A stretch of 64,000 nt of DNA. Origin: Roseivirga sp. (GTDB taxonomy: Bacteria > Bacteroidota > Bacteroidia > Flavobacteriales > Schleiferiaceae). The stretch spans positions 32 to 64,031 of the forward strand of contig JBNMPT010000001.1 in assembly GCA_051277025.1 (NCBI GenBank). The letters are read 5' to 3'. How positions within the stretch are numbered: position 1 is the stretch's first letter; every line of letters begins with the position of its first letter. This document shows, one piece after another, positions 1 through 64,000 of the stretch. The notes below the pieces were generated by a model, which saw nothing but the letters and a program-made list of their open reading frames with translations, was not told where the DNA came from and ran no database searches. The translations under genes and the position numbers were made by a program.

Positions 1-180
1 AAGAATATTGCTCAAGCTGAAACTTCTAGGCATAGGAGTTTTGGAAATTTCATAACTAATCTGGTCGCCAGCCTTATCGCTTATTCCTTTCAAGAAAAGA
101 AACCAAGTATCAAGTTTGAAACAGAAAACTCAAAACAATTGCCTCTTTTTTTTGCTAGATCCCTACGTTGAAATCAGGTT
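1..180 (+). mobile_element. 3' end of an IS982-family element (transposase C-terminus 1..171 plus right terminal inverted repeat); runs off the window edge
   Basis: Frame 1 reads KNIAQAETSRHRSFGNFITNLVASLIAYSFQEKKPSI...*, matching the IS982 Tnp C-terminal 'KN..Q.EHSRHRS..NF..NL...LIAY....KKPSI' pattern; ends in GTTGAAATCAGGTT (167-180), like the CGAACTCAGGTT ends of IS982 elements. Confidence 0.85.
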
Positions 181-416
181 AAAAGGTTCTAACCTTCCCT
201 CACAATCCAACAATACGGTGGATACTTCACAAAGAGAACTCACCCCACTAAAGGCGGCATATAGCAAGGTTATTAAGTGGTCGAAGGTCATAAATCGTTT
301 GTAATAACGATTTATGATGTGCTTCAATACGGTCGGAGAGATTATTGAGGTGGGGTGCCGTTTTAGCAGTTCTTTAATCAGGGTTTTTTAGTTGGTGAGA
401 AAAACTAAATTACCAC

Positions 417-474
417 AAAGCGGAATTTACTTCTGGGAAATCCCGCTTTTAAAAAGTTTTACCGGACACTAATG
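417..474 (+). mobile_element. Possible right end of a Bacteroidota IS4-family element (hairpin followed by terminal TTTTACCGGACACTAATG)
   Basis: Hairpin AAAGCGGAATTT..AAATCCCGCTTT (417-449), then TTTTACCGGACACTAATG (457-474), resembling IS4-family right ends as I recall them; no transposase ORF remains. Confidence 0.45.
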
Positions 475-687
475 ATTCTTAATGGAAAATAAATCCGAAG
501 CAGTGATCCGTGTTTTTATTCAGTCGAAAAAATATAAGCTCATTAAAAAAGCTGAAGCCTATTTGCAAAACCTCTATTTTAGCCTAGAGTATTAGAAAGT
601 ATTGGCTTTATACCATTCCAGCCAAACTAGGGAGAATATTTTTTTTGCGAAGACTCCTCTTGAACGTCGTTTGAAAAAGAGAATTAA

Positions 688-2523
688 ATGAAAAATCTAC
701 TTCTTACAATCCTTATACTTTTTTCAGGAATTTCCTTGAAGGCCGAAACCAAGCTTGATTCTATTTTTACGGTCTGGCAGGATGAAACACAAGCTGACAC
801 AAGCAGACTGCAAGCTATCCACAAATTTATCCTCCAGGGCTATATATACAACCAACCTGATTCAGCTTATTATTTTGCCCAAAAACAGTTGGACTTTGCC
901 GAAAGGAAAGGACTAAGTAAATACATAGCCTTAGCATTAACAACTCAGGGACTTTCACTTCGAATTAGAGGTGACTATCCCAACTCTCTTGTTTATCATA
1001 AAAAAAGCATGCTATTTTATGAGGAAATAGGGGATAAAACCGGTATCGCTGGTGCTTTGGTTAATATTGGGAATCTCTATGCTATTCAAAGCAATTTTGA
1101 TAAAGCCTTGGAATATTTTGAGCAAGGCGCTTCTATTTGCGAAGAAATTGGTGAAACCTATTTTTTGGCCAACGCCACGCTTAACATTGGCTCAATTTAC
1201 CAAATGCAAGGCGAATACACTAGATCCCTTAAATATTTCCTGAAAAGCTTAAAAATCTACCAAGAGAACCAGTACAAAACCGAGATCGCTGACGCACAAT
1301 ATAATATAGGTGGGGTCTACGAAGAAGATGGTGATTTTCCTAAAGCGCTAGACTTTTACCTACAAAGTTTAGAAAGCTATGAGGAATTAGAAGATAAGTA
1401 TGGAATTACATTTTCTCTAGTTTCAATTGGTAACGTTTATTTCAAGCAGGGCTTGACGGATGATGCAATTAGTCAATGTGAAAAATCACTCAATTTCGCA
1501 AAGGAAATAAATTCAATTGATCGCCAAGAAGCAGCATGTATATGTCTTTACGATGTCTACAAGGCGATTGGGAATGACAAGAGTGCTCTGAAGTATCATG
1601 AACAAATGTTAATATTATCAGATAGCTTACAAGCGGAAGAAACCAATTTGAAACTGCAAAAAATGGATTTTCAGAAGCGAATGTTAGCCGATAGCATGGC
1701 TACTGTTGAAAGAGAACGCTTGGTGCAAGAAGAGCATCAAGAGGAAGTAAAACAAAAGAACCAAATTCGCAATATGCTAGTCGGAGGTGGGGTCTTGATT
1801 CTGATCATTGCCAGTGGAATCTATAGCCGTCTGAGATATACTAATAGGGCCAAAAAAATTATCGAGAAAGAGAAAGAACGATCCGAAAACCTCTTACTTA
1901 ACATACTACCCGCCAATATAGCCGCTGAATTAAAAGAAAAGGGCCGAGCCGAAGCACGAGAGTTTGAAATGGTTAGCACCCTCTTTTCAGACTTTAAAGG
2001 TTTTACCGCAGCAAGTGAAAAATTGAGCGCTCAAGAGTTGGTTGCGGAAATCAATACTTGTTTCGAAGCTTTTGATAATATAATGGGCAAATACAATATT
2101 GAGAAAATAAAAACCATTGGCGATGCTTATATGGCGGCCGGCGGTCTTCCTGTCCCATCAGACGGTTCTGCTAAAAACACTGTGCTTGCTGCGCTAGAAA
2201 TGCAAGCTTTTATTTCTGCTAGAAAAATTAAAATGGATACCCTAGGCAAACCTGCTTTTGAAATGCGTGTCGGCATTCATACCGGACCCGTAGTTGCGGG
2301 CATTGTGGGCGTTAAAAAATTCCAGTATGACATTTGGGGTGACACCGTTAACACTGCCAGCCGCATGGAGTCTTCTGGAGGCGTTGGTAAAGTAAATATA
2401 AGCCAAGCTACTTATGAACTTCTCAAGAATGATCTAAAGTTTATCTTTGAATCTCGCGGCAAAATTGAAGCAAAAGGAAAAGGCGAAATGGAGATGTGGT
2501 TTGTTTCAATGAATAGCCAATAG
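688..2523 (+). CDS. TPR-repeat, single-TM class III adenylate/guanylate cyclase (ATP-specific motifs)
   Basis: Signal peptide, TPR repeats, TM (MLVGGGVLILIIASGIY), LLLNILP helix, FSDFKGF, EKIKTIGDAYM, YDIWGDTVNTASRME; Lys and Asp specificity residues indicate ATP. Confidence 0.93.
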   Translation: MKNLLLTILILFSGISLKAETKLDSIFTVWQDETQADTSRLQAIHKFILQGYIYNQPDSAYYFAQKQLDFAERKGLSKYIALALTTQGLSLRIRGDYPNSLVYHKKSMLFYEEIGDKTGIAGALVNIGNLYAIQSNFDKALEYFEQGASICEEIGETYFLANATLNIGSIYQMQGEYTRSLKYFLKSLKIYQENQYKTEIADAQYNIGGVYEEDGDFPKALDFYLQSLESYEELEDKYGITFSLVSIGNVYFKQGLTDDAISQCEKSLNFAKEINSIDRQEAACICLYDVYKAIGNDKSALKYHEQMLILSDSLQAEETNLKLQKMDFQKRMLADSMATVERERLVQEEHQEEVKQKNQIRNMLVGGGVLILIIASGIYSRLRYTNRAKKIIEKEKERSENLLLNILPANIAAELKEKGRAEAREFEMVSTLFSDFKGFTAASEKLSAQELVAEINTCFEAFDNIMGKYNIEKIKTIGDAYMAAGGLPVPSDGSAKNTVLAALEMQAFISARKIKMDTLGKPAFEMRVGIHTGPVVAGIVGVKKFQYDIWGDTVNTASRMESSGGVGKVNISQATYELLKNDLKFIFESRGKIEAKGKGEMEMWFVSMNSQ

Positions 2524-2528
2524 CGAAA

Positions 2529-4658
2529 ATGACTAACAATACATATCATACTTATGGTCAAATGAAAAAGGCAAAGAAAGCCTCTTTCTCATTTCTCCTT
2601 ACTTGGTTTACAATTCATTGTTCGCTATTCACAGTCCATGCACAAGAGGTTAAGACCGATTCCCTTTGGAATATATGGATTGACGAAACGCAAGCAGACA
2701 CCACACGATTAAAAGCCATACACACAATTGGCCTTAATGGCAACAGCACTCTTCAGCCTGACTCTGCCTTCTACTATTCCCAAATGGAGTATAACTTTGC
2801 TAAAGCAAAGGCCCTTAAAAAACAAATGGCGGATGCCTTAAGTACCCAAGGAAGTTCATTTTATCATAAAAACGACTTTATCCAAGCCAGGCAATACCAT
2901 AATAGAAGCTTAGAGCTAAGTGAAGAAATCGCAGATAAAAAAGGAATTGCCCTTTCCCAAATCAATATTGGATACACCTTTAGAAAAAAAGGAGACTATA
3001 CAAAAGCCATCGAGCACTATCAAAAAGGTCTAAAGATTCGAGAAGAAAGTGGTGATAAAAATGAAATTGCTAAGGCGGTAAGCAGCATTGGACTTATGTA
3101 CGATTTACAAGGAGACTACCCGAAAGCGCTAGACTATTACCAACGTAGTTTAAAAATTTTAGAGGACCTTGGAGATAAACTCGGCATTGCTAGGGCCATA
3201 AGCAGTATTGGACTTATGTACGATTTTCAAGGTGACTACCCGAAAGCGCTAGATTATTACCAACGCAGTTTGAAGATTTGTGAGGAAATGGGATATGAAT
3301 GGGGCATATCTATGAACCTAAATAACATTGGTCTTATCTACGATAATCAAAAGGACTACTCCAAAGCGCTAGATTACTATCAGCGCAGTTTGAAGATCTC
3401 AGAGGAAGATGGAGACAAAGACGATCGTGCCATTGCACTTAGCAATATTGGAGAGATTTATAGTAATCAAGAAAATTATGAGCAAGCCTTCTCCTATTTT
3501 GAACGTAGCTTAAAAATAAGCGAAGAAATAGGAGATCGATTGAAAATGACGCATCCCTTAAGGGGTATTGGAAATGCCTATAGAAAACAAGGTCAATACA
3601 AGAAAGCTATTAGTCAATGTTTAAGGTCCCTTAAAATAAGTGAGGAAATGGGAGCTACTTTCGAACAGAAAGGTGCTTGTGAATGCTTGTATGAGTCCTA
3701 TAAAGCTCTCGGCTTGGGCAGCAAAGCTCTAGATTACTATGAGCAAATGATCGTACTTAAGGATAGCCTTTTTAATGAAGAGAATACCAAGAAACTTACT
3801 CGCATTGAACTTCAATATGAGTATGACAAAAAGGAAGCGGCCTCCAAATTAGAGCAAGAAAAAAAGGATGTTCTTGCTACAGAAGAATTAAGAAGAAATA
3901 AACTTATCAGAAATGTCTTTATGGGCGGCTTTGCGGTGGTTTTATTATTTGCAGTTGCATTTCTTAGCCAACGAAACAAAATTAAAAAAAGCAAAAAGCA
4001 AAGTGATGACCTTTTACTAAACATTTTGCCTGCCGAAGTAGCTGAAGAACTAAAAGCCAAAGGCCAAACCGAGGCCAAGCATTATAATCAAGCATCTATT
4101 TTATTTACAGATTTCAAAGGCTTTACAAATGCGGCGGAAACCTTAAGTCCTAAAGAGTTGGTAGATGAGATTAACATCTGCTTCATCGCTTTTGACCATA
4201 TCTGCGAAAAGTATAACATCGAAAAAATAAAAACCATTGGAGACGCATACATGGCAGCAAGTGGGCTATTCGATCAAGGTACCAAAACGCAAATTTCTCA
4301 GGCTAACTTGATTAAAGGTGCTCTAGAAATGCAAGCTTTTATGATTACTAGAAGTAAAGAATTAGAATTTAAAGACATAACAGGATTTCAAATGCGGGCT
4401 GGTATACATACTGGGCCAGTAGTAGCAGGAATTGTGGGAATTAAAAAATTCCAATATGACATTTGGGGAGATTCAGTAAATACGGCCAGCCGAATGGAAA
4501 GTCATGGTGAAGTGGGACGGGTTAATATTAGCGAAGCTACCTATCGCTTGCTTAAAGACGAGTCAGATTTCACTTTTGAAAGCCGCGGTAAGATTGAAGC
4601 CAAGGGAAAAGGGAAAATGGAAATGTACTTTGTGAACTTCAAAACTGACAAATTTTAG
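2529..4658 (+). CDS. TPR-repeat, single-TM class III adenylate/guanylate cyclase (paralog; start may be 2562)
   Basis: Signal peptide, ~8 TPRs, TM, FTDFKGF, EKIKTIGDAYM, YDIWGDSVNTASRME. Confidence 0.93.
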   Translation: MTNNTYHTYGQMKKAKKASFSFLLTWFTIHCSLFTVHAQEVKTDSLWNIWIDETQADTTRLKAIHTIGLNGNSTLQPDSAFYYSQMEYNFAKAKALKKQMADALSTQGSSFYHKNDFIQARQYHNRSLELSEEIADKKGIALSQINIGYTFRKKGDYTKAIEHYQKGLKIREESGDKNEIAKAVSSIGLMYDLQGDYPKALDYYQRSLKILEDLGDKLGIARAISSIGLMYDFQGDYPKALDYYQRSLKICEEMGYEWGISMNLNNIGLIYDNQKDYSKALDYYQRSLKISEEDGDKDDRAIALSNIGEIYSNQENYEQAFSYFERSLKISEEIGDRLKMTHPLRGIGNAYRKQGQYKKAISQCLRSLKISEEMGATFEQKGACECLYESYKALGLGSKALDYYEQMIVLKDSLFNEENTKKLTRIELQYEYDKKEAASKLEQEKKDVLATEELRRNKLIRNVFMGGFAVVLLFAVAFLSQRNKIKKSKKQSDDLLLNILPAEVAEELKAKGQTEAKHYNQASILFTDFKGFTNAAETLSPKELVDEINICFIAFDHICEKYNIEKIKTIGDAYMAASGLFDQGTKTQISQANLIKGALEMQAFMITRSKELEFKDITGFQMRAGIHTGPVVAGIVGIKKFQYDIWGDSVNTASRMESHGEVGRVNISEATYRLLKDESDFTFESRGKIEAKGKGKMEMYFVNFKTDKF
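3066..3400 (+). repeat. 120-bp-period tandem repeats encoding near-identical TPR units
   Basis: AGCAGCATTGGACTTATGTACGATTTACAAGGAGACTACCCGAAAGCGCTAGACTATTACCAACG (3081) recurs almost exactly at 3201 and more loosely at 3321. Confidence 0.85.
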
Positions 4659-5181
4659 AGCAACTTAGAGTCGTATCAAAGGCTTGGCCCAAATAATAAC
4701 GATATGCAACTTTCAGCAGCTAATACCTGCGGTGCTCTTATGCTGTGTTTCGATTTCCATCACAAAGTTATTTTACACAAAAATATATGGCTTTGTTTTA
4801 GTTTAAAACTTGTTAGTATTAGTAGATAATTTTCCTATTAAATCTCAAAAACGTAAATTTCAGTCCTTCATTATATATTGATACAGCTCTATTAAGCGGT
4901 TCAACTGCAGTAAGTGGTGGCAAAGGAATGAATGACTCAAAGACCTTTAATTTAACTATAGCTAAGTTACTGCTTATTCTATCTTGCATTCCTTTTGAGA
5001 AGCAATTAGTGAGTGACTCCTTTCAAAGTCATTCACTGATTAAAAACCAATAATTGTTATTTACTGAAATTGTTAATTTAGAGAAATCATAGACCGACCT
5101 TCGTTTTGAGTCGATTTAATAGAAAATCACATAATTTTTTCTTAATGACTGCCAAAGGCAAGGATTAAATCCCCGATAGTA

Positions 5182-6000
5182 ATGAAAATAAAATTTTACG
5201 GTACTAGAGGCGCCATTCCCGTTTCTGATAAAGATTTTCTAGAATTTGGAGGCAATACTACCTCGATAAAAATAACCCGAGATAATGGTCATATTGCTAT
5301 TGTGGATTCAGGCACAGGTATTCGTAATTTAGGTAACGATCTACTTAAGGATGGCTTTCTTCAAGATGAATTAATTATCGTCTTTACTCATTTTCATTGG
5401 GATCATATTCAAGGTTTTCCTTTTTTCGCACCTGCCTATAATCCTAATGGGATCATTAATATACTTGCTATGGGAAAAGACAGAGAAATTATAAACCTTG
5501 AGGATATTTTCAGAGGACAAATGAAAACTGAATATTTTCCAGTCCCATTGGAAGATATGGGTGCCAAATTCAATTTTCTGCAAATTGAAAAGAATGAATT
5601 GAAAAGCAATGGTGCCTTAATCAAAGTGATTAAACAAAACCATCCCGGTGATTCCTATGGTTATCGTTTGGAGGAAAATGGTAAAGTTTTAGTGGTTTGT
5701 ACGGATCTAGAACATGGGAATTCGGTTCAAGCAGATATCGTAGAGTTTTGCAAGGACGCAGATTTATTAGTGCATGATGCCCAATATACAAGCGAAGAGC
5801 TTCAAAATCACCGTGGTTGGGGACACAGCAGCTATGAGCAAGCAATAGAAGTAGCGGAAAGAGCTAATGTTAAGAAACTCGTTATAACCCATCATGACCC
5901 AGACCATAACGATGTATTTTTAACAAATATTGAAAAAGAATGCCAAAAAAGATATCCCAAATGTGTTCTGGCAAGAGAAGGAATGGAATTTACAATATAA
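5182..6000 (+). CDS. MBL-fold metallohydrolase, putative cyclic-nucleotide phosphodiesterase
   Basis: FYGTRGAIP...GGNT, DSGTG, THFHWDHIQG (HxHxDH), HPG, DLEH, HDAQY, GWGHS, THHDP; this family is often found beside class III cyclases; substrate is inferred. Confidence 0.85.
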   Translation: MKIKFYGTRGAIPVSDKDFLEFGGNTTSIKITRDNGHIAIVDSGTGIRNLGNDLLKDGFLQDELIIVFTHFHWDHIQGFPFFAPAYNPNGIINILAMGKDREIINLEDIFRGQMKTEYFPVPLEDMGAKFNFLQIEKNELKSNGALIKVIKQNHPGDSYGYRLEENGKVLVVCTDLEHGNSVQADIVEFCKDADLLVHDAQYTSEELQNHRGWGHSSYEQAIEVAERANVKKLVITHHDPDHNDVFLTNIEKECQKRYPKCVLAREGMEFTI

Positions 6001-6390
6001 TTTTGAGTCGTAATCAGAATGAAAATCTGCTGATACTCACGTCTGATATGTAAATTGCATTTAAAGGAATCTACGTCTGACTCTTAAAGCAATTACATAA
6101 AGTTACCTTAAACCCAAGGCTGATACGGCATTGAATACTTTGTATTATCATCGCTCTTTTAGCATTGTCAATGTCCTGATTGACAGATGGTGTAAAATCG
6201 TTCACACTAAAAATAATTCATAGCACAAGAAAATCGTCTTAGGTCCTGACTTAATCTATTCGTGATTATTTAAACGTGTCGAAACTTTTCTCTGCAGTTA
6301 AAGGCGCTCGCAGAGAACTCCCTCAAGCCCCCTTCTCACTCACCATCATAAACATTCAACTCAGTTCCCAGCAAACATTTTTCACAAATC

Positions 6391-6505
6391 AAAAGCCCTA
6401 TTCCGTCGATTATAAGCCGTTTAATAATTTGGCTACTTTCCTTCTATTAATATGAACTAAATAAAGCCATATTACTATGAACAATATCGACAAAACAGGG
6501 CTTTT
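6391..6505 (-). other. Long imperfect hairpin (~115 nt) between convergent genes, in the 3' region of the halogenase operon
   Basis: Outer arms 6391-6410 and 6486-6505 (17/20 complementary), inner arms 6422-6434 and 6465-6477; four of the five mismatches become G-U pairs on the minus strand; the minus-strand stem ends in UUUU. Confidence 0.7.
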
Positions 6506-6590
6506 AAGCGCTATTTATTTTAGTTAAAGCCTTAATATTTACCTGAAAAAAGTCGGGTGATTATTAAGTTTTCCAGTACCCTAACTATTA

Positions 6591-9500
6591 TTAACTTTCA
6601 AATGAAATAATTAGCTTGTCAGATGTTGGTCTAGCTTGGCAGGCTAAAATCATTCCGCGTTTCTTTTGTCCTTTCGACAAAGCGTCATCAATATCCATCT
6701 CTGCTGTCCCTTCTACTACCCGACAAATACATGTTCCACAGAAACCTTCTTCACAAGAGAAAGGTGCGTCCACTCCCACTTCTGCAGCGGATTCAGTTAG
6801 ATAACAACCTTCCATATTAGGAACGATGTGTTCTTCACCAAAAATATTCATGGTTATCGTTTTCGCTGCTATCACTTGCGTAGCTTTTGCTACCGCTTCA
6901 ACTTTTGGCGCCTCTTGGCTTTTAACTTTCTTCTTTGGTGATGCAAATTTTTCAACATGAACACGATCATCATCAACGCCCATATCCAACAAGCCCTCTT
7001 CTACAACATCCATAAAGCCCCAAGGACCACAAACAAAATAGAGTCCGCTCGTAATTTCGTCACAATATGATTGCACATCACGAGTATCGATACGACCTTC
7101 TGCTTTGCCTAATCGATGAATAACCTTAAAGCGCTTATTATACTGTTTTTTTAGGGCATCCAACTCGTTACGGAATATGGTTTCTTCTTTATTCCTATTC
7201 ACGTAAACAAAACGCACCTTACGATCAGAAGTATTTAAAAATTCTTTAGCAATAGATAAAACCGCCGTAACCCCACTGCCCGCAGCGAATAAATACAAAT
7301 CACCCTTTTTATCTGGTACTGTGAAACGTCCGTCTGGTGCGAGAGCGTTTAAACTATCACCAGCCTTGATATTATCGCATAACCAGTTACTTACCATACC
7401 ACCCTTAACACGTTTAACCGTAATACGCAAATCGTCATCAATACTTGGGGCGCTAGATAATGAATAGGCTCTTTTATGTGTCTCTCCCTCAATATCTAAC
7501 GATAAGGTTAAAAACTGACCAGGTCTATAGCTTAGGTATTCCTCTTTTAAATCATCTGGGACGCTTATGTAGAACGACTTACTGTCGGCAGTTTCTTCTG
7601 CAACTCTTGCCACCTTTAGTTCATTGAACATCTTTTTTGTTCGCTTAACTTGGGTGGTCGAAGCCTCTACTTTAACTGCTGTTAAAGCTGAGGTTTCGAC
7701 CTTGGCCGTTGATTCTATACTTGCCGTTACTGCTGTTACATCATTTTTTTTTTTTAAAGAAGCAAGGATTGATGTATCACCCATAAACTGGTCTGGATTA
7801 TCTGTCCCACAATTTGGACAGCCTTTTAACACATCGTCTTGATAATAATTACACGTTGGGCACTGGTAAACTTTAAAGTAAGCACGAGGCTTATTTAATT
7901 TATTAATCACTCGATTTCCGTCACCATCGAAATTATTAAAGACGGTATTGAAATCAATACCCTTCGTTTTACCTATATCGCGACACATTTTATTAAATGG
8001 ATCGATGATCGCGGCAATGTCATGAGCCATTTTTTCGGGGTCACTTTGATCGGCTTCAAACTTCTTTTCTATTTCTCTTACCTCTTTTATTAAACCTGTC
8101 CAGGTCGGATTTAAAGGATCAAATACATATGGGTCACGGCTACTATAATGGCCTTTGGCTAATACATCTATGCCTCCCCAATGAAATTTAGCATTCATGG
8201 TTTTCTCAAATGCTAAAGGGTGTGCCCAAGAGCGATATAACATATCAGTTTCTTGAACTAATACCGGGTATAACTCAGAGCCATATTTAGAGTATTCTGC
8301 AAAAGCGCTTTCTTCATAATTTTTTTCGTCTAGGGCTTTTACAGTATCAACAGCAGCCATGTAGGATGTTCCACTTCCGTAGTTAATACCGTGCGAGAAT
8401 AAGGGGTTAGAGAATTGTGCGCTATCTCCAATTGCCACCCAACCCTTACCTGCTACTTGGGTCGAGTCGTGCGCTAAACCTAAGAATGCAGCATATGGGC
8501 GGCGCTTTTCTCGGTAAGGTTTTTCAACTAATTCATAATGCTCAAGTATCCAAGCAAAAGCTGGGTACCTTTCTGCATAATGCATAAATCTTTTTTGAAT
8601 CGGTAAATCTTTCGCGGTATCCATATCATCACGAACGGTAATACCGATGGATGTAATAGGTTCAAATTCAGTACCATGCTTTTCTTGAAAGAACTTTCGT
8701 GGTGGTACATCAGAATCTTCCTCAGAATCATGGTCCATCACGTCATTCACCATTTTCAACATGGTTTCATCATCTGCACTTTCCCACGAATGAACCGTAA
8801 TAAACCAAATCCAACCTTGAGGCGTGCATAAATGACGAGTGGCTGGTTCTTGCCATCTCGCTAAAGGCACCTGCTTCTTTTGTCTAAAATATGCAAAGTA
8901 GCAGTTGGTCTGAAATGTGTCGTGAATCGCAGGGTCTTTTCTATAAGTACCTAAGTGACGTGGAAGGACTGCCGCTGGGCCAGTAGCATCACATACAAAA
9001 CGGGATTTAATGGTAAACGATTCGCCATTTTCATCAATACATGCCAATTGTTTAACTTTCCCATCTAATTGACAATCGTCAATTTCAACATGTGTATTAA
9101 CCTTAAAATCAATACCTTGCTCCTTAGTTAAACGCTGTAATGCCATTTCAAAGACACGTCGTTCAATTTGAAAAGTTTCTTCCAAATCGGTAATATCACA
9201 TTCGCTTTCTGGCTCTTTGCTTTCTGTTCCCATCCACCAAAAACGGATACCTCCTTTGTTTCCAAATAAGCGACGCATTTGAGGCATGGTGAATCCCATC
9301 GCTAGAAAGCACCTTACCGTGGTTGAAAGTGTGGATTCACCGACTTTATAACCGGGGACTTGTCTTCTTTCTAAGATAACGACTTTGCTTTCAGGTCGCA
9401 TACGTTTAACCCATTGGGCATAAATCATACCCATTGGTCCGCCACCTAATACCGCTACGTCGTAATCTACCTCTGAATCATCACTTAAGGGTGCTGAAAT

Positions 9501-18098: not shown

Positions 18099-18293
18099 TT
18101 AAGCTGCTGCTTGCTCTTTTTCCATTACCACTTTACCTTTATAGTAAAGTTTTCCCTCATGCCAATAAGCACGGTGATACAGGTGAGCTTCGCCAGTAAC
18201 AGCGCAAACTGCAATTGTTGGAGCTACTGCCTTGTAGTGAGTTCTTCTTTTGTCGCGACGAGTTGTACTCTGTCTCCGTTTAGGATGTGCCAT
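18099..18293 (-). CDS. rpmF: 50S ribosomal protein L32
   Basis: [21 protein letters not shown]. Confidence 0.97.
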
Positions 18294-18302
18294 ATCTAAA
18301 TA

Positions 18303-18845
18303 TTAATTCAATAAGTCTTTTAGTTTATCCCATCTGGGATCGGTATTCTCTTCTTTTTCTTCTTCCTCTTCTATTTCTTCTTCCTCAGGAACTTCATTTA
18401 CTAAGTACTTCTTAGCATCGAAATCCATTTTACTGGATTCAACCTTGGGGTTCACCACCTTTAAAGGCTTGGCTAATACTGCCGTTTCATATAAATACTG
18501 AGCAATATTCACCTTGTGATCTCCGTGGGGTATAACAAGAATTTCGTCTAAGCTATCGTCAAACTCATTTCCAAACTTCACCGTTAGGTGAGATTCGGCT
18601 TTTATCGGAAACCAAAAAGGTTCATTGCTATAGTCGCAATACAACCAAACTTGGCCCGAAAGGGTAAAACTCAGCTCTAGTTGATTTTCTTTCTTTACAA
18701 AAAGAACATCTGCTTTGAGCGCTGCTTTTTCGAACTCCTCATAACCAAACTCGGCAAAGAACTTTTCATCAATCTCAAAATCAAACTGATGCTCCCCCAA
18801 TTTCAGTCCTGAGAATTGAATGTAAAAACCTTTCAACTTCGTCAT
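18303..18845 (-). CDS. yceD: DUF177/YceD family protein (start probably ATG 18845)
   Basis: C-terminal DPRWDKLK, upstream of rpmF; the ORF-track TTG at 18872 lies inside a TACATTTG -7 box (18870-18877). Confidence 0.9.
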   Translation of the reverse strand: MTKLKGFYIQFSGLKLGEHQFDFEIDEKFFAEFGYEEFEKAALKADVLFVKKENQLELSFTLSGQVWLYCDYSNEPFWFPIKAESHLTVKFGNEFDDSLDEILVIPHGDHKVNIAQYLYETAVLAKPLKVVNPKVESSKMDFDAKKYLVNEVPEEEEIEEEEEKEENTDPRWDKLKDLLN

Positions 18846-18905
18846 TTCCACTGTTTTTTTTGGGGAGGGCAAATGTATAAAATTTTTAATCTCCCCAAGA
18901 GCTTT

Positions 18906-19958
18906 CTACTTTTTTTTCCCTTTGATTTTTAAGGGGTTGGAATTAATCTCCGAACTAATGCCTCTATTACGAATCAAGTCGATCGCCAAATAGAGGGCTT
19001 GTCGGAAGGAACTTGGATCAGCTTTCCCCTCTCCAGCAATATCAAAAGCCGTCCCATGATCAGGACTAGTGCGGATAACAGGTAAGCCAGCCGAGTAGTT
19101 AACACCCTTACCAAAAGCAATCGTCTTGAAAGGAATTAAGCCTTGATCGTGATACATTGCTAACACCGCATCGTACTTCGTATGCATCTGCGCTCCAAAA
19201 AAACTATCTGCCGGAAAAGGCCCAAAAGCCATAATACCTGCTTCCTTCGCTCTTTCAATGGCCGGCAAAACCATTTCTTGATCTTCTACACCAATCACTC
19301 CTTGATCGCCCGCATGAGGATTTAAAGCCAATACCGCTATTTTCCCTTTCGGTAGATGAAAATCATTGCGTAAACTTTTTGCTAAAGTCTGCAAACGATC
19401 AAAGATCAGATCTTCACTAAGGCTTTCACTTACCTCACGAAGAGGAATATGCACAGTTGCCAAGGCCATTCTCATTTCATCACTGGCTAGAATCATCAAA
19501 GCCTTCGACTTGAAACGAGCCTCTAGGTAGTCCGTATGTCCGGAAAAACGAAAAGAATCGCTTTGCATCGACTTCTTATGAATCGGTGCGGTTACTAAAG
19601 CGTGAATCTTAGCATCCTCCAAGGCCCTACATGCTGCCTCTAAAGAGGCCAGCGCTAATGCTCCTGCCTCTGCACTTATCTCTCCAAATTCAATCTTTAC
19701 TTCTCTATCGCTGACATTAATTAAATTGGCCTTACCGTGCTGTATTTGCGATAAATCCTTGATGATATTAAAATTAAAATCGCGCATATCTATCGCATTG
19801 CGATGATACGATGCGGCTTTAGTAGAACCAAAAACTACCGGTGTACACAAGTCTAGTAATTCCGCATCGGCAAAAGATTTGATAATTAGCTCTAAGCCGA
19901 CACCGTTTACATCGCCAATGCTGATCCCAATAATGGGCTTAGCTCTGTTATCATTCAT
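18906..19958 (-). CDS. pdxA: 4-hydroxythreonine-4-phosphate dehydrogenase
   Basis: GDVNGVG, VTAPIHK, GHTDYL, LNPHAG, AMYHDQGL, RTSPDHGTAFDIAG. Confidence 0.96.
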   Translation of the reverse strand: MNDNRAKPIIGISIGDVNGVGLELIIKSFADAELLDLCTPVVFGSTKAASYHRNAIDMRDFNFNIIKDLSQIQHGKANLINVSDREVKIEFGEISAEAGALALASLEAACRALEDAKIHALVTAPIHKKSMQSDSFRFSGHTDYLEARFKSKALMILASDEMRMALATVHIPLREVSESLSEDLIFDRLQTLAKSLRNDFHLPKGKIAVLALNPHAGDQGVIGVEDQEMVLPAIERAKEAGIMAFGPFPADSFFGAQMHTKYDAVLAMYHDQGLIPFKTIAFGKGVNYSAGLPVIRTSPDHGTAFDIAGEGKADPSSFRQALYLAIDLIRNRGISSEINSNPLKIKGKKK

Positions 19959-21373
19959 TATATAGACTTTAGAAATTGATACATCAAGCGAACGCCAACA
20001 CCAGTGCCACCTTGACTGCGGTAATGATCTGCACTGTTTAAATAAGCCGGACCGGCAATGTCAATATGTATCCAGGGATAGTCGGTGAAATGCTCCAAGA
20101 ATTTTCCTGCTGTTATTGCTCCCCCCTCACGGCCACCAATATTTTTCTGATCGGCAATCGTCGATTTCAGCAATTCATCATACTCGTCCCAAAAAGGAAA
20201 ACGCGCTACTCGCTCATAGCATTCCTTTCCCGCTGCATCGAGTTTATTAAATTCCGCATCTTCTGCGGTACCCATCGCTACCACTCCGTATTTACCAATA
20301 GCCATGGCTGCTGCGCCTGTTAAAGTGGCCAGATCTACCACCACTTTTGGATTATAATTTTTAGCGTAGGCGAGCGCATCTGCCAAAAGCATTCTTCCTT
20401 CAGCATCAGTATTTAGCACCTCTACAGTAGTACCATCAAACATGGTAATAACATCACCAGGAACGTAAGCGTTCTCGCCTGGTCTATTGTCTGTTGCTGG
20501 AATCAAACCAATCACATGCACGGGAAGCTCTGCCTTGGCGGCCGCATTAATAGCCCCTATTACCGCTGCGGCTCCACCCATATCGCTTTTCATCGAGTCC
20601 ATGGAACCGGCAGTTGGCTTTAAACTTAAACCGCCCGTATCGTAAACTACTCCCTTGCCTACTAAAACTATCGGCTTACTATTTTTAGCCTGAGGAGATT
20701 TATACTCTAGAATACTAAAGGTGGGGGGATCTTGACTACCGAGATTAACAGAAAGGATACCGCCCATTTTTAGGGCCTGAATCTTCTGTTTATTGAAAAC
20801 CTCAACCTTAAAGCCGCTGGTCTTTCCTAAAGCCTCAATTTCTTTAGACAGCATGGTTGCCGTCAAATAACTTAAGGGTTCATTTACCAAGTTGCGGGCT
20901 ATATAGGTGCTTTCTACCACCGCCTGCAAATCTTTTAGCGTGCTTGCGCTGATTTGACTAAAAACAATTTCCTGCAAATACTGAGTTTCCTTCTTACGCA
21001 CGAAATATTTGGTGAATCGATAGGCTCCTAAAGCAAGCCCCTCTGCGAAAGCGGCTTGCTGAACATCTTTTAATGACGAGATCAATAAAACCTTCTCCGC
21101 TTTTTCTGCACTCAAACTAGAAACGAGCTTATTGGCTAGTAATCTTAATTTCTCCAGTTGCACATAAGGCTCCTTTGTGGGCTCATCTGCCAAAGCGATA
21201 AATAAGTTATTTGGACTTTGAGGAAAAAAAACAAAGCCTCCTGGCTTTAAGTTGCCCTGCAAATATTGGCGCTGACCCTCCGATAGAGGGGCATTATCCA
21301 GTTGTTGAAAGTCACTAATAAGATATATTTCATGGGCCAAATTCTCATTAGCTACCTTGCTTCTAAAATTCAT
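19958..21373 (-). CDS. pepA: Leucyl aminopeptidase (M17)
   Basis: GKGVVYDTGG, MKSDMGG, NTDAEGR, DLATLTG, HIDIAG. Confidence 0.93.
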   Translation of the reverse strand: MNFRSKVANENLAHEIYLISDFQQLDNAPLSEGQRQYLQGNLKPGGFVFFPQSPNNLFIALADEPTKEPYVQLEKLRLLANKLVSSLSAEKAEKVLLISSLKDVQQAAFAEGLALGAYRFTKYFVRKKETQYLQEIVFSQISASTLKDLQAVVESTYIARNLVNEPLSYLTATMLSKEIEALGKTSGFKVEVFNKQKIQALKMGGILSVNLGSQDPPTFSILEYKSPQAKNSKPIVLVGKGVVYDTGGLSLKPTAGSMDSMKSDMGGAAAVIGAINAAAKAELPVHVIGLIPATDNRPGENAYVPGDVITMFDGTTVEVLNTDAEGRMLLADALAYAKNYNPKVVVDLATLTGAAAMAIGKYGVVAMGTAEDAEFNKLDAAGKECYERVARFPFWDEYDELLKSTIADQKNIGGREGGAITAGKFLEHFTDYPWIHIDIAGPAYLNSADHYRSQGGTGVGVRLMYQFLKSI

Positions 21374-21396
21374 AATAAAGAATCTTTAAATTTGGA

Positions 21397-21404
21397 CAAA
21401 GTTA
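21397..21404 (-). promoter_or_regulatory. Bacteroidota -7 promoter box (TAACTTTG) for pepA-pdxA
   Basis: TAnnTTTG consensus ~24 nt upstream of the ATG. Confidence 0.7.
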
Positions 21405-21501
21405 TCATTTCAGACCGCGAAACAATAAAAGCTTTTCAAAGCCAACACAATTAGCTTCTTTTTACGTTAAGCCTATAATGAAATGACCTGCCTTAATAAG
21501 A

Positions 21502-24162
21502 ATGAAAAAAATCGTTACTCTACTTTTCGGCCTCTGCTTCTTCGCTTTACAAGCGACGCATAATCGTGCGGGCGAAATTACTTATCGCTGGCTAAACGGC
21601 TTTACCTATGAGGTTACCATAACCACCTACACGAGGGCCTGTGAACTTTGTGCAGATCGCTGTGAATTAACTGTTAACTGGGGAGATGGCGGCTCAGGCA
21701 TTCTTTTGCGAAATAATGGTAGTAATCTGCGTTGCCTCAATGGAAAAGATGGTGTAATTATCGATCCGGTTAACCGCATTCGTAAAAACACGTATACCGG
21801 ATCACATACTTATCCAGCGGCAGGTAGTTACATTATTTTCATGGAGGATCGTAACCGTAACGCCGGTATTAGTAATATTATCAATAGCGATCAAGTGCCT
21901 TTTTATATTGCCACCGAACTTTTTATTTCCCCTAGCTTAGGAGCGAATAGTTCGCCAATATTAACCAATCCCCCCGTTGAACGCGGTTGCAAAGACAAGC
22001 GTTTTGAGCATAGCCCCGGAGCATTTGACCCTGATGGAGATAGCCTTGCCTACCGTTTAACTTTTTCGCGATCTGAAAATGGTGACCCGATTCAAACTAT
22101 CTACGATTCCCAGTATGTGCAAGACTCTGTGAAAATTGACCCCATAACCGGTATTTTTTATTGGGATGTTCCTCAAAATGTTGGACAGTACAACTTTGCC
22201 TTTGAAGTGGTAGAGTTTCGAAAAAATGCACAAGGACGCTATGTTCGCATCGGCTATGTTACGCGTGACTTGCAAGTTGATATTGAAGACTGCCCCAATA
22301 ATCCCCCCGAAGTTTTGCCCCTTGGCCCTTTCTGCGTAGAAGCGGGTACAAATTTAAATTTTCCCGTTCAGGCCGACGATGTGGATAATGATATTGTGGA
22401 ACTTACCGCCTTTGGTGGGCCCTTTATTACTAATCCCGCCGCTACCTTTACGGGGGCATCCGGACTACCTGTTATAACAGGCTTTTTCAATTGGGCGACT
22501 ACCTGCAACCTCGTACGGAAGCAACCTTATCAAGTTACTTTTAAGGCCGAAGATGCGCCTGCCTTTAATGATATCCCCTTAGTAGATTTATATACCACCG
22601 ACATAATCGTTATCGCGCCAGCGCCAAAAAACCCCGCTGCCGGACCAGAGGGACGAGCTTTGCGTTTAGATTGGGATCCCAGTATTTGCAACCAAGCGGC
22701 AGGATACCTCATCTACCGAAGGGAAGGAAGCTACGGCTTTGTGCCTGGCCCATGTGAAACCGGCGTCCCCGCCTATACTGGTTATGAATTTATTGACTCC
22801 TTAAGTAATGGGGTTGCCTTTAGTAGTTACCTCGATAGCAACAATATTGAAACCGGGAAATTATACTGCTATATGGTGGTCGCCTATTTTGCTGATGAAG
22901 CGGAAAGTTATGCTTCGGAAGAATTTTGTGCCGCCCTGCCGCTGAATCTTCCCCTGTTAACCAAAGTAGACGTAGTTAGCACCTCAGCCACTGCGGGGGA
23001 AATTGCTGTTGAATGGATTGCACCACCTGAATTTGATAGTGTTGTTTTTCCTCCTCCCTATGAGTATGAACTTAAAAGGAGTAGTCTGAATAATAGTGCT
23101 AACCAAGTCCTCATTTCCACGCAAAGTGGCTTGGGCGATGGACAATTTAATGACCAAGTCCTCAATACTTTAGATAGCTCCTATGTTTACGTGGTAGACT
23201 TATATTCTGGGGCCAGTCGGAATTTTGTGGGCTCTGCTAGTGACGCTAGTGCGGTGTTTTTAAAAGCCAATGGTATTGACCGTGGTATGCAAGTCAATTT
23301 TGAATTTGATACTCCTTGGCAAAACGATCGCTTTGTAATTTACCGAGAAAACCCTACCGGTAGCGGAAGTTTTGATAGCATTGCCGAAAGTTTTAGCCCT
23401 AGTTATATCGATACTGGACTAGTGAATGGCGAAAGCTACTGCTACTATGCTCAAGCAGTTGGCCGCTATACGGCCAGTGACTCTCTGCCTCGTCCTTTGC
23501 TAAATCGCAGTCAAATAGCCTGTAACCTTGCCCGTGATACTATTGCGCCCTGCACTCCGCAGTTTAGCCTAATGAACGTTTGTCCGGATACCATCTACTT
23601 TAGTTGGAGACTTCAAGATCTTAACAATTGCAGCAATGATGTTGCGCGGATTAATATTTATTTCCGCACCGGTAATGGCGGTTTTGGTGATGTTCCCTTT
23701 TTAAGCATCCCCACCACCGGCGATTCTACCATCAAGTTTGTTAGTGACTCACCCATTTTTGGCTGTTATGCAATTACTGCCGTAGATGATGCGGGAGAGG
23801 ACCCCGGTGGAGTAAGTAATGAAAGTCCTTTAAGTGAGGAGGTTTGTATCCAAAGCTGTTTTACTATTGGTTTTCCCAATGTTTTCTCACCTAATGGAGA
23901 TGGTATAAATGATCTATTCCTACCTACTAAAATTGATCAGGTTAAAGACTTGGAAATACAAATTTACAATCGCTGGGGAACCTTAGTTTACGAAGCTAAA
24001 AGCGTGGAAGAGTTTCTATCGCCAGGCTGGATAGGCGATTCGCAGCAGTTAAATAGCCCCGCTCCAGCAGGGGTTTACTATTATGTTTGTAGCTATCGCC
24101 CGGAAAGTTTAGGAAACCCGAGCGAACAAGTTGCCACTGGATTTGTACACTTATTTAGATAA
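21502..24162 (+). CDS. T9SS type B (gliding motility-associated CTD) secreted protein with FN3-like domains
   Basis: Signal peptide + ATHNRAGEITY; C-terminal FPNVFSPNGDGIND..IYNRWG..GVYYY. Confidence 0.9.
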   Translation: MKKIVTLLFGLCFFALQATHNRAGEITYRWLNGFTYEVTITTYTRACELCADRCELTVNWGDGGSGILLRNNGSNLRCLNGKDGVIIDPVNRIRKNTYTGSHTYPAAGSYIIFMEDRNRNAGISNIINSDQVPFYIATELFISPSLGANSSPILTNPPVERGCKDKRFEHSPGAFDPDGDSLAYRLTFSRSENGDPIQTIYDSQYVQDSVKIDPITGIFYWDVPQNVGQYNFAFEVVEFRKNAQGRYVRIGYVTRDLQVDIEDCPNNPPEVLPLGPFCVEAGTNLNFPVQADDVDNDIVELTAFGGPFITNPAATFTGASGLPVITGFFNWATTCNLVRKQPYQVTFKAEDAPAFNDIPLVDLYTTDIIVIAPAPKNPAAGPEGRALRLDWDPSICNQAAGYLIYRREGSYGFVPGPCETGVPAYTGYEFIDSLSNGVAFSSYLDSNNIETGKLYCYMVVAYFADEAESYASEEFCAALPLNLPLLTKVDVVSTSATAGEIAVEWIAPPEFDSVVFPPPYEYELKRSSLNNSANQVLISTQSGLGDGQFNDQVLNTLDSSYVYVVDLYSGASRNFVGSASDASAVFLKANGIDRGMQVNFEFDTPWQNDRFVIYRENPTGSGSFDSIAESFSPSYIDTGLVNGESYCYYAQAVGRYTASDSLPRPLLNRSQIACNLARDTIAPCTPQFSLMNVCPDTIYFSWRLQDLNNCSNDVARINIYFRTGNGGFGDVPFLSIPTTGDSTIKFVSDSPIFGCYAITAVDDAGEDPGGVSNESPLSEEVCIQSCFTIGFPNVFSPNGDGINDLFLPTKIDQVKDLEIQIYNRWGTLVYEAKSVEEFLSPGWIGDSQQLNSPAPAGVYYYVCSYRPESLGNPSEQVATGFVHLFR

Positions 24163-24170
24163 TCGAATAT

Positions 24171-24761
24171 ATGTTTACTGGAATCATTGAAAGCATGGGC
24201 GAGTTAAAAACTCTCCGCCCAGAGGGTACAAATTTGCACCTTACTTTTTCTTCTTCTTTTAGCGATGAACTTAAGGTTGATCAAAGTTTAGCTCATAATG
24301 GCGTTTGCCTAACGGTAGTGGCTATTGATGGTGACAACTATACCGTAACCGCCATTGAAGAAACGCTAAACCGCAGTAGTCTTGGTCAACTAAGAATTGG
24401 CGATTTAGTAAACCTCGAACGTTGTATGTCCGCCAGTGGTCGCTTTGATGGTCATATTGTTCAGGGTCATGTTGATACGATGGGTAGCTGTAAGTCTGTG
24501 CTCGAAAAAGACGGTAGCTGGGAGTTTCAAATCCAATATCCAAAAAACCCTAATCATATTACCGTAGAAAAAGGCTCGATTACCATTAATGGCGTTAGCC
24601 TCACGGTGGTCGACTCTGAAGAGGACTGGTTTTCTGTGGCTATTATCCCCTATACCTACGAGCACACCAGTTTCCGAAGCCTTAAGCCTGGCGATCCGAT
24701 AAACTTAGAGTTTGATGTGGTAGGGAAATACGTAGCACGAATTTTAGGAAAGACGCGCTAG
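24171..24761 (+). CDS. ribC: Riboflavin synthase alpha chain
   Basis: MFTGIIE, NGVCLTV, VNLER, GHIVQGHVD, KGSITINGVSLT. Confidence 0.96.
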   Translation: MFTGIIESMGELKTLRPEGTNLHLTFSSSFSDELKVDQSLAHNGVCLTVVAIDGDNYTVTAIEETLNRSSLGQLRIGDLVNLERCMSASGRFDGHIVQGHVDTMGSCKSVLEKDGSWEFQIQYPKNPNHITVEKGSITINGVSLTVVDSEEDWFSVAIIPYTYEHTSFRSLKPGDPINLEFDVVGKYVARILGKTR

Positions 24762-26405
24762 GAATCTTTTTAGCTCCGTAGCATCAAGGCCTAGCATTTG
24801 TAATTGTTCAGCACGAGATGCGTGCGCTATAAAGCGATCGGGTAAACAAAGACTTTCTAACTCCCACTTTGCATTGTGTTCTGCTTTTAGCCGTGCCAAA
24901 TTACTGGCCAAACCGCCTGCATAGGCGTTTTCCTCTAGGCAAATCACCAATTCGCTGTCTTGTAACTGCGCCATTATATCACCATCAGAAAATGGTTTTA
25001 GAATGGGAATATGTAAGTGGCCAAAGTCGCTGCCTTGCACTGCTCTTTGCGCTTCTACCGCCAAGGAACCAAAGCTTAAAATTACTTTTTGCTTTTTATT
25101 TTGCCACCAATGCGGACGATACGATTTCCACAAAGACTCCTTGCTTAAATCAATATTATCTTTGGGGAAGCGAATAAAACAAGCCTCTTCTTGCTTAAGA
25201 GACCAGCTAATCATTTCCTGTAAAGCCTTTTGTCCGGAAGGAGCGGCAATGCGTATGCCCGGAATGCTGCTGAGCAAACTGATATCAAACGCTCCGTGAT
25301 GGGTGGGCCCATCTTCTCCCACCAAACCAGCGCGGTCAATAAGAAACACGGGGGCTAGTTTTTGTAGGGCTACATCGTGGATAATTTGATCGATTGCCCT
25401 TTGCGCAAAGGTGCTGTAGAGGTGGACGATTGGTTTTAAACCCGCTGCAGCCATTGCTGCAGCCATAGTAACTGCGTGCTGCTCTGCAATGCCCACGTCG
25501 ATAACCCTAGCGGGGAAAGCCCCCTTGAGGCTGTTTAATTGTGCGCCCGCAAGCATAGCGGGACTCAGTAGCACCAAATTAGCATTAGCCTGAAATTCGG
25601 ACATCAAAGACGCTTCCACCACATCTTGAAAACTGAGGCTGCTGGCAAGCTCCGCTGTTGCCAGGGGACGAGAGGTCTTTAATAAGCCTAATCCCTTCGC
25701 AGTTTTAAGGTGAATAAATTTCGGGCCATTCTGTTCCTGCGCATCTGCGAAAGCATTTAAAAGAGCGGGAACTGAATTAGCTTGCTCTACTTTTTTATAA
25801 TAAAAACCTAGGCTTTCTGCCAGGTTTTGATATCTACCAAACTTCTTTAGAGCGCCAACATTTTCATCGATACTCTGGCCATTATCATTTAAAATTATCC
25901 ACACATCGGCCTGTTCTTGGCCCAAGTAATTGAGGGCTTCAAAGGACATTCCGCCGGTAAAAGCGCCGTCGCCAATAACCGCTATGCACTGCCTCTTTTC
26001 ATTTTTCAACTGAGCGGCCTTCCAAAAACCCGCAATCGCCGAAGGGGCCGTGGAAGAATGTCCGGCGCCAAAAGGATCGAATTCACTTTCCAAACGATTG
26101 GTAAAGCCCGACAGTCCGTCTTTCAAGCGATTCTTGCGGAAGCCCTCTTTACGGCCGGTAATAATTTTGTGGAAATAGGCCTGATGCCCCACATCCCAAA
26201 CCAGGATATCCTCAGGAGTATTGAAGTGATAATGTAGGACCACGCTTAGTTCGACCACTCCTAAGCTAGAAAGTAGATGGCCCTTTTTACTTTGACCTTC
26301 TCGCTGCGCAAAAAGACGCAGCTCCTCACAAAAAGCGGGCAGCTCTGTTGGCTTTAAAGACCTTAAGGAATCTACTCCTTGATACGTTCCTAAAAAATCA
26401 CTCAT
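24744..26405 (-). CDS. dxs: 1-deoxy-D-xylulose-5-phosphate synthase (short form; start probably ATG 26405)
   Basis: GHLLSSLGVVEL, WDVGHQAY, FGAGHSST, IGDGA..NDN, DVGIAEQHAV, YSTFAQRA, DRAGLVGEDGPTHHG; TACCTTTG -7 box at 26412-26419. Confidence 0.9.
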   Translation of the reverse strand: MSDFLGTYQGVDSLRSLKPTELPAFCEELRLFAQREGQSKKGHLLSSLGVVELSVVLHYHFNTPEDILVWDVGHQAYFHKIITGRKEGFRKNRLKDGLSGFTNRLESEFDPFGAGHSSTAPSAIAGFWKAAQLKNEKRQCIAVIGDGAFTGGMSFEALNYLGQEQADVWIILNDNGQSIDENVGALKKFGRYQNLAESLGFYYKKVEQANSVPALLNAFADAQEQNGPKFIHLKTAKGLGLLKTSRPLATAELASSLSFQDVVEASLMSEFQANANLVLLSPAMLAGAQLNSLKGAFPARVIDVGIAEQHAVTMAAAMAAAGLKPIVHLYSTFAQRAIDQIIHDVALQKLAPVFLIDRAGLVGEDGPTHHGAFDISLLSSIPGIRIAAPSGQKALQEMISWSLKQEEACFIRFPKDNIDLSKESLWKSYRPHWWQNKKQKVILSFGSLAVEAQRAVQGSDFGHLHIPILKPFSDGDIMAQLQDSELVICLEENAYAGGLASNLARLKAEHNAKWELESLCLPDRFIAHASRAEQLQMLGLDATELKRFLARLS

Positions 26406-26647
26406 GGCCGGCAAAGGTAAATCTTGGCCGGGAATAAATCGACGCTGAAAGTGAAGCTTTAAGCCCCCATACTATTAATCTGGCTTCAATCCAATATTAG
26501 CCTTACGACTCCTCGTTAATAGTGGGCTTCAACAAGAGGCCTCGTCCTAATAGCAAGCTCTCGCGAAAAAAATGGCTAGAGAAAGCAGCCGCTTCTTAAT
26601 GTCTTTACCAATACTTTTTTCATAAAAAGAACCGCCTTGTTCCTCTT

Positions 26648-26708
26648 AACCTGAGTTCGGCCTAAAACTTCATGGAAATCTGAAGCTAAACTTAGCTCGA
26701 GTTCAGTT
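26648..26708. mobile_element. Minimal or degenerate copy of the IS982-type MITE (~61 bp)
   Basis: Starts AACCTGAGTTCGGCCTAAAA (identical to the copy at 52455); ends in degenerate TCGAGTTCAGTT. Confidence 0.65.
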
Positions 26709-26721
26709 GTAAGCCAAAACA

Positions 26722-28284
26722 CTATTTCTTAATACGCACCAATACATCTTGCTCCAAGTCTGCATCCCAAATTAAAAAGTAGGGGCCGAACTGAAATTCA
26801 TCCTCATTGTATCTTCCTTTGGTAAACCCGGCTTTGTTCTCATCATAATCGCTGACCTTGGTGCTAATCACTGCTCCTGTTTTAAGGTCTATCTGAACCC
26901 GCGTTTGTTCCGCCTTTTTTAGATTTATTTTCCACTGTAAAAATGGGTTCTTGGGCGGTTTAGCTTTACGATCGGCACCCTCTTTTTGATTAAAGGTAAG
27001 ACTTAACTGATCCTTTCCTAAAAGTGAAACAAAGCCCGAAAAGTCTCTTACTAAAGCAAATGCTGCTCCTGTCTGGCGATGTTGAAATTTATCGACAACC
27101 TGCATCCAAACTCTAGTGCCGTCGGCCTTATAACGACTGATGATAAGGTAATCATGTAGAAATGCATATCTCAATAAAGTCCATAGTTCCACAATTTCGA
27201 GATAATCACCTGTGGCCAAAATCTCTTGTCTACGGTGGTAATATTGACCAAAAGATATTTCATCCTCTTGAATACTCGTAAATGATGGGGGTATTAAAGC
27301 CTCTTCCTCTTCCGTAAAGTACGTAAGCTTCTCGGAAAGAACCTCTCTATCCATCGTGCTTAAAAGCATATTGTAATGGCCTTTTAACTGGCTAAAATCA
27401 AAGTTAAAGAATAGGTTTGCCGGCTTCTCATCCGCCTCTCCTTTGGCTAGAATAAGCCCAGAAACCAAGAGGCTGTCTGGGTTTAACATTTGTAATTTAA
27501 TATTCCCTAATGACTCCCCGACGGCCAGTCCATTTTGAGATAGGGCGATTTCGATAGTTTCGTAATTATCAATTCTTTGGGCAATGCGAATTGAATTTCC
27601 ATCCTGCGAAAGGGTGTAAAGGTTCCCTTCTTCATCTAATTCGGCGTTGCTCCTGCTCTCGCTAAAGCTTGACATAAATACCATCTTATCATCGTAGGCC
27701 TCTGAGCTTTCCCCTAAAAAATTAAAGTCTGCATCAAAAACGCTGGTATATAAGGTTTTCTTCTCTCCCTCTTTACTAGAAGTAACCACTAGGTAATTAC
27801 CCGATGGGTGAAAAAAGGCCGCCGCCGACTGGCGTAAATTATCGCTAATGTTAGGCAGATTAAAAAGGTCTCCCTGCTTCACGATTTTTCCCGTAGCATC
27901 GAAGCAGGTATAGAATAACGGGTTACCATGATAGGCTTTATCTTTTTTAAAGAGCGAAGTTTTCTTAGGATCTAAACCAATCAACACAAATTGATCCTTC
28001 AAAACACCCATTGCAATAGGCCTTATCGGTGATATTTCCTCCAGTGAACTTTCTAAGAGTGTTTTTTTTGTCTTCTTATCAATTATAAAAAGGCCGTCTT
28101 CTCCTCTTTTAGCAAGGTTCCAAACGACAAAAGCCTCTTCTAATTCAAAAATACTCAATACTTTATTGGTGATTTTTTCCGAACCCGGCACGGCCAGCAC
28201 TTTTTCAAGATTGAGGCTCTGAGCATTTAAGCCCATGCTAAAGCTTAGGCAAAATATGCTGATGTATACTTTACTATTTCTCAT
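26722..28284 (-). CDS. Secreted hypothetical protein
   Basis: 520-aa ORF, signal peptide ending GLNA/Q; no recognised motif. Confidence 0.75.
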   Translation of the reverse strand: MRNSKVYISIFCLSFSMGLNAQSLNLEKVLAVPGSEKITNKVLSIFELEEAFVVWNLAKRGEDGLFIIDKKTKKTLLESSLEEISPIRPIAMGVLKDQFVLIGLDPKKTSLFKKDKAYHGNPLFYTCFDATGKIVKQGDLFNLPNISDNLRQSAAAFFHPSGNYLVVTSSKEGEKKTLYTSVFDADFNFLGESSEAYDDKMVFMSSFSESRSNAELDEEGNLYTLSQDGNSIRIAQRIDNYETIEIALSQNGLAVGESLGNIKLQMLNPDSLLVSGLILAKGEADEKPANLFFNFDFSQLKGHYNMLLSTMDREVLSEKLTYFTEEEEALIPPSFTSIQEDEISFGQYYHRRQEILATGDYLEIVELWTLLRYAFLHDYLIISRYKADGTRVWMQVVDKFQHRQTGAAFALVRDFSGFVSLLGKDQLSLTFNQKEGADRKAKPPKNPFLQWKINLKKAEQTRVQIDLKTGAVISTKVSDYDENKAGFTKGRYNEDEFQFGPYFLIWDADLEQDVLVRIKK

Positions 28285-28379
28285 GATAAATTAATTTTCT
28301 GCAATCCTTAATGAGATTGCTTCGTCCTGCGTCCTTACAATCACCTCTTCAAATTTCATTGATGCCTTGCTTAATCCGA

Positions 28380-30515
28380 TTAGTCGATTAAGCCTATCTC
28401 TTCTAAGTCATCTATAATCCCCTGAGCAATTTCTCGGTCGGTAATTTCTGAACCTTCTTTATCCTCTCTATTAAACAGTATCGCTCCTGTTTTTATATCG
28501 AATAAGCGGAAGCGATACCAGTCCGAGCCATCAATATTATAAAGTGCATCGGCTAGAGCCAGATAATGCAAGGGCTTTCTTGGGAGTAAATATTTTTGGA
28601 GAGAGCGGGCGGTGGGAAAGCCAAACTGACCATAATCTTCCGCCTCTTGCACAAGGGCATTAATCGCACTCATGCGGTTATAATCGGCAACACTATTTTT
28701 ATCCCACTCTAAGCGATAAAGCATTTCTAATTTAGATGCGTTCTTAGCACGATACTCTCCGAAGCGATCTTTAAAATTCACTTCAATTTGCCTTACCGTT
28801 TGAAAGTCCATTAACCACAACTCCTTGGCATAAGGGAATATATTGGGACTAACCATTACGATTTGCTTTGGTGCCTTTTTAACCAAACTATAATAGGTCG
28901 GGTCCAAAATAAGCTGCTTAGCCTTGGCAAGGCTATCCTTTATGGCTTGGTTCGTGGCAATGAAGTTTTTAATCTTGGCACTGTCTCTTAAATCGTCCAG
29001 TACATAAAGATAAAAATCTGCCAATTGATACTTTAACTTAAGGTGCTTTTGTCTTTTGGTTAAAGATGAATCCAAGATGGGGTTTAAGTCTGGCTTTGGC
29101 TTTAGCAGAGTCGCATAAACATCGCTGATATTACTGTTTTCCTGTAGGATTACGTTAATGCTGCTCAGCATTTCTGCTGCTTCTGTGTCCTCTGGAAACA
29201 GCGCTAGGTAGTCTGCTATCTTCCTGCGGCTAAGGGCTACTAATTGTGCTGTATTAAAGTTGCGCAGCAGATGGTGTAAACCCTGCACCGGCCCGGGCAT
29301 ACGGCTTGGATCAACCAATAAATCATTAATCTTACGATTAGCGACCTTTAAAACCGCTAGCCCATAAGAAGCTCTGATATTGGCTTTCAATAAGAAGCGG
29401 TTTTTAGGATAGGTCTCCAGCAGACAATTCGAATTATAGAAGGCATTCAAATAGTCGCCTTCCAAAACCTGCCAATGAACAGTCTCCAGCCTACATAATT
29501 CTTGGATATCCTTAAATTCTGAATCGAAAACAAGTTCCTCCTCAGGCATTAAAGACGTCTTGTCCATTTCCTCAATTAAACGGATGCGCTTTTTAATACT
29601 CGGGTGGCTATGTCGGCGATCCTGATAACTGTAATCTGTGGAAATCGGATCCACCTCACTACGCAGGTAGAAATCTGGTAATTGAAAACCATTCTCGAAA
29701 TTGAACAAATCCTGATCCAAGTCACAGCGTCCGAAAGGATGATAGGTTTCATACAAATGCTTAAGGCACTCTTTTGCTGCGGAAGCTTGATAACCGGCCT
29801 TTTTAAAGAGGATTAAACCTAAAGAATCAGCCTCTTTTTCTTGCCCTTTATCGCGGATTAATTGTTCTTCAATAATATCAATTCGGTCCAAGTCATCCTC
29901 AGGAAGTTTAGTTTTAGTATACGACTCCCACGCATGCTTGAGTTTGTAGTGGGCGATTTCATGCGCGATAACGAAAGCCAAATCTGCCCGAGAATGAAGG
30001 TTAGCAACAATGCCATTACTGATCCCTATCATGCCGTTGGACATCATAAACCCTAGTCCCGAACTCGCGCCTCTATACAAGTAAATACGGATTTCCTTCG
30101 CTAAAACAGAATCCTCTTTTAAAATTTCATTTTTAATCCCCTCGAGGTAAACCGTAACCTGATCACCAAAAGAAAACTTCCCGCTATTCACTAAATAGCG
30201 ACTAGCATAGTACTGGTTAATTTCATAGTTCTCGATAAATCTCTCTTCGTCATGCGCGTCATCAAAAGCATACCAATGATTGATAAAATCAAAGGGGATA
30301 ATGCCCTTTGCCTGAATGGGAGTATAATCCTCACTGAAATCGTGGCCCGCGGAACTTTGAGCCTTAAGCGAAGGAGAGGAAAATAAAGTGAATAAGAAAA
30401 TTAGGGGAAGGGCGAATGCACTTTTCAATAATGAAAGAAGATACTCCCAGCTGCGCGAAGCTTTACGGGTGTTTAGGTAAGCAGATATCATTTTGATAAC
30501 AAAAGTTTTAAACAT
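28380..30515 (-). CDS. M48-family metallopeptidase, secreted (true start probably downstream of 30515)
   Basis: LAFVIAHEIAH (HExxH), EKEADSLG, SHPSIKKRI; signal-like segment ending LKA/Q. Confidence 0.85.
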   Translation of the reverse strand: MFKTFVIKMISAYLNTRKASRSWEYLLSLLKSAFALPLIFLFTLFSSPSLKAQSSAGHDFSEDYTPIQAKGIIPFDFINHWYAFDDAHDEERFIENYEINQYYASRYLVNSGKFSFGDQVTVYLEGIKNEILKEDSVLAKEIRIYLYRGASSGLGFMMSNGMIGISNGIVANLHSRADLAFVIAHEIAHYKLKHAWESYTKTKLPEDDLDRIDIIEEQLIRDKGQEKEADSLGLILFKKAGYQASAAKECLKHLYETYHPFGRCDLDQDLFNFENGFQLPDFYLRSEVDPISTDYSYQDRRHSHPSIKKRIRLIEEMDKTSLMPEEELVFDSEFKDIQELCRLETVHWQVLEGDYLNAFYNSNCLLETYPKNRFLLKANIRASYGLAVLKVANRKINDLLVDPSRMPGPVQGLHHLLRNFNTAQLVALSRRKIADYLALFPEDTEAAEMLSSINVILQENSNISDVYATLLKPKPDLNPILDSSLTKRQKHLKLKYQLADFYLYVLDDLRDSAKIKNFIATNQAIKDSLAKAKQLILDPTYYSLVKKAPKQIVMVSPNIFPYAKELWLMDFQTVRQIEVNFKDRFGEYRAKNASKLEMLYRLEWDKNSVADYNRMSAINALVQEAEDYGQFGFPTARSLQKYLLPRKPLHYLALADALYNIDGSDWYRFRLFDIKTGAILFNREDKEGSEITDREIAQGIIDDLEEIGLID

Positions 30516-30698
30516 GAATTCGGCCTAAAATTATAGCCTCAGATTTTCAAGAAAAGGAAAAGAATTTGTGTGCATCTTCTAAAAAGCAGTTTTTGGCGCC
30601 TTAGCCGTTCACAATAGCCCGCTATTGCTTCACCGCTTCAGCTTAAAACCCACTATTTATAAGAGGTCTGAGCCCTGATTTTACATCGAACTCAGGTT
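30511..30698 (-). mobile_element. IS982-type MITE (188 bp, inverted relative to the 13320 copy)
   Basis: AACATGAATTCGGCCTAAAATTATAGCCTCAG ... TTTTACATCGAACTCAGGTT; 5-bp flanks of the ACATG..CAGGT core are TTTAA/TTTGA. Confidence 0.85.
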
Positions 30699-30784
30699 TT
30701 GAGCAAGTTAATGCATTTATTTTAATATCAAAATGGCTCTATTAGTGCTTTTCCTGCTTAGTCGTAGGACTAATTTTTAGCAAC

Positions 30785-30816
30785 AAAAAACCCCATCGTT
30801 TCCAATGGGGTTTTTC
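30785..30816. terminator. Intrinsic terminator after the RND permease (bidirectional-looking)
   Basis: AAAAAACCCCAT-CGTTTCCA-ATGGGGTTTTTC. Confidence 0.85.
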
Positions 30817-30838
30817 AATAAACTGCTATTTTTTTGCT

Positions 30839-33800
30839 TTATGCCAGCTTTATGGTTTTGCGTAACCAACGGTTAAGGCGCTCGAGTAATAGGTACATAA
30901 CCGGCACTACTATTAGCGTTAAGAAGGTGGCGAATACTAATCCAAATATTACCGTCCAGGCCATTGGGCTCCAGAAGATAGCATTATCTCCACCGAAATA
31001 AATATTTGCTCCTCTATTATCCAGTAATCCGATGAAGTCAATGTTTAAACCAACCGCCAATGGCAAGAGGCCTAAAACAGTGGTGATAGCGGTTAGTAAC
31101 ACCGGACGCAGCCTCGTCATTCCTCCCAACTCAATTGCTTCCACCAAGTGTTTATCGTCTAATTCCTCTTTGTCTCCAAGACCTAATTTCTCACGGATTC
31201 GTGTTCTACTCAGTTCAATAAAGTCAATTAATACAATACCGTTGTTTACGACAATTCCCGCCAAGGAAACAATTCCAATACCGGTCATAATAACTACAAA
31301 CTCCATTTGAAAAATCCCTAAACCAAGGAACACCCCGATGGTACTAAAGAGCACCGTTAAGATGATAATGAAAGGCTTAGTGGCCGAGTTAAACTGAGAT
31401 ACTAGAATAATACTAATCAAGGAAATGGCGATCAACAAAGCTTTTATTAAGAAGGCGGTGCTTTCTGCCTGCTCTTCTTGGGAACCACCGAATTTAAGAT
31501 TGTAACCTTGTGGCATTTCATGATCTTTTAAAACCTCTTGAATGGAGTTATTAATCTCCGTTTTATTGAAGCCCTCTACGATATTCGAATAGACCGTTAC
31601 CAAGCGCTCACTATCCTTACGCTTAATGGAGTTATAGGAAGTATTATACTCGTAGCTAGCAACCGCCGAAATAGGAACTTGAACAACTTTTCCAGAGGCT
31701 TGTGAGCGGAAGGTTACCATTTGGTTCATTAGGCTAGCCACGTCGTAACGGTACTCGCGCTTAAGACGAACTTCAATAGGGTAATCATCCTCTCCTTCTT
31801 TAAATTTACTAGCCTCTGCACCGTAAAGTGCGGTGCGTAAAACCAAGGCTACCTGCTGCGTGCTTACTCCTAGGCGACGAGCATGGTCGCGATTAATTTT
31901 AACTAGAAGCTCAGGCTTATTTGTTTCCAAATCAATCTGAAGGTTTTCAATCCCTTTAATACCCGCTCTATTTACCTTTTGCTTAATCGCTTCCGCCGAA
32001 CCAAGCAGTACTTCGAAATTAGTACCGGTTAACTCTAGGTTGATATCTCTACCTACGGGAGGGCCGGTATTCTCTTTCTCCACACTAATGGTTACGCCGG
32101 GCAACCAGTTGTTTAACTGATCTGTTACTTCCCTTTGAATTTCGGTGGTACGCACTTCATCACGGAATTCATACTCTACAAAGGAAACGGTAATTCGCGC
32201 TTTATTTGGAGTATTTTGGCTACCACCACCGCCGCCAAGTTCATTTTGGCTCGCCGTTTCTGCTCCTACATTGGTTACTACACTTTCAACTAGCTTAGAA
32301 TAGGGCTCTAAAACCACATTCAAGCGCGCCTCAACCTTTTGAGCAATACTGTCGGTTGCAAGCACATCTGTACCTAAAGGCACTTCAACAAAGACGTTTA
32401 TATAGTTCGGTTCATTTACCGGGAAGAATTCTACTTTAGGGTTTGATGCGAAATAGAAACCAATGGAAACAAACATCAATACTATCGTTCCTATTATAAT
32501 TAATACCGGACGAATACCACTCAGTGAGTATTTCAAAGTCACGGCATATACGTTCTCTAAGCGTGGTAATAAAACCGTTTGAAACCAGCTTGAAAGCGGA
32601 TTTAAGAAATAGCTAAATAAGAGCACACTCCCGGAAATAGTTAGAAATAAATTCCCGGAAATGGTGTTGTCAGTCAAGAGGAATAAAACCCCTAAAGCGG
32701 CAAAGGCCAGTGTCCATATTATTGCTTTCTTATGATTTACCTTTTTATCTAGTTCTTGCTTCTTCATAAATACAGAAGCGATAACCGGGTTAATAACCAA
32801 GGCAACAAACAAAGATGATCCTAAAACAATAATTAGAGTGCGCGGGAGGTAGCCCATGAACTCTCCAATAATGTCATCCCAAAATAAGAGCGGAAAAAAG
32901 GCGGCTAAGGTGGTGGCGGTGGAACTGATAATCGGCACCGCTACCTCGCCAACACCTTGGCGTGCCGCTTCGTAAGCGGAATAGCCTTCATCGGCAAAAA
33001 GCCGGTAAATGTTTTCGATGGTAACGATAGCATTATCCACCAGCATCCCTAAGGCCAAGATTAATGAAAAGAGCACAATAAAATTAAGGCTCACACCGAG
33101 AGCACTCAAAATTAAAAAACTAATAAACATGGAGAAAGGAATGCTCAATCCCACGAAAGTGGCATTACGCAAACCAAGGAAAAACAGCAAGGTGATTACT
33201 ACTAATATCACTCCCGATATAATCGAGTTCTCTAAGTTGGCAAGCTGATTACGTGTTTGCTTACTCTGATCGTTGGTAATGGTAATGCGCAGTCCATCGG
33301 GCAAGATGTCTTTTTTAGCTAGAGCAATCAAAGCGCGAATCTTATCGGTGGCATCTAAGAGGTTTTTACCACTCTTTTTAATCACGTTTAAAGAAACCAC
33401 AGACTCTCCACCAAGACGAGCGAAACTCTCTACTTCTTTATATGTAAATAGAACATCTGCGACGTCTTTCAAATAGACAATATTGCCTTTTTCATGCTTG
33501 ATAATTACACTGCGAATTTCGTCCATATTCGCAAACTCGGCATCGGTGCGAATACTTCTACGAGTCTTACCTAAAAGGATATCGCCTGCGCCAATATTAA
33601 TATTTTCCGAGGCTAAAGCACTTTGCACATCATTAAAGCTAAGCTGATTTGCTTGCATCTTGGGCAAATCTATGTTCACCTGTACTTCTTTTTCTTTATC
33701 GCCAGTAATGGTCGCTTCCGAGATTTCGCCTAACTCTTCAATCTCATTTTGGAGATATTCCGCATAGTCTACCAAATCATCAATTGAATAATCTCCCGAA

Positions 33801-34255
33801 AGGTTAATATTCAGAATTGGCACTCTACTAAGGTCGATATCCAGTACTACTGGGTCTTGATCTAAATCGGTGGGAAGGTCACCCATGGCACGATCTACCG
33901 CATCTTTAACATCCTGTAAGGCTTTTTCTGTATCTACATCTGTATTAAACTCTACGTTTATAATACTAACATCCTGTACCGACTCGGAGTTAAGGTTTTT
34001 AATACCACTTACCCCTTTTATCTCTTTTTCGAGCGGACGTGTAATAAGGTTTTCGATATCTACGGGAGTGTTTCCTGGATAAGGTGTTTGCACGTAGATA
34101 AGCGGGAATACAATCTCGGGGAAAGACTCCTTAGGCATGGTGATGTAGGAGAACACCCCAAAAAGAATAAGAAGAGCCGAGAGGATAAACACACTAATGC
34201 TGTTGCGCAGCGCTAGGTTGCTTAATCCGAAATTTCTATTGGTTTTATTAGCCAT
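30839..34255 (-). CDS. RND efflux permease (AcrB/AcrD/AcrF family)
   Basis: PKESFPE, LGMLVDNAIV..ENI, GIVVNNGIVLID, RLRPVLLT. Confidence 0.95.
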   Translation of the reverse strand: MANKTNRNFGLSNLALRNSISVFILSALLILFGVFSYITMPKESFPEIVFPLIYVQTPYPGNTPVDIENLITRPLEKEIKGVSGIKNLNSESVQDVSIINVEFNTDVDTEKALQDVKDAVDRAMGDLPTDLDQDPVVLDIDLSRVPILNINLSGDYSIDDLVDYAEYLQNEIEELGEISEATITGDKEKEVQVNIDLPKMQANQLSFNDVQSALASENINIGAGDILLGKTRRSIRTDAEFANMDEIRSVIIKHEKGNIVYLKDVADVLFTYKEVESFARLGGESVVSLNVIKKSGKNLLDATDKIRALIALAKKDILPDGLRITITNDQSKQTRNQLANLENSIISGVILVVITLLFFLGLRNATFVGLSIPFSMFISFLILSALGVSLNFIVLFSLILALGMLVDNAIVTIENIYRLFADEGYSAYEAARQGVGEVAVPIISSTATTLAAFFPLLFWDDIIGEFMGYLPRTLIIVLGSSLFVALVINPVIASVFMKKQELDKKVNHKKAIIWTLAFAALGVLFLLTDNTISGNLFLTISGSVLLFSYFLNPLSSWFQTVLLPRLENVYAVTLKYSLSGIRPVLIIIGTIVLMFVSIGFYFASNPKVEFFPVNEPNYINVFVEVPLGTDVLATDSIAQKVEARLNVVLEPYSKLVESVVTNVGAETASQNELGGGGGSQNTPNKARITVSFVEYEFRDEVRTTEIQREVTDQLNNWLPGVTISVEKENTGPPVGRDINLELTGTNFEVLLGSAEAIKQKVNRAGIKGIENLQIDLETNKPELLVKINRDHARRLGVSTQQVALVLRTALYGAEASKFKEGEDDYPIEVRLKREYRYDVASLMNQMVTFRSQASGKVVQVPISAVASYEYNTSYNSIKRKDSERLVTVYSNIVEGFNKTEINNSIQEVLKDHEMPQGYNLKFGGSQEEQAESTAFLIKALLIAISLISIILVSQFNSATKPFIIILTVLFSTIGVFLGLGIFQMEFVVIMTGIGIVSLAGIVVNNGIVLIDFIELSRTRIREKLGLGDKEELDDKHLVEAIELGGMTRLRPVLLTAITTVLGLLPLAVGLNIDFIGLLDNRGANIYFGGDNAIFWSPMAWTVIFGLVFATFLTLIVVPVMYLLLERLNRWLRKTIKLA

Positions 34256-34273
34256 AATCTTGCTGGAAATATT

Positions 34274-35407
34274 TTATTGAACGCTAACTTTTTGACCCTC
34301 TGAAACCTCATTGAAGCCAGCGATTATCACTTTCTCTCCTGCAATTAAGCCCGAGGTGATTTCACTTTTATCAGAGAAAGAATAGCCCGTAATAATATAG
34401 CGTTTGTTCACTCGGTTCTCGCCGTCAGTATTTACTACGGTGTATACATAGTTTCCTTTAAGGTCCTTTTTAACCGAAATTGAGGGGATCACGAAGGCCT
34501 CCGCATTGTTATAATCTCTAAAAGTTAGCTCTGCTAGCAGGTTGGGTTTAATCAACTCGCTTTGATTGTTTAAAGCTACCTTTACTGTGAAACTGCGGTT
34601 TTCTGGTTTAATATATTGGCTTAAGAAAATGATTTTTTCTTCTTGATTTAAGCCTAATGCCGGAATACTTACTTTAACTGGATCACCTTTCTTAACCGCT
34701 TTCAAGTAGTTTTCTGATAAGTCTGTTTCTACCTCAAGGTTATTCAAGTCTATAATGCGTACCACGGGTGTTCCTACGCCTACAAATTCACCGGTATTTA
34801 CATTGATATTATCTACTACGCCACTTACGGGAGCAATAATCATGGTGTTTTTTAATTGCGCCTCAACCTGAGCCAGACGATCTTTAGAAGAAAGGAAATT
34901 TGTTTCGGCATTTAAATACTCGATTTCCGAACCGATATTCTCTTTCCATAAGCGAGCGCGACGTTCGAAAGTAGTTTTAGCCAATTGATAGCCTAATTTC
35001 GCTTCCGATAACTGGTTGGTAACAATGTCACTTTCTAAACGAATAATAACCTGTCCGGCACGCACGGGGTCGCCTTCTTTAACATCAATACTAATTACCC
35101 GGCCATTGCCTTCTGCGCTAAGCAAAACATTCTGCTTACTGCCCACTAGGCCCGATACTTTTACAAAGTGCTCAAAATTTTCACTCACCAAAGCCTGAAT
35201 TTTTACGGGCACTAATTTCGCCGGCTCGGCCATTTTGTTTGTGTCTAAAAGAGTAATGTTCTTTTCTAGAGAATCAATACTCGTTTGCAAGGCTTTCATC
35301 TCTTCCTTCGCCACCGACAAATCACCCCTGAGGCTCTCTAAGCTTGGCTTTTGATTACAGGCAACAAAAAGACTAATGGCAGAGATTATATAAATTACTT
35401 TTTTCAT
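34274..35407 (-). CDS. RND periplasmic adaptor (MFP) lipoprotein
   Basis: Lipobox LFVAC, lipoyl half-motifs (VKEGDPV, IIAPVSGVV). Confidence 0.93.
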   Translation of the reverse strand: MKKVIYIISAISLFVACNQKPSLESLRGDLSVAKEEMKALQTSIDSLEKNITLLDTNKMAEPAKLVPVKIQALVSENFEHFVKVSGLVGSKQNVLLSAEGNGRVISIDVKEGDPVRAGQVIIRLESDIVTNQLSEAKLGYQLAKTTFERRARLWKENIGSEIEYLNAETNFLSSKDRLAQVEAQLKNTMIIAPVSGVVDNINVNTGEFVGVGTPVVRIIDLNNLEVETDLSENYLKAVKKGDPVKVSIPALGLNQEEKIIFLSQYIKPENRSFTVKVALNNQSELIKPNLLAELTFRDYNNAEAFVIPSISVKKDLKGNYVYTVVNTDGENRVNKRYIITGYSFSDKSEITSGLIAGEKVIIAGFNEVSEGQKVSVQ

Positions 35408-35421
35408 GTTCTAATCGTGTT

Positions 35422-36771
35422 TTATTTACCCAAAGCGTACTCTAAAGCTTCCTTGGAGTTTAAGGCGTTTGAAATTGCGTTGATATAATTGGTTTGGGTT
35501 TGTAGCAATTGATTTTCAGACTGACTGAGCTCGAGGCTGCTACTTAAGCCTTCTTTATATTTAAGAAGGGTTTTATTGCGAATCTTTTCACTCAACTCTA
35601 CATTACGCACTTGATTATTATAATTATCGATGGCGTATTTGTAGTCACTTAAGGCTCTTTCAAAGGCCAGGTCTAGCTGACTTTCGGTAGCCGCTTTCGC
35701 TACTGAAACGCGTTCCACATCAATCTTGGCTTTTTGCACCTTGGCATGACGCGCCAATCCTGTAAACACATCCCAACTTAAACTGGCTCCAATGGTTGTT
35801 CCTGGAATCCAATAGGTATCGAAATTAAAAACATCGTTAATCTCATTGCCAAAATTGCTTTGACTGTGGGTAAGAAAAGCACTTAGGGAAGGATAAAATT
35901 TAGCTTTCTCGTTGGCTAGCGTTAGTTCCGCTGCGCGCTCATTAATCAAGGTGGTGCGGTAAGTAATATGATCCTCCAACTTTAAGCTATCGAGACTCAT
36001 ACCGAGAGCTATTTCTGCCGGTGTGATAAGCTCTTGTAAAGTGGTGCTTAATTCTATGGTTTCACCCAGACTCATCCCCATATTAAACTTCAAAAGCTGA
36101 TGCGCTAAGTTTAACTGGCGATTCGTATTGGCTAGGTTGTTCTGAAGGTTATTTATCAATAGCTCTAGTTGATCTACATCCTGATCTTCCACAAAACCAT
36201 TTTCATAAAGTTTTCGAGTTTCCTTAAAGTTTTGACTGAGTACTTTTAAGTTCTGCTCTAAAATATACTGCGTTTTTTCGGCCACTAAGACACCGTAGTA
36301 ACTCTGTGCAACATTTTTACGCGCTTCTATTTCCGCGTTCTCTTTATCCAGTCTTTTGGTTTCTTTAAAAACCTTAGAAGCCTGCAGGGCTACAAAATAA
36401 GAACCATCGAGTAGTAACTGCTTTACCTGAATTACCGCTTGGTTTTGATGCGCTACTCCAAAAGCCACCGTCGTAAATTCACCTGCTGCTGCGTCAGGAT
36501 CAAAAAACTGTGCGGGAATAGGAGTCTGTGGTATTTGAGCATTATAAGAATAACCAAAGGATGCGCTAATTTGCGGTAAGCCCATCGCGGCGGTTTCCAT
36601 AATGGTCTTCTTGGCCTTGATAAATTCCAGTTGTTTATCCTGAACCGTATAAGCATGCTTAGCCGCATATTCTTCCGCTTCGGCAAGACTGAAGCGACGC
36701 GCTTCGGCTTGGGCAAAAATGCCTCCGCTGAAAAGTAGGCCTAGCAAAAGGCTTGAGTACTTTACTTTCAT
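35422..36771 (-). CDS. TolC-family outer membrane factor
   Basis: Signal peptide, LPQIS/FYPSLS motifs, position in RND operon. Confidence 0.92.
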   Translation of the reverse strand: MKVKYSSLLLGLLFSGGIFAQAEARRFSLAEAEEYAAKHAYTVQDKQLEFIKAKKTIMETAAMGLPQISASFGYSYNAQIPQTPIPAQFFDPDAAAGEFTTVAFGVAHQNQAVIQVKQLLLDGSYFVALQASKVFKETKRLDKENAEIEARKNVAQSYYGVLVAEKTQYILEQNLKVLSQNFKETRKLYENGFVEDQDVDQLELLINNLQNNLANTNRQLNLAHQLLKFNMGMSLGETIELSTTLQELITPAEIALGMSLDSLKLEDHITYRTTLINERAAELTLANEKAKFYPSLSAFLTHSQSNFGNEINDVFNFDTYWIPGTTIGASLSWDVFTGLARHAKVQKAKIDVERVSVAKAATESQLDLAFERALSDYKYAIDNYNNQVRNVELSEKIRNKTLLKYKEGLSSSLELSQSENQLLQTQTNYINAISNALNSKEALEYALGK

Positions 36772-36775
36772 AAAA

Positions 36776-37393
36776 TTAGCTGTTGGTCTTAAGTTTGTAT
36801 TCTAAATATTTTATCCCTTCTGGAGAAGCTATCCCTCGCAGGTGGTAGATTAAAATTTCTCGCATCACTGCTTTAACACTCAAGCTATTTTGTTGGAAGA
36901 GGTTGTCTTCCTCTAGCATAAGCCTCGCTCTGCTGTAATATAAAAAGCTTACGATTTCTGTGTCCAATTCGGAACGATAAATTTTTTCCTGTTTTCCACG
37001 CTTGATGTTTTCATCTATCAAACGATAAATCACTTCCCGCTTGCGTTTCTCCAGTGAGGCAAAAACCTCCGGGTAGTAGCGCTCCAACTGAAACTGAATA
37101 CTGGGGTCGTGCTGCTCTATACTTGTGCAAATTTGAGCATCCATCGCAAATAACATGTCAATAGCATTTCCCTCCTCAAAGTCTAAAAGGCCCAGCATCT
37201 GGATTGTTATTGCAGTAAACATTTCGTCTACCCCTTTGCGCACCAACTCTTCCTTATTCGAAAAATACTTGTAAAGGGTTTTTTTGGAGATGCATAAATC
37301 TTTGGCAATATCATCCATGGTTACAGGCCTTAATCCATAACGATTAAATAAAGACACTGAACGTCCTAATATCTCTCTTTCTATTTTCTCCAT
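36776..37393 (-). CDS. TetR/AcrR-family regulator
   Basis: TMDDIAKDLCISKKTLYKYFSNKEEL HTH. Confidence 0.95.
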   Translation of the reverse strand: MEKIEREILGRSVSLFNRYGLRPVTMDDIAKDLCISKKTLYKYFSNKEELVRKGVDEMFTAITIQMLGLLDFEEGNAIDMLFAMDAQICTSIEQHDPSIQFQLERYYPEVFASLEKRKREVIYRLIDENIKRGKQEKIYRSELDTEIVSFLYYSRARLMLEEDNLFQQNSLSVKAVMREILIYHLRGIASPEGIKYLEYKLKTNS

Positions 37394-37400
37394 TGCGCGG

Positions 37401-37450
37401 CAAAAGTAAAAAAAGAATACCCAAGGAAACTATATTTTTTATTAAGTTTC
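37401..37450 (-). promoter_or_regulatory. Promoter (-7 TACTTTTG, 37401-37408) with candidate TetR operator GAAACT-N13-AGTTTC (37426-37450)
   Basis: Consensus -7 box plus a perfect 6-bp inverted repeat just upstream of it. Confidence 0.5.
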
Positions 37451-37520
37451 GTAGTTTAATGGTTTCTTTGAATTTCTTTCATTTGAAAGGGAAAAAATTT
37501 GACCTTTGTCATCAATTAGA

Positions 37521-38954
37521 ATGGACACGATGCTCTTAATAAAAGATATACTCGATCAGAAACCGATCGGAAACAGTCATACGGTTAAAGCTTGGGTAAG
37601 AACCTTTCGCAGCAATCGCTTTATTGCCCTAAGTGATGGTAGCACCATCCGCACTTTACAAGCGGTAGTAGACTTTGAAAAGTTTGATGAAGCGCTTTTA
37701 AAACGCATCACCACTGGTGCGGCGCTAGCCCTTACAGGCGAATTGGTAAACTCTCTAGGAAAGGGACAGGAAGTGGAACTTTTGGTAGAGTCAATTGTGG
37801 TTTTAGGAGACAGTAATCCGGATGAGTATCCTTTACAGCCTAAGAAACACTCCTTGGAGTTCCTGAGGGAACATGCGCACCTAAGAATTCGTACCAACAC
37901 TTTTGGGGCGGTTATGCGCTTGCGTCATAGCCTCGCCTTTGCGGTGCACGAATACTTCAACAAGAACAATTTCTTTTGCATGCACACCCCAATTATTACC
38001 GGCAGTGATGCCGAGGGAGCGGGTGAAATGTTCAATGTATCGGTTTTAGATAAGAAAAACCCACCCCTTACCGAAGAAGGTAAAGTAGACTATAGTCAAG
38101 ATTTCTTTGCTAAAGAAACAAACCTAACCGTTTCAGGACAGCTAGAGGCCGAACTGGGGGCGCTTGCCTTAAGTAAGGTTTACACCTTCGGGCCCACCTT
38201 TAGGGCGGAAAACTCCAATACCAGCAGGCACCTAGCCGAATTTTGGATGATTGAGCCAGAGGTCGCTTTCGCAGATTTGAATAGCAATATGGATCTGGCG
38301 GAAGACTTTTTAAAGTATGTGATTAACTACGCTTTAGAAAACTGTCAGAACGATTTAGCGTTTCTAGAAAAACGCCTGCTCGACGAGGAGAAAATGAAAC
38401 CTCAAAACGAACGCAGTGCCCTGCCTCTTAGGGAGAAACTTCAGTTTGTAGTAGACAATAACTTTCGCAGGGTGAGCTACACCGAGGCGATTGATATTTT
38501 ACGCAACTGCAAGCCTAACAAAAAGAAAAAGTTTAAATATATCATTGACGAATGGGGTGCTGACCTTCAGTCCGAACATGAGAAATACCTGGTGCAGCAC
38601 TTTAATGCTCCGGTAATATTATTCGATTATCCCGCCAATATTAAGGCCTTTTACATGCGCCTTAATGAGGACGGTAAAACCGTGCGAGCGATGGATATTT
38701 TATTCCCCGGTATTGGTGAAATTGTAGGCGGTTCGCAAAGGGAAGAGCGCCACGATGTGTTGCTTGAAAAAATGCAGGAGTTTAAGGTTGATTCTAAGGA
38801 ATTACAATGGTACCTCGATACCCGTAAATTTGGCACCTGTGTGCACAGTGGCTTTGGTTTAGGCTTTGAGCGTTTAGTGCTTTTTGTAAGCGGTATGACT
38901 AATATTCGCGATGTCATTCCTTTCCCTAGAACACCTGGTAACGCAGATTTTTAA
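37521..38954 (+). CDS. asnS: Asparagine--tRNA ligase (start probably ATG 37521 or 37530)
   Basis: [51 protein letters not shown]. Confidence 0.97.
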
Positions 38955-39003
38955 AACGATCGGGTCCTATTATTCAAATCATCTTATGCTTTGAAACACT
39001 ATT

Positions 39004-39031
39004 AAGCACGGAGTAATTTCCGTGCTTTTTT
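39004..39031 (+). terminator. Intrinsic terminator after asnS
   Basis: AAGCACGGA-GTAATT-TCCGTGCTT followed by a T-run. Confidence 0.85.
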
Positions 39032-39036
39032 TAGGC

Positions 39037-40524
39037 TCATGACTCACTAAAACCCAATAAACTTAAGGTCGTCTCATAGATTGGCTGTTTAAGTATTTTA
39101 GCCTTCAGCCAAGCGTAAAAACACCGATTAAAAAAATCTTCTTCTTCGCCTTTCCAGGGAATAGTAAGCTCCAGTTTTTGAACAAAATCTGGGCTAGAGA
39201 TATGCTCTGGGTTATAGAGTACCGATTTTAACAACATTAAAAAAGGCCATAGTGGATTCGATTTATCCTCTTTAAAGTGTCGAGCAAACTTTCTTTGAAA
39301 ACTTAAAATTCTCGATTCCGCCAATTGATCATTTCCTAAATCGAAATGCAAAAGAACCTCCATTGCTTTAAAGTTGAAAAGCCACTCGTTGCCCATGGTT
39401 TTTAAATACCATTGATCACTTTTATAAAAAGACCCTAGGAGCTTTTTCACCACTTTATGATTGCCTTGTTGAAAATATACCATGCTTAAGGTTAGTTCCA
39501 GTAGCGGGCGCTCTTGTTCATTTAAGGCCTCTTGTTTCAAGCGTCTTTCTAGGCTTAGTGCCGCCTCAGCGTAATTACCGGAGTAATTAAGGTTCAAAGC
39601 CAAAAGGTTTGCGTAACGAGCCTCCCAAAGGCTAAAGTGTTTATTCTGATAGCGTTGCATTTGCGCGCTCATCTGGTCTAGATAAAAGCTGCTTTTTGCT
39701 AAGTCTGTTCTTCTAAAATATATGGTACTCATTCCGTAAAGCAGCGCGATATGATAACCCAACATTTTTTCCGTGTCTTTTTCACCGCCTTGGAGCCGAA
39801 TAATATTATCCTCGAAAAACAAATCTAAACCATGATAATTTTTCGTTTGCGTCGCATAAAGGTCCGAGAGCATTGCCAGCTGATAAAGGCTCCTAAAGTT
39901 TAAAGCTAAATCGGGCTTAATCCCGTAGGTCTTCAAGCCCTCCTGATACATCGCTTTTAGCGAAGAAGGGAGTATCCCATAATTACTTGTGTTAAATTGC
40001 TTTTGCATACTCGCATAAAGAATACTGAGGCGCTCTTCGGCAAGAAACTGTGCATTATTCTGCTCCAATTTTGTAAATAAATCTTTCTGCTCTAGCTGAT
40101 CGATTTTATGAGAATGCTCGATTAAAGTATGGTAAATCTCATTGAGAAGTGCGTAGTGATTTAAGGTCAAAGCCATCTTTTCGGCACGCTTTAAAAGAGC
40201 GTAGCCTGTTTTTTCTCGTTTTGCGTTAAACAATTTTCGCGCCAGTGCAATAAGTTTTATCACTTGGTTCTCTTGCGATAGCTCCTTTGCCAATAACTGG
40301 CCTCCCGAGTATTCTATCAACTGATCTGTCAATCGCTTCTTTAAGGCATTAAAAGCATTCGAACCTATTTCGTCTAATATAGATTGCTCCTCGCCCTTTA
40401 AGAAGGCCCGAAAAAGAGTCGTGTTCCTTGTGTCTCGTCTTTTGTTTCTCGCCTCTAAGTGTGCTATAAACGCATTCACATCTGAAGGGCTCTGAATGGA
40501 AATAAGGTCCTGAATGGAAATCAT
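39037..40524 (-). CDS. Hypothetical alpha-helical/TPR-like protein, possibly a regulator
   Basis: 495-aa cytoplasmic helical ORF divergent from yiaA; N-terminal NAFNALKKRL helix; function inferred only. Confidence 0.7.
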   Translation of the reverse strand: MISIQDLISIQSPSDVNAFIAHLEARNKRRDTRNTTLFRAFLKGEEQSILDEIGSNAFNALKKRLTDQLIEYSGGQLLAKELSQENQVIKLIALARKLFNAKREKTGYALLKRAEKMALTLNHYALLNEIYHTLIEHSHKIDQLEQKDLFTKLEQNNAQFLAEERLSILYASMQKQFNTSNYGILPSSLKAMYQEGLKTYGIKPDLALNFRSLYQLAMLSDLYATQTKNYHGLDLFFEDNIIRLQGGEKDTEKMLGYHIALLYGMSTIYFRRTDLAKSSFYLDQMSAQMQRYQNKHFSLWEARYANLLALNLNYSGNYAEAALSLERRLKQEALNEQERPLLELTLSMVYFQQGNHKVVKKLLGSFYKSDQWYLKTMGNEWLFNFKAMEVLLHFDLGNDQLAESRILSFQRKFARHFKEDKSNPLWPFLMLLKSVLYNPEHISSPDFVQKLELTIPWKGEEEDFFNRCFYAWLKAKILKQPIYETTLSLLGFSES

Positions 40525-40674
40525 ATATCGTAATATCTCACAGCAATAATACCACTATCTAGCTAAGTATCCTGAAAATTGTGTCGTTTATATCGTAATA
40601 TTTCAGAACATTTTTGTTTTGTATCACGCGGATACTACTACATATTTGCCCCATCAATAACTAACAAAATTGTC

Positions 40675-41145
40675 ATGGTAGAAAACGAATCAACAGTAGA
40701 ACACACAAAACAAAGCAAGAATGAATTTCACGGCCTAAGACCCAGCTCGGCATTTATCGGAGCCTCTTGGTTTGCGCTCGGAGTCGGCTTAGTTTCTTAT
40801 TGTATTGGCTTATGGAATTCGGATATGATGCTAAATGAACAAGGCTATTACTTTGCGGTAATCCTTTTTGGCTTATTCTCTGTTATTTCCGTCCAAAAAA
40901 GCGTGCGTGATCGTGCGGAAGGCATTGAGGTAACAGACCTTTACTATGGTATTAGCTGGTTCACTACTATTACTGCAATCGCCCTTCTTATTATTGGTCT
41001 ATGGAATGCCGATCTGCTTTTAAGTGAAAAGGGCTTTTACGGTATGTCCTTCAGTCTTGCCTTATTCTCAGCTATAGCGGTTCAAAAAAACACGCGAGAT
41101 GTAAAATTAATCGACCGTATGTCTGGCACTGTTGATTCTTTCTAA
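40675..41145 (+). CDS. yiaA: Inner membrane protein YiaA (start probably ATG 40675)
   Basis: PSSAFIGASW, IGLWNS.M.LNEQGYY, SVQKSVRD, GLWNA.LLLSEKGFY, AVQKNTRD: two YiaAB repeats. Confidence 0.92.
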   Translation: MVENESTVEHTKQSKNEFHGLRPSSAFIGASWFALGVGLVSYCIGLWNSDMMLNEQGYYFAVILFGLFSVISVQKSVRDRAEGIEVTDLYYGISWFTTITAIALLIIGLWNADLLLSEKGFYGMSFSLALFSAIAVQKNTRDVKLIDRMSGTVDSF

Positions 41146-41157
41146 ATGAAAGATGAT

Positions 41158-41199
41158 GAATGTTCGCTTTTTAAGCGAAAGTTTTTAAAGCGAACATTC
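41158..41199 (+). terminator. Hairpin after yiaA
   Basis: GAATGTTCGCTTT ... AAAGCGAACATTC, 13-bp perfect stem. Confidence 0.65.
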
Positions 41200-41242
41200 T
41201 ATTTTTTAGCTTGCAAAGTCTCTTGACGAAAACAGCTTTCTT

Positions 41243-42796
41243 ATGAAAATTTCAACTTCCCCAAGCCTTCGGTTTATTTCCTCTGCCCTCCTTATAGTGA
41301 GCTTAATTGCATGTAGCGAACAAACCGATTTAATAGCTGATCAAGACACGGATTTCTGTGCCGATCTTCAGCGAGACGATTCGATTTTCCTTTCAAAGGA
41401 AATGGCGCCATTTGCCAATTTAATGGAGACGAAAACCGGCATTCTCGTTTTAGAAGACGGCGCTGGCTCTATGGTTACTCGGGCCTGGTTTAGCGAGTAT
41501 GCTGAGGAAACTATCAATATTCAATATTTTATTTTTTCCACTGACAATGTGGGGCTTATCGCTTGTGACTATTTGGTACGTGCAGCGGATAGAGGTGTAA
41601 AGGTGAATATTTTAGTGGATGACATTATGGTTAATACGGGTATTCAGGATGTTTTAACCTTGGACTCTCATGAAAACATCCATGTTAAAATCTATAACCC
41701 AGGGGTAAACCTTGGGAAAAACCTTTTTAGTACGATTAAAAAAATTTCCACAGATTTTAGATCTGCCAATCAAAGAATGCATAACAAAACCTTTATAGTT
41801 GATAATAAAGTGGCTATTACTGGCGGACGCAATATTGCCGATGAGTATTTTGACTACGACCATGAATACAACTTTAGAGACCGCGATGTATTACTGATGG
41901 GCAAGACAACAAAAGAAGTAAGCAAGTCCTTTTACGACTTTTGGAATGACTCTCTTAGTGTGCCAGTTGCCGACCTAAATACCGGAGAAGCTCTAAATGT
42001 TAGTGATCCTAACCGTTTCGAACGCTTGCACGAGTATGCTTGTAATCCCAAAAACTTTTGGCCACAAGTACGAACACGTATTAAAAACTTTCCTCGTAAA
42101 TTTAAAGAATTGCACGAAACGGGACAACTAGTTTGGCTAGATAGCGTGGTGTTCATCTCGGATATCCCCGGTAAAAATGATGGCAGCCAAGGCTTAGGTG
42201 GCGGTGGAAATACCACTACTGCCCTTATTGAGTTAGTTGAAAAAGCCGATTCCGCCATTGACATTCAATCGCCCTACTTAATTACCACCCAAGAAAGTAG
42301 ACAGCTTTTTAAAAATGCCGTAGACCGTGGAGTGAAAATCAGAATTTTGACCAACAGCCTCTTATCCACAGACAATTTAGAAGCTTTTAGCAGTTATCAA
42401 AGTGACCGCGAAGAGCTTTTAGCAACAGGTGTTGAAATCTATGAGTTTCGCCCAGATGCCGCAATACGAACGGAAATTATGACGGGAGAACTACAGGCCA
42501 CTTTAGAGCATAAGCCCATTTTCGGCCTGCATGCAAAATCAATGGTTATTGATGGTGAAATAGCGGTTATTGGCACCTTTAACTTAGACCCCAGGAGTGC
42601 CAATTTAAATACTGAATGCCTAGCTATTATTCCTTCTCGAGATGTTGCCCAATCTGTTTCTCGAGGAATGGAAATAGAGTTTCAGCCCGAAAACTCTTGG
42701 CAAACGACAAAGAGCTTCAATCCAGATTCTCGCGTTAGCAGCGGAAAACGCTTTAAAACTTGGACGCGAAAACTGCTACCCAAGGATATTCTGTAA
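41243..42796 (+). CDS. Phospholipase D family lipoprotein (ClsC/YmdC-like)
   Basis: Lipobox SLIAC; two HKD motifs RMHNKTFIVD and LHAKSMVID; GTFNLDPRS. Confidence 0.92.
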   Translation: MKISTSPSLRFISSALLIVSLIACSEQTDLIADQDTDFCADLQRDDSIFLSKEMAPFANLMETKTGILVLEDGAGSMVTRAWFSEYAEETINIQYFIFSTDNVGLIACDYLVRAADRGVKVNILVDDIMVNTGIQDVLTLDSHENIHVKIYNPGVNLGKNLFSTIKKISTDFRSANQRMHNKTFIVDNKVAITGGRNIADEYFDYDHEYNFRDRDVLLMGKTTKEVSKSFYDFWNDSLSVPVADLNTGEALNVSDPNRFERLHEYACNPKNFWPQVRTRIKNFPRKFKELHETGQLVWLDSVVFISDIPGKNDGSQGLGGGGNTTTALIELVEKADSAIDIQSPYLITTQESRQLFKNAVDRGVKIRILTNSLLSTDNLEAFSSYQSDREELLATGVEIYEFRPDAAIRTEIMTGELQATLEHKPIFGLHAKSMVIDGEIAVIGTFNLDPRSANLNTECLAIIPSRDVAQSVSRGMEIEFQPENSWQTTKSFNPDSRVSSGKRFKTWTRKLLPKDIL

Positions 42797-42856
42797 AACA
42801 CGACACTTTATCTAATTTTATTTAGAAAAAAATGGGGTTCATCGCTAATCCCTTTT

Positions 42857-43031
42857 AACCTGAGTTCGATGTAAAATTAGGCCTCAGACCTCTTATAAAA
42901 AGCGTTTTTTTAATAACGATCAAAATCCTGCATCTAGTTCATTTGCTGTAGCCCGTTGCAGCGGTACGATCTAGATTGGTCTTTTCCTTTTCTTGAAAAT
43001 CTGAGACTATAATTGACGCCCAACACAGGTT
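42857..43031 (+). mobile_element. IS982-type MITE (175 bp)
   Basis: AACCTGAGTTCGATGTAAAATTAGGCCTCAG ... GCCCAACACAGGTT; 5-bp flanks TTTTA/TATTA. Confidence 0.85.
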
Positions 43032-43272
43032 ATTACATTACTCATGCCTCTTTAAAAATTAACACGGCGAGGCTTGGAAGGGCTACCCTTTAAAACTCTG
43101 CTTTCGAACTTTGCCCTCCCCACTGCGGTATTGTAAAACACCACGCTAGAATTCCACCCAGACATACGAGTGGGTTCCTGATTAAAATTAGGTAAAGTTT
43201 GATAGTAGCATAGTCACTAATTCGACCTTTAGCGGCATTTAATAAAGAAGCTAGTTGTAATTATTAGGGATT

Positions 43273-43289
43273 TCGGCAAACTAATTGCT
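43273..43289 (+). promoter_or_regulatory. Sigma-54 (-24/-12) type motif upstream of rpoN
   Basis: TCGGCAAACTAATTGCT: GG (43275-6), N10, GC (43287-8), 45 nt before the rpoN ATG. Confidence 0.55.
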
Positions 43290-43333
43290 AAGAGCCACAT
43301 TCTTTAGTAATTTCACACCATCAATTAAGGGCT

Positions 43334-44794
43334 ATGTTAAAGCAGCAACTGCAGCAAAAACTTCTTCAAAAACTCTCGCCTCAGCAAATCCAGCTGATGA
43401 AGCTGATTCAGTTGCCTACCCTTGCCTTGGAACAAAAGATTAAAGAAGAGATAGAAAGTAACCCCGCTTTAGACGAAGGCAATGAGAGTGAAGTTAATGA
43501 AGAGGACGAATTTGACTACGACCAAGACCTCAAAGACAATAACGAGGAAACCAACGAAGCAGAGGATATAAATGTTGATGAATACCTCAGCGACGATGAG
43601 GTTCCCGAATACCGTCTGCAGGCAAATAACTACTCTAAAGACGACGATGACAGCAAAGTGCCTATTACAGGCGGCATTAGTTTTCACGAGTATTTAATTG
43701 GCCAGTTGGCTACCTTCAGTTTTAAGGAAGAGGAACGATTGGTTGCAGAGTATCTAGTCGGCAATATTGACGACGATGGCTATATCCGCCGCGAACTGCG
43801 TGCTATCGTGGATGATTTGGCCTTTACCCAAAATATATATATTGAAGAACAGGCCCTAGAGCAGGTACTTGCCAAGGTTCAGGAAATGGACCCTTCCGGA
43901 GTGGGTGCCCGCAATTTGCGTGAGTGTTTATCCTTGCAGTTAGAGCGATCTAAACAAAGTTACCACGTGCGCTTGGCAACAGAAATCGTTAATGACCACT
44001 TTGGTGAGTTTACCAAAAAACACTACGAAAAGCTTATTGTCCGCTTAGATATCGGTGAGGAAGATTTAAAACTCGCCATTGATGAAATTACTCGCCTGAA
44101 CCCTAAACCTGGCAATAGTTCTAGCAACTCTAGTGGCAGCTTACAGGTAATAATTCCCGACTATACTATAACCATAAACGATGGTGAACTAGAGTTAGGA
44201 CTGAATGCCAGAAATGCCCCCGAACTAAATGTTAGCCGGGAGTATAAAGATATGCTGGAAACCTACAAAAGCACCAACAAGAAGAATAAAGCCCAAAAAG
44301 ATGCGGCCCTATTTGTAAAGCAAAAACTAGACAGTGCAAAATGGTTTATTGAGGCCATTCGTCAACGTCAGCAAACGCTAATGATTACCATGAGCTCTAT
44401 TATGGATCATCAAAAGGAATATTTCCTTACGGGAGATGAGCGTAAATTACGCCCCATGATCCTTAAGGATATTGCCGATGAGATTGGCATGGATATCTCC
44501 ACTGTCTCCAGAGTAGCCAGCAAGAAATACGTGTCTACTCCTTATGGTACTTTTTTAATTAAGCAGTTTTTTAGTGAAAGCATGAAGAACGAGGCCGGTG
44601 AAGACGTTAGCACCCGCGAGATAAAAAAGATTTTAGAAGACTCCTTAGCAGAAGAGGACAAACACAAGCCTTTAACCGACGATAAGCTGGCCGCGCTTCT
44701 TAAAGAAAAAGGTTACCCTATTGCGCGCAGAACGGTAGCAAAATATAGAGAGCAGCTGGATATCCCTGTAGCGCGTCTTCGCAAAGAACTTTAA
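43334..44794 (+). CDS. rpoN: RNA polymerase sigma-54 factor
   Basis: Q/L-rich region I, DISTVSR HTH, RpoN box ARRTVAKYRE. Confidence 0.98.
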   Translation: MLKQQLQQKLLQKLSPQQIQLMKLIQLPTLALEQKIKEEIESNPALDEGNESEVNEEDEFDYDQDLKDNNEETNEAEDINVDEYLSDDEVPEYRLQANNYSKDDDDSKVPITGGISFHEYLIGQLATFSFKEEERLVAEYLVGNIDDDGYIRRELRAIVDDLAFTQNIYIEEQALEQVLAKVQEMDPSGVGARNLRECLSLQLERSKQSYHVRLATEIVNDHFGEFTKKHYEKLIVRLDIGEEDLKLAIDEITRLNPKPGNSSSNSSGSLQVIIPDYTITINDGELELGLNARNAPELNVSREYKDMLETYKSTNKKNKAQKDAALFVKQKLDSAKWFIEAIRQRQQTLMITMSSIMDHQKEYFLTGDERKLRPMILKDIADEIGMDISTVSRVASKKYVSTPYGTFLIKQFFSESMKNEAGEDVSTREIKKILEDSLAEEDKHKPLTDDKLAALLKEKGYPIARRTVAKYREQLDIPVARLRKEL

Positions 44795-44795
44795 T

Positions 44796-45398
44796 ATGAA
44801 TAAAAGCTTGGCAAAAGCCATTTCGATACTCTTTCACCCTGCCATTTATCCCATTATTGGCATTTTCTTAATCTTGCGCCACTTGCCCTATCACTATTCG
44901 CGTCAAATAGTAGTTTTAAGCATTGCGATGGTATTCATTGGCACCTATTTAATTCCCGTGCTGGTCAGCTTACTACTCTTTCGTTTGCGGCTAATTAATA
45001 GCCTGATGATGACTGATGCTAAGGATAGGAAATGGCCTTATGCCTTTGGTGCCCTAAGTTTTCTTTTTACCGCTCACTTTATCTATCGAGCCGAACTAGC
45101 CAGTGAAGCTTATCTCTTTCTACTAGGCTCGGCCGCAGTTATTCTTTTTCACCTCAGCCTTTTAAACTTTTTTAAGCCCAGTGCACATATGGCTGGTATT
45201 GGGGGGTTTTTGGCCCTCCTTATGGCCGTATCCGCTAAATACTCCCTCAATGTACTTCCTTTTATTGTCCTATTGTTTTTACTCGCAGGACTGATCGCTA
45301 GTGCACGCTTATCGCTGGAAGCGCATAGCCCTCGTGAACTTTGGATTGGTTTTATTAGCGGATTGGTGATTGTGTTTAGTATGATCTATTTCTTTTAA
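44796..45398 (+). CDS. PAP2-like membrane protein
   Basis: Hydrophobic; KPSAHMAG and SARLSLEAH motifs. Confidence 0.7.
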   Translation: MNKSLAKAISILFHPAIYPIIGIFLILRHLPYHYSRQIVVLSIAMVFIGTYLIPVLVSLLLFRLRLINSLMMTDAKDRKWPYAFGALSFLFTAHFIYRAELASEAYLFLLGSAAVILFHLSLLNFFKPSAHMAGIGGFLALLMAVSAKYSLNVLPFIVLLFLLAGLIASARLSLEAHSPRELWIGFISGLVIVFSMIYFF

Positions 45399-45625
45399 AA
45401 CTTAGCGGCGGCCTTCACTTCAGTCACACACTCCCCAATCCATTCTCTTCTCTCTTTTAAAGATAGTAGAACGCTGCGCTTCTAGATAGGAGATTTTAGA
45501 TTAGTTTTCTATTCCAAATTATTGTTATCCAAGGTTTTAACGTCCCTGTTAACCCTCTTGTTTCTTATTTCATCACATCTCGTTTCTCATACCTTGCCTC
45601 TCACAGCGCCGCGATCTCAAATCTT

Positions 45626-46312
45626 TTAAAACATAAAGCTCAGCCCTATTCCCATCGGTCTGATGTTTTGTAATGAGCTTGAACGGCTGCCATCTTCCGA
45701 AAGAATATCTCCTTTATCATAAAGTGGAGTAAGTGCATAAAAAGCATATAAACTGGTGTTTCCGTAACCAATCTTTAAATACGCATCTGCGCGAAAGCGG
45801 CTTACATCGTCTAATTTATAAAACCGTACCTGCGAGTTAACTCTACTAATAGACGAACTACCCGTGGTACGAACACCGCCTCGAGCGCCTAAGTAAAAGC
45901 GATAAAACCGTCCCTTCTCATTCTTCTTAGAGCGAAAACGCAGCTCCAGCGGAAGGTACAAGTACTGGTAACTTTGCCGAGAGACCTCAAAACTAGTGTC
46001 GGAGGCTAATTGATAAAGCCCAGCGCCGGTATTTAAATTGGTACTTACTAGGTGGTTATTCCTGAAATTTTGAAAGGAATACGATAAACCGTAGGCAAGA
46101 CCTCCTTTCTCACTCCAACTCGATTCGAACATTACGCCAAAATCGTTGCTTACGCTCCACCAGCCCTGTTCCGTTCCTGAGGGCGCATCTGCGAAAGCGA
46201 TATAAGCAACATTATAAAAAATAAAACTCTCATGCTCGGGTAGAAATTTCTTCTGTGCGTAAATACTCAAACTACAGAAAAAGACGAGAAATAAAGTCGT
46301 TGTAATTTTCAT
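45626..46312 (-). CDS. Outer membrane beta-barrel (porin family) protein
   Basis: Signal peptide, YLYLPLELRF, alternating beta strands, C-terminal Phe. Confidence 0.8.
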   Translation of the reverse strand: MKITTTLFLVFFCSLSIYAQKKFLPEHESFIFYNVAYIAFADAPSGTEQGWWSVSNDFGVMFESSWSEKGGLAYGLSYSFQNFRNNHLVSTNLNTGAGLYQLASDTSFEVSRQSYQYLYLPLELRFRSKKNEKGRFYRFYLGARGGVRTTGSSSISRVNSQVRFYKLDDVSRFRADAYLKIGYGNTSLYAFYALTPLYDKGDILSEDGSRSSSLQNIRPMGIGLSFMF

Positions 46313-46437
46313 GATGCTTTTTATAAGATTAGCAATATAAAAAATCGCAATCTATCTATCTGCCTATCGCTGTTCACAATAGAAATAAAGTGGTGAATCT
46401 TTATTTTACTTTACTTTTACGCGAAATTTCCTACGCC

Positions 46438-48171
46438 ATGAGTCAGCATTTATCCGAACAAGAATTACAAAGAAGAGAGGCTCTAAAGAGCTTACGCGCG
46501 ATGGGTATTGAGCCCTATCCAGCAGCGGAGTATAAGGCCAGCCATTTTTCTAAAGACATCCGCGCTTCCTATGAAAATAGCCCAGAAGCGAAAGAGTGGG
46601 AAGAGGTTAGCATAAGCGGTAGAATGATGACCCAACGCATAAATGGGAAGGCTTCTTTTGCCGATCTTATGGACAGCCACGGTCGCGTGCAGGTTTACTT
46701 TAACCGCGATATTTTATGCCCTGGCGAAGACAAAGAACTCTACAATACGGTATTTAAGCGTTTATTAGATATCGGCGACTTTATTGGCATAACTGGACGG
46801 GTATTTATAACCGGAATGGGGGAGATTACCGTGGAAGCCCACCGTCTTACTTTACTAAGTAAGTCGCTACGCCCGCTGCCAATTGTTAAAAAGGACAAGG
46901 AAGGAAACATTTACGATGCCTTTAGTAACCCTGAGCAGCGCTATCGTATGCGCTATGTAGATTTAGTGGTGAACGAAAAGGTTAAGAATACCTTTATCAC
47001 GCGCACGCGCATTATGAATGCGATGCGTGAGTTTTTTAATCGCAAAGATTATTTGGAGGTAGAAACGCCCATTTTACAGCCAATTCCAGGTGGAGCGGCG
47101 GCACGTCCATTTATTACGCATCACAATGCTTTGGATATTCCCTTGTATTTGCGGGTTGCCAATGAACTTTACCTAAAACGCCTTATTGTAGGGGGCTTCG
47201 AAGGCGTTTATGAGTTTTCCAAAGACTTTAGAAATGAAGGTATGGACCGCACTCATAATCCTGAGTTTACAGTAATGGAAATTTACGTAGCCTACAAGGA
47301 TTACTTCTGGATGATGAACTTCACCGAAGAAATGTTAGAGCACGTAGTAACGACCGTAAACAAAGGCTCTACCGAGGTTATGCTGGGTGAAAAAACCCTA
47401 AACTTTAAGGCTCCTTTTGCCCGTGTGACCATGGTAGATGCGATTATAAAATACACCGGTTACGATATCACCGGTATGGATGAAGCAGCCCTGCACGACG
47501 TTTGTAAAGCCTTGCATATTGAAACCAATGATAGCATGGGTAAAGGCAAGTTAATCGATGAGATTTTCGGTGAAAAGTGCGAGGGTAATTATATCCAACC
47601 AACTTTTATTATTGATTACCCGATTGAAATGTCTCCACTGTGCAAAAAGCACCGCGATAACCCTGACTTCACCGAGCGTTTTGAATTAATGATTAACGGT
47701 AAGGAAGTCGCTAATGCCTATACCGAGCTAAATGATCCTATTGATCAGCGTGAGCGCTTCGAAGAGCAACTTAGCCTCTCTGCAAAAGGCGACGATGAAG
47801 CGATGTTTATCGACCAAGATTTCTTACGTGCGCTGGAGTTTGGTATGCCTCCCACTTCCGGCATGGGAATTGGCATCGATCGCCTCACCATGATGCTGAC
47901 CAATAATACCAGTATTCAAGAAGTACTCTTCTTCCCACAAATGAAGCCCGAGAATAAAGAGCAGAAAAAAGTGCTGGAACTTAATGACGGTGAAAAAGCC
48001 ATTTTCAAAATCCTAAAAGAGGAAAATCGCTTAGCGCTAGATGATTTAAAAACTCGCGCTGGTCTTTCCAATAAAGCTTGGGACAAAAGCATTAAAGGTC
48101 TAGCCAAGATGGGCTTGACTAAAGTGAGCAAAACGGAGGAAGGACTTTTCGTTGAATTAACCGAAGACTAA
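46438..48171 (+). CDS. lysS: Lysine--tRNA ligase (class II) with C-terminal extension (start probably ATG 46438)
   Basis: YLEVETP, GGAAARPF, FRNEGMDRTHNPEF, GMPPTSGMGIGIDRL. Confidence 0.97.
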   Translation: MSQHLSEQELQRREALKSLRAMGIEPYPAAEYKASHFSKDIRASYENSPEAKEWEEVSISGRMMTQRINGKASFADLMDSHGRVQVYFNRDILCPGEDKELYNTVFKRLLDIGDFIGITGRVFITGMGEITVEAHRLTLLSKSLRPLPIVKKDKEGNIYDAFSNPEQRYRMRYVDLVVNEKVKNTFITRTRIMNAMREFFNRKDYLEVETPILQPIPGGAAARPFITHHNALDIPLYLRVANELYLKRLIVGGFEGVYEFSKDFRNEGMDRTHNPEFTVMEIYVAYKDYFWMMNFTEEMLEHVVTTVNKGSTEVMLGEKTLNFKAPFARVTMVDAIIKYTGYDITGMDEAALHDVCKALHIETNDSMGKGKLIDEIFGEKCEGNYIQPTFIIDYPIEMSPLCKKHRDNPDFTERFELMINGKEVANAYTELNDPIDQRERFEEQLSLSAKGDDEAMFIDQDFLRALEFGMPPTSGMGIGIDRLTMMLTNNTSIQEVLFFPQMKPENKEQKKVLELNDGEKAIFKILKEENRLALDDLKTRAGLSNKAWDKSIKGLAKMGLTKVSKTEEGLFVELTED

Positions 48172-48295
48172 AAGACGGAATTACCGGTTAACGAGTTTTC
48201 AGGCACTTTAACGAAAAAAAAAGGCTTTCTAATCTGCCCAAGCATTTGCCTGATAAATTAAGTTTTCTTGCAAATTGAAAATTATTTCCATGTAA

Positions 48296-48319
48296 AAGGG
48301 CCGCTAATAATGCGGCCCT
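48296..48319. terminator. Hairpin between convergent lysS and the T9SS gene
   Basis: AGGGCCGC-TAATAAT-GCGGCCCT. Confidence 0.7.
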
Positions 48320-48352
48320 CTTCTATTCAATTAATTCGTAATGTATTAATAG

Positions 48353-51300
48353 TTAGTCTATTAATAATCGTTCTTTATGACTTTTCTTGTCATCTTCGAC
48401 CGATATAATATACAAGCCTTTCGATAAGCCTGTTAAATCTAGCTCTAGCACTTCTCCCTCACTGGTTTCTCTATTCCAATAACGTACTAGTCGTCCACTG
48501 GCATCATTAAGCTGAATCTCTAATGAACCCTTTTCAGCGCAGTTAAGGAATAGTTTATCCTTGGCGGGGTTTGGATAAAGCTCCATTCCTGCGAAAGCAA
48601 ATTCCCGCTGACTAACATCTGCAATAGTCTGAAAAATGGTATCGTTTCCACAATCACCTCCAACAATAAGTCGCACGATATAACTACCCGCTGTCGCGTA
48701 AACATGAGAAACAGAGGCACCACCGACAACACCTGTGGTTCCGTCACCAAAGTCCCAGTCATAGTTTTGAATATTTCCCGTGGAAGCGGCAGCATCAAAA
48801 CTATAGTCTAAAATATTAGTTGCGCTAATCGTAAAGTTAAAGCTCGCCCCAGGAAGGCCATTTAAATTGGTATTCATTGGAGTCGGACCGCTAAAAGCCC
48901 CTGTATCTTGCTGTCCACAAGTGTCTGCTATATAAATATCGTAATTGGTATTTGCTAGTAATCCTGTTACTGTAAACGGTGAAGTAACAACCGTGGTAAA
49001 GCTTCCTAAACCAGCGGTAAAACCAGCCGGACCATATTCGAGTATTGAACCTCCCGTAACGGAGCTCCAGCTAATATTGGCGGTACTGCAACTTTCGTTA
49101 GATACGCTTACATTACTTACCTGAGGACAAATGACCGACCCTCCAGGAATATCTACGCGCACATCGTCTAACACATTTGCTCTTCCCCAGTTATCTTCCC
49201 CTTCAAAGGCGAATTGGAGGCTAGTAGAATTAGAAGGAACGGAAATTACCGCCTGTGTCCAAACGCTTACATTATTTAAATCGGACCATAAAAGAATCCA
49301 AGTCGCGCTAGGGCCAGTACGGTAAAACACCTTCAAAGTATTCTGATCGCCTACCCAATCTTCCTGTCCATACCAGAAACTTAGCTCTGTAGAACTTAAT
49401 CCACTGGCATCGATTACCGGGGTAATAAAGCGACTGGCATTAGGGCCACCACTACTACTAGTGAAGACCGCATTTTGTGAACCAGCATAGGGAGCGTTAA
49501 TCGCTCCTCCACTGGAACCGGCTCCTATTGCCCAAAGATTGCTGCCCGTTACCGCTTGGTTAGACCAGCATGCGGTGCTTGGCCCTTCAAAGTCTTCTAA
49601 GTATGGCGCCGTAAAAGTTAAACACGCGGTGGTAAAACAGATGGGGCCGGCCCAAATACTCGTGTCTCCAGGAGCACAAACAGAGCGGACATAAATACAA
49701 TAAGAGCTTGCCGAATTTAGGCCGGTAAAATTATTGTTCAAAGTAGTAGAAGTACCCATTATCCCCGTGCTGGGTAAAGCACTGGGGTTGGTCACCAAGG
49801 AGTATTCAAAACTGGTAGCGAAACCCGCCCAATTCAAGGTAGCTGCGCTTCCGGTAATACCGCTAAGAGTAAGATTAGAAGGCGCGAAACAACTGATATC
49901 CGTGCACACTGAATAAGGACCAAACCACAAACCATTACCCACTCCTGCACAAGTGTCTTGCACATAAATATCATAGCAGGTTCCGGCTTGCAAACCGGTT
50001 ATATTGTAATTGCTAAAAGTCGTCACTCCACGGGCGTAAGAGCCTGCTACTCCTGTTCCTTGGCGAAAACCCTGTGGTCCCCAATTTATATTCCACAGGC
50101 TACCATTGGCCGAGGTCCAATTTAAGTTTACATTATTAATGCCTACGCTATTGGTATCAATATTAGAAACCATTCCGCAGGGCTGTCCTTCCACCTTAAA
50201 GTTATCAATAAGCCAGTACCAAGCCCAAGAACCCCCATCATCGTAAACAAAGCGCACTTGAAGGTTCGGATTGGCATAAGAAGTAATGTCTATATTTTGA
50301 GAGTCAGGAACACCAAAGGCCCCTAGATCTTGATCGAACATGGCCACCTGCACCCAAGATAAACCGTCAAAAACCTCTACGGTGCCCGAGTCTGAACTTA
50401 GGGCATTATAGTAATGATCAAAGATTAAGCTCAAAGAGCCTGAAGTCATATAGGCGCTGGCATCCATTATGGGCGAGTTTAAAGTCTCCCGTAAAGTGGG
50501 ACCACTGCCGGCACCATCACTATCCACCTCCATAAAAGGACTTCCGTCCAGATCTCCGCCACTAGTTAAACCACCAATGGGAGCATTTACCCAGGTATCT
50601 GTGCTTGTTCCACCATCTGTAATCGTGAAGCAAGCCACACCATTGTCAAAGTTTTCGCTAAAGGGGAGGCTTACCGCTAAGCAAGCGGTGGTAATACTTA
50701 AAGGCCCAATGGTATCGACAAAGCTACCTGCACAACTATCCAATAAATAAAAGTCATACGATGAATTTGGACTTAAGCCATTAATTCCTAATAATGACGC
50801 CGTGGTGCTAATTCTTGAGCCGCTGCCAATATTGAAACCGACTGTGCCGTATTCTACTGCAAAGCCTGCTGCTGTTCCCGATGTCCACGCTAAGTTTACA
50901 CTATCGCCTCCTACGAAAGTTGCATTAAAGTTTACCGAAGGGCTACAAAGAATCTCTTTAACGCTAAAATTGTCTATCAGCCAATACCAAGCAAACACGC
51001 CATTATCTTTATAAAAAAAGCGCACCTGTAAAGCCGCATTCGCATAGCTGGTAATATCTATATATTGATTATCGGGATTGGCAAAGCTTCCTACGTCGCT
51101 AGATGACTTAAAAACATTTACCCAATTAGTACCATCATAAACATCCACAAATGCAGAGTCAGAGCTAAGGTTATTGTAATACTGATCAAACTCTAAGATT
51201 AGACTGCCGGTAATTGAAGAGGCATCAATAGTTGGAGATAAAAGCACCTCATTCAAGGTTTCACCTGATCCGGCATCATCACTATCTACTTCCATATGGG

Positions 51301-52312
51301 CGGTACCATCTAAATCGCCACCCGAGCTTCCACCGCCAGCAGGAGCTGCACGCCAAGTATCGGTACTCGTTCCGCCGTCTACGATAGTAAAACAACCAGG
51401 ACCGAAATCAAAATTATTAGCATACGGCAAGTTTACCGAGGCACAGGGTGTGCAAAAGGAATATGGACCAGTGAAACCAGAAAAGCCACCACCGGGGCAA
51501 GCATTAGCAATATAAACATCATAACAGGTACCTGGACCGATCAGGTTTGCACAGGCCGCCGCGTCGGCATTGCTTAAGGAAACATTTAAATTACCTGCTG
51601 TTCCTTTCGTCCCCGCGCAACCTGTTCCCTGGGTAAAACCTGCTGGCCCCCACTCAAACGCGATGGTGTCTACCGCAGCTCCTAAATTTACGGTAAAGCT
51701 AGCAGCCGTAACCGCAGAAAGCGTTATTGCCGTGGGATTTGGACATAAAACCGCTTCTACTTTAAAGTTGTCGAGCAACCAATACCAAGCCCAAGAGCCG
51801 TTATCTCTGTATCTAAACCGCACTTGAAGACTATCGTGAGCGTATGCGGTAATATCTATTTGCTGTTGATCGGGACTATTAAAGGCCCCTATGGTGCTAG
51901 TTGCACTGTAAACTCTTTGCCAAGAAATGCTATCCCAAACCTCAACCCACACACTATCACTTGCATTCAAGGAGCGGAAATAATGATCAAATTGTAGAAA
52001 CAGGGTCCCGCTAAGGTTTCCAGCATTTATGTATGGCGAGGTTAATGATTCATCCAAAATACTTCCAATTCCTGCATCATCACTATCCACTTCCATAAAA
52101 CCCGTCCCGTCTATATCGCCACCAGCGGTTCCAGCGCCACTGGCTGCCTGTGCCCAAGTATCGGTTGAAGAGCCTCCATCGGTAACAATAAAGCAGCCTA
52201 AATTGAAATTGAAATTTTCGGAGTAAGGCAAGCTTTGCGGGGGACATTGTCCGAAGCCAAGATTTGCCCACAAAGAGATTAAGCCAAAAATGAATAATCG
52301 TTGCAAAGACAT
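48353..52312 (-). CDS. T9SS type A secreted adhesin-like protein (repeated choice-of-anchor J/MAM-like + FN3 modules, PKD, CTD)
   Basis: Signal peptide; 3 near-repeated DGG.STDTW..GGD.DG..MEVDSD..WYWL.DNF modules each followed by FN3; WDFGDGT PKD; LYPNPA..GLYII CTD. Confidence 0.88.
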   Translation of the reverse strand: MSLQRLFIFGLISLWANLGFGQCPPQSLPYSENFNFNLGCFIVTDGGSSTDTWAQAASGAGTAGGDIDGTGFMEVDSDDAGIGSILDESLTSPYINAGNLSGTLFLQFDHYFRSLNASDSVWVEVWDSISWQRVYSATSTIGAFNSPDQQQIDITAYAHDSLQVRFRYRDNGSWAWYWLLDNFKVEAVLCPNPTAITLSAVTAASFTVNLGAAVDTIAFEWGPAGFTQGTGCAGTKGTAGNLNVSLSNADAAACANLIGPGTCYDVYIANACPGGGFSGFTGPYSFCTPCASVNLPYANNFDFGPGCFTIVDGGTSTDTWRAAPAGGGSSGGDLDGTAHMEVDSDDAGSGETLNEVLLSPTIDASSITGSLILEFDQYYNNLSSDSAFVDVYDGTNWVNVFKSSSDVGSFANPDNQYIDITSYANAALQVRFFYKDNGVFAWYWLIDNFSVKEILCSPSVNFNATFVGGDSVNLAWTSGTAAGFAVEYGTVGFNIGSGSRISTTASLLGINGLSPNSSYDFYLLDSCAGSFVDTIGPLSITTACLAVSLPFSENFDNGVACFTITDGGTSTDTWVNAPIGGLTSGGDLDGSPFMEVDSDGAGSGPTLRETLNSPIMDASAYMTSGSLSLIFDHYYNALSSDSGTVEVFDGLSWVQVAMFDQDLGAFGVPDSQNIDITSYANPNLQVRFVYDDGGSWAWYWLIDNFKVEGQPCGMVSNIDTNSVGINNVNLNWTSANGSLWNINWGPQGFRQGTGVAGSYARGVTTFSNYNITGLQAGTCYDIYVQDTCAGVGNGLWFGPYSVCTDISCFAPSNLTLSGITGSAATLNWAGFATSFEYSLVTNPSALPSTGIMGTSTTLNNNFTGLNSASSYCIYVRSVCAPGDTSIWAGPICFTTACLTFTAPYLEDFEGPSTACWSNQAVTGSNLWAIGAGSSGGAINAPYAGSQNAVFTSSSGGPNASRFITPVIDASGLSSTELSFWYGQEDWVGDQNTLKVFYRTGPSATWILLWSDLNNVSVWTQAVISVPSNSTSLQFAFEGEDNWGRANVLDDVRVDIPGGSVICPQVSNVSVSNESCSTANISWSSVTGGSILEYGPAGFTAGLGSFTTVVTSPFTVTGLLANTNYDIYIADTCGQQDTGAFSGPTPMNTNLNGLPGASFNFTISATNILDYSFDAAASTGNIQNYDWDFGDGTTGVVGGASVSHVYATAGSYIVRLIVGGDCGNDTIFQTIADVSQREFAFAGMELYPNPAKDKLFLNCAEKGSLEIQLNDASGRLVRYWNRETSEGEVLELDLTGLSKGLYIISVEDDKKSHKERLLID

Positions 52313-52454
52313 AAACAGTAGGAATAATATTAGTAATCCCCAAATCTAGCAAAAAGGACTCGCTATCATCGAAATAAGAGCGATCAATTAGACTAAGCAA
52401 AGGGAGCTTAACTGTAAACCTGAGGGCGAAAAAAGGTTTATGGCGGAAACTTAT

Positions 52455-52630
52455 AACCTGAGTTCGGCCTAAAATTATAGCCTCAGGTTTTCAAGAAAAG
52501 GAAAAGACTAATCTGGATCGGGCAGCTGTAGCGGGCTACAACAAATGAGCTAGCTGCAGGATTTCCACTTTTATTGAAGAAACACTATTTATAAGAGGTC
52601 TGAGGACTGATTTTACATCGAACCCAGGTT
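52455..52630 (-). mobile_element. IS982-type MITE (176 bp) with 5-bp target duplication TTATA
   Basis: AACCTGAGTTCGGCCTAAAATTATAGCCTCAG ... TTTTACATCGAACCCAGGTT; TTATA|ACCTG...CAGGT|TTATA. Confidence 0.88.
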
Positions 52631-52923
52631 TATAGATTACCGTGCTGCACTCGCAATGACTCTGTATTTAAGATTACAGTCCGGTTAAGAATCTTCGGAA
52701 ACTACGACGGCTCTTTCCTGCCCGACATTGCTTAATGGCCCGCAGAACATTGATCAATTTGCTTGCGAAATAACGGCTCGTTTGCCGCCTTGGTCTTCGC
52801 GTGAGGTGTCCTTGTCTTTCATTAGTCGTTGTTTAAACAATAAAAACACAAAAGCAAAGTAGTGATAAACAATATCGATAGCATATTTTCCTCAATCCCT
52901 TAACTTTGCAAAAAAAATATTCA

Positions 52924-55335
52924 TTGCAGCTCTATCCTAGTGACTTGGCCGAGGCCCTCGATTTTCAATTTATTCGCACCGAACTTTCTAAGCTCTGCTT
53001 TAGTGCAGACGCTAAAGAAGCCGCTATGAACCTGATTCCTTTAGATGATTTATCGGCACTACGTAAAACCTTAAAGGAGACCGATCAAATACTTGGTTTG
53101 TTATTAAGTGATGAAACCTTTCCTAATGCGGAGCACCCCAGTCTCGTCAGTTTTCTCACCAAGCTCTCCATAAAAGGACTCGCCTTGCGCGAAGAACAAT
53201 ATGCGGATATACGCAGCTTGGCTTTAAACTACCGTGATATTCGTCGTTATATAGAATCGAAAAAGGACCGCCTCCCTTCATTATGGAGAAACCTAGCGCT
53301 ACTGTTTCCCGAAAAAACGATTATTGAAGAAATTGACCGTGTTCTTGATGAGCGGGCACAGGTGCGTTCAAATGCTTCTTCTCAATTGCAAAAAATCCGT
53401 CGCGACCTCATAAAAAAGCGTAGTTCTGCAGATCGGATTTTTCAACGTGCGCTCAAGAAAATGCGTGATAAAGGACTGTTAGCCGATTTTGATGAAAGCG
53501 TTTCTGAAAGTCGCCGTGTAATGGCAATCAAATCTGCCTACAAGGGACAAGTGCAAGGTATCCAGCATGGTTCCTCTCATAAGCACAGTATTGCTTTTAT
53601 TGAACCGGGAGAAACAGTAGAAATCAATAATGACATTTCCGAGTTAATTGAAGATGAAAAAGAGGAGATTAAACGTATCCTCCGCGAACTAAGCAGTATT
53701 CTAGCGCCCCATCGTGAGCATTTAGAAGAAATTGAGGCGCAAATGATTCATCTCGATTACCATCGGGCTAAAGCCTATTTGGCCTATCGTCAAAAAGCCT
53801 GTGTTCCATATATTTCTCGGGAAAAGCGCATCATTCTAAAGGATGCCTACAACCCTGTTTTACGCCACTTCAACGGCCAAAAGGAAAAAGAAACTATTCC
53901 CCTCAACCTAGCGCTACATGTACAACAGCGGCTTTTGGTAATTAGTGGCCCCAATGCCGGCGGGAAATCACTATCTCTAAAAACAGTGGGGCTTTTACAA
54001 ATTATGCTGCAAAGTGGCCTGCCCGTGCCCGTACATCACGAAAGTGAAATGTGTCTTTTTGAGCAGCTCCTCGGAGATATTGGCGATGCGCAAAGTATTG
54101 AAAACGAGCTAAGCACCTACAGCTCCAAATTGCAGAAAATGGAGTATTTTCTTCGCCATGCCGACGAGGAAAGCTTACTATTAATTGATGAATTTGGGTC
54201 GGGTTCAGACCCCGAATTAGGTTCTGCCTTAGCCCAAGTTTTCCTCGAAAAACTCAATGGCTTTAAAAGTTTCGGAATCCTCACCACCCACTTTAATTCC
54301 ATTAAAGCCTTAGCGGCAGAGACGGAAGGTATTGTAAACGGAGCGATGCTTTTTGAAAGAGAGACCTTCAGTCCCCGCTACGAACTAATTATCGGTCAAC
54401 CCGGTTCTTCCTACACTTTTGAAGTAGCCCAGCAGAGTGGTATTGCCAAACATATTATTGAAGCCGCTCGTGGGAGAATTAAGCAAAACACTTTAGAGAT
54501 TGATCGCCTTTTAGTACAAATTCAGGAAGATAAAGTTAGTATCGACCGAACCCGCAAAGAACAAGAGCGAGAACTTCAAAAACTAAGAGTGCTGGAGGCA
54601 GAACAGCAAGGGAAAATTGCTAAGCTTGAAGAAAAGCTTACCAAACAAAGTCGTCTAAACGAAGAAGGCGACCGCATGATGTATTGGGGTTTACGCTTTC
54701 AAAAGCTTATTGACAGCTGGATGGATCAAAAAACCCAAAAAGATAAGAAAGAGGTAATTGCGCGCTTTATTGCGATGCTAAACCTTCGCTCTGGAGAGGT
54801 TCAAAAAGAGGAAATTAAGAGCCATCAGCAAAAGATTACCACCCGCCATGTAAACATTGATAAATACATCAAGGAGGTTATTGCAATTGGTGCTCAAGTA
54901 AAAATAATTGACTCGGGTATTGTCGGGACATTAATGGAGCATAAAGGCAGCAAGTATATTGTGGCCCTGGGGGGAAACCTCACCGCTAGCCTAGATCGAG
55001 AAAAATTCGTGCACGCTGACGCGCCAATAGGAAACCAGCCCAAGGCTAAAAAGCGCAACAAAAACTTCAAAAATCAGGAGCCAAAAGAGGGCTCTGCTGA
55101 CCAAAAGAAAAAGCAGACTCCTGAGGCTCAAAATAAAAATGTGTCCCAGAAATCGTCTCCGAAAAAGCCTAAGCCAAGTAAAGAGCAAGGCATAAGTAAA
55201 GGACAAAAGGAAGGCTCACCTTCTGTAAATAACCATCAAGCCAAGAGGAAAAATAAAGCTCAAAATAATCCTCAACAAAAGCCTTCCGATGCCGCTCCTA
55301 TAAAAAGCAAGGAAATAAAAAAGCAAGAACCCTAA
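52924..55335 (+). CDS. mutS2: MutS2-family protein lacking a recognisable Smr domain, with a long Lys/Gln-rich tail (start probably TTG 52924)
   Basis: ISGPNAGGKS, DIGDAQSIENELSTYS, LIDEFGSGSDP, TTHF; TAACTTTG -7 box at 52901-52908 overlaps the ORF-track start. Confidence 0.9.
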   Translation: MQLYPSDLAEALDFQFIRTELSKLCFSADAKEAAMNLIPLDDLSALRKTLKETDQILGLLLSDETFPNAEHPSLVSFLTKLSIKGLALREEQYADIRSLALNYRDIRRYIESKKDRLPSLWRNLALLFPEKTIIEEIDRVLDERAQVRSNASSQLQKIRRDLIKKRSSADRIFQRALKKMRDKGLLADFDESVSESRRVMAIKSAYKGQVQGIQHGSSHKHSIAFIEPGETVEINNDISELIEDEKEEIKRILRELSSILAPHREHLEEIEAQMIHLDYHRAKAYLAYRQKACVPYISREKRIILKDAYNPVLRHFNGQKEKETIPLNLALHVQQRLLVISGPNAGGKSLSLKTVGLLQIMLQSGLPVPVHHESEMCLFEQLLGDIGDAQSIENELSTYSSKLQKMEYFLRHADEESLLLIDEFGSGSDPELGSALAQVFLEKLNGFKSFGILTTHFNSIKALAAETEGIVNGAMLFERETFSPRYELIIGQPGSSYTFEVAQQSGIAKHIIEAARGRIKQNTLEIDRLLVQIQEDKVSIDRTRKEQERELQKLRVLEAEQQGKIAKLEEKLTKQSRLNEEGDRMMYWGLRFQKLIDSWMDQKTQKDKKEVIARFIAMLNLRSGEVQKEEIKSHQQKITTRHVNIDKYIKEVIAIGAQVKIIDSGIVGTLMEHKGSKYIVALGGNLTASLDREKFVHADAPIGNQPKAKKRNKNFKNQEPKEGSADQKKKQTPEAQNKNVSQKSSPKKPKPSKEQGISKGQKEGSPSVNNHQAKRKNKAQNNPQQKPSDAAPIKSKEIKKQEP

Positions 55336-55428
55336 ATCCAGAGAGTATTGATTGCCGAGCCTTGTGAATTATAAGGAAGCTTCTATTGGTTCATAATCTA
55401 TCCTTACATTTGAGCGCCTAAAAAATTA

Positions 55429-56838
55429 ATGATGGAAGAAGTTGTCTCGGATATTCCCTTAATTACTAACGATGCCGTGGTGTTTGGTATCCTTATGACC
55501 TTACTGCTATTTATTTTTAAGTCTAGTGAAAACCCTCGTTTTGCTAAGTTCTTTAAAATTGTCCCAGCCTTACTGCTCTGTTATTTCCTTCCTTCTCTCT
55601 TTAGTACCTTTAATATTATCTCTCCTCATTGGATTGATTTAGCTGCTGCCAAGGCCTTTTTAATTCAGGAAGGCTATGCTCTGGACGGGATTAGCAGTTT
55701 CAAAGATTTTAAAAATTTCGTGATTAACCAAGAAATCTCCAGTGCTCTTTTAAAACCTTTTATGGGCCAGTCGCAGCTTTATTTTGTTGCTTCTCGGTAT
55801 TTATTACCCGCTAGTTTAATTCTATTAACGCTAAGCATCAACCTTAAAGAAGTGTTCCGCTTAGGGCCCAAAGCTCTGATTATGTTCGCTACCGGAACGG
55901 TTGGCGTAATTCTTGGCGGCCCTTTAGCCATCTTAATTTTTAGTGCCATTGCCCCTGAGGTAGTCGGTGCCGGAACGGATGAAGTATGGCGCGGTATGAC
56001 CACGATAGCGGGCAGTTGGATTGGCGGAGGAGCTAACCAAGCGGCTATGTTTGAAATCTTTTCAGGTGACGAAAATTTAATCTCTGGTAAAATTTACTCG
56101 GTTATGATAACCGTGGATATTATTGTGGCCGAAATTTGGATGGCCTTTTTACTACTAGGAGTAGGTAAGGCTGATAAAATTGACAAGTACTTCAAAGCTG
56201 ATTCCTCGGCAGTAGAAGCTCTAAAAAATCACATGCAGGAGTTTAGCTCCAAAATAGCGCGCATCCCCACCTTCTCCGACCTGATGATTATCTTAGGAAT
56301 TGCCTTTGGAGGAACAGGATTAGCGCATTTACTTTCTGATATAATCGCGCCCTTTATCTCCGAAAACGCACCATATCTTGCCGAAAGGTTTAGTTTGGGT
56401 TCGGGTTTCTTTTGGCTCATTGTTCTTGCCACCACGCTGGGTATTGGGCTTTCTTTCACTAAAGCAAGAAACTTCGAGGGAGCAGGAGCGTCTAAGGTAG
56501 GGAGCGTCTTTATTTACATTTTAGTAGTTACCATCGGCATGAAGATGAATATCCTCGGTATTTTCGAAAACCCTGGACTCTTCCTTGTTGGTCTTACTTG
56601 GATGGCCTTCCATGTTGGCCTTTTAGTTATAATTGCTAAAATAATTAAAGCGCCCTTCTTCTTTTTAGCGGTGGGAAGCAAAGCAAATATTGGCGGAGCC
56701 GCATCGGCACCGGTAGTAGCAGCCGCTTTTCACCCCAGCCTTGCTCCGGTTGGGGTTTTACTTGCCGTATTAGGTTATGCTTTGGGCACTTATGGTGCCT
56801 ATATTTGTGGATTATTAATGCAACTTGCCAGTTCTTGA
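55429..56838 (+). CDS. DUF819 family membrane protein
   Basis: GSWIGGGANQ, GSKANIGGAASAPVVAAAFHPSLAPVGVL; -7 box TACATTTG at 55405-55412. Confidence 0.88.
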   Translation: MMEEVVSDIPLITNDAVVFGILMTLLLFIFKSSENPRFAKFFKIVPALLLCYFLPSLFSTFNIISPHWIDLAAAKAFLIQEGYALDGISSFKDFKNFVINQEISSALLKPFMGQSQLYFVASRYLLPASLILLTLSINLKEVFRLGPKALIMFATGTVGVILGGPLAILIFSAIAPEVVGAGTDEVWRGMTTIAGSWIGGGANQAAMFEIFSGDENLISGKIYSVMITVDIIVAEIWMAFLLLGVGKADKIDKYFKADSSAVEALKNHMQEFSSKIARIPTFSDLMIILGIAFGGTGLAHLLSDIIAPFISENAPYLAERFSLGSGFFWLIVLATTLGIGLSFTKARNFEGAGASKVGSVFIYILVVTIGMKMNILGIFENPGLFLVGLTWMAFHVGLLVIIAKIIKAPFFFLAVGSKANIGGAASAPVVAAAFHPSLAPVGVLLAVLGYALGTYGAYICGLLMQLASS

Positions 56839-58205
56839 AAAAATTATTTATTTCCCTTCTTCTGCTCGTCTCCTTTGGCGCAAACGCCCAAAAGGATAGT
56901 ACTAGCGAAACTATCCGTTCTATTTACAATCTCGCTTTAAGTGAGCAACAAGGCTATAAATGGCTAAAAGAACTCTGCGCTATGGGGCCGAGGTTATCTG
57001 GTTCTGATCAGGCGACAGCCTCCCTTTTACACTTTAAAGGAATTATTGACAGCTTAGGTTTCGAAACCTCCTTACAGGCCGTAACGGTTCCTAAATGGGA
57101 GCGCGGGCCGCAGGAAAGAGCTTGGATTGTAAGAAAAGGCGAGAAGACTGAAGAGCTTGCTCTGACCGCTTTAGGGGGCTCTATTGCCACCCCTGAAGAA
57201 GGCTTGGAGGGAAACTTAGTGGAAATCACGTCTTTTGACCAACTTGACAGTCTCGACTTAAAGGGTAAGATTGCCTTCTACAATATCCCCATGGATCCTA
57301 CTTTTATTTCTACTGGCTTTGCCTACGGAAATGCCGTTAAACAACGCTGGGCTGGAGCTATTGAAGCTTCAAAACGCGGTGCTGTTGCGGTTGTTATCCG
57401 CTCTTTAAGCAGCAGTATAAACAAGTATCCGCATACCGGCAGTATGAGCTATGAAAAAGGCACTCCTAAAATTCCGTCGGCCGCGCTCAGCACTTATCAT
57501 GCGGAACTTCTCAGCAAAGAATTATTACAAAACCCCGCAATAAAACTCAATCTAAGAATGTCTTGCCGCTGGCACGACAGCGTAGAAAGCTATAATCTTA
57601 TAGCTGACCTTAAAGGCAATGAAAGACCTGATGAGCTAATACTAGTCTCCGGGCATTTCGACTCTTGGGATTTAGGCACCGGCGCACACGACGATGGTGC
57701 TGGTTCTATGCATGCTTTAGAAAGCCTTTACCTCTACAAAAAATTAGGCCTGAAGCATAAGAGAACGTTGCGTCTGGTATTCTTTATGAATGAAGAATTT
57801 GGTCTTAGTGGAGCCAAGGCCTACGCCAAGATGAGCATAGAAAAAGGCTTAAAGCATGTTATCGCTATTGAAAGTGACGGCGGCGGTTTTACTCCCAAAG
57901 GTTTAAGCATCCAGTCTTCAAAAGAAATGGTAAGCCGAGTGAAATTGTATCGCAGTTACTTAGAGCCTTATGGCATCTACCAATTTGCCAGTGGCGGCTC
58001 GGGCGCAGATATCTCCCAACTTGGCAGTGATGACAAAATACTGATTGGTCTACGACCCGATAATCACCGCTATTTTGAGGTCCATCATTCAGCCTTAGAC
58101 AATATTAAGGCGGTAAATGCCCGTGAGCTTACCATGGGGTCCGCTGCTCTAACAACTTTGATGTATTTATTAGATCGCGACGATGTTTGTTTTAACTGTG
58201 ATTGA
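56835..58205 (+). CDS. M28 metallopeptidase (carboxypeptidase Q-like; start probably TTG 56835)
   Basis: GPRLSGS, PA domain, GHFDSWD.GTGAHDDGAG, FMNEE, ESDGG, YFEVHH. Confidence 0.9.
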   Translation: MKKLFISLLLLVSFGANAQKDSTSETIRSIYNLALSEQQGYKWLKELCAMGPRLSGSDQATASLLHFKGIIDSLGFETSLQAVTVPKWERGPQERAWIVRKGEKTEELALTALGGSIATPEEGLEGNLVEITSFDQLDSLDLKGKIAFYNIPMDPTFISTGFAYGNAVKQRWAGAIEASKRGAVAVVIRSLSSSINKYPHTGSMSYEKGTPKIPSAALSTYHAELLSKELLQNPAIKLNLRMSCRWHDSVESYNLIADLKGNERPDELILVSGHFDSWDLGTGAHDDGAGSMHALESLYLYKKLGLKHKRTLRLVFFMNEEFGLSGAKAYAKMSIEKGLKHVIAIESDGGGFTPKGLSIQSSKEMVSRVKLYRSYLEPYGIYQFASGGSGADISQLGSDDKILIGLRPDNHRYFEVHHSALDNIKAVNARELTMGSAALTTLMYLLDRDDVCFNCD

Positions 58206-58340
58206 AATTTATTAATCAGATTATCAAATAGTTGCAATAATTATAGAAAAAAAAGCCAAAGCCTATGAACCAAGGAGCTACTTACTAGTTATTTAAACAG
58301 GTTAAGGTTTGGTTAATTGTTTTGATTTAGTTTGAAGCAA

Positions 58341-58370
58341 GAAGGGAGGCTTACCGCCTCCCTTCCCTTT
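58341..58370 (+). terminator. Intrinsic terminator
   Basis: GAAGGGAGGC-TTACC-GCCTCCCTTC followed by CCTTTT. Confidence 0.8.
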
Positions 58371-58756
58371 TGCATTAATCACTCAAGACTTTTAAGAAAA
58401 AAATCTCCTTGTCTAGACTAATTATTTGGCAAATCTACCACCCTTTATGCCGCTCTTGTTAATATATTGTTAGTAACAATTCGGGCTAATCCCTAATACG
58501 CTGGGGCTTCTTAGTTAAATACCTGATAAATAAACGCTTAAATTTGCATTATTCAAATTGCGAACCTATCTTAGAACCATCTAATTAATGGGGATTAATG
58601 GGGAAATTACTTGCTATTTTAGGCCTAGGGAAAGGCAGGATACAGGAGAGGAGTCTTTGTATGATTAACAACAAAGGCCCTTGTCCATCCATGACGGAAA
58701 ATCGCAGCCAGATTTTCAAGAAGTATAACTATCAGTTTAAGGTCTTAAAATATAAT

Positions 58757-60835
58757 TCAATACCTAGCTAGTTCTCTCAGCTTCGCTGCTACTTTTTCAG
58801 CACTGGGAACCATAGTTGCCTCTAAAACACTATTGAGAGGAATCGCTGGCATGTTTTCCGATCCTATTACCATTACCGGGGCATCCAAATATTCAAAAAC
58901 TTCTTGCTGCAGCCAGCCTGCAATTCCTTGTGCAAAGCCATTTCTTTCTGGCTCTTCCGTTACTATAAGGACTTTATTATGCTTTTTCGCGCGCTCAATC
59001 ATTAATTCTTCATCCAATGGATAAAGAGTTCTTAAATCTAGCACCTCAACTTTATTATCAAGCGCTTCGCTCGCCGCTTTTGCCCAATAAACTCCCATGC
59101 CATAAGTAATAACTAAGAGGCTTTCATTTGCTTCTATGCTTTTATCACTTGCCGGATAGGCAATTCTACCTTTACCAAAAGGAATTACATAGTCTTCATC
59201 GGGTTCAATAGTTTTAGCATCTTCAGTACCCTTAACCTTACTCCAATACAAGCCTTTGTGCTCGAGCATCACTACTGGGTTAGGATCGTAATATGCCGCC
59301 TTCATCAGTCCTTTTAAATCGGCACCTGTGCTGGGGTAGGCAATTTTAATTCCTCTAATATTGGTAAGGATACTTTCTACACTTGAAGAGTGATAAGGAC
59401 CACCACTACCGTAGGCGCCAATTGGTACGCGAATAACAGCACTAACTGGCCATTTTCCATTAGATAGGTAGTTACTGCGGCTAACCTCACTAAAAAGCTG
59501 ATTAAGGCCTGGCCAGATATAGTCTGCAAATTGCACTTCTACAAATGGCTTAAGACCAACAGCACTCATTCCTACCGTGCTTCCGATTATAAAAGCTTCT
59601 TGAATAGGGGTATTAAAAACGCGATCGTCCCCAAATTTTTGGGCTAGGGTTGCTGCTTCTCTAAATACACCACCTAATCTACCGCCCACATCTTGTCCGT
59701 ACAACAATGCCTCAGGCTCTGCACGCATGATCTCTTGAATTGCAAAGAGGGCCGCATCAACCATAACGGTTTTCTCTTTGCCCTTAGGGCTGCGTTCGCC
59801 TTTTTCTTCTGTAATAGGAGTCGGGGCGAAGTCGTGGGTAAAAAGATCACTCGGCTCTGGGTCTGGTTCTAGTAAGGCTCTTTGGTAATCGGCATTAACT
59901 ACCTCACCTTGCTCAGCGTATATTTTATTTAACTCGTCTTCTGTTAAACCTTTATCAATAAGTTCCTTCCATAGCTTTGGAAAAGGGTCGCGGGTGGCAT
60001 GCTCCTCTAAATCGTCGCGATACAACTCTTTGCGCACTCCTGAGGTATGATGCCCTAAAAGCGGAACTTTAGCATGCACTAGGAAAGGGCGTCGTTCTTT
60101 ACGGATAATTTCTAAAACCTCTTGTATGGTTTCATAAGACTCTATAAAGTCACTACCGTCAATACTTCTAGTTTCTATTCCATGAAAGCCTTGCGCATAC
60201 TCCGCTGCGTTTTGTGCCCGTGTTTCGGTGACATTCGCAGAGATATCCCAATCATTATCCTGAACCAAATAAAGAATAGGTAATTGCTTTAAAGCCGCCA
60301 TTTGCAAGGCTTCGGAAATCTCTCCTTCTGTCATCGCTGCATCACCAAGCGAACAAACCGCTAAAGGGCTTTCACCGGGTGTATTTAAGTTGAATAGCTC
60401 GCGATAACGAATACCCATTGCGATACCCGTTGATGGAATTGCTTGCATACCCGTTGCAGAAGACTGATGCGGGATTTTAGGTTTATCGTCGTCTTTTAAA
60501 CTGGGGTGACAATAGTAGGTACGACCACCGCTGAAGGGGTCATTCTTCTTAGCCAACAACTGCAGCATTAAATCGAAAGGCTGCATTCCTATTCCTAAAA
60601 GAATAGAATCGTCGCGGTAATAGGGCGATATAAAATCGCAAGGCAGTAAATTTAATGCGCAAGCCAACTGTATCGCCTCATGTCCGCGAGAGGTGGCATG
60701 CACATATTTAGCCGTAACATCTTTATTTTCCTCAAAGAGTTCTGCCATTTGTTTGGCAGTACTCATCAGGCGAAAAGCCTTAACTAATAGTTCTTGTGTG
60801 AGATTATTTTGCTTGGCATTTTCGCTTGCGGACAT
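58757..60835 (-). CDS. Fused 2-oxoacid dehydrogenase E1 alpha/beta (start probably ATG 60835)
   Basis: TSRGHEA, PYYRD, GDAAMTEG..E..NDW TPP motif, YGQDVG..GGVFR, FNTPIQE, EVQFADY, DLRTL. Confidence 0.93.
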   Translation of the reverse strand: MSASENAKQNNLTQELLVKAFRLMSTAKQMAELFEENKDVTAKYVHATSRGHEAIQLACALNLLPCDFISPYYRDDSILLGIGMQPFDLMLQLLAKKNDPFSGGRTYYCHPSLKDDDKPKIPHQSSATGMQAIPSTGIAMGIRYRELFNLNTPGESPLAVCSLGDAAMTEGEISEALQMAALKQLPILYLVQDNDWDISANVTETRAQNAAEYAQGFHGIETRSIDGSDFIESYETIQEVLEIIRKERRPFLVHAKVPLLGHHTSGVRKELYRDDLEEHATRDPFPKLWKELIDKGLTEDELNKIYAEQGEVVNADYQRALLEPDPEPSDLFTHDFAPTPITEEKGERSPKGKEKTVMVDAALFAIQEIMRAEPEALLYGQDVGGRLGGVFREAATLAQKFGDDRVFNTPIQEAFIIGSTVGMSAVGLKPFVEVQFADYIWPGLNQLFSEVSRSNYLSNGKWPVSAVIRVPIGAYGSGGPYHSSSVESILTNIRGIKIAYPSTGADLKGLMKAAYYDPNPVVMLEHKGLYWSKVKGTEDAKTIEPDEDYVIPFGKGRIAYPASDKSIEANESLLVITYGMGVYWAKAASEALDNKVEVLDLRTLYPLDEELMIERAKKHNKVLIVTEEPERNGFAQGIAGWLQQEVFEYLDAPVMVIGSENMPAIPLNSVLEATMVPSAEKVAAKLRELARY

Positions 60836-60931
60836 AGAACAATTTTTAGGTTGGCAAATATCGTAAACAATAGCCAAGCACAGCTGATTTCTGTGCTTGG
60901 ATTAAAAAAGGCCTCCATGCAAATAGGTCCC

Positions 60932-61900
60932 CTATTCTGGTTTATCACCAAAATCGTAGGTAAAACCAATGCTTAATACCTGACGAAACTGTGAGCGCGG
61001 AACGTCGACTGTCAACTGATTATCGTCTAAATCAAACTTAACATCGTGATCATAGATATAAGCCAAGGCTAGATTGGCTTTGATGTTCTTATTAACGGTA
61101 AAGTTAAAGATTAACTCACTATTGATATCAATTAGAGTGGCATCTTCCAAATAATTAGAAAACATATCTACCCGGGCCTGTAGGTCTACTCCCTTCAAAA
61201 TCTTTCGGGTATAGGCAAGATTCAAGTAACCCCCAATTTCTACGCGAGCCGTTTCACCTGAATCCACACCATATGCACCAAGCTCGGAAAGACTTTCAAC
61301 CGTTACAAAAGTAGATTTTGAAGTGGCAGGAGATAAGAAAGCTGTAAAACGTTTATTGGGCTTATAAGTAGCTCCTAAACCCACTAACAGATAACCCGGA
61401 GCCATGAAGTCTGATATTCTCAATTCATCGTCAGACTCACCAGGATTTGCAAAACCGGGCATAAACTGAGTACGAAAATTTAAGAAAGCACTGTAATTCC
61501 ACTTCTTGTTCTTAAGATAATCTAAACGCGTTTCCAGCTCAATTCTATCGTCTGTCTTATTGAATATTGTGTCTTGATAATTAAGACCATAAGCCAAGAG
61601 AACACGGTTATTCCAAATCCATTTTGTATCGCTTTGATAGTTGGCAAAAGCACCGAAAACAGAATTCCCCGCCATAGAATTTATTCCCCCCGCTTGCCAA
61701 TTGCTATAAGCTGCTTGGCTAAACTGAAGTCCTAAATTCCCTCCGGTCTTCCAGTGGCTAGAATCGGCTAGTTCCTTACCCAGTTTTGCATCCGACTCCA
61801 CTCGGAAACTCTGAACGTTTTCATCCTTAGAAAGGTCAGGGCTTTGACCTATCAGTGCTGAACCGCTAAGAAGTAGGCTAAATATCAAAGCTGTTTTCAT
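60932..61900 (-). CDS. DUF3078 outer membrane protein
   Basis: WKTGG..FSQ...NWQAGG, KTDDRIEL, FRTQFMPGF. Confidence 0.85.
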   Translation of the reverse strand: MKTALIFSLLLSGSALIGQSPDLSKDENVQSFRVESDAKLGKELADSSHWKTGGNLGLQFSQAAYSNWQAGGINSMAGNSVFGAFANYQSDTKWIWNNRVLLAYGLNYQDTIFNKTDDRIELETRLDYLKNKKWNYSAFLNFRTQFMPGFANPGESDDELRISDFMAPGYLLVGLGATYKPNKRFTAFLSPATSKSTFVTVESLSELGAYGVDSGETARVEIGGYLNLAYTRKILKGVDLQARVDMFSNYLEDATLIDINSELIFNFTVNKNIKANLALAYIYDHDVKFDLDDNQLTVDVPRSQFRQVLSIGFTYDFGDKPE

Positions 61901-61917
61901 ATGACTTTTTTGTTAAG

Positions 61918-62688
61918 TTACTTTTTCTTGAACGACTGAATGGCCTTTCTGGTAAATTCTGACAAAACCAACTCTCCACTGATCGCTGCACGATCGGCTA
62001 AAAGCTGATCCCAGTTTTCCGAGCCTTGCCAAAACACTTTTTTTAGTTGGCGCATAGCCGCTGGATTAAAGCCTTTCAAGCGATTTACTAAAGCGGCTAT
62101 TTCATTGTCCATCTCGGCTATTGTTTCGTCAAGGTGATAGTATAAACCCCGCTGATGGGCCCATTCAGCATCGCGCCATTCGGTGGCATTTATCGCTAAT
62201 TCACTCATCCCGCTAAGGCCTATTTTACGTTCAACCGCTGGGCCAACTACAAAGGGCCCGATACCGACGGCAAGCTCACTCAGCTTAACGGAGGCATGTT
62301 TAGTGGCAAAACAATAATCTACCGAGGAGGCTAAACCGACCGCACCACCGACTGCTTTGCCATGTACGCGCCCAATAATAAATTTAGGACACTTCCGCAT
62401 GGCATTAATAACATTGGCAAAGCCGCTAAAAAACTTCTTACCCTGCTCTATATCTGCAATAGACATCAACTCATCGAAAGACGCCCCCGCACAAAAAGCG
62501 CGCTCACCTGCAGATTTCAGCAAGATCACTTTTACTTCCTCATCCTGTCCTGCCGCTGTTATTGCCTCGGCTAATTCTTTAAGCAAGCGACTTGGTAAAG
62601 AATTGGAAAGTGGATGAAAAAACTCGATTTCCGCAAGACCATCTTGCCCAACGCTTTTTATATATCCTTGATTTATTGCTTCTGTCAT
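61918..62688 (-). CDS. Enoyl-CoA hydratase/isomerase (start probably ATG 62688)
   Basis: AFCAGASFDE, AVGGAVG, LSELAVGIGP; TAACTTTG -7 box at 62703-62710. Confidence 0.92.
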   Translation of the reverse strand: MTEAINQGYIKSVGQDGLAEIEFFHPLSNSLPSRLLKELAEAITAAGQDEEVKVILLKSAGERAFCAGASFDELMSIADIEQGKKFFSGFANVINAMRKCPKFIIGRVHGKAVGGAVGLASSVDYCFATKHASVKLSELAVGIGPFVVGPAVERKIGLSGMSELAINATEWRDAEWAHQRGLYYHLDETIAEMDNEIAALVNRLKGFNPAAMRQLKKVFWQGSENWDQLLADRAAISGELVLSEFTRKAIQSFKKK

Positions 62689-62760
62689 ATTTGAGATTTC
62701 CACAAAGTTAAGCCTATTTAAAAAAATTTCAGGGCGATGGCAACTGTTTAAAGGTTTGCG

Positions 62761-62865
62761 GAGATTACCGCACTGTGCTTACAATGGCGAGGGTGTTAGG
62801 AAGAGGTATGCGCGATGAGGATTGTGGTAGGAGTGTTGAGATTGCCGCGCTGCGTTCGCAATTAC
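62761..62865. repeat. Two copies of a ~28-bp REP-like element (GAGATTRCCGCRCTGYGYTYRCAAT); others at 28313-28344 and 52634-52660
   Basis: GAGATTACCGCACTGTGCTTACAATGGC (62761), GAGATTGCCGCGCTGCGTTCGCAATTAC (62838), AGATTACCGTGCTGCACTCGCAATGAC (52634), GAGATTGCTTCGTCCTGCGTCCTTACAATCAC (28313). Confidence 0.6.
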
Positions 62866-62882
62866 AAGGCGTGAGGACGCAG

Positions 62883-62922
62883 AAAAAAGCGAGCACAGCA
62901 CCGTAAAGGGCGCTGTGCTCGC
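62883..62922 (-). terminator. Intrinsic terminator after paaZ
   Basis: A6-GCGAGCACAGC...GCTGTGCTCGC, 11-bp stem. Confidence 0.85.
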
Positions 62923-62955
62923 AATAACAAAATCACTACCAATAAGTAATCCTCT

Positions 62956-64000
62956 TTAGCTTGTTTGGTCGCGCTTTTTTACCATCGTGAGGATAGTCGC
63001 TAGGGCCACTGTTTCGCCTTCTTCATCGTATACGTCTACATTAAACTTTACAATGCCTTTGGCAATATCCTCTTCCGTGCGCTTCTCCTGGTCAATTTTC
63101 TCTTTCACGGTAAATTTAACACCGATGGTCATGCCGGGGTACACTGGTTTGGTAAAACGACATTCGTCAATTCCGTAGTTTAAGAGCACGGGACCCTTAC
63201 GGGGGTCTACAAACATACCGGCTGCTTTTGCCAGTACATAATAACCGTGCGCTACCTTGCCTTCAAAAATGGTTCCCTCCAAAGAGGTCGCATCGACGTG
63301 GGCATAGAAGTTATCGCCGCTAACCTGAGCGAAACTGGCAATGTCTGCATCGGTTACGGTATGACGATGGGTGTAAACGGTTTCACCCACTTTTAGCTCT
63401 TCAAAATGCTGACGGAACAAATGCTTCTCACTCTCGGGACGAGAGGCACCTGGCTGATATATTTGCGTTATTTCTGTAATTGTATCGGGGTGACCCTGAA
63501 TAGCGGTACGCTGTAAATAGTGCAGTACACCGCGCATTCCGCCCATTTCTTCACCGCCACCAGCACGACCTGGTCCACCGTGAGATAATAGTGGCATCGG
63601 TGATCCATGACCGGTGCTTTCTTTGGCACTTTTAGCATTTAACACTAAAATCCTACCGTGCATATGCGCCGCTTCCACCACATATTCACGACCAATTTTA
63701 TCGTCGGCTGTAATAATGGAACTCACTAAAGAACCTTTACCCATATTGGCTAATTCGGCTGCTTGCGCAAGATCCGTATAAGGCATTAAGGTTGAAACAG
63801 GGCCAAAACATTCTACTTCATGAACATCGGTGTTTTTAAAAGGATCAGAATTTAAAAACAAGGTTGGACTAACAAAAGCACCTTTGTTTTTATCGGCCCC
63901 AATAACATCAAAGTCGCGTAAATCGCCATATACCACTTCTTGCGAAAGCTTAAGACGTTCAATATTTTCCTGCAAGCGTTCCACCTGTACCATCGCGGCT
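62956..64000 (-). CDS. paaZ: Phenylacetate degradation bifunctional PaaZ, 3' part (ALDH C-terminus + MaoC hydratase); 5' part lies outside the window
   Basis: ECFGPV, ESTGHGSPMP..HGGPGRAGGGEE.GG, SGDNFYAH, AHGYYVL. Confidence 0.93.
   Translation of the reverse strand, partial: AAMVQVERLQENIERLKLSQEVVYGDLRDFDVIGADKNKGAFVSPTLFLNSDPFKNTDVHEVECFGPVSTLMPYTDLAQAAELANMGKGSLVSSIITADDKIGREYVVEAAHMHGRILVLNAKSAKESTGHGSPMPLLSHGGPGRAGGGEEMGGMRGVLHYLQRTAIQGHPDTITEITQIYQPGASRPESEKHLFRQHFEELKVGETVYTHRHTVTDADIASFAQVSGDNFYAHVDATSLEGTIFEGKVAHGYYVLAKAAGMFVDPRKGPVLLNYGIDECRFTKPVYPGMTIGVKFTVKEKIDQEKRTEEDIAKGIVKFNVDVYDEEGETVALATILTMVKKRDQTS

What the first reader, a model, noticed from the sequence alone, without database searches (positions are those of the whole stretch)
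7800..9467. Halogenase domain looks like the fungal MalA (Zn-ribbon) class rather than typical bacterial PrnA/PltA types
Seen: PGYKVGESTL, RRLFGNKGG, QIER, RHLCTPQGWIWFITVHSWE, TSIGITVRDD, GWVAIGDSAQFSNPLFSHGINYG and a terminal C875-x2-C878-x10-C889-x2-C892 cluster (7809-7862). From memory of malbrancheamide halogenase MalA (PGYKIGESTL, LRLFGLKDG with catalytic Lys, NHLCFPEGWVWVIRLPSWEG, TSIGFAVRND, GWLAIGDACGFTNPLYSPGINVG, C-terminal 4-Cys Zn site), these motifs are colinear, including the insertion after WxWxI. Inference: a bacterial member of the MalA clade, perhaps acting on a free (non-carrier-bound) indole or other aromatic, and informative on the origin of the fungal enzymes.
Basis: partly seen in the sequence, partly recalled or inferred. 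Interest (0 to 1): 0.75.

Follow-up and report, generated by a model that had tools for sequence, protein, structure and literature searches.

The report
Bacterial MalA-type zinc-ribbon halogenase domain
The stretch encodes a flavin-dependent halogenase domain whose closest known relative is the fungal zinc-binding enzyme MalA, and it belongs to an uncharacterised bacterial family that is mostly fused to sensor domains and from which the fungal enzymes may descend.

Summary
Confirmed. Window 7785-9482 (- strand) encodes residues 335-900 of a 1297-aa protein. All quoted motifs and the C875-x2-C878-x10-C889-x2-C892 cluster are at the stated coordinates.

MalA' is the best solved relative:
- Sequence: E 2e-45, against 1e-19 for PltA.
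- Predicted structure: Z 37.7, 551 of 566 residues aligned, rmsd 2.5 Å, running through the Zn ribbon. The next match, Bmp2, has Z 31 over 383 residues.

The four Cys align with MalA C597/C600/C613/C616 and are invariant or nearly so in 51 relatives. So are the catalytic Lys (K410 = MalA K108), WxWxI and FxxPxxSxG.

The interpretation needs refining. The protein is not close to the fungal clade. It lies in a small bacterial Zn-ribbon family, named members of which come from about six phyla; the family is mostly fused to cNMP-binding domains. In this protein's clade a PaaE-like FNR/[2Fe-2S] reductase is fused or adjacent. In the trees the fungal MalA clade branches from within the bacterial sequences, with moderate support (AU p 0.02).

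None of eleven homologue loci examined, nor the window, has carrier-protein, NRPS or PKS genes. That fits a free substrate, which remains unknown. Activity, metal content and the MalA E494 equivalent are unresolved.

The parts
6591..10484 (-). Whole gene, 1297 aa: two cNMP-binding-like domains, a MalA-type halogenase domain and a PaaE-like FNR + [2Fe-2S] reductase
   Evidence: ORF and translation; Pfam and NCBIfam domains
7785..9482 (-). Flavin-dependent halogenase domain of the MalA (Zn-ribbon) class, residues 335-900
   Evidence: PDB phmmer: MalA' E 1.9e-45. AF2 model pLDDT 94.8. Foldseek TM 0.88 to MalA'. VIA Z 37.7, 551 residues aligned, model 4-566 against chain 35-626.
9429..9446 (-). 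GxGxxG FAD-binding motif (GGGPMG, residues 347-352)
   Evidence: G13, G15 and G18 invariant or nearly so in alignment A1
9255..9257 (-). K410, the counterpart of the catalytic Lys108 of MalA
   Evidence: RRLFGNKGG aligns with LRLFGLKDG of MalA'. The column is at least 90% conserved in 51 relatives. The role of K108 is taken from PMC9144378.
8799..8813 (-). WxWxI motif (W558-I-W560-F-I562; the usual Pro is Thr, and MalA has Arg there)
   Evidence: (W226 invariant; W224 and I228 at least 90%)
8658..8798 (-). Class-specific insert after WxWxI (residues 563-609; two helices in the model)
   Evidence: Aligned with MalA'. Lies in the unmatched gap of PltA, CndH, CmlS, Bmp2 and RadH. Secondary structure.
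8388..8414 (-). FxxPxxSxG halogenase motif (FSNPLFSHG, residues 691-699)
   Evidence: P360 and G365 invariant, F357 and S363 at least 90% in A1. The motif is described as halogenase-typical in PMC12645471.
8166..8186 (-). FHWGGID (residues 767-773): the region aligned with MalA E494; D773 lies at that column or one after it
   Evidence: The register is ambiguous by one residue.
7809..7862 (-). Cys4 ribbon: C875, C878, C889, C892 (C-x2-C-x10-C-x2-C)
   Evidence: Three columns invariant and one at least 90% in 51 relatives. They align with MalA' C597/C600/C613/C616. The structural alignment spans this region.
10125..10376 (-). cNMP-binding-like domain A (residues 37-120); its phosphate-binding cassette has Ala in place of the usual Arg
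   Evidence: Pfam PF00027; sequence
9546..9959 (-). cNMP-binding-like domain B (about residues 176-313); its cassette lacks the usual Glu and has Lys for Arg
   Evidence: Pfam gives two stretches; NCBIfam match 176-313; sequence
6999..7616 (-). FNR-like FAD-binding and NAD-binding module (residues 957-1162; RAYS flavin motif at 1005-1008)
   Evidence: Pfam PF00970 and PF00175; PaaE model TIGR02160 E 3e-73, below its curated cutoff
6624..6845 (-). Plant-type [2Fe-2S] ferredoxin domain (residues 1214-1287)
   Evidence: Pfam PF00111
10561..11361 (-). Ser/Thr protein kinase (266 aa) directly upstream; the same arrangement is found in relatives
   Evidence: Pfam; same order in L008 and L009
11358..12653 (-). 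TauE/SafE-family membrane protein (431 aa); overlaps the kinase gene by 4 nt
   Evidence: Pfam; same order in L008 and L009

Best explanation
Window 7785-9482 (- strand) encodes the catalytic domain of a flavin-dependent halogenase of the MalA-type, Zn-ribbon class. It has these parts:
- An FAD-binding Rossmann core.
- The hypohalous-acid-handling Lys (K410).
- The WxWxI and FxxPxxSxG motifs.
- The class-specific insert after WxWxI.
- A helical C-terminal lid closed by a Cys4 ribbon that corresponds to the structural Zn site of MalA.

The protein is one member of a small bacterial family that is mostly fused to cNMP-binding-type domains. The fungal MalA clade appears to branch from within this family.

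The inferred mechanism has not been shown at any step:
1. The fused FNR/[2Fe-2S] module takes electrons from NAD(P)H and reduces the halogenase flavin.
2. Reduced flavin reacts with O2 and halide to give HOX, which K410 directs onto an electron-rich carbon.
3. The target is probably a free, not carrier-bound, substrate held under the lid.
4. The two N-terminal sensor domains gate activity.

The substrate is unknown.
For: Class membership:
- Sequence: MalA' E 1.9e-45 against 1e-19 or weaker for every other solved halogenase. The family profile aligns to MalA' residues 35-617 at E 3e-146.
- Structure: AF2 model pLDDT 94.8. Foldseek TM 0.88 to MalA' against 0.67 for PltM. VIA Z 37.7, rmsd 2.5 Å, 551 residues aligned, model 4-566 against chain 35-626; next is Bmp2 at Z 31 over 383 residues.
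- Residues: K410, W558/W560/I562, F691/P694/S697/G699 and C875/878/889/892 are invariant or at least 90% conserved in 51 relatives, fungal ones included. The Cys columns fall on MalA C597/C600/C613/C616.

Family and phylogeny:
- Only 58 clusters at 50% identity reach E<=1e-30 among 1.84 billion representatives.
- Named members come from Nocardia, Labedaea, Anaerolineae, Acidobacteriota, Ca. Kapaibacterium, Calothrix/Dulcicalothrix and Flavobacteriales.
- In the careful tree the family is 100/100 apart from the CndH-type outgroup. The fungal clade (100/99) has a bacterial sister pair (95/93). The window lies in a 100/100 clade of reductase fusions.
- An AU test rejects a single bacterial clade, p 0.0225.

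Reductase coupling: the reductase is fused in P0001-5, 7, 8 and 13. In L003/L004 it is a separate gene immediately downstream.

Free substrate: no carrier-protein, NRPS or PKS genes appear in the window or in eleven homologue loci. The review's structure table lists MalA as variant A, with premalbrancheamide and its monohalogenated derivatives as substrates.
Against: - No activity, flavin, metal or substrate data exist for any bacterial member.
- The MalA E494 column is ambiguous. The profile alignment puts I772 there and D773 one position later. The pairwise reading puts D773 there. The Asp is not kept in all bacterial members.
- The structural match rests on an AlphaFold2 model. AF2 may have seen MalA (released 2017) in training, and the input alignment contained fungal MalA relatives.
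- The neighbourhood is signalling-like: cyclases, a kinase and sensor domains, with no biosynthetic genes. A role other than natural-product halogenation is therefore possible.
- Both sensor domains lack the canonical cNMP phosphate-binding residues.
- A PaaE-type Fe-S reductase is not the flavin reductase type that known halogenases use.
- The deep backbone of the tree is weakly supported (26-63), and the root sits on a very long branch.
Confidence: 0.75

Rival explanations
1. The domain has the MalA fold but is not a halogenase in vivo. It would be a flavin monooxygenase or a redox or signal-output module, for example releasing hypohalous acid or peroxide or modifying a protein, under control of the sensor domains and the neighbouring kinase.
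For: - In the window the context is signalling-type and not biosynthetic: two TPR adenylate/guanylate cyclases, an MBL-fold hydrolase, a Ser/Thr kinase and a TauE-like membrane protein.
- A kinase recurs next to distant members (L006, L008, L009).
- The Glu that MalA needs (E494) has no secure counterpart.
- The electron donor is an Fe-S reductase of the kind used by oxygenases.
Against: The residues that set halogenases apart from monooxygenases are conserved across bacterial and fungal members: Lys at the K108 column, WxWxI and FxxPxxSxG. The closed MalA-like lid that forms a separate substrate pocket is present in full.
Confidence: 0.18
2. The Cys4 cluster is not a structural Zn site here. 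It would be a rubredoxin-like Fe site relaying electrons from the fused [2Fe-2S] domain to the halogenase flavin.
For: The second knuckle reads CPNCG, which is also the classic rubredoxin knuckle. This protein has a fused Fe-S reductase.
Against: - The same Cys4 motif is kept in members with no reductase, and in fungal MalA relatives.
- Reviews describe MalA as a zinc-binding halogenase.
- The 10-residue spacing is that of a zinc ribbon and not of rubredoxin (own knowledge).
- The site aligns with the MalA Zn ligands.
Confidence: 0.05
3. The MalA likeness is superficial. The domain would really be an ordinary PltA/CndH-type (carrier-dependent) halogenase or a geranylgeranyl-reductase/FixC-type flavoprotein.
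For: Pfam matches only the first 80 residues of Trp_halogenase well. NCBIfam lists weak GG-reductase, LodB and QhpG matches.
Against: - These proteins score 25 or more orders of magnitude worse than MalA' by sequence.
- They align over only 350-450 residues, against 551 for MalA'.
- CndH-type sequences are separated from the family by the longest branch in the tree, 100/100.
- No carrier-protein genes lie nearby.
Confidence: 0.02

Closest known systems
MalA / MalA' of Malbranchea aurantiaca (PDB 5WGR and related entries), the Zn-binding flavin-dependent halogenase of malbrancheamide biosynthesis
   Same: - Overall fold across the whole domain, including the insert after WxWxI, the helical lid and the Cys4 ribbon.
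- Catalytic Lys, GxGxxG, WxWxI and FxxPxxSxG.
- Cys4 on the Zn-ligand columns.
   Different: - Only 24-25% identity in the structural alignments.
- The Cys spacer is 10 residues, not 12.
- MalA H253 is Ala here, and the E494 counterpart is uncertain.
- The host is bacterial, and the domain is fused to two sensor domains and a reductase.
- It is not in a biosynthetic cluster.
- It lies in a different lineage of the family from the fungal clade.
PltM, PltA, Bmp2, Mpy16, CndH, CmlS, CtcP and RadH (other solved phenol- and pyrrole-type halogenases)
   Same: FAD-binding core and catalytic Lys region (Z 25-31).
   Different: - They lack the MalA-type insert and the C-terminal lid plus ribbon.
- They align over 360-450 residues only.
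- Sequence E-values are 1e-19 or weaker.
[quoted passage not shown]
   Same: Halogenase and electron supply sit in one polypeptide (XanH and Bmp5: review PMC8407142; AetF: abstracts listed).
   Different: The fused partner here is a PaaE/KshB-like FNR + plant-type [2Fe-2S] module. It is neither a flavin reductase domain nor an in-built NADPH site. No sequence comparison with XanH, Bmp5 or AetF was run here.
PaaE / KshB / GbcB-type class I oxygenase reductases
   Same: The C-terminal 345 residues match the PaaE model over its full length (E 3e-73), with the RxYS flavin motif and a plant-type Fe-S motif.
   Different: The score is below the curated cutoff. No Rieske or di-iron oxygenase partner is encoded nearby. 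The module is fused to, or in L003 adjacent to, a halogenase instead.

Membership tests
MalA-type Zn-binding flavin-dependent halogenases | GxGxxG FAD-binding motif | tested here: met
   GGGPMG at 347-352; the Gly columns are invariant or at least 90% conserved
MalA-type Zn-binding flavin-dependent halogenases | Catalytic Lys (MalA K108) | tested here: met
   K410 aligns with K108; at least 90% conserved in 51 relatives
MalA-type Zn-binding flavin-dependent halogenases | WxWxI(P) motif followed by the class-specific insert | tested here: met
   WIWFIT at 558-563, plus the insert at 563-609 aligned with MalA and unmatched in other solved halogenases
MalA-type Zn-binding flavin-dependent halogenases | C-terminal Cys4 site equivalent to MalA C597/C600/C613/C616 | tested here: met
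   C875/878/889/892 fall on the same alignment columns. The structural alignment covers model 4-566 against chain 35-626. Residue-level superposition was not printed.
MalA-type Zn-binding flavin-dependent halogenases | Bound Zn2+ | not testable with these tools
   Needs ICP-MS or anomalous diffraction
MalA-type Zn-binding flavin-dependent halogenases | Active-site Glu (MalA E494) | tested here: inconclusive
   The profile alignment puts I772 at the column and D773 next to it. The pairwise reading puts D773 there. The Asp is kept in most bacterial members but not all.
MalA-type Zn-binding flavin-dependent halogenases | MalA is the best full-length structural match, lid included | tested here: met
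   Z 37.7 over 551 residues and TM 0.88; next best Z 31 over 383 residues
MalA-type Zn-binding flavin-dependent halogenases | Groups with MalA relatives apart from other halogenases in a tree | tested here: met
   The family, including the 65%-identical MalA relative P0067, is 100/100 apart from the CndH-type outgroup. The window is in a bacterial lineage and not inside the fungal clade.
MalA-type Zn-binding flavin-dependent halogenases | Halogenation of a free aromatic substrate | not testable with these tools
   Only indirect evidence: the lid is present and there are no carrier-protein genes in the window or eleven loci
Carrier-protein-dependent (variant B) halogenases of the PltA/CndH type | Highest similarity to PltA/CndH and an open active site without a C-terminal lid | tested here: not met
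   E 1e-19 or weaker against 1e-45 for MalA'; the lid is present and aligned with MalA
Carrier-protein-dependent (variant B) halogenases of the PltA/CndH type | Neighbouring carrier-protein, NRPS or PKS genes | tested here: not met
   None in the window or in L003-L014
Tryptophan halogenases (PrnA/RebH type) | Significant full-length similarity | tested here: not met
   Only the N-terminal ~60-residue flavin-binding region matches, E 5e-3 and 1e-6 to 1e-8 with the profile; Z 23-24
Geranylgeranyl reductase / FixC flavoproteins | Best match to the GGR/FixC family | tested here: not met
   GG-red-SF scores 61 bits against a cutoff of 159; FixC E 3e-13 and GGR 9e-13 with the profile; Foldseek TM about 0.5

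The most novel reading that the evidence does not exclude
Bacteria hold an unstudied family of Zn-ribbon halogenases that work outside biosynthetic gene clusters as signal-gated enzymes. In this lineage they would be self-powered through an Fe-S reductase, and would halogenate a free metabolite or signal molecule in response to a ligand sensed by their CRP-type domains. The fungal MalA-type late-stage halogenases would be a derived offshoot of this bacterial stock, acquired by transfer.
Probability: 0.3. Interest if true: 0.8.

Novelty: new variant of a known kind. Interest (0 to 1): 0.6.

Why it matters
- The papers read here present MalA as a fungal enzyme and the first of a new zinc-binding class of halogenases; none describes a bacterial member. 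This work shows that the class has a bacterial family whose named members come from about six phyla and which keeps all the catalytic and Zn-site residues.
- The fungal clade appears to branch from inside that family, which gives a testable account of where the fungal enzymes came from.
- The bacterial members are mostly fused to sensor domains and, in this lineage, to a reductase. If active, they would be ligand-controlled, cofactor-self-sufficient halogenases. That matters for biocatalysis, where a separate flavin reductase is a nuisance. It also bears on what halogenation does in bacteria that have no natural-product cluster around the gene.

Tried and rejected
- The MalA paper (PMC5595095) is not held. 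The Zn ligands were therefore counted from the printed MalA' alignment instead of being quoted.
- Literature searches for cNMP-fused or bacterial MalA-like halogenases found nothing relevant in the open-access library. This does not show that none has been described.
- The genome-contig scan found only one relative, at 90% identity, in a Flavobacteriales MAG. It was useful for taxonomy only.
- The Nocardia protein P0039 could not be looked up by identity, so no actinobacterial context was seen.
- The contexts of the stand-alone cyanobacterial member (L011) and of the bacterial sisters of the fungal clade (L013, L014) show no biosynthetic cluster, so they give no substrate lead.
The K410-to-D773 distance and the Cys4 geometry could not be measured.
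- The GGR/FixC, PltA/CndH and PrnA-type readings were considered and rejected on scores.
- The PaaE model matches over its full length but below its curated cutoff, so the reductase is called PaaE-like and not PaaE.
Full report
**Observation**

The finding lies inside one long ORF, window 6591-10484 on the minus strand, which encodes 1297 aa. The cysteine cluster C875-x2-C878-x10-C889-x2-C892 maps exactly to window 7809-7862.

**Domain architecture**

Pfam and NCBIfam find these modules:
- Two cNMP-binding domains in the first ~320 residues.
- A Trp_halogenase/FAD domain starting at residue 342.
- An FAD_binding_6 + NAD_binding_1 + Fer2 module at residues 957-1287. It matches the PaaE model over its full length (E 3e-73, below the curated cutoff).

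**Is it MalA-like?**

A phmmer search of residues 330-900 against all PDB sequences ranks the five MalA' entries first, at E 1.9e-45 to 1.6e-44. Next come PltA (1.4e-19), CndH (9e-18), CmlS, Bmp2 and Mpy16. RadH scores 4e-4 and a tryptophan 5-halogenase 5e-3.

The printed alignment shows the catalytic Lys of MalA (K108; role taken from PMC9144378) opposite K410. It also shows GWVWVIRLPSWEG opposite GWIWFITVHSWES, and the ~45-residue segment after it aligned in both. That segment falls in the unmatched gap of the other solved halogenases.

An AlphaFold2 model of residues 335-900, built on a 51-sequence alignment (A1), has mean pLDDT 94.8. Its structural matches are:
- Foldseek: MalA' first with TM 0.88 (E 8e-40); PltM next at 0.67.
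- VIA-align: Z 37.7, rmsd 2.5 Å, 551 of 566 residues aligned, model 4-566 against chain 35-626. Next is Bmp2 at Z 31 over 383 residues.
- Geranylgeranyl reductases: TM about 0.5.

One caveat applies: AF2 may have seen MalA in training, and the input alignment held fungal MalA relatives.

**The Cys4 site**

P0067, a 658-aa protein of the fungus Calcarisporiella thermophila, aligns with MalA' over residues 2-644 at E 5e-245. Counting along that printed alignment puts the MalA cysteines at 597, 600, 613 and 616.

In alignment A1 the cysteines of P0067 share columns with C875, C878, C889 and C892 of the window protein. Three of these columns are invariant and one is at least 90% conserved in 51 sequences. 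The family profile aligns to MalA' residues 35-617 and pairs the two Cys4 motifs directly. The motif is present in most members of the family. Bacterial members have a 10-residue spacer; MalA and its close relatives have 12. The bound metal cannot be tested here.

**Other catalytic features**

GxGxxG, K410, W558/W560/I562 and FSNPLFSHG are invariant or nearly so. The last follows the FxxPxxSxG pattern, which PMC12645471 calls a conserved halogenase motif.

The counterpart of MalA E494 is uncertain. The profile alignment puts I772 at that column and D773 one residue later. The pairwise reading puts D773 there. The Asp is kept in most bacterial members but not all.

**The family**

An exhaustive HMMER search of 1.84 billion cluster representatives finds only 58 with E<=1e-30. 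Word-indexed searches list about 130 proteins.

Most carry an N-terminal cNMP_binding domain. Eight also carry the FNR+Fer2 tail. Stand-alone forms of 550-620 aa exist too.

Named members come from Nocardia, Labedaea, Anaerolineae, Acidobacteriota, Ca. Kapaibacterium, Dulcicalothrix and Calothrix. Their names are generic ("tryptophan 7-halogenase", "cyclic nucleotide-binding domain-containing protein").

A 90%-identical copy lies in an uncultured Flavobacteriales MAG. T9SS sorting domains in the window fit Bacteroidota.

The more distant representatives are fungal: Thelotrema, Phlyctema, the chytrid Zopfochytrium and Calcarisporiella.

**Phylogeny**

I cut the domain from 68 non-redundant full-length members. 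I added eight CndH/FasV/CmlS-type sequences as an outgroup; their type was checked for three of them.

A quick IQ-TREE (LG+C20) and a careful one (74 rows, with the two longest branches left out) agree. Support is given as UFBoot/SH-aLRT:
- The Zn-ribbon family is 100/100 apart from the outgroup.
- The window protein lies in a 100/100 clade of six. Five are reductase fusions. The sixth, P0006, lacks the tail; its 90%-identity neighbour P0010 has the reductase as the next gene.
- All fungal-like sequences form one clade (100/99). It also holds P0062, which is bacterial by its gene neighbours.
- The sister of this clade is a pair of bacterial stand-alone proteins (95/93). Their cluster members lie in plainly bacterial contexts.
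- Deeper nodes are weak (26-63).

An AU test rejects a tree in which all bacterial members form one clade (delta lnL 39.4, p 0.0225). The group was defined after the tree had been seen.

So the fungal MalA clade most likely branches from within bacterial diversity. The support is moderate, and the root sits on a very long branch. The window protein is a member of the class but not a near relative of the fungal enzymes.

**Context**

In the window the gene follows a TauE-family membrane protein and a 266-aa Ser/Thr kinase on the same strand. It converges on two TPR adenylate/guanylate cyclases and an MBL-fold hydrolase.

The TauE-kinase-fusion order recurs in relatives at 81% and 77% identity (L008, L009).

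More distant members have a separate ~160-175-aa cNMP-binding gene overlapping the start of the cNMP-halogenase gene (L003-L007, L009, L010).

In L003/L004 the FNR+Fer2 reductase is a separate gene directly downstream. The fusion seen here is therefore a split operon in relatives, which supports a functional halogenase-reductase link.

No carrier-protein, NRPS or PKS gene appears in the window or in any of the eleven loci.

The gene was not found at E<=1e-30 in 150 other genomes of the same family, including 15 of the same genus. The first 14 kb have lower G+C than the rest of the window, and a transposase fragment lies at 12964-13287. Together these point to an accessory island.

**Mechanism (inferred)**

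1. NAD(P)H reduces the FNR flavin.
2. Electrons pass through the [2Fe-2S] centre to the halogenase FAD.
3. Reduced flavin reacts with O2 and halide to give HOX.
4. K410 delivers HOX to a free aromatic substrate under the Zn-stabilised lid.
5. The sensor domains gate the process.

Only the presence and conservation of the parts is shown. A non-halogenating role remains possible (about 0.18), given the signalling-type context and the unresolved Glu counterpart.

**What is known**

[quoted passage not shown] They name XanH as a natural halogenase-reductase fusion. I found no paper in the searchable library that describes bacterial MalA-type or cNMP-fused halogenases.

**Verdict**

This is a new variant of a known kind, and interest is moderate to high.

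Earlier notes of this scan on the same gene raise the fusion, the operon, the cyclase circuit, the reductase type and the odd cNMP cassettes. My independent results agree with those on the fusion, the operon, the gene content of the cyclase island, the reductase type and the cassettes. I tested none of their mechanistic claims.

Noticed in passing
window 10561-12653 (-); L008 7807-9899; L009 7291-9392: A ~430-aa TauE/SafE-family membrane protein and a ~266-270-aa stand-alone Ser/Thr kinase precede the halogenase fusion in the same order in relatives at 81% and 77% identity. A kinase also follows a 45%-identical member (L006).
   Followed up: partly
window 688-6000 (+): Two tandem TPR + class III adenylate/guanylate cyclase genes and an MBL-fold hydrolase converge on the sensor-bearing halogenase gene. 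A TPR-cyclase also lies upstream in L008.
   Followed up: partly
L003 9525-13386; L004 5833-9694: A split version of the fusion: a separate 159-aa cNMP-binding gene, then a 775-aa cNMP-halogenase, then a separate 335-aa FNR+[2Fe-2S] reductase gene. A TauE gene lies about 700 bp further downstream, on the opposite strand.
   Followed up: partly
window 9708-9728 and 10218-10238 (-): Both sensor domains have non-canonical phosphate-binding cassettes (FGEITLMDPGPASATV and FGLISLVDNGPKWATA). The first pattern, GE..(L/M)DPGPA(S/T)A, recurs in distant members (P0033, P0034, P0043, P0044). It therefore looks like a conserved family signature and not decay.
   Followed up: partly
window 7744-7755 (-): A run of 12 A on the coding strand, in the linker between the Zn ribbon and the reductase module. 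Only its presence was checked.
   Followed up: no
window 1-14000; 12964-13287 (+): G+C is 0.36-0.41 in the first 14 kb against 0.40-0.46 in the rest of the window. A DUF4372 (transposase N-terminal) fragment lies beside the operon. The halogenase was not found in 150 other genomes of the same family. Together these look like an accessory island.
   Followed up: partly
L009 13473-19240: Next to a 77%-identical homologue lie three more cNMP-binding proteins, one fused to an aminotransferase class V domain and one to an MGS domain. This suggests that these bacteria use such sensor domains widely on enzymes.
   Followed up: no
proteins P0067, P0270, P0271, P0097: Calcarisporiella thermophila has three paralogues of a protein very close to MalA' (E 5e-245 over residues 2-644). 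A chytrid, Zopfochytrium polystomum, also has a family member.
   Followed up: no

Follow-up and report, generated by a model that had tools for sequence, protein, structure and literature searches.

The window, a stretch of 64,000 nucleotides, carries on its minus strand an open reading frame (6591..10484) for a sensor-halogenase protein of 1297 aa with a C-terminal reductase. The reductase makes up the last 346 residues (aa 952-1297, positions 6591-7631 on the minus strand), with residue 952 beginning at 7631 and the stop codon at the other end, in agreement with the residue range given in the first-pass annotation. From the N-terminus to the C-terminus, the features of the protein are the following.

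9495..10484, minus strand: a pair of cyclic-nucleotide-binding domains ahead of the halogenase, aa 1-330 (Pfam cNMP_binding, matched in two stretches, E 1.7e-34)
7773..9467, minus strand: MalA-type flavin-dependent halogenase domain with C-terminal Zn ribbon, aa 340-904 (PDB MalA', E 1.9e-45)
7632..7772, minus strand: disordered linker between halogenase and reductase, aa 905-951 (low pLDDT; unconserved in the alignment)
7323..7616, minus strand: FNR-type flavin-binding beta-barrel, aa 957-1054 (Pfam FAD_binding_6, E 1.1e-11)
6999..7289, minus strand: NAD(P)H-binding domain, aa 1066-1162 (Pfam NAD_binding_1, E 7.3e-12)
6846..6935, minus strand: linker between the NAD domain and the ferredoxin domain, aa 1184-1213, about 30 residues, Lys/Ala/Val-rich (variable in length and sequence in the alignment)
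6624..6845, minus strand: plant-type [2Fe-2S] ferredoxin domain, aa 1214-1287 (Pfam Fer2, E 3.3e-13)
6591..6593, minus strand: stop codon of the 1297-aa reading frame (ORF translation)

The linker between halogenase and reductase includes an A12 run at 7744-7755. The halogenase domain (aa 340-904) is presumed to be the electron acceptor of the reductase.

The order of FNR flavin barrel, NAD(P)H domain and C-terminal [2Fe-2S] ferredoxin is that of the PaaE/KshB class, and the Pfam and NCBIfam matches of the reductase lie far beyond chance. The best NCBIfam match is PaaE (TIGR02160, E 3.4e-73, 246.5 bits), whose model is matched end to end (positions 1-351 of 352), with GbcB and Hcr ranking below. 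The flavin barrel carries RAYSLSS (1005-1011), GGMVSNWL (1028-1035) and ITVKR, and the NAD(P)H domain carries AAGSGVTA (1067-1074), VCGPWGFM (1151-1158) and a clade-specific GRIDTRDVQ, so that the RxYS and GxxS/T flavin motifs and the CGP motif are all present. AAGSGVTA corresponds to the GxGxxP motif with the P, which most relatives keep, replaced by A, and the C-terminus carries EKF, the terminal E-x-F motif of the class. The predicted cluster ligands follow the pattern C1244-x4-C1249-x2-C1252-x29-C1282 (codons at 6753-6755, 6738-6740, 6729-6731 and 6639-6641, respectively); in the alignment these four cysteines are invariant across all fused members, and an additional nearby cysteine, C1254, is unconserved. 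Each of the four FNR motifs and the plant-type [2Fe-2S] cysteine pattern quoted in the first-pass annotation could thus be located in the translation. By its motifs, the segment 952-1297 is a complete NAD(P)H-dependent iron-sulfur flavoprotein reductase with a predicted content of one flavin and one cluster.

The Pfam domains and the top rank of PaaE also bear out the earlier assignment to a PaaE/KshB-type FNR with a plant-type [2Fe-2S] domain, and tests for the Fre/PrnF type failed. A Fre/LuxG-type flavin reductase is rejected by a Fre model score of 38 bits against a cut-off of 230 and by the presence of the Fe-S domain, and a flavin reductase of the HpaC/PrnF/RebF type by the absence of any match to PF01613 (Flavin_Reduct split-barrel) in the 1297-aa protein. 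The reductase is not a PaaE orthologue either, as its 246.5 bits fall below the TIGR02160 equivalog cut-off of 420.8 and PaaA_PaaC has no match in its own genome, a MAG that is 74% complete; this completeness sets the scope of all genome-wide absences given here.

An AF2 model of residues 330-1297 (pLDDT 87, pTM 0.81) predicts that the FNR and ferredoxin parts pack as in the self-sufficient P450 CYP116B46 (6LAA), the best structural match to the whole module (Z 28.6, rmsd 3.4 A over 313 residues). Both linkers are modelled as disordered: pLDDT is 25-37 in the one that joins halogenase and reductase (model residues 580-620) and under 50 in the one that leads from the NAD domain to the ferredoxin (model residues 855-876). 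The pTM is a weak hint that the reductase may be docked on the halogenase. In the same model the halogenase domain superposes on MalA' (VIA Z 37.3, rmsd 2.6 A over 561 residues), which is by far its closest match by structure and sequence, and the profile alignment spans MalA' 30-618 including the four Zn cysteines, the Zn ribbon being retained. The GxGxxG motif reads GGGPMG (347-352), and the putative catalytic lysine, K410, is present in 12 of the 13 members, with P0008, a fused member, lacking it. W558-x-W560 is invariant, with the P of the WxWxIP motif replaced by T. The catalytic Glu494 of MalA' falls in an insert of the profile alignment, and a nearly invariant aspartate, D773, adjoins its position.

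The cofactor motifs of the PaaE/KshB class, including the four cluster cysteines, are kept in 14 of 14 halogenase-associated reductases. The fused form is found in Bacteroidota, a delta-proteobacterial MAG and Chloroflexia (P0001-P0008, L001-L003), and in a split form (L004) a reductase of 335 aa has a gene of its own, which lies about 50 bp downstream of the gene for the 775-aa halogenase. A similar basic C-terminal tail is common to three halogenases that are not fused (P0009-11), and the split between halogenase and reductase is therefore real. P0010 and P0017 may sit on one contig, the longest contig of each being 76,941 bp long. When 1.84 billion representative proteins were searched, a single 50%-identity cluster (P0005) matched in both halves and showed the fused architecture. 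A tree built from 134 reductase domains groups the 15 that are associated with the halogenase into a single clade without outsiders (SH-like support 100), and their nearest relatives are at most 46% identical. A single origin is thus indicated by the tree, in which this reductase lineage was recruited once by one lineage of MalA-type halogenases. Because the lineage is found only fused or adjacent to the halogenase, the reductase is probably the halogenase's own electron supply, and an iron-sulfur reductase of its own is so far undescribed for this class of halogenase. More distant halogenase relatives (L005-L017, 40-47% identity) have no reductase within 10 kb, and a PaaE-like reductase is entirely absent in three of the four of their genomes that were checked. 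The halogenase core is therefore not intrinsically dependent on an Fe-S donor, and it probably accepts reduced flavin from a generic source.

Within the associated clade, the surface of the ferredoxin has been remodelled. A basic patch, S-K-G-Q-K-K-R (aa 1270-1276), is specific to the clade, and in comparison with 117 outgroup reductases the charge is reversed, from D/D/E at 1271-1273 to K/G/Q. By the C-x29-C register this segment just precedes the fourth cysteine, which we take to be the position of the classical acidic docking patch of plant-type ferredoxins, and a clade-specific reversal at this place suggests a changed acceptor, that is, a new docking partner. The reductase-associated halogenases are in turn acidic at E428, E467, D571, D581, E659 and D844, and unassociated halogenases are not. 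These charge differences may reflect no more than phylogeny, because 46 of 576 halogenase positions differ between the reductase-associated and unassociated clades.

The neighbouring genes in the island are cyclases, an MBL hydrolase, a Ser/Thr kinase and a TauE-type transporter, with no scaffold-biosynthesis genes nearby; the cyclases, the MBL hydrolase and the TauE transporter are not conserved beside relatives, where matches to the Ser/Thr kinase alone recur. The survey of these genes upheld the earlier statement that the island encodes no di-iron or Rieske oxygenase. In the genome as a whole (74% complete), searches for PaaA and P450 found none, and no Rieske oxygenase was found, the sole Rieske domain being fused to a TPP enzyme. 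Phenol_Hydrox had no match in this genome, but it also had none in any control genome.

The first-pass annotation had left three options, namely an Fe-S route to the halogenase flavin, a direct flavin-reductase role for the FNR part, and different chemistry such as reductive dehalogenation. The single clade, the fused or adjacent arrangement and the remodelled ferredoxin surface favour a reductase dedicated to the halogenase domain, for which the Fe-S route is the most likely version and a direct free-flavin-reductase role a less likely one; nothing speaks for reductive dehalogenation, as both K410 and the W558-x-W560 motif are retained. In the proposed route, NAD(P)H would transfer hydride to the reductase flavin, from which electrons would move one by one to the [2Fe-2S] cluster. 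On its flexible linkers, the ferredoxin domain would then dock on the halogenase domain and reduce the bound FAD in two one-electron steps, and the reduced FAD would react with oxygen and halide in the usual way, from FAD-OOH through HOX to Lys410. That electrons run from NAD(P)H through FAD and [2Fe-2S] to the halogenase-bound FAD, making the reductase the private electron supply of this MalA-type halogenase lineage, has in our estimate an even chance of being correct. The stronger proposal, that the protein is a single-chain, self-sufficient halogenase switched by cyclic nucleotides, and the first to reduce its bound FAD within the molecule, along an iron-sulfur wire and with no need for diffusible FADH2, is tentative and falls a little short of even. 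In the literature, no halogenase with an Fe-S reductase, a natural reductase fusion or a cyclic-nucleotide-binding domain was found. There are precedents for the reduction of flavoenzymes by ferredoxins. COQ6, an FAD monooxygenase of the PHBH fold, is inactive with NAD(P)H and requires FDXR and FDX2 (PMC7615680), and archaeal geranylgeranyl reductase takes its electrons from ferredoxin (PMC6401487). For other parts of the route, the CYP116B fusions and the flavoenzymes that carry an FNR-Fer2 module C-terminally serve as precedents.

It is unlikely, though a serious contender, that the FNR part is a tethered free-flavin reductase, with the halogenase binding diffusible FADH2 as in two-component halogenases and the [2Fe-2S] domain serving as an accessory that stabilises, regulates or offers a second, slow route. 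Classical flavin-dependent halogenases take free FADH2, those halogenase relatives that lack the module have to rely on reduced flavin that is diffusible or generic, and the FNR superfamily does include a bona fide flavin reductase, Fre, albeit as a weak match; one PF01613 flavin reductase, on a different contig of the same genome, also counts against the Fe-S route. Against such a role, the whole ferredoxin domain and its four cysteines are strictly kept in all 14 associated reductases, at 50-80% identity and whether fused or split, the ferredoxin surface is specifically remodelled, and the module is PaaE-like (246 bits) and not Fre-like (38 bits), with the RxYS and GxxS motifs of tight flavin binders in place. 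Rather unlikely is a reading in which the reductase does feed the halogenase-like domain, for a reaction other than small-molecule halogenation that is controlled by cyclic nucleotides: hydroxylation or other modification of a protein residue, release of hypohalous acid, or an oxygen-independent reduction. The lack of scaffold-biosynthesis genes would fit this, as would a weak resemblance to the families of QhpG, LodB and GoxB, which are protein-modifying flavoenzymes, and of geranylgeranyl reductases, the placement of Glu494 in an alignment insert and the missing lysine of P0008. QhpG has a halogenase fold, and a ferredoxin has been suggested as its donor (PMC7876137). Yet the near-constant K410, the invariant W558 and W560, the Zn ribbon, the proximity of D773 to the Glu494 position and the standing of MalA' as best match all argue for a halogenase.

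It is very improbable that the halogenase fusion is incidental and that the true partner of the module is a single-electron oxygenase encoded at another place, for instance a membrane fatty-acid desaturase. Three FA_desaturase genes do lie on other contigs of this incomplete MAG, and fusions of FNR-Fer2 modules to desaturases are common, but the desaturases could draw on another FNR-Fdx gene (contig C23), the island contains no oxygenase, and the module is fused or immediately adjacent in three phyla within a clade exclusive to the halogenase. Hardly to be expected, too, is a reversed flow in which the halogenase-like flavin oxidises a substrate and electrons reach NAD(P)+ by way of [2Fe-2S] and then the FNR flavin, like PyrK in dihydroorotate dehydrogenase B. 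The flavin-FeS-flavin wire of that enzyme is established to run in this direction, and an amine-oxidase-FNR-Fer2 fusion exists; the acceptor domain here nonetheless has halogenase-specific residues and the MalA' fold, and we know of no dehydrogenase of the halogenase/MalA' fold that uses such a wire.

Flavin-dependent halogenases are valued biocatalysts, but their use is held back because a separate flavin reductase has to be supplied and diffusible FADH2 is lost to oxygen, and artificial halogenase-reductase fusions have been built as a workaround. A natural halogenase that carries an NAD(P)H-driven reductase in the same chain would offer a ready-made template, and, if the Fe-S route to the bound FAD is correct, the reduction of PHBH-fold flavoenzymes through Fe-S clusters, as shown for COQ6, would gain a further example. 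Flavoenzymes have repeatedly recruited PaaE/KshB-type reductases, for which annotation routinely assumes a di-iron or Rieske oxygenase as the partner, and automatic names such as 'KshB' are therefore misleading on such proteins.

In comparison with known systems, the module shares with PaaE (the phenylacetyl-CoA epoxidase reductase) and KshB (the 3-ketosteroid 9alpha-hydroxylase reductase), both FNR proteins with a C-terminal plant-type [2Fe-2S] domain, the order of its domains and every cofactor motif, and it is about 40% identical to many members that stand alone. It differs from PaaE and KshB in having a flavoenzyme as the partner and not a di-iron or Rieske oxygenase, a basic ferredoxin patch in place of an acidic one, a long FNR-Fdx linker and a separate clade (support 100). 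The acceptor domain resembles PrnA, RebH and MalA/MalA' in its MalA' fold, Zn ribbon, catalytic lysine and WxWxI motif, whereas PrnA/PrnF, RebH/RebF and MalA/MalA' depend on a separate flavin reductase of the HpaC type (PF01613) or Fre type that releases free FADH2. Reduction of a flavoenzyme through a ferredoxin reductase and a [2Fe-2S] ferredoxin, as proposed here, is known for COQ6 with FDXR/FDX2 (Coq6 with Arh1/Yah1), although that system consists of three separate proteins, uses an adrenodoxin-type ferredoxin and carries out hydroxylation, not halogenation. The same kind of reductase module is found C-terminal to other flavoenzymes in uncharacterised FAD_binding_3-, amine-oxidase- and PNPOx-FNR-Fer2 fusions (P0014, P0139, P0179, P0234, P0155), which have different catalytic domains, reductase identities of 30-37% and positions outside the halogenase-associated clade. 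The CYP116B enzymes (P450-RhF type) combine in one chain a self-sufficient P450 and a phthalate-dioxygenase-reductase-like FMN/NAD/[2Fe-2S] module, and they have the same arrangement of an N-terminal catalytic domain and C-terminal reductase and ferredoxin domains with linkers between. A distance of 7.9 A separates cluster and flavin in the 6LAA crystal (PMC7260179). The acceptor in CYP116B is a haem, an obligate one-electron acceptor, whereas the proposed acceptor of the halogenase-associated module is a flavin that must become two-electron reduced.

The reductase module (residues 952-1297) forms the 3′ end of a single open reading frame of 3,894 bp (6591..10484, - strand) that encodes a protein of 1297 aa; residue 952 starts at position 7631 and the stop codon occupies 6591-6593, exactly as placed by the first-pass annotation. 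Pfam resolves the protein into the following domains:

Residues ~1-330, - strand: two cyclic-nucleotide-binding (CNB) domains
From residue 342, - strand: Trp_halogenase/FAD_oxidored region
Residues 957-1054, - strand: FAD_binding_6
Residues 1066-1162, - strand: NAD_binding_1
Residues 1214-1287, - strand: Fer2

All the motifs read by eye are present (RAYSLSS, 1005-1011; GGMVSNWL, 1028-1035; AAGSGVTA, 1067-1074; VCGPWGFM, 1151-1158), and the proposed plant-type [2Fe-2S] motif is borne out by the ligands C1244-x4-C1249-x2-C1252-x29-C1282. The assignment to the PaaE/KshB type rather than the Fre/PrnF type is confirmed by the ranking of NCBIfam models and by a Pfam search that found no PF01613 (HpaC/PrnF/RebF-type) domain in the 1297-aa protein. 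The top model is PaaE (TIGR02160; E 3.4e-73, positions 1-351 of 352), with a score of 246.5 bits that lies below the equivalog cut-off of 420.8, followed by GbcB and Hcr; the Fre model, with a cut-off of 230, reaches 38 bits. Solved relatives are BenC reductase, flavohaemoglobin FAD/NAD modules and phthalate dioxygenase reductase; taken by itself, the module is an unexceptional representative of an established superfamily.

The module is attached to a MalA-type flavin-dependent halogenase, residues 340-904 of the protein. A sequence search of the PDB puts MalA′ first (E 1.9e-45), as does structural comparison of the predicted model (Z 37.3, rmsd 2.6 Å, 561 residues), and the family profile alignment spans MalA′ residues 30-618, including the four Zn-ribbon cysteines. 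The catalytic lysine (K410, in LFGNKGGIRF) is found in 12 of 13 family members, and every member keeps W558 and W560 of the WxWxI motif; Glu494 of MalA′ falls within an alignment insert, beside the nearly invariant D773. The exception at the lysine is P0008 (1109 aa), the most divergent fused member, which has Gln there, KPEESLL instead of KVGESTL, and an intact reductase.

The fusion is rare. Of 5.8 billion proteins searched, no more than eight proved to be relatives with the fusion (1109-1313 aa, 48-76% identity); five more are CNB-halogenases of 717-793 aa without it. When 1.84 billion representatives clustered at 50% identity were searched exhaustively with HMMER, only P0005 matched both halves, and ~20 further MalA-like representatives matched the halogenase half only. 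A scan of species-representative genomes yielded 17 halogenase loci, four of which carry the reductase:

L001: Flavobacteriales MAG, 79-90% identity
L002: delta-proteobacterial MAG
L003: Chloroflexia, fused form of 1129 aa
L004: Chloroflexia, reductase as a separate gene

The L004 reductase, an FNR-Fer2 gene of its own (12852..13859, 335 aa), starts in another frame ~50 bp downstream of the halogenase gene (10474..12801, 775 aa, P0011). This split form is real and no sequencing error, because the unfused halogenases P0009-P0011 share similar basic C-termini and the module has 53-55% identity to two reductases of 336 aa that stand alone (P0016, P0017). Beyond these two, at ≤46% identity, come very many generic proteins of the KshB/ferredoxin-NADP reductase kind (4,714 matches at E below 1e-20). 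A FastTree phylogeny of 134 reductase domains groups all 15 that are associated with a halogenase into a single clade, at SH-like support of 100 and free of outsiders; by this clade and the lone double match of P0005, the reductase was acquired once, by one narrow lineage, and has stayed fused or adjacent ever since. The first CNB domain is a separate short ORF directly upstream of the halogenase gene in relatives from Chloroflexia (L004 9983-10477) and from the delta-proteobacterial MAG (L002 10001-10420), and therefore splitting or fusion has affected both ends of the family's proteins.

The flanks of the other loci (L005-L017; 40-47% identity; Chloroflexota, Calothrix, Labedaea, Rhodothermia and others) lack the reductase. 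Whole-genome searches of four such genomes, in which the L004 reductase served as positive control (recovered at 52% identity), found no such reductase in three and, in Calothrix, one 29%-identity copy on a different contig. By this distribution the halogenase core does not itself need the reductase.

Compared with 117 outgroup reductases, the clade keeps all cofactor motifs and has specific residues at R1131, T1134/R1135/D1136 (GRIDTRDVQ), W1155/G1156 and K1271/G1272/Q1273, the last replacing outgroup D/D/E within the stretch S-K-G-Q-K-K-R. Counting from the fourth cysteine, we place this stretch at the acidic patch by which plant-type ferredoxins classically dock on their partners (residues 67-73). 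The reversed charge suggests another acceptor as docking partner of the ferredoxin domain. Acidic residues are conserved at six halogenase positions (E428, E467, D571, D581, E659, D844) in the reductase-associated clade; the halogenases without a reductase have H, R, P, Y, G and P there. With 46 of 576 positions distinguishing the clades, these residues are only a lead to a possible counterpart of the basic patch.

An AF2 model of residues 330-1297 (65-sequence input alignment; pLDDT 87.2, pTM 0.81) is disordered only at 909-949, the halogenase-reductase linker, and ~1184-1205, the NAD-Fdx linker. Since the halogenase makes up only 59% of the modelled chain, the pTM hints that the reductase may be placed against it with some confidence. 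The module superposes best on the reductase and ferredoxin part of full-length CYP116B46 (6LAA; Z 28.6, rmsd 3.4 Å, 313 residues), in whose crystal cluster and flavin lie 7.9 Å apart (PMC7260179). The halogenase-reductase linker contains an A12 run (7744-7755, - strand; Lys-Lys-Lys), and A10 stands at the equivalent place in its closest counterpart (L001 2469-2478); a slip here would remove the reductase, and an assembly error is also possible in a MAG.

The best-supported reading, which we hold at about even chances, is that the module is the halogenase's private electron supply: electrons would pass from NAD(P)H to the reductase flavin, to the [2Fe-2S] cluster and on to the halogenase FAD, which, once reduced, would enter ordinary halogenase chemistry. 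Retention of the ligands in all fused and split members, together with the remodelled ferredoxin surface, argues for a cluster in use rather than vestigial. The main rival, in which the FNR part makes diffusible FADH2 next to the halogenase, is kept alive by the relatives that lack a reductase, and we consider it unlikely. Non-halogenating chemistry in the acceptor domain and reversed electron flow are less likely.

A client encoded elsewhere in the genome is likewise less likely. No oxygenase occurs among the island genes (two TPR class-III cyclases, an MBL hydrolase, a Ser/Thr kinase and a TauE-type transporter), in agreement with the earlier remark that no di-iron or Rieske oxygenase is encoded there, and neither PaaA nor a P450 was found in the 74% complete MAG (1.81 Mb, 187 contigs). 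The one Rieske domain found in it is fused to a TPP enzyme, not an oxygenase (L020 1-1776, - strand, contig C40; Rieske [2Fe-2S] N-terminal, TPP_enzyme N, M and C domains complete). Three fatty-acid desaturases lie on other contigs, and a second gene of the FNR-Fdx type, cut off where contig C23 begins, could be their reductase. The genome also has one PF01613 flavin reductase.

The island (1-13300) has a GC content of 0.36-0.41 versus 0.40-0.46 in the remaining window, and contains a fragment of a DUF4372 transposase (12964-13287). The relatives' loci lack counterparts of the island's cyclases, MBL hydrolase and TauE transporter beside the halogenase; Ser/Thr kinase genes lie within a few kb of it in the window and at several distant loci:

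Window 10561-11361: Ser/Thr kinase
L002 3518-4042: Ser/Thr kinase
L006 8656-9192: Ser/Thr kinase
L011 14426-14962: Ser/Thr kinase
L017 6799-9165: Ser/Thr kinase fused to receiver and SpoIIE phosphatase domain

Full-text literature searches turned up no description of a halogenase that has an Fe-S reductase, a natural reductase fusion or a CNB domain. Other flavoenzymes of this fold offer precedents for an Fe-S donor: COQ6 is inactive with NAD(P)H and needs FDXR and FDX2 (PMC7615680), an archaeal geranylgeranyl reductase is fed by a ferredoxin of the same operon (PMC6401487), and for QhpG, a halogenase-fold monooxygenase, a ferredoxin has been suggested as the donor (PMC7876137). FNR-Fer2 modules also lie C-terminal to flavoproteins that are FAD_binding_3 monooxygenase-like (P0139, P0179, P0014), amine-oxidase-like (P0234) or PNPOx-like (P0155 and ~80 others), and therefore delivery from this module to a flavin probably evolved several times; these fusions are uncharacterised, and the PNPOx ones are common in actinomycetes. 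Against this background the novelty lies in the reductase's partner and the implied electron route; the present analysis contributes the clade of single origin, the existence of split forms, the remodelling of the docking patch and the lack of classical partners across a 74% complete MAG.
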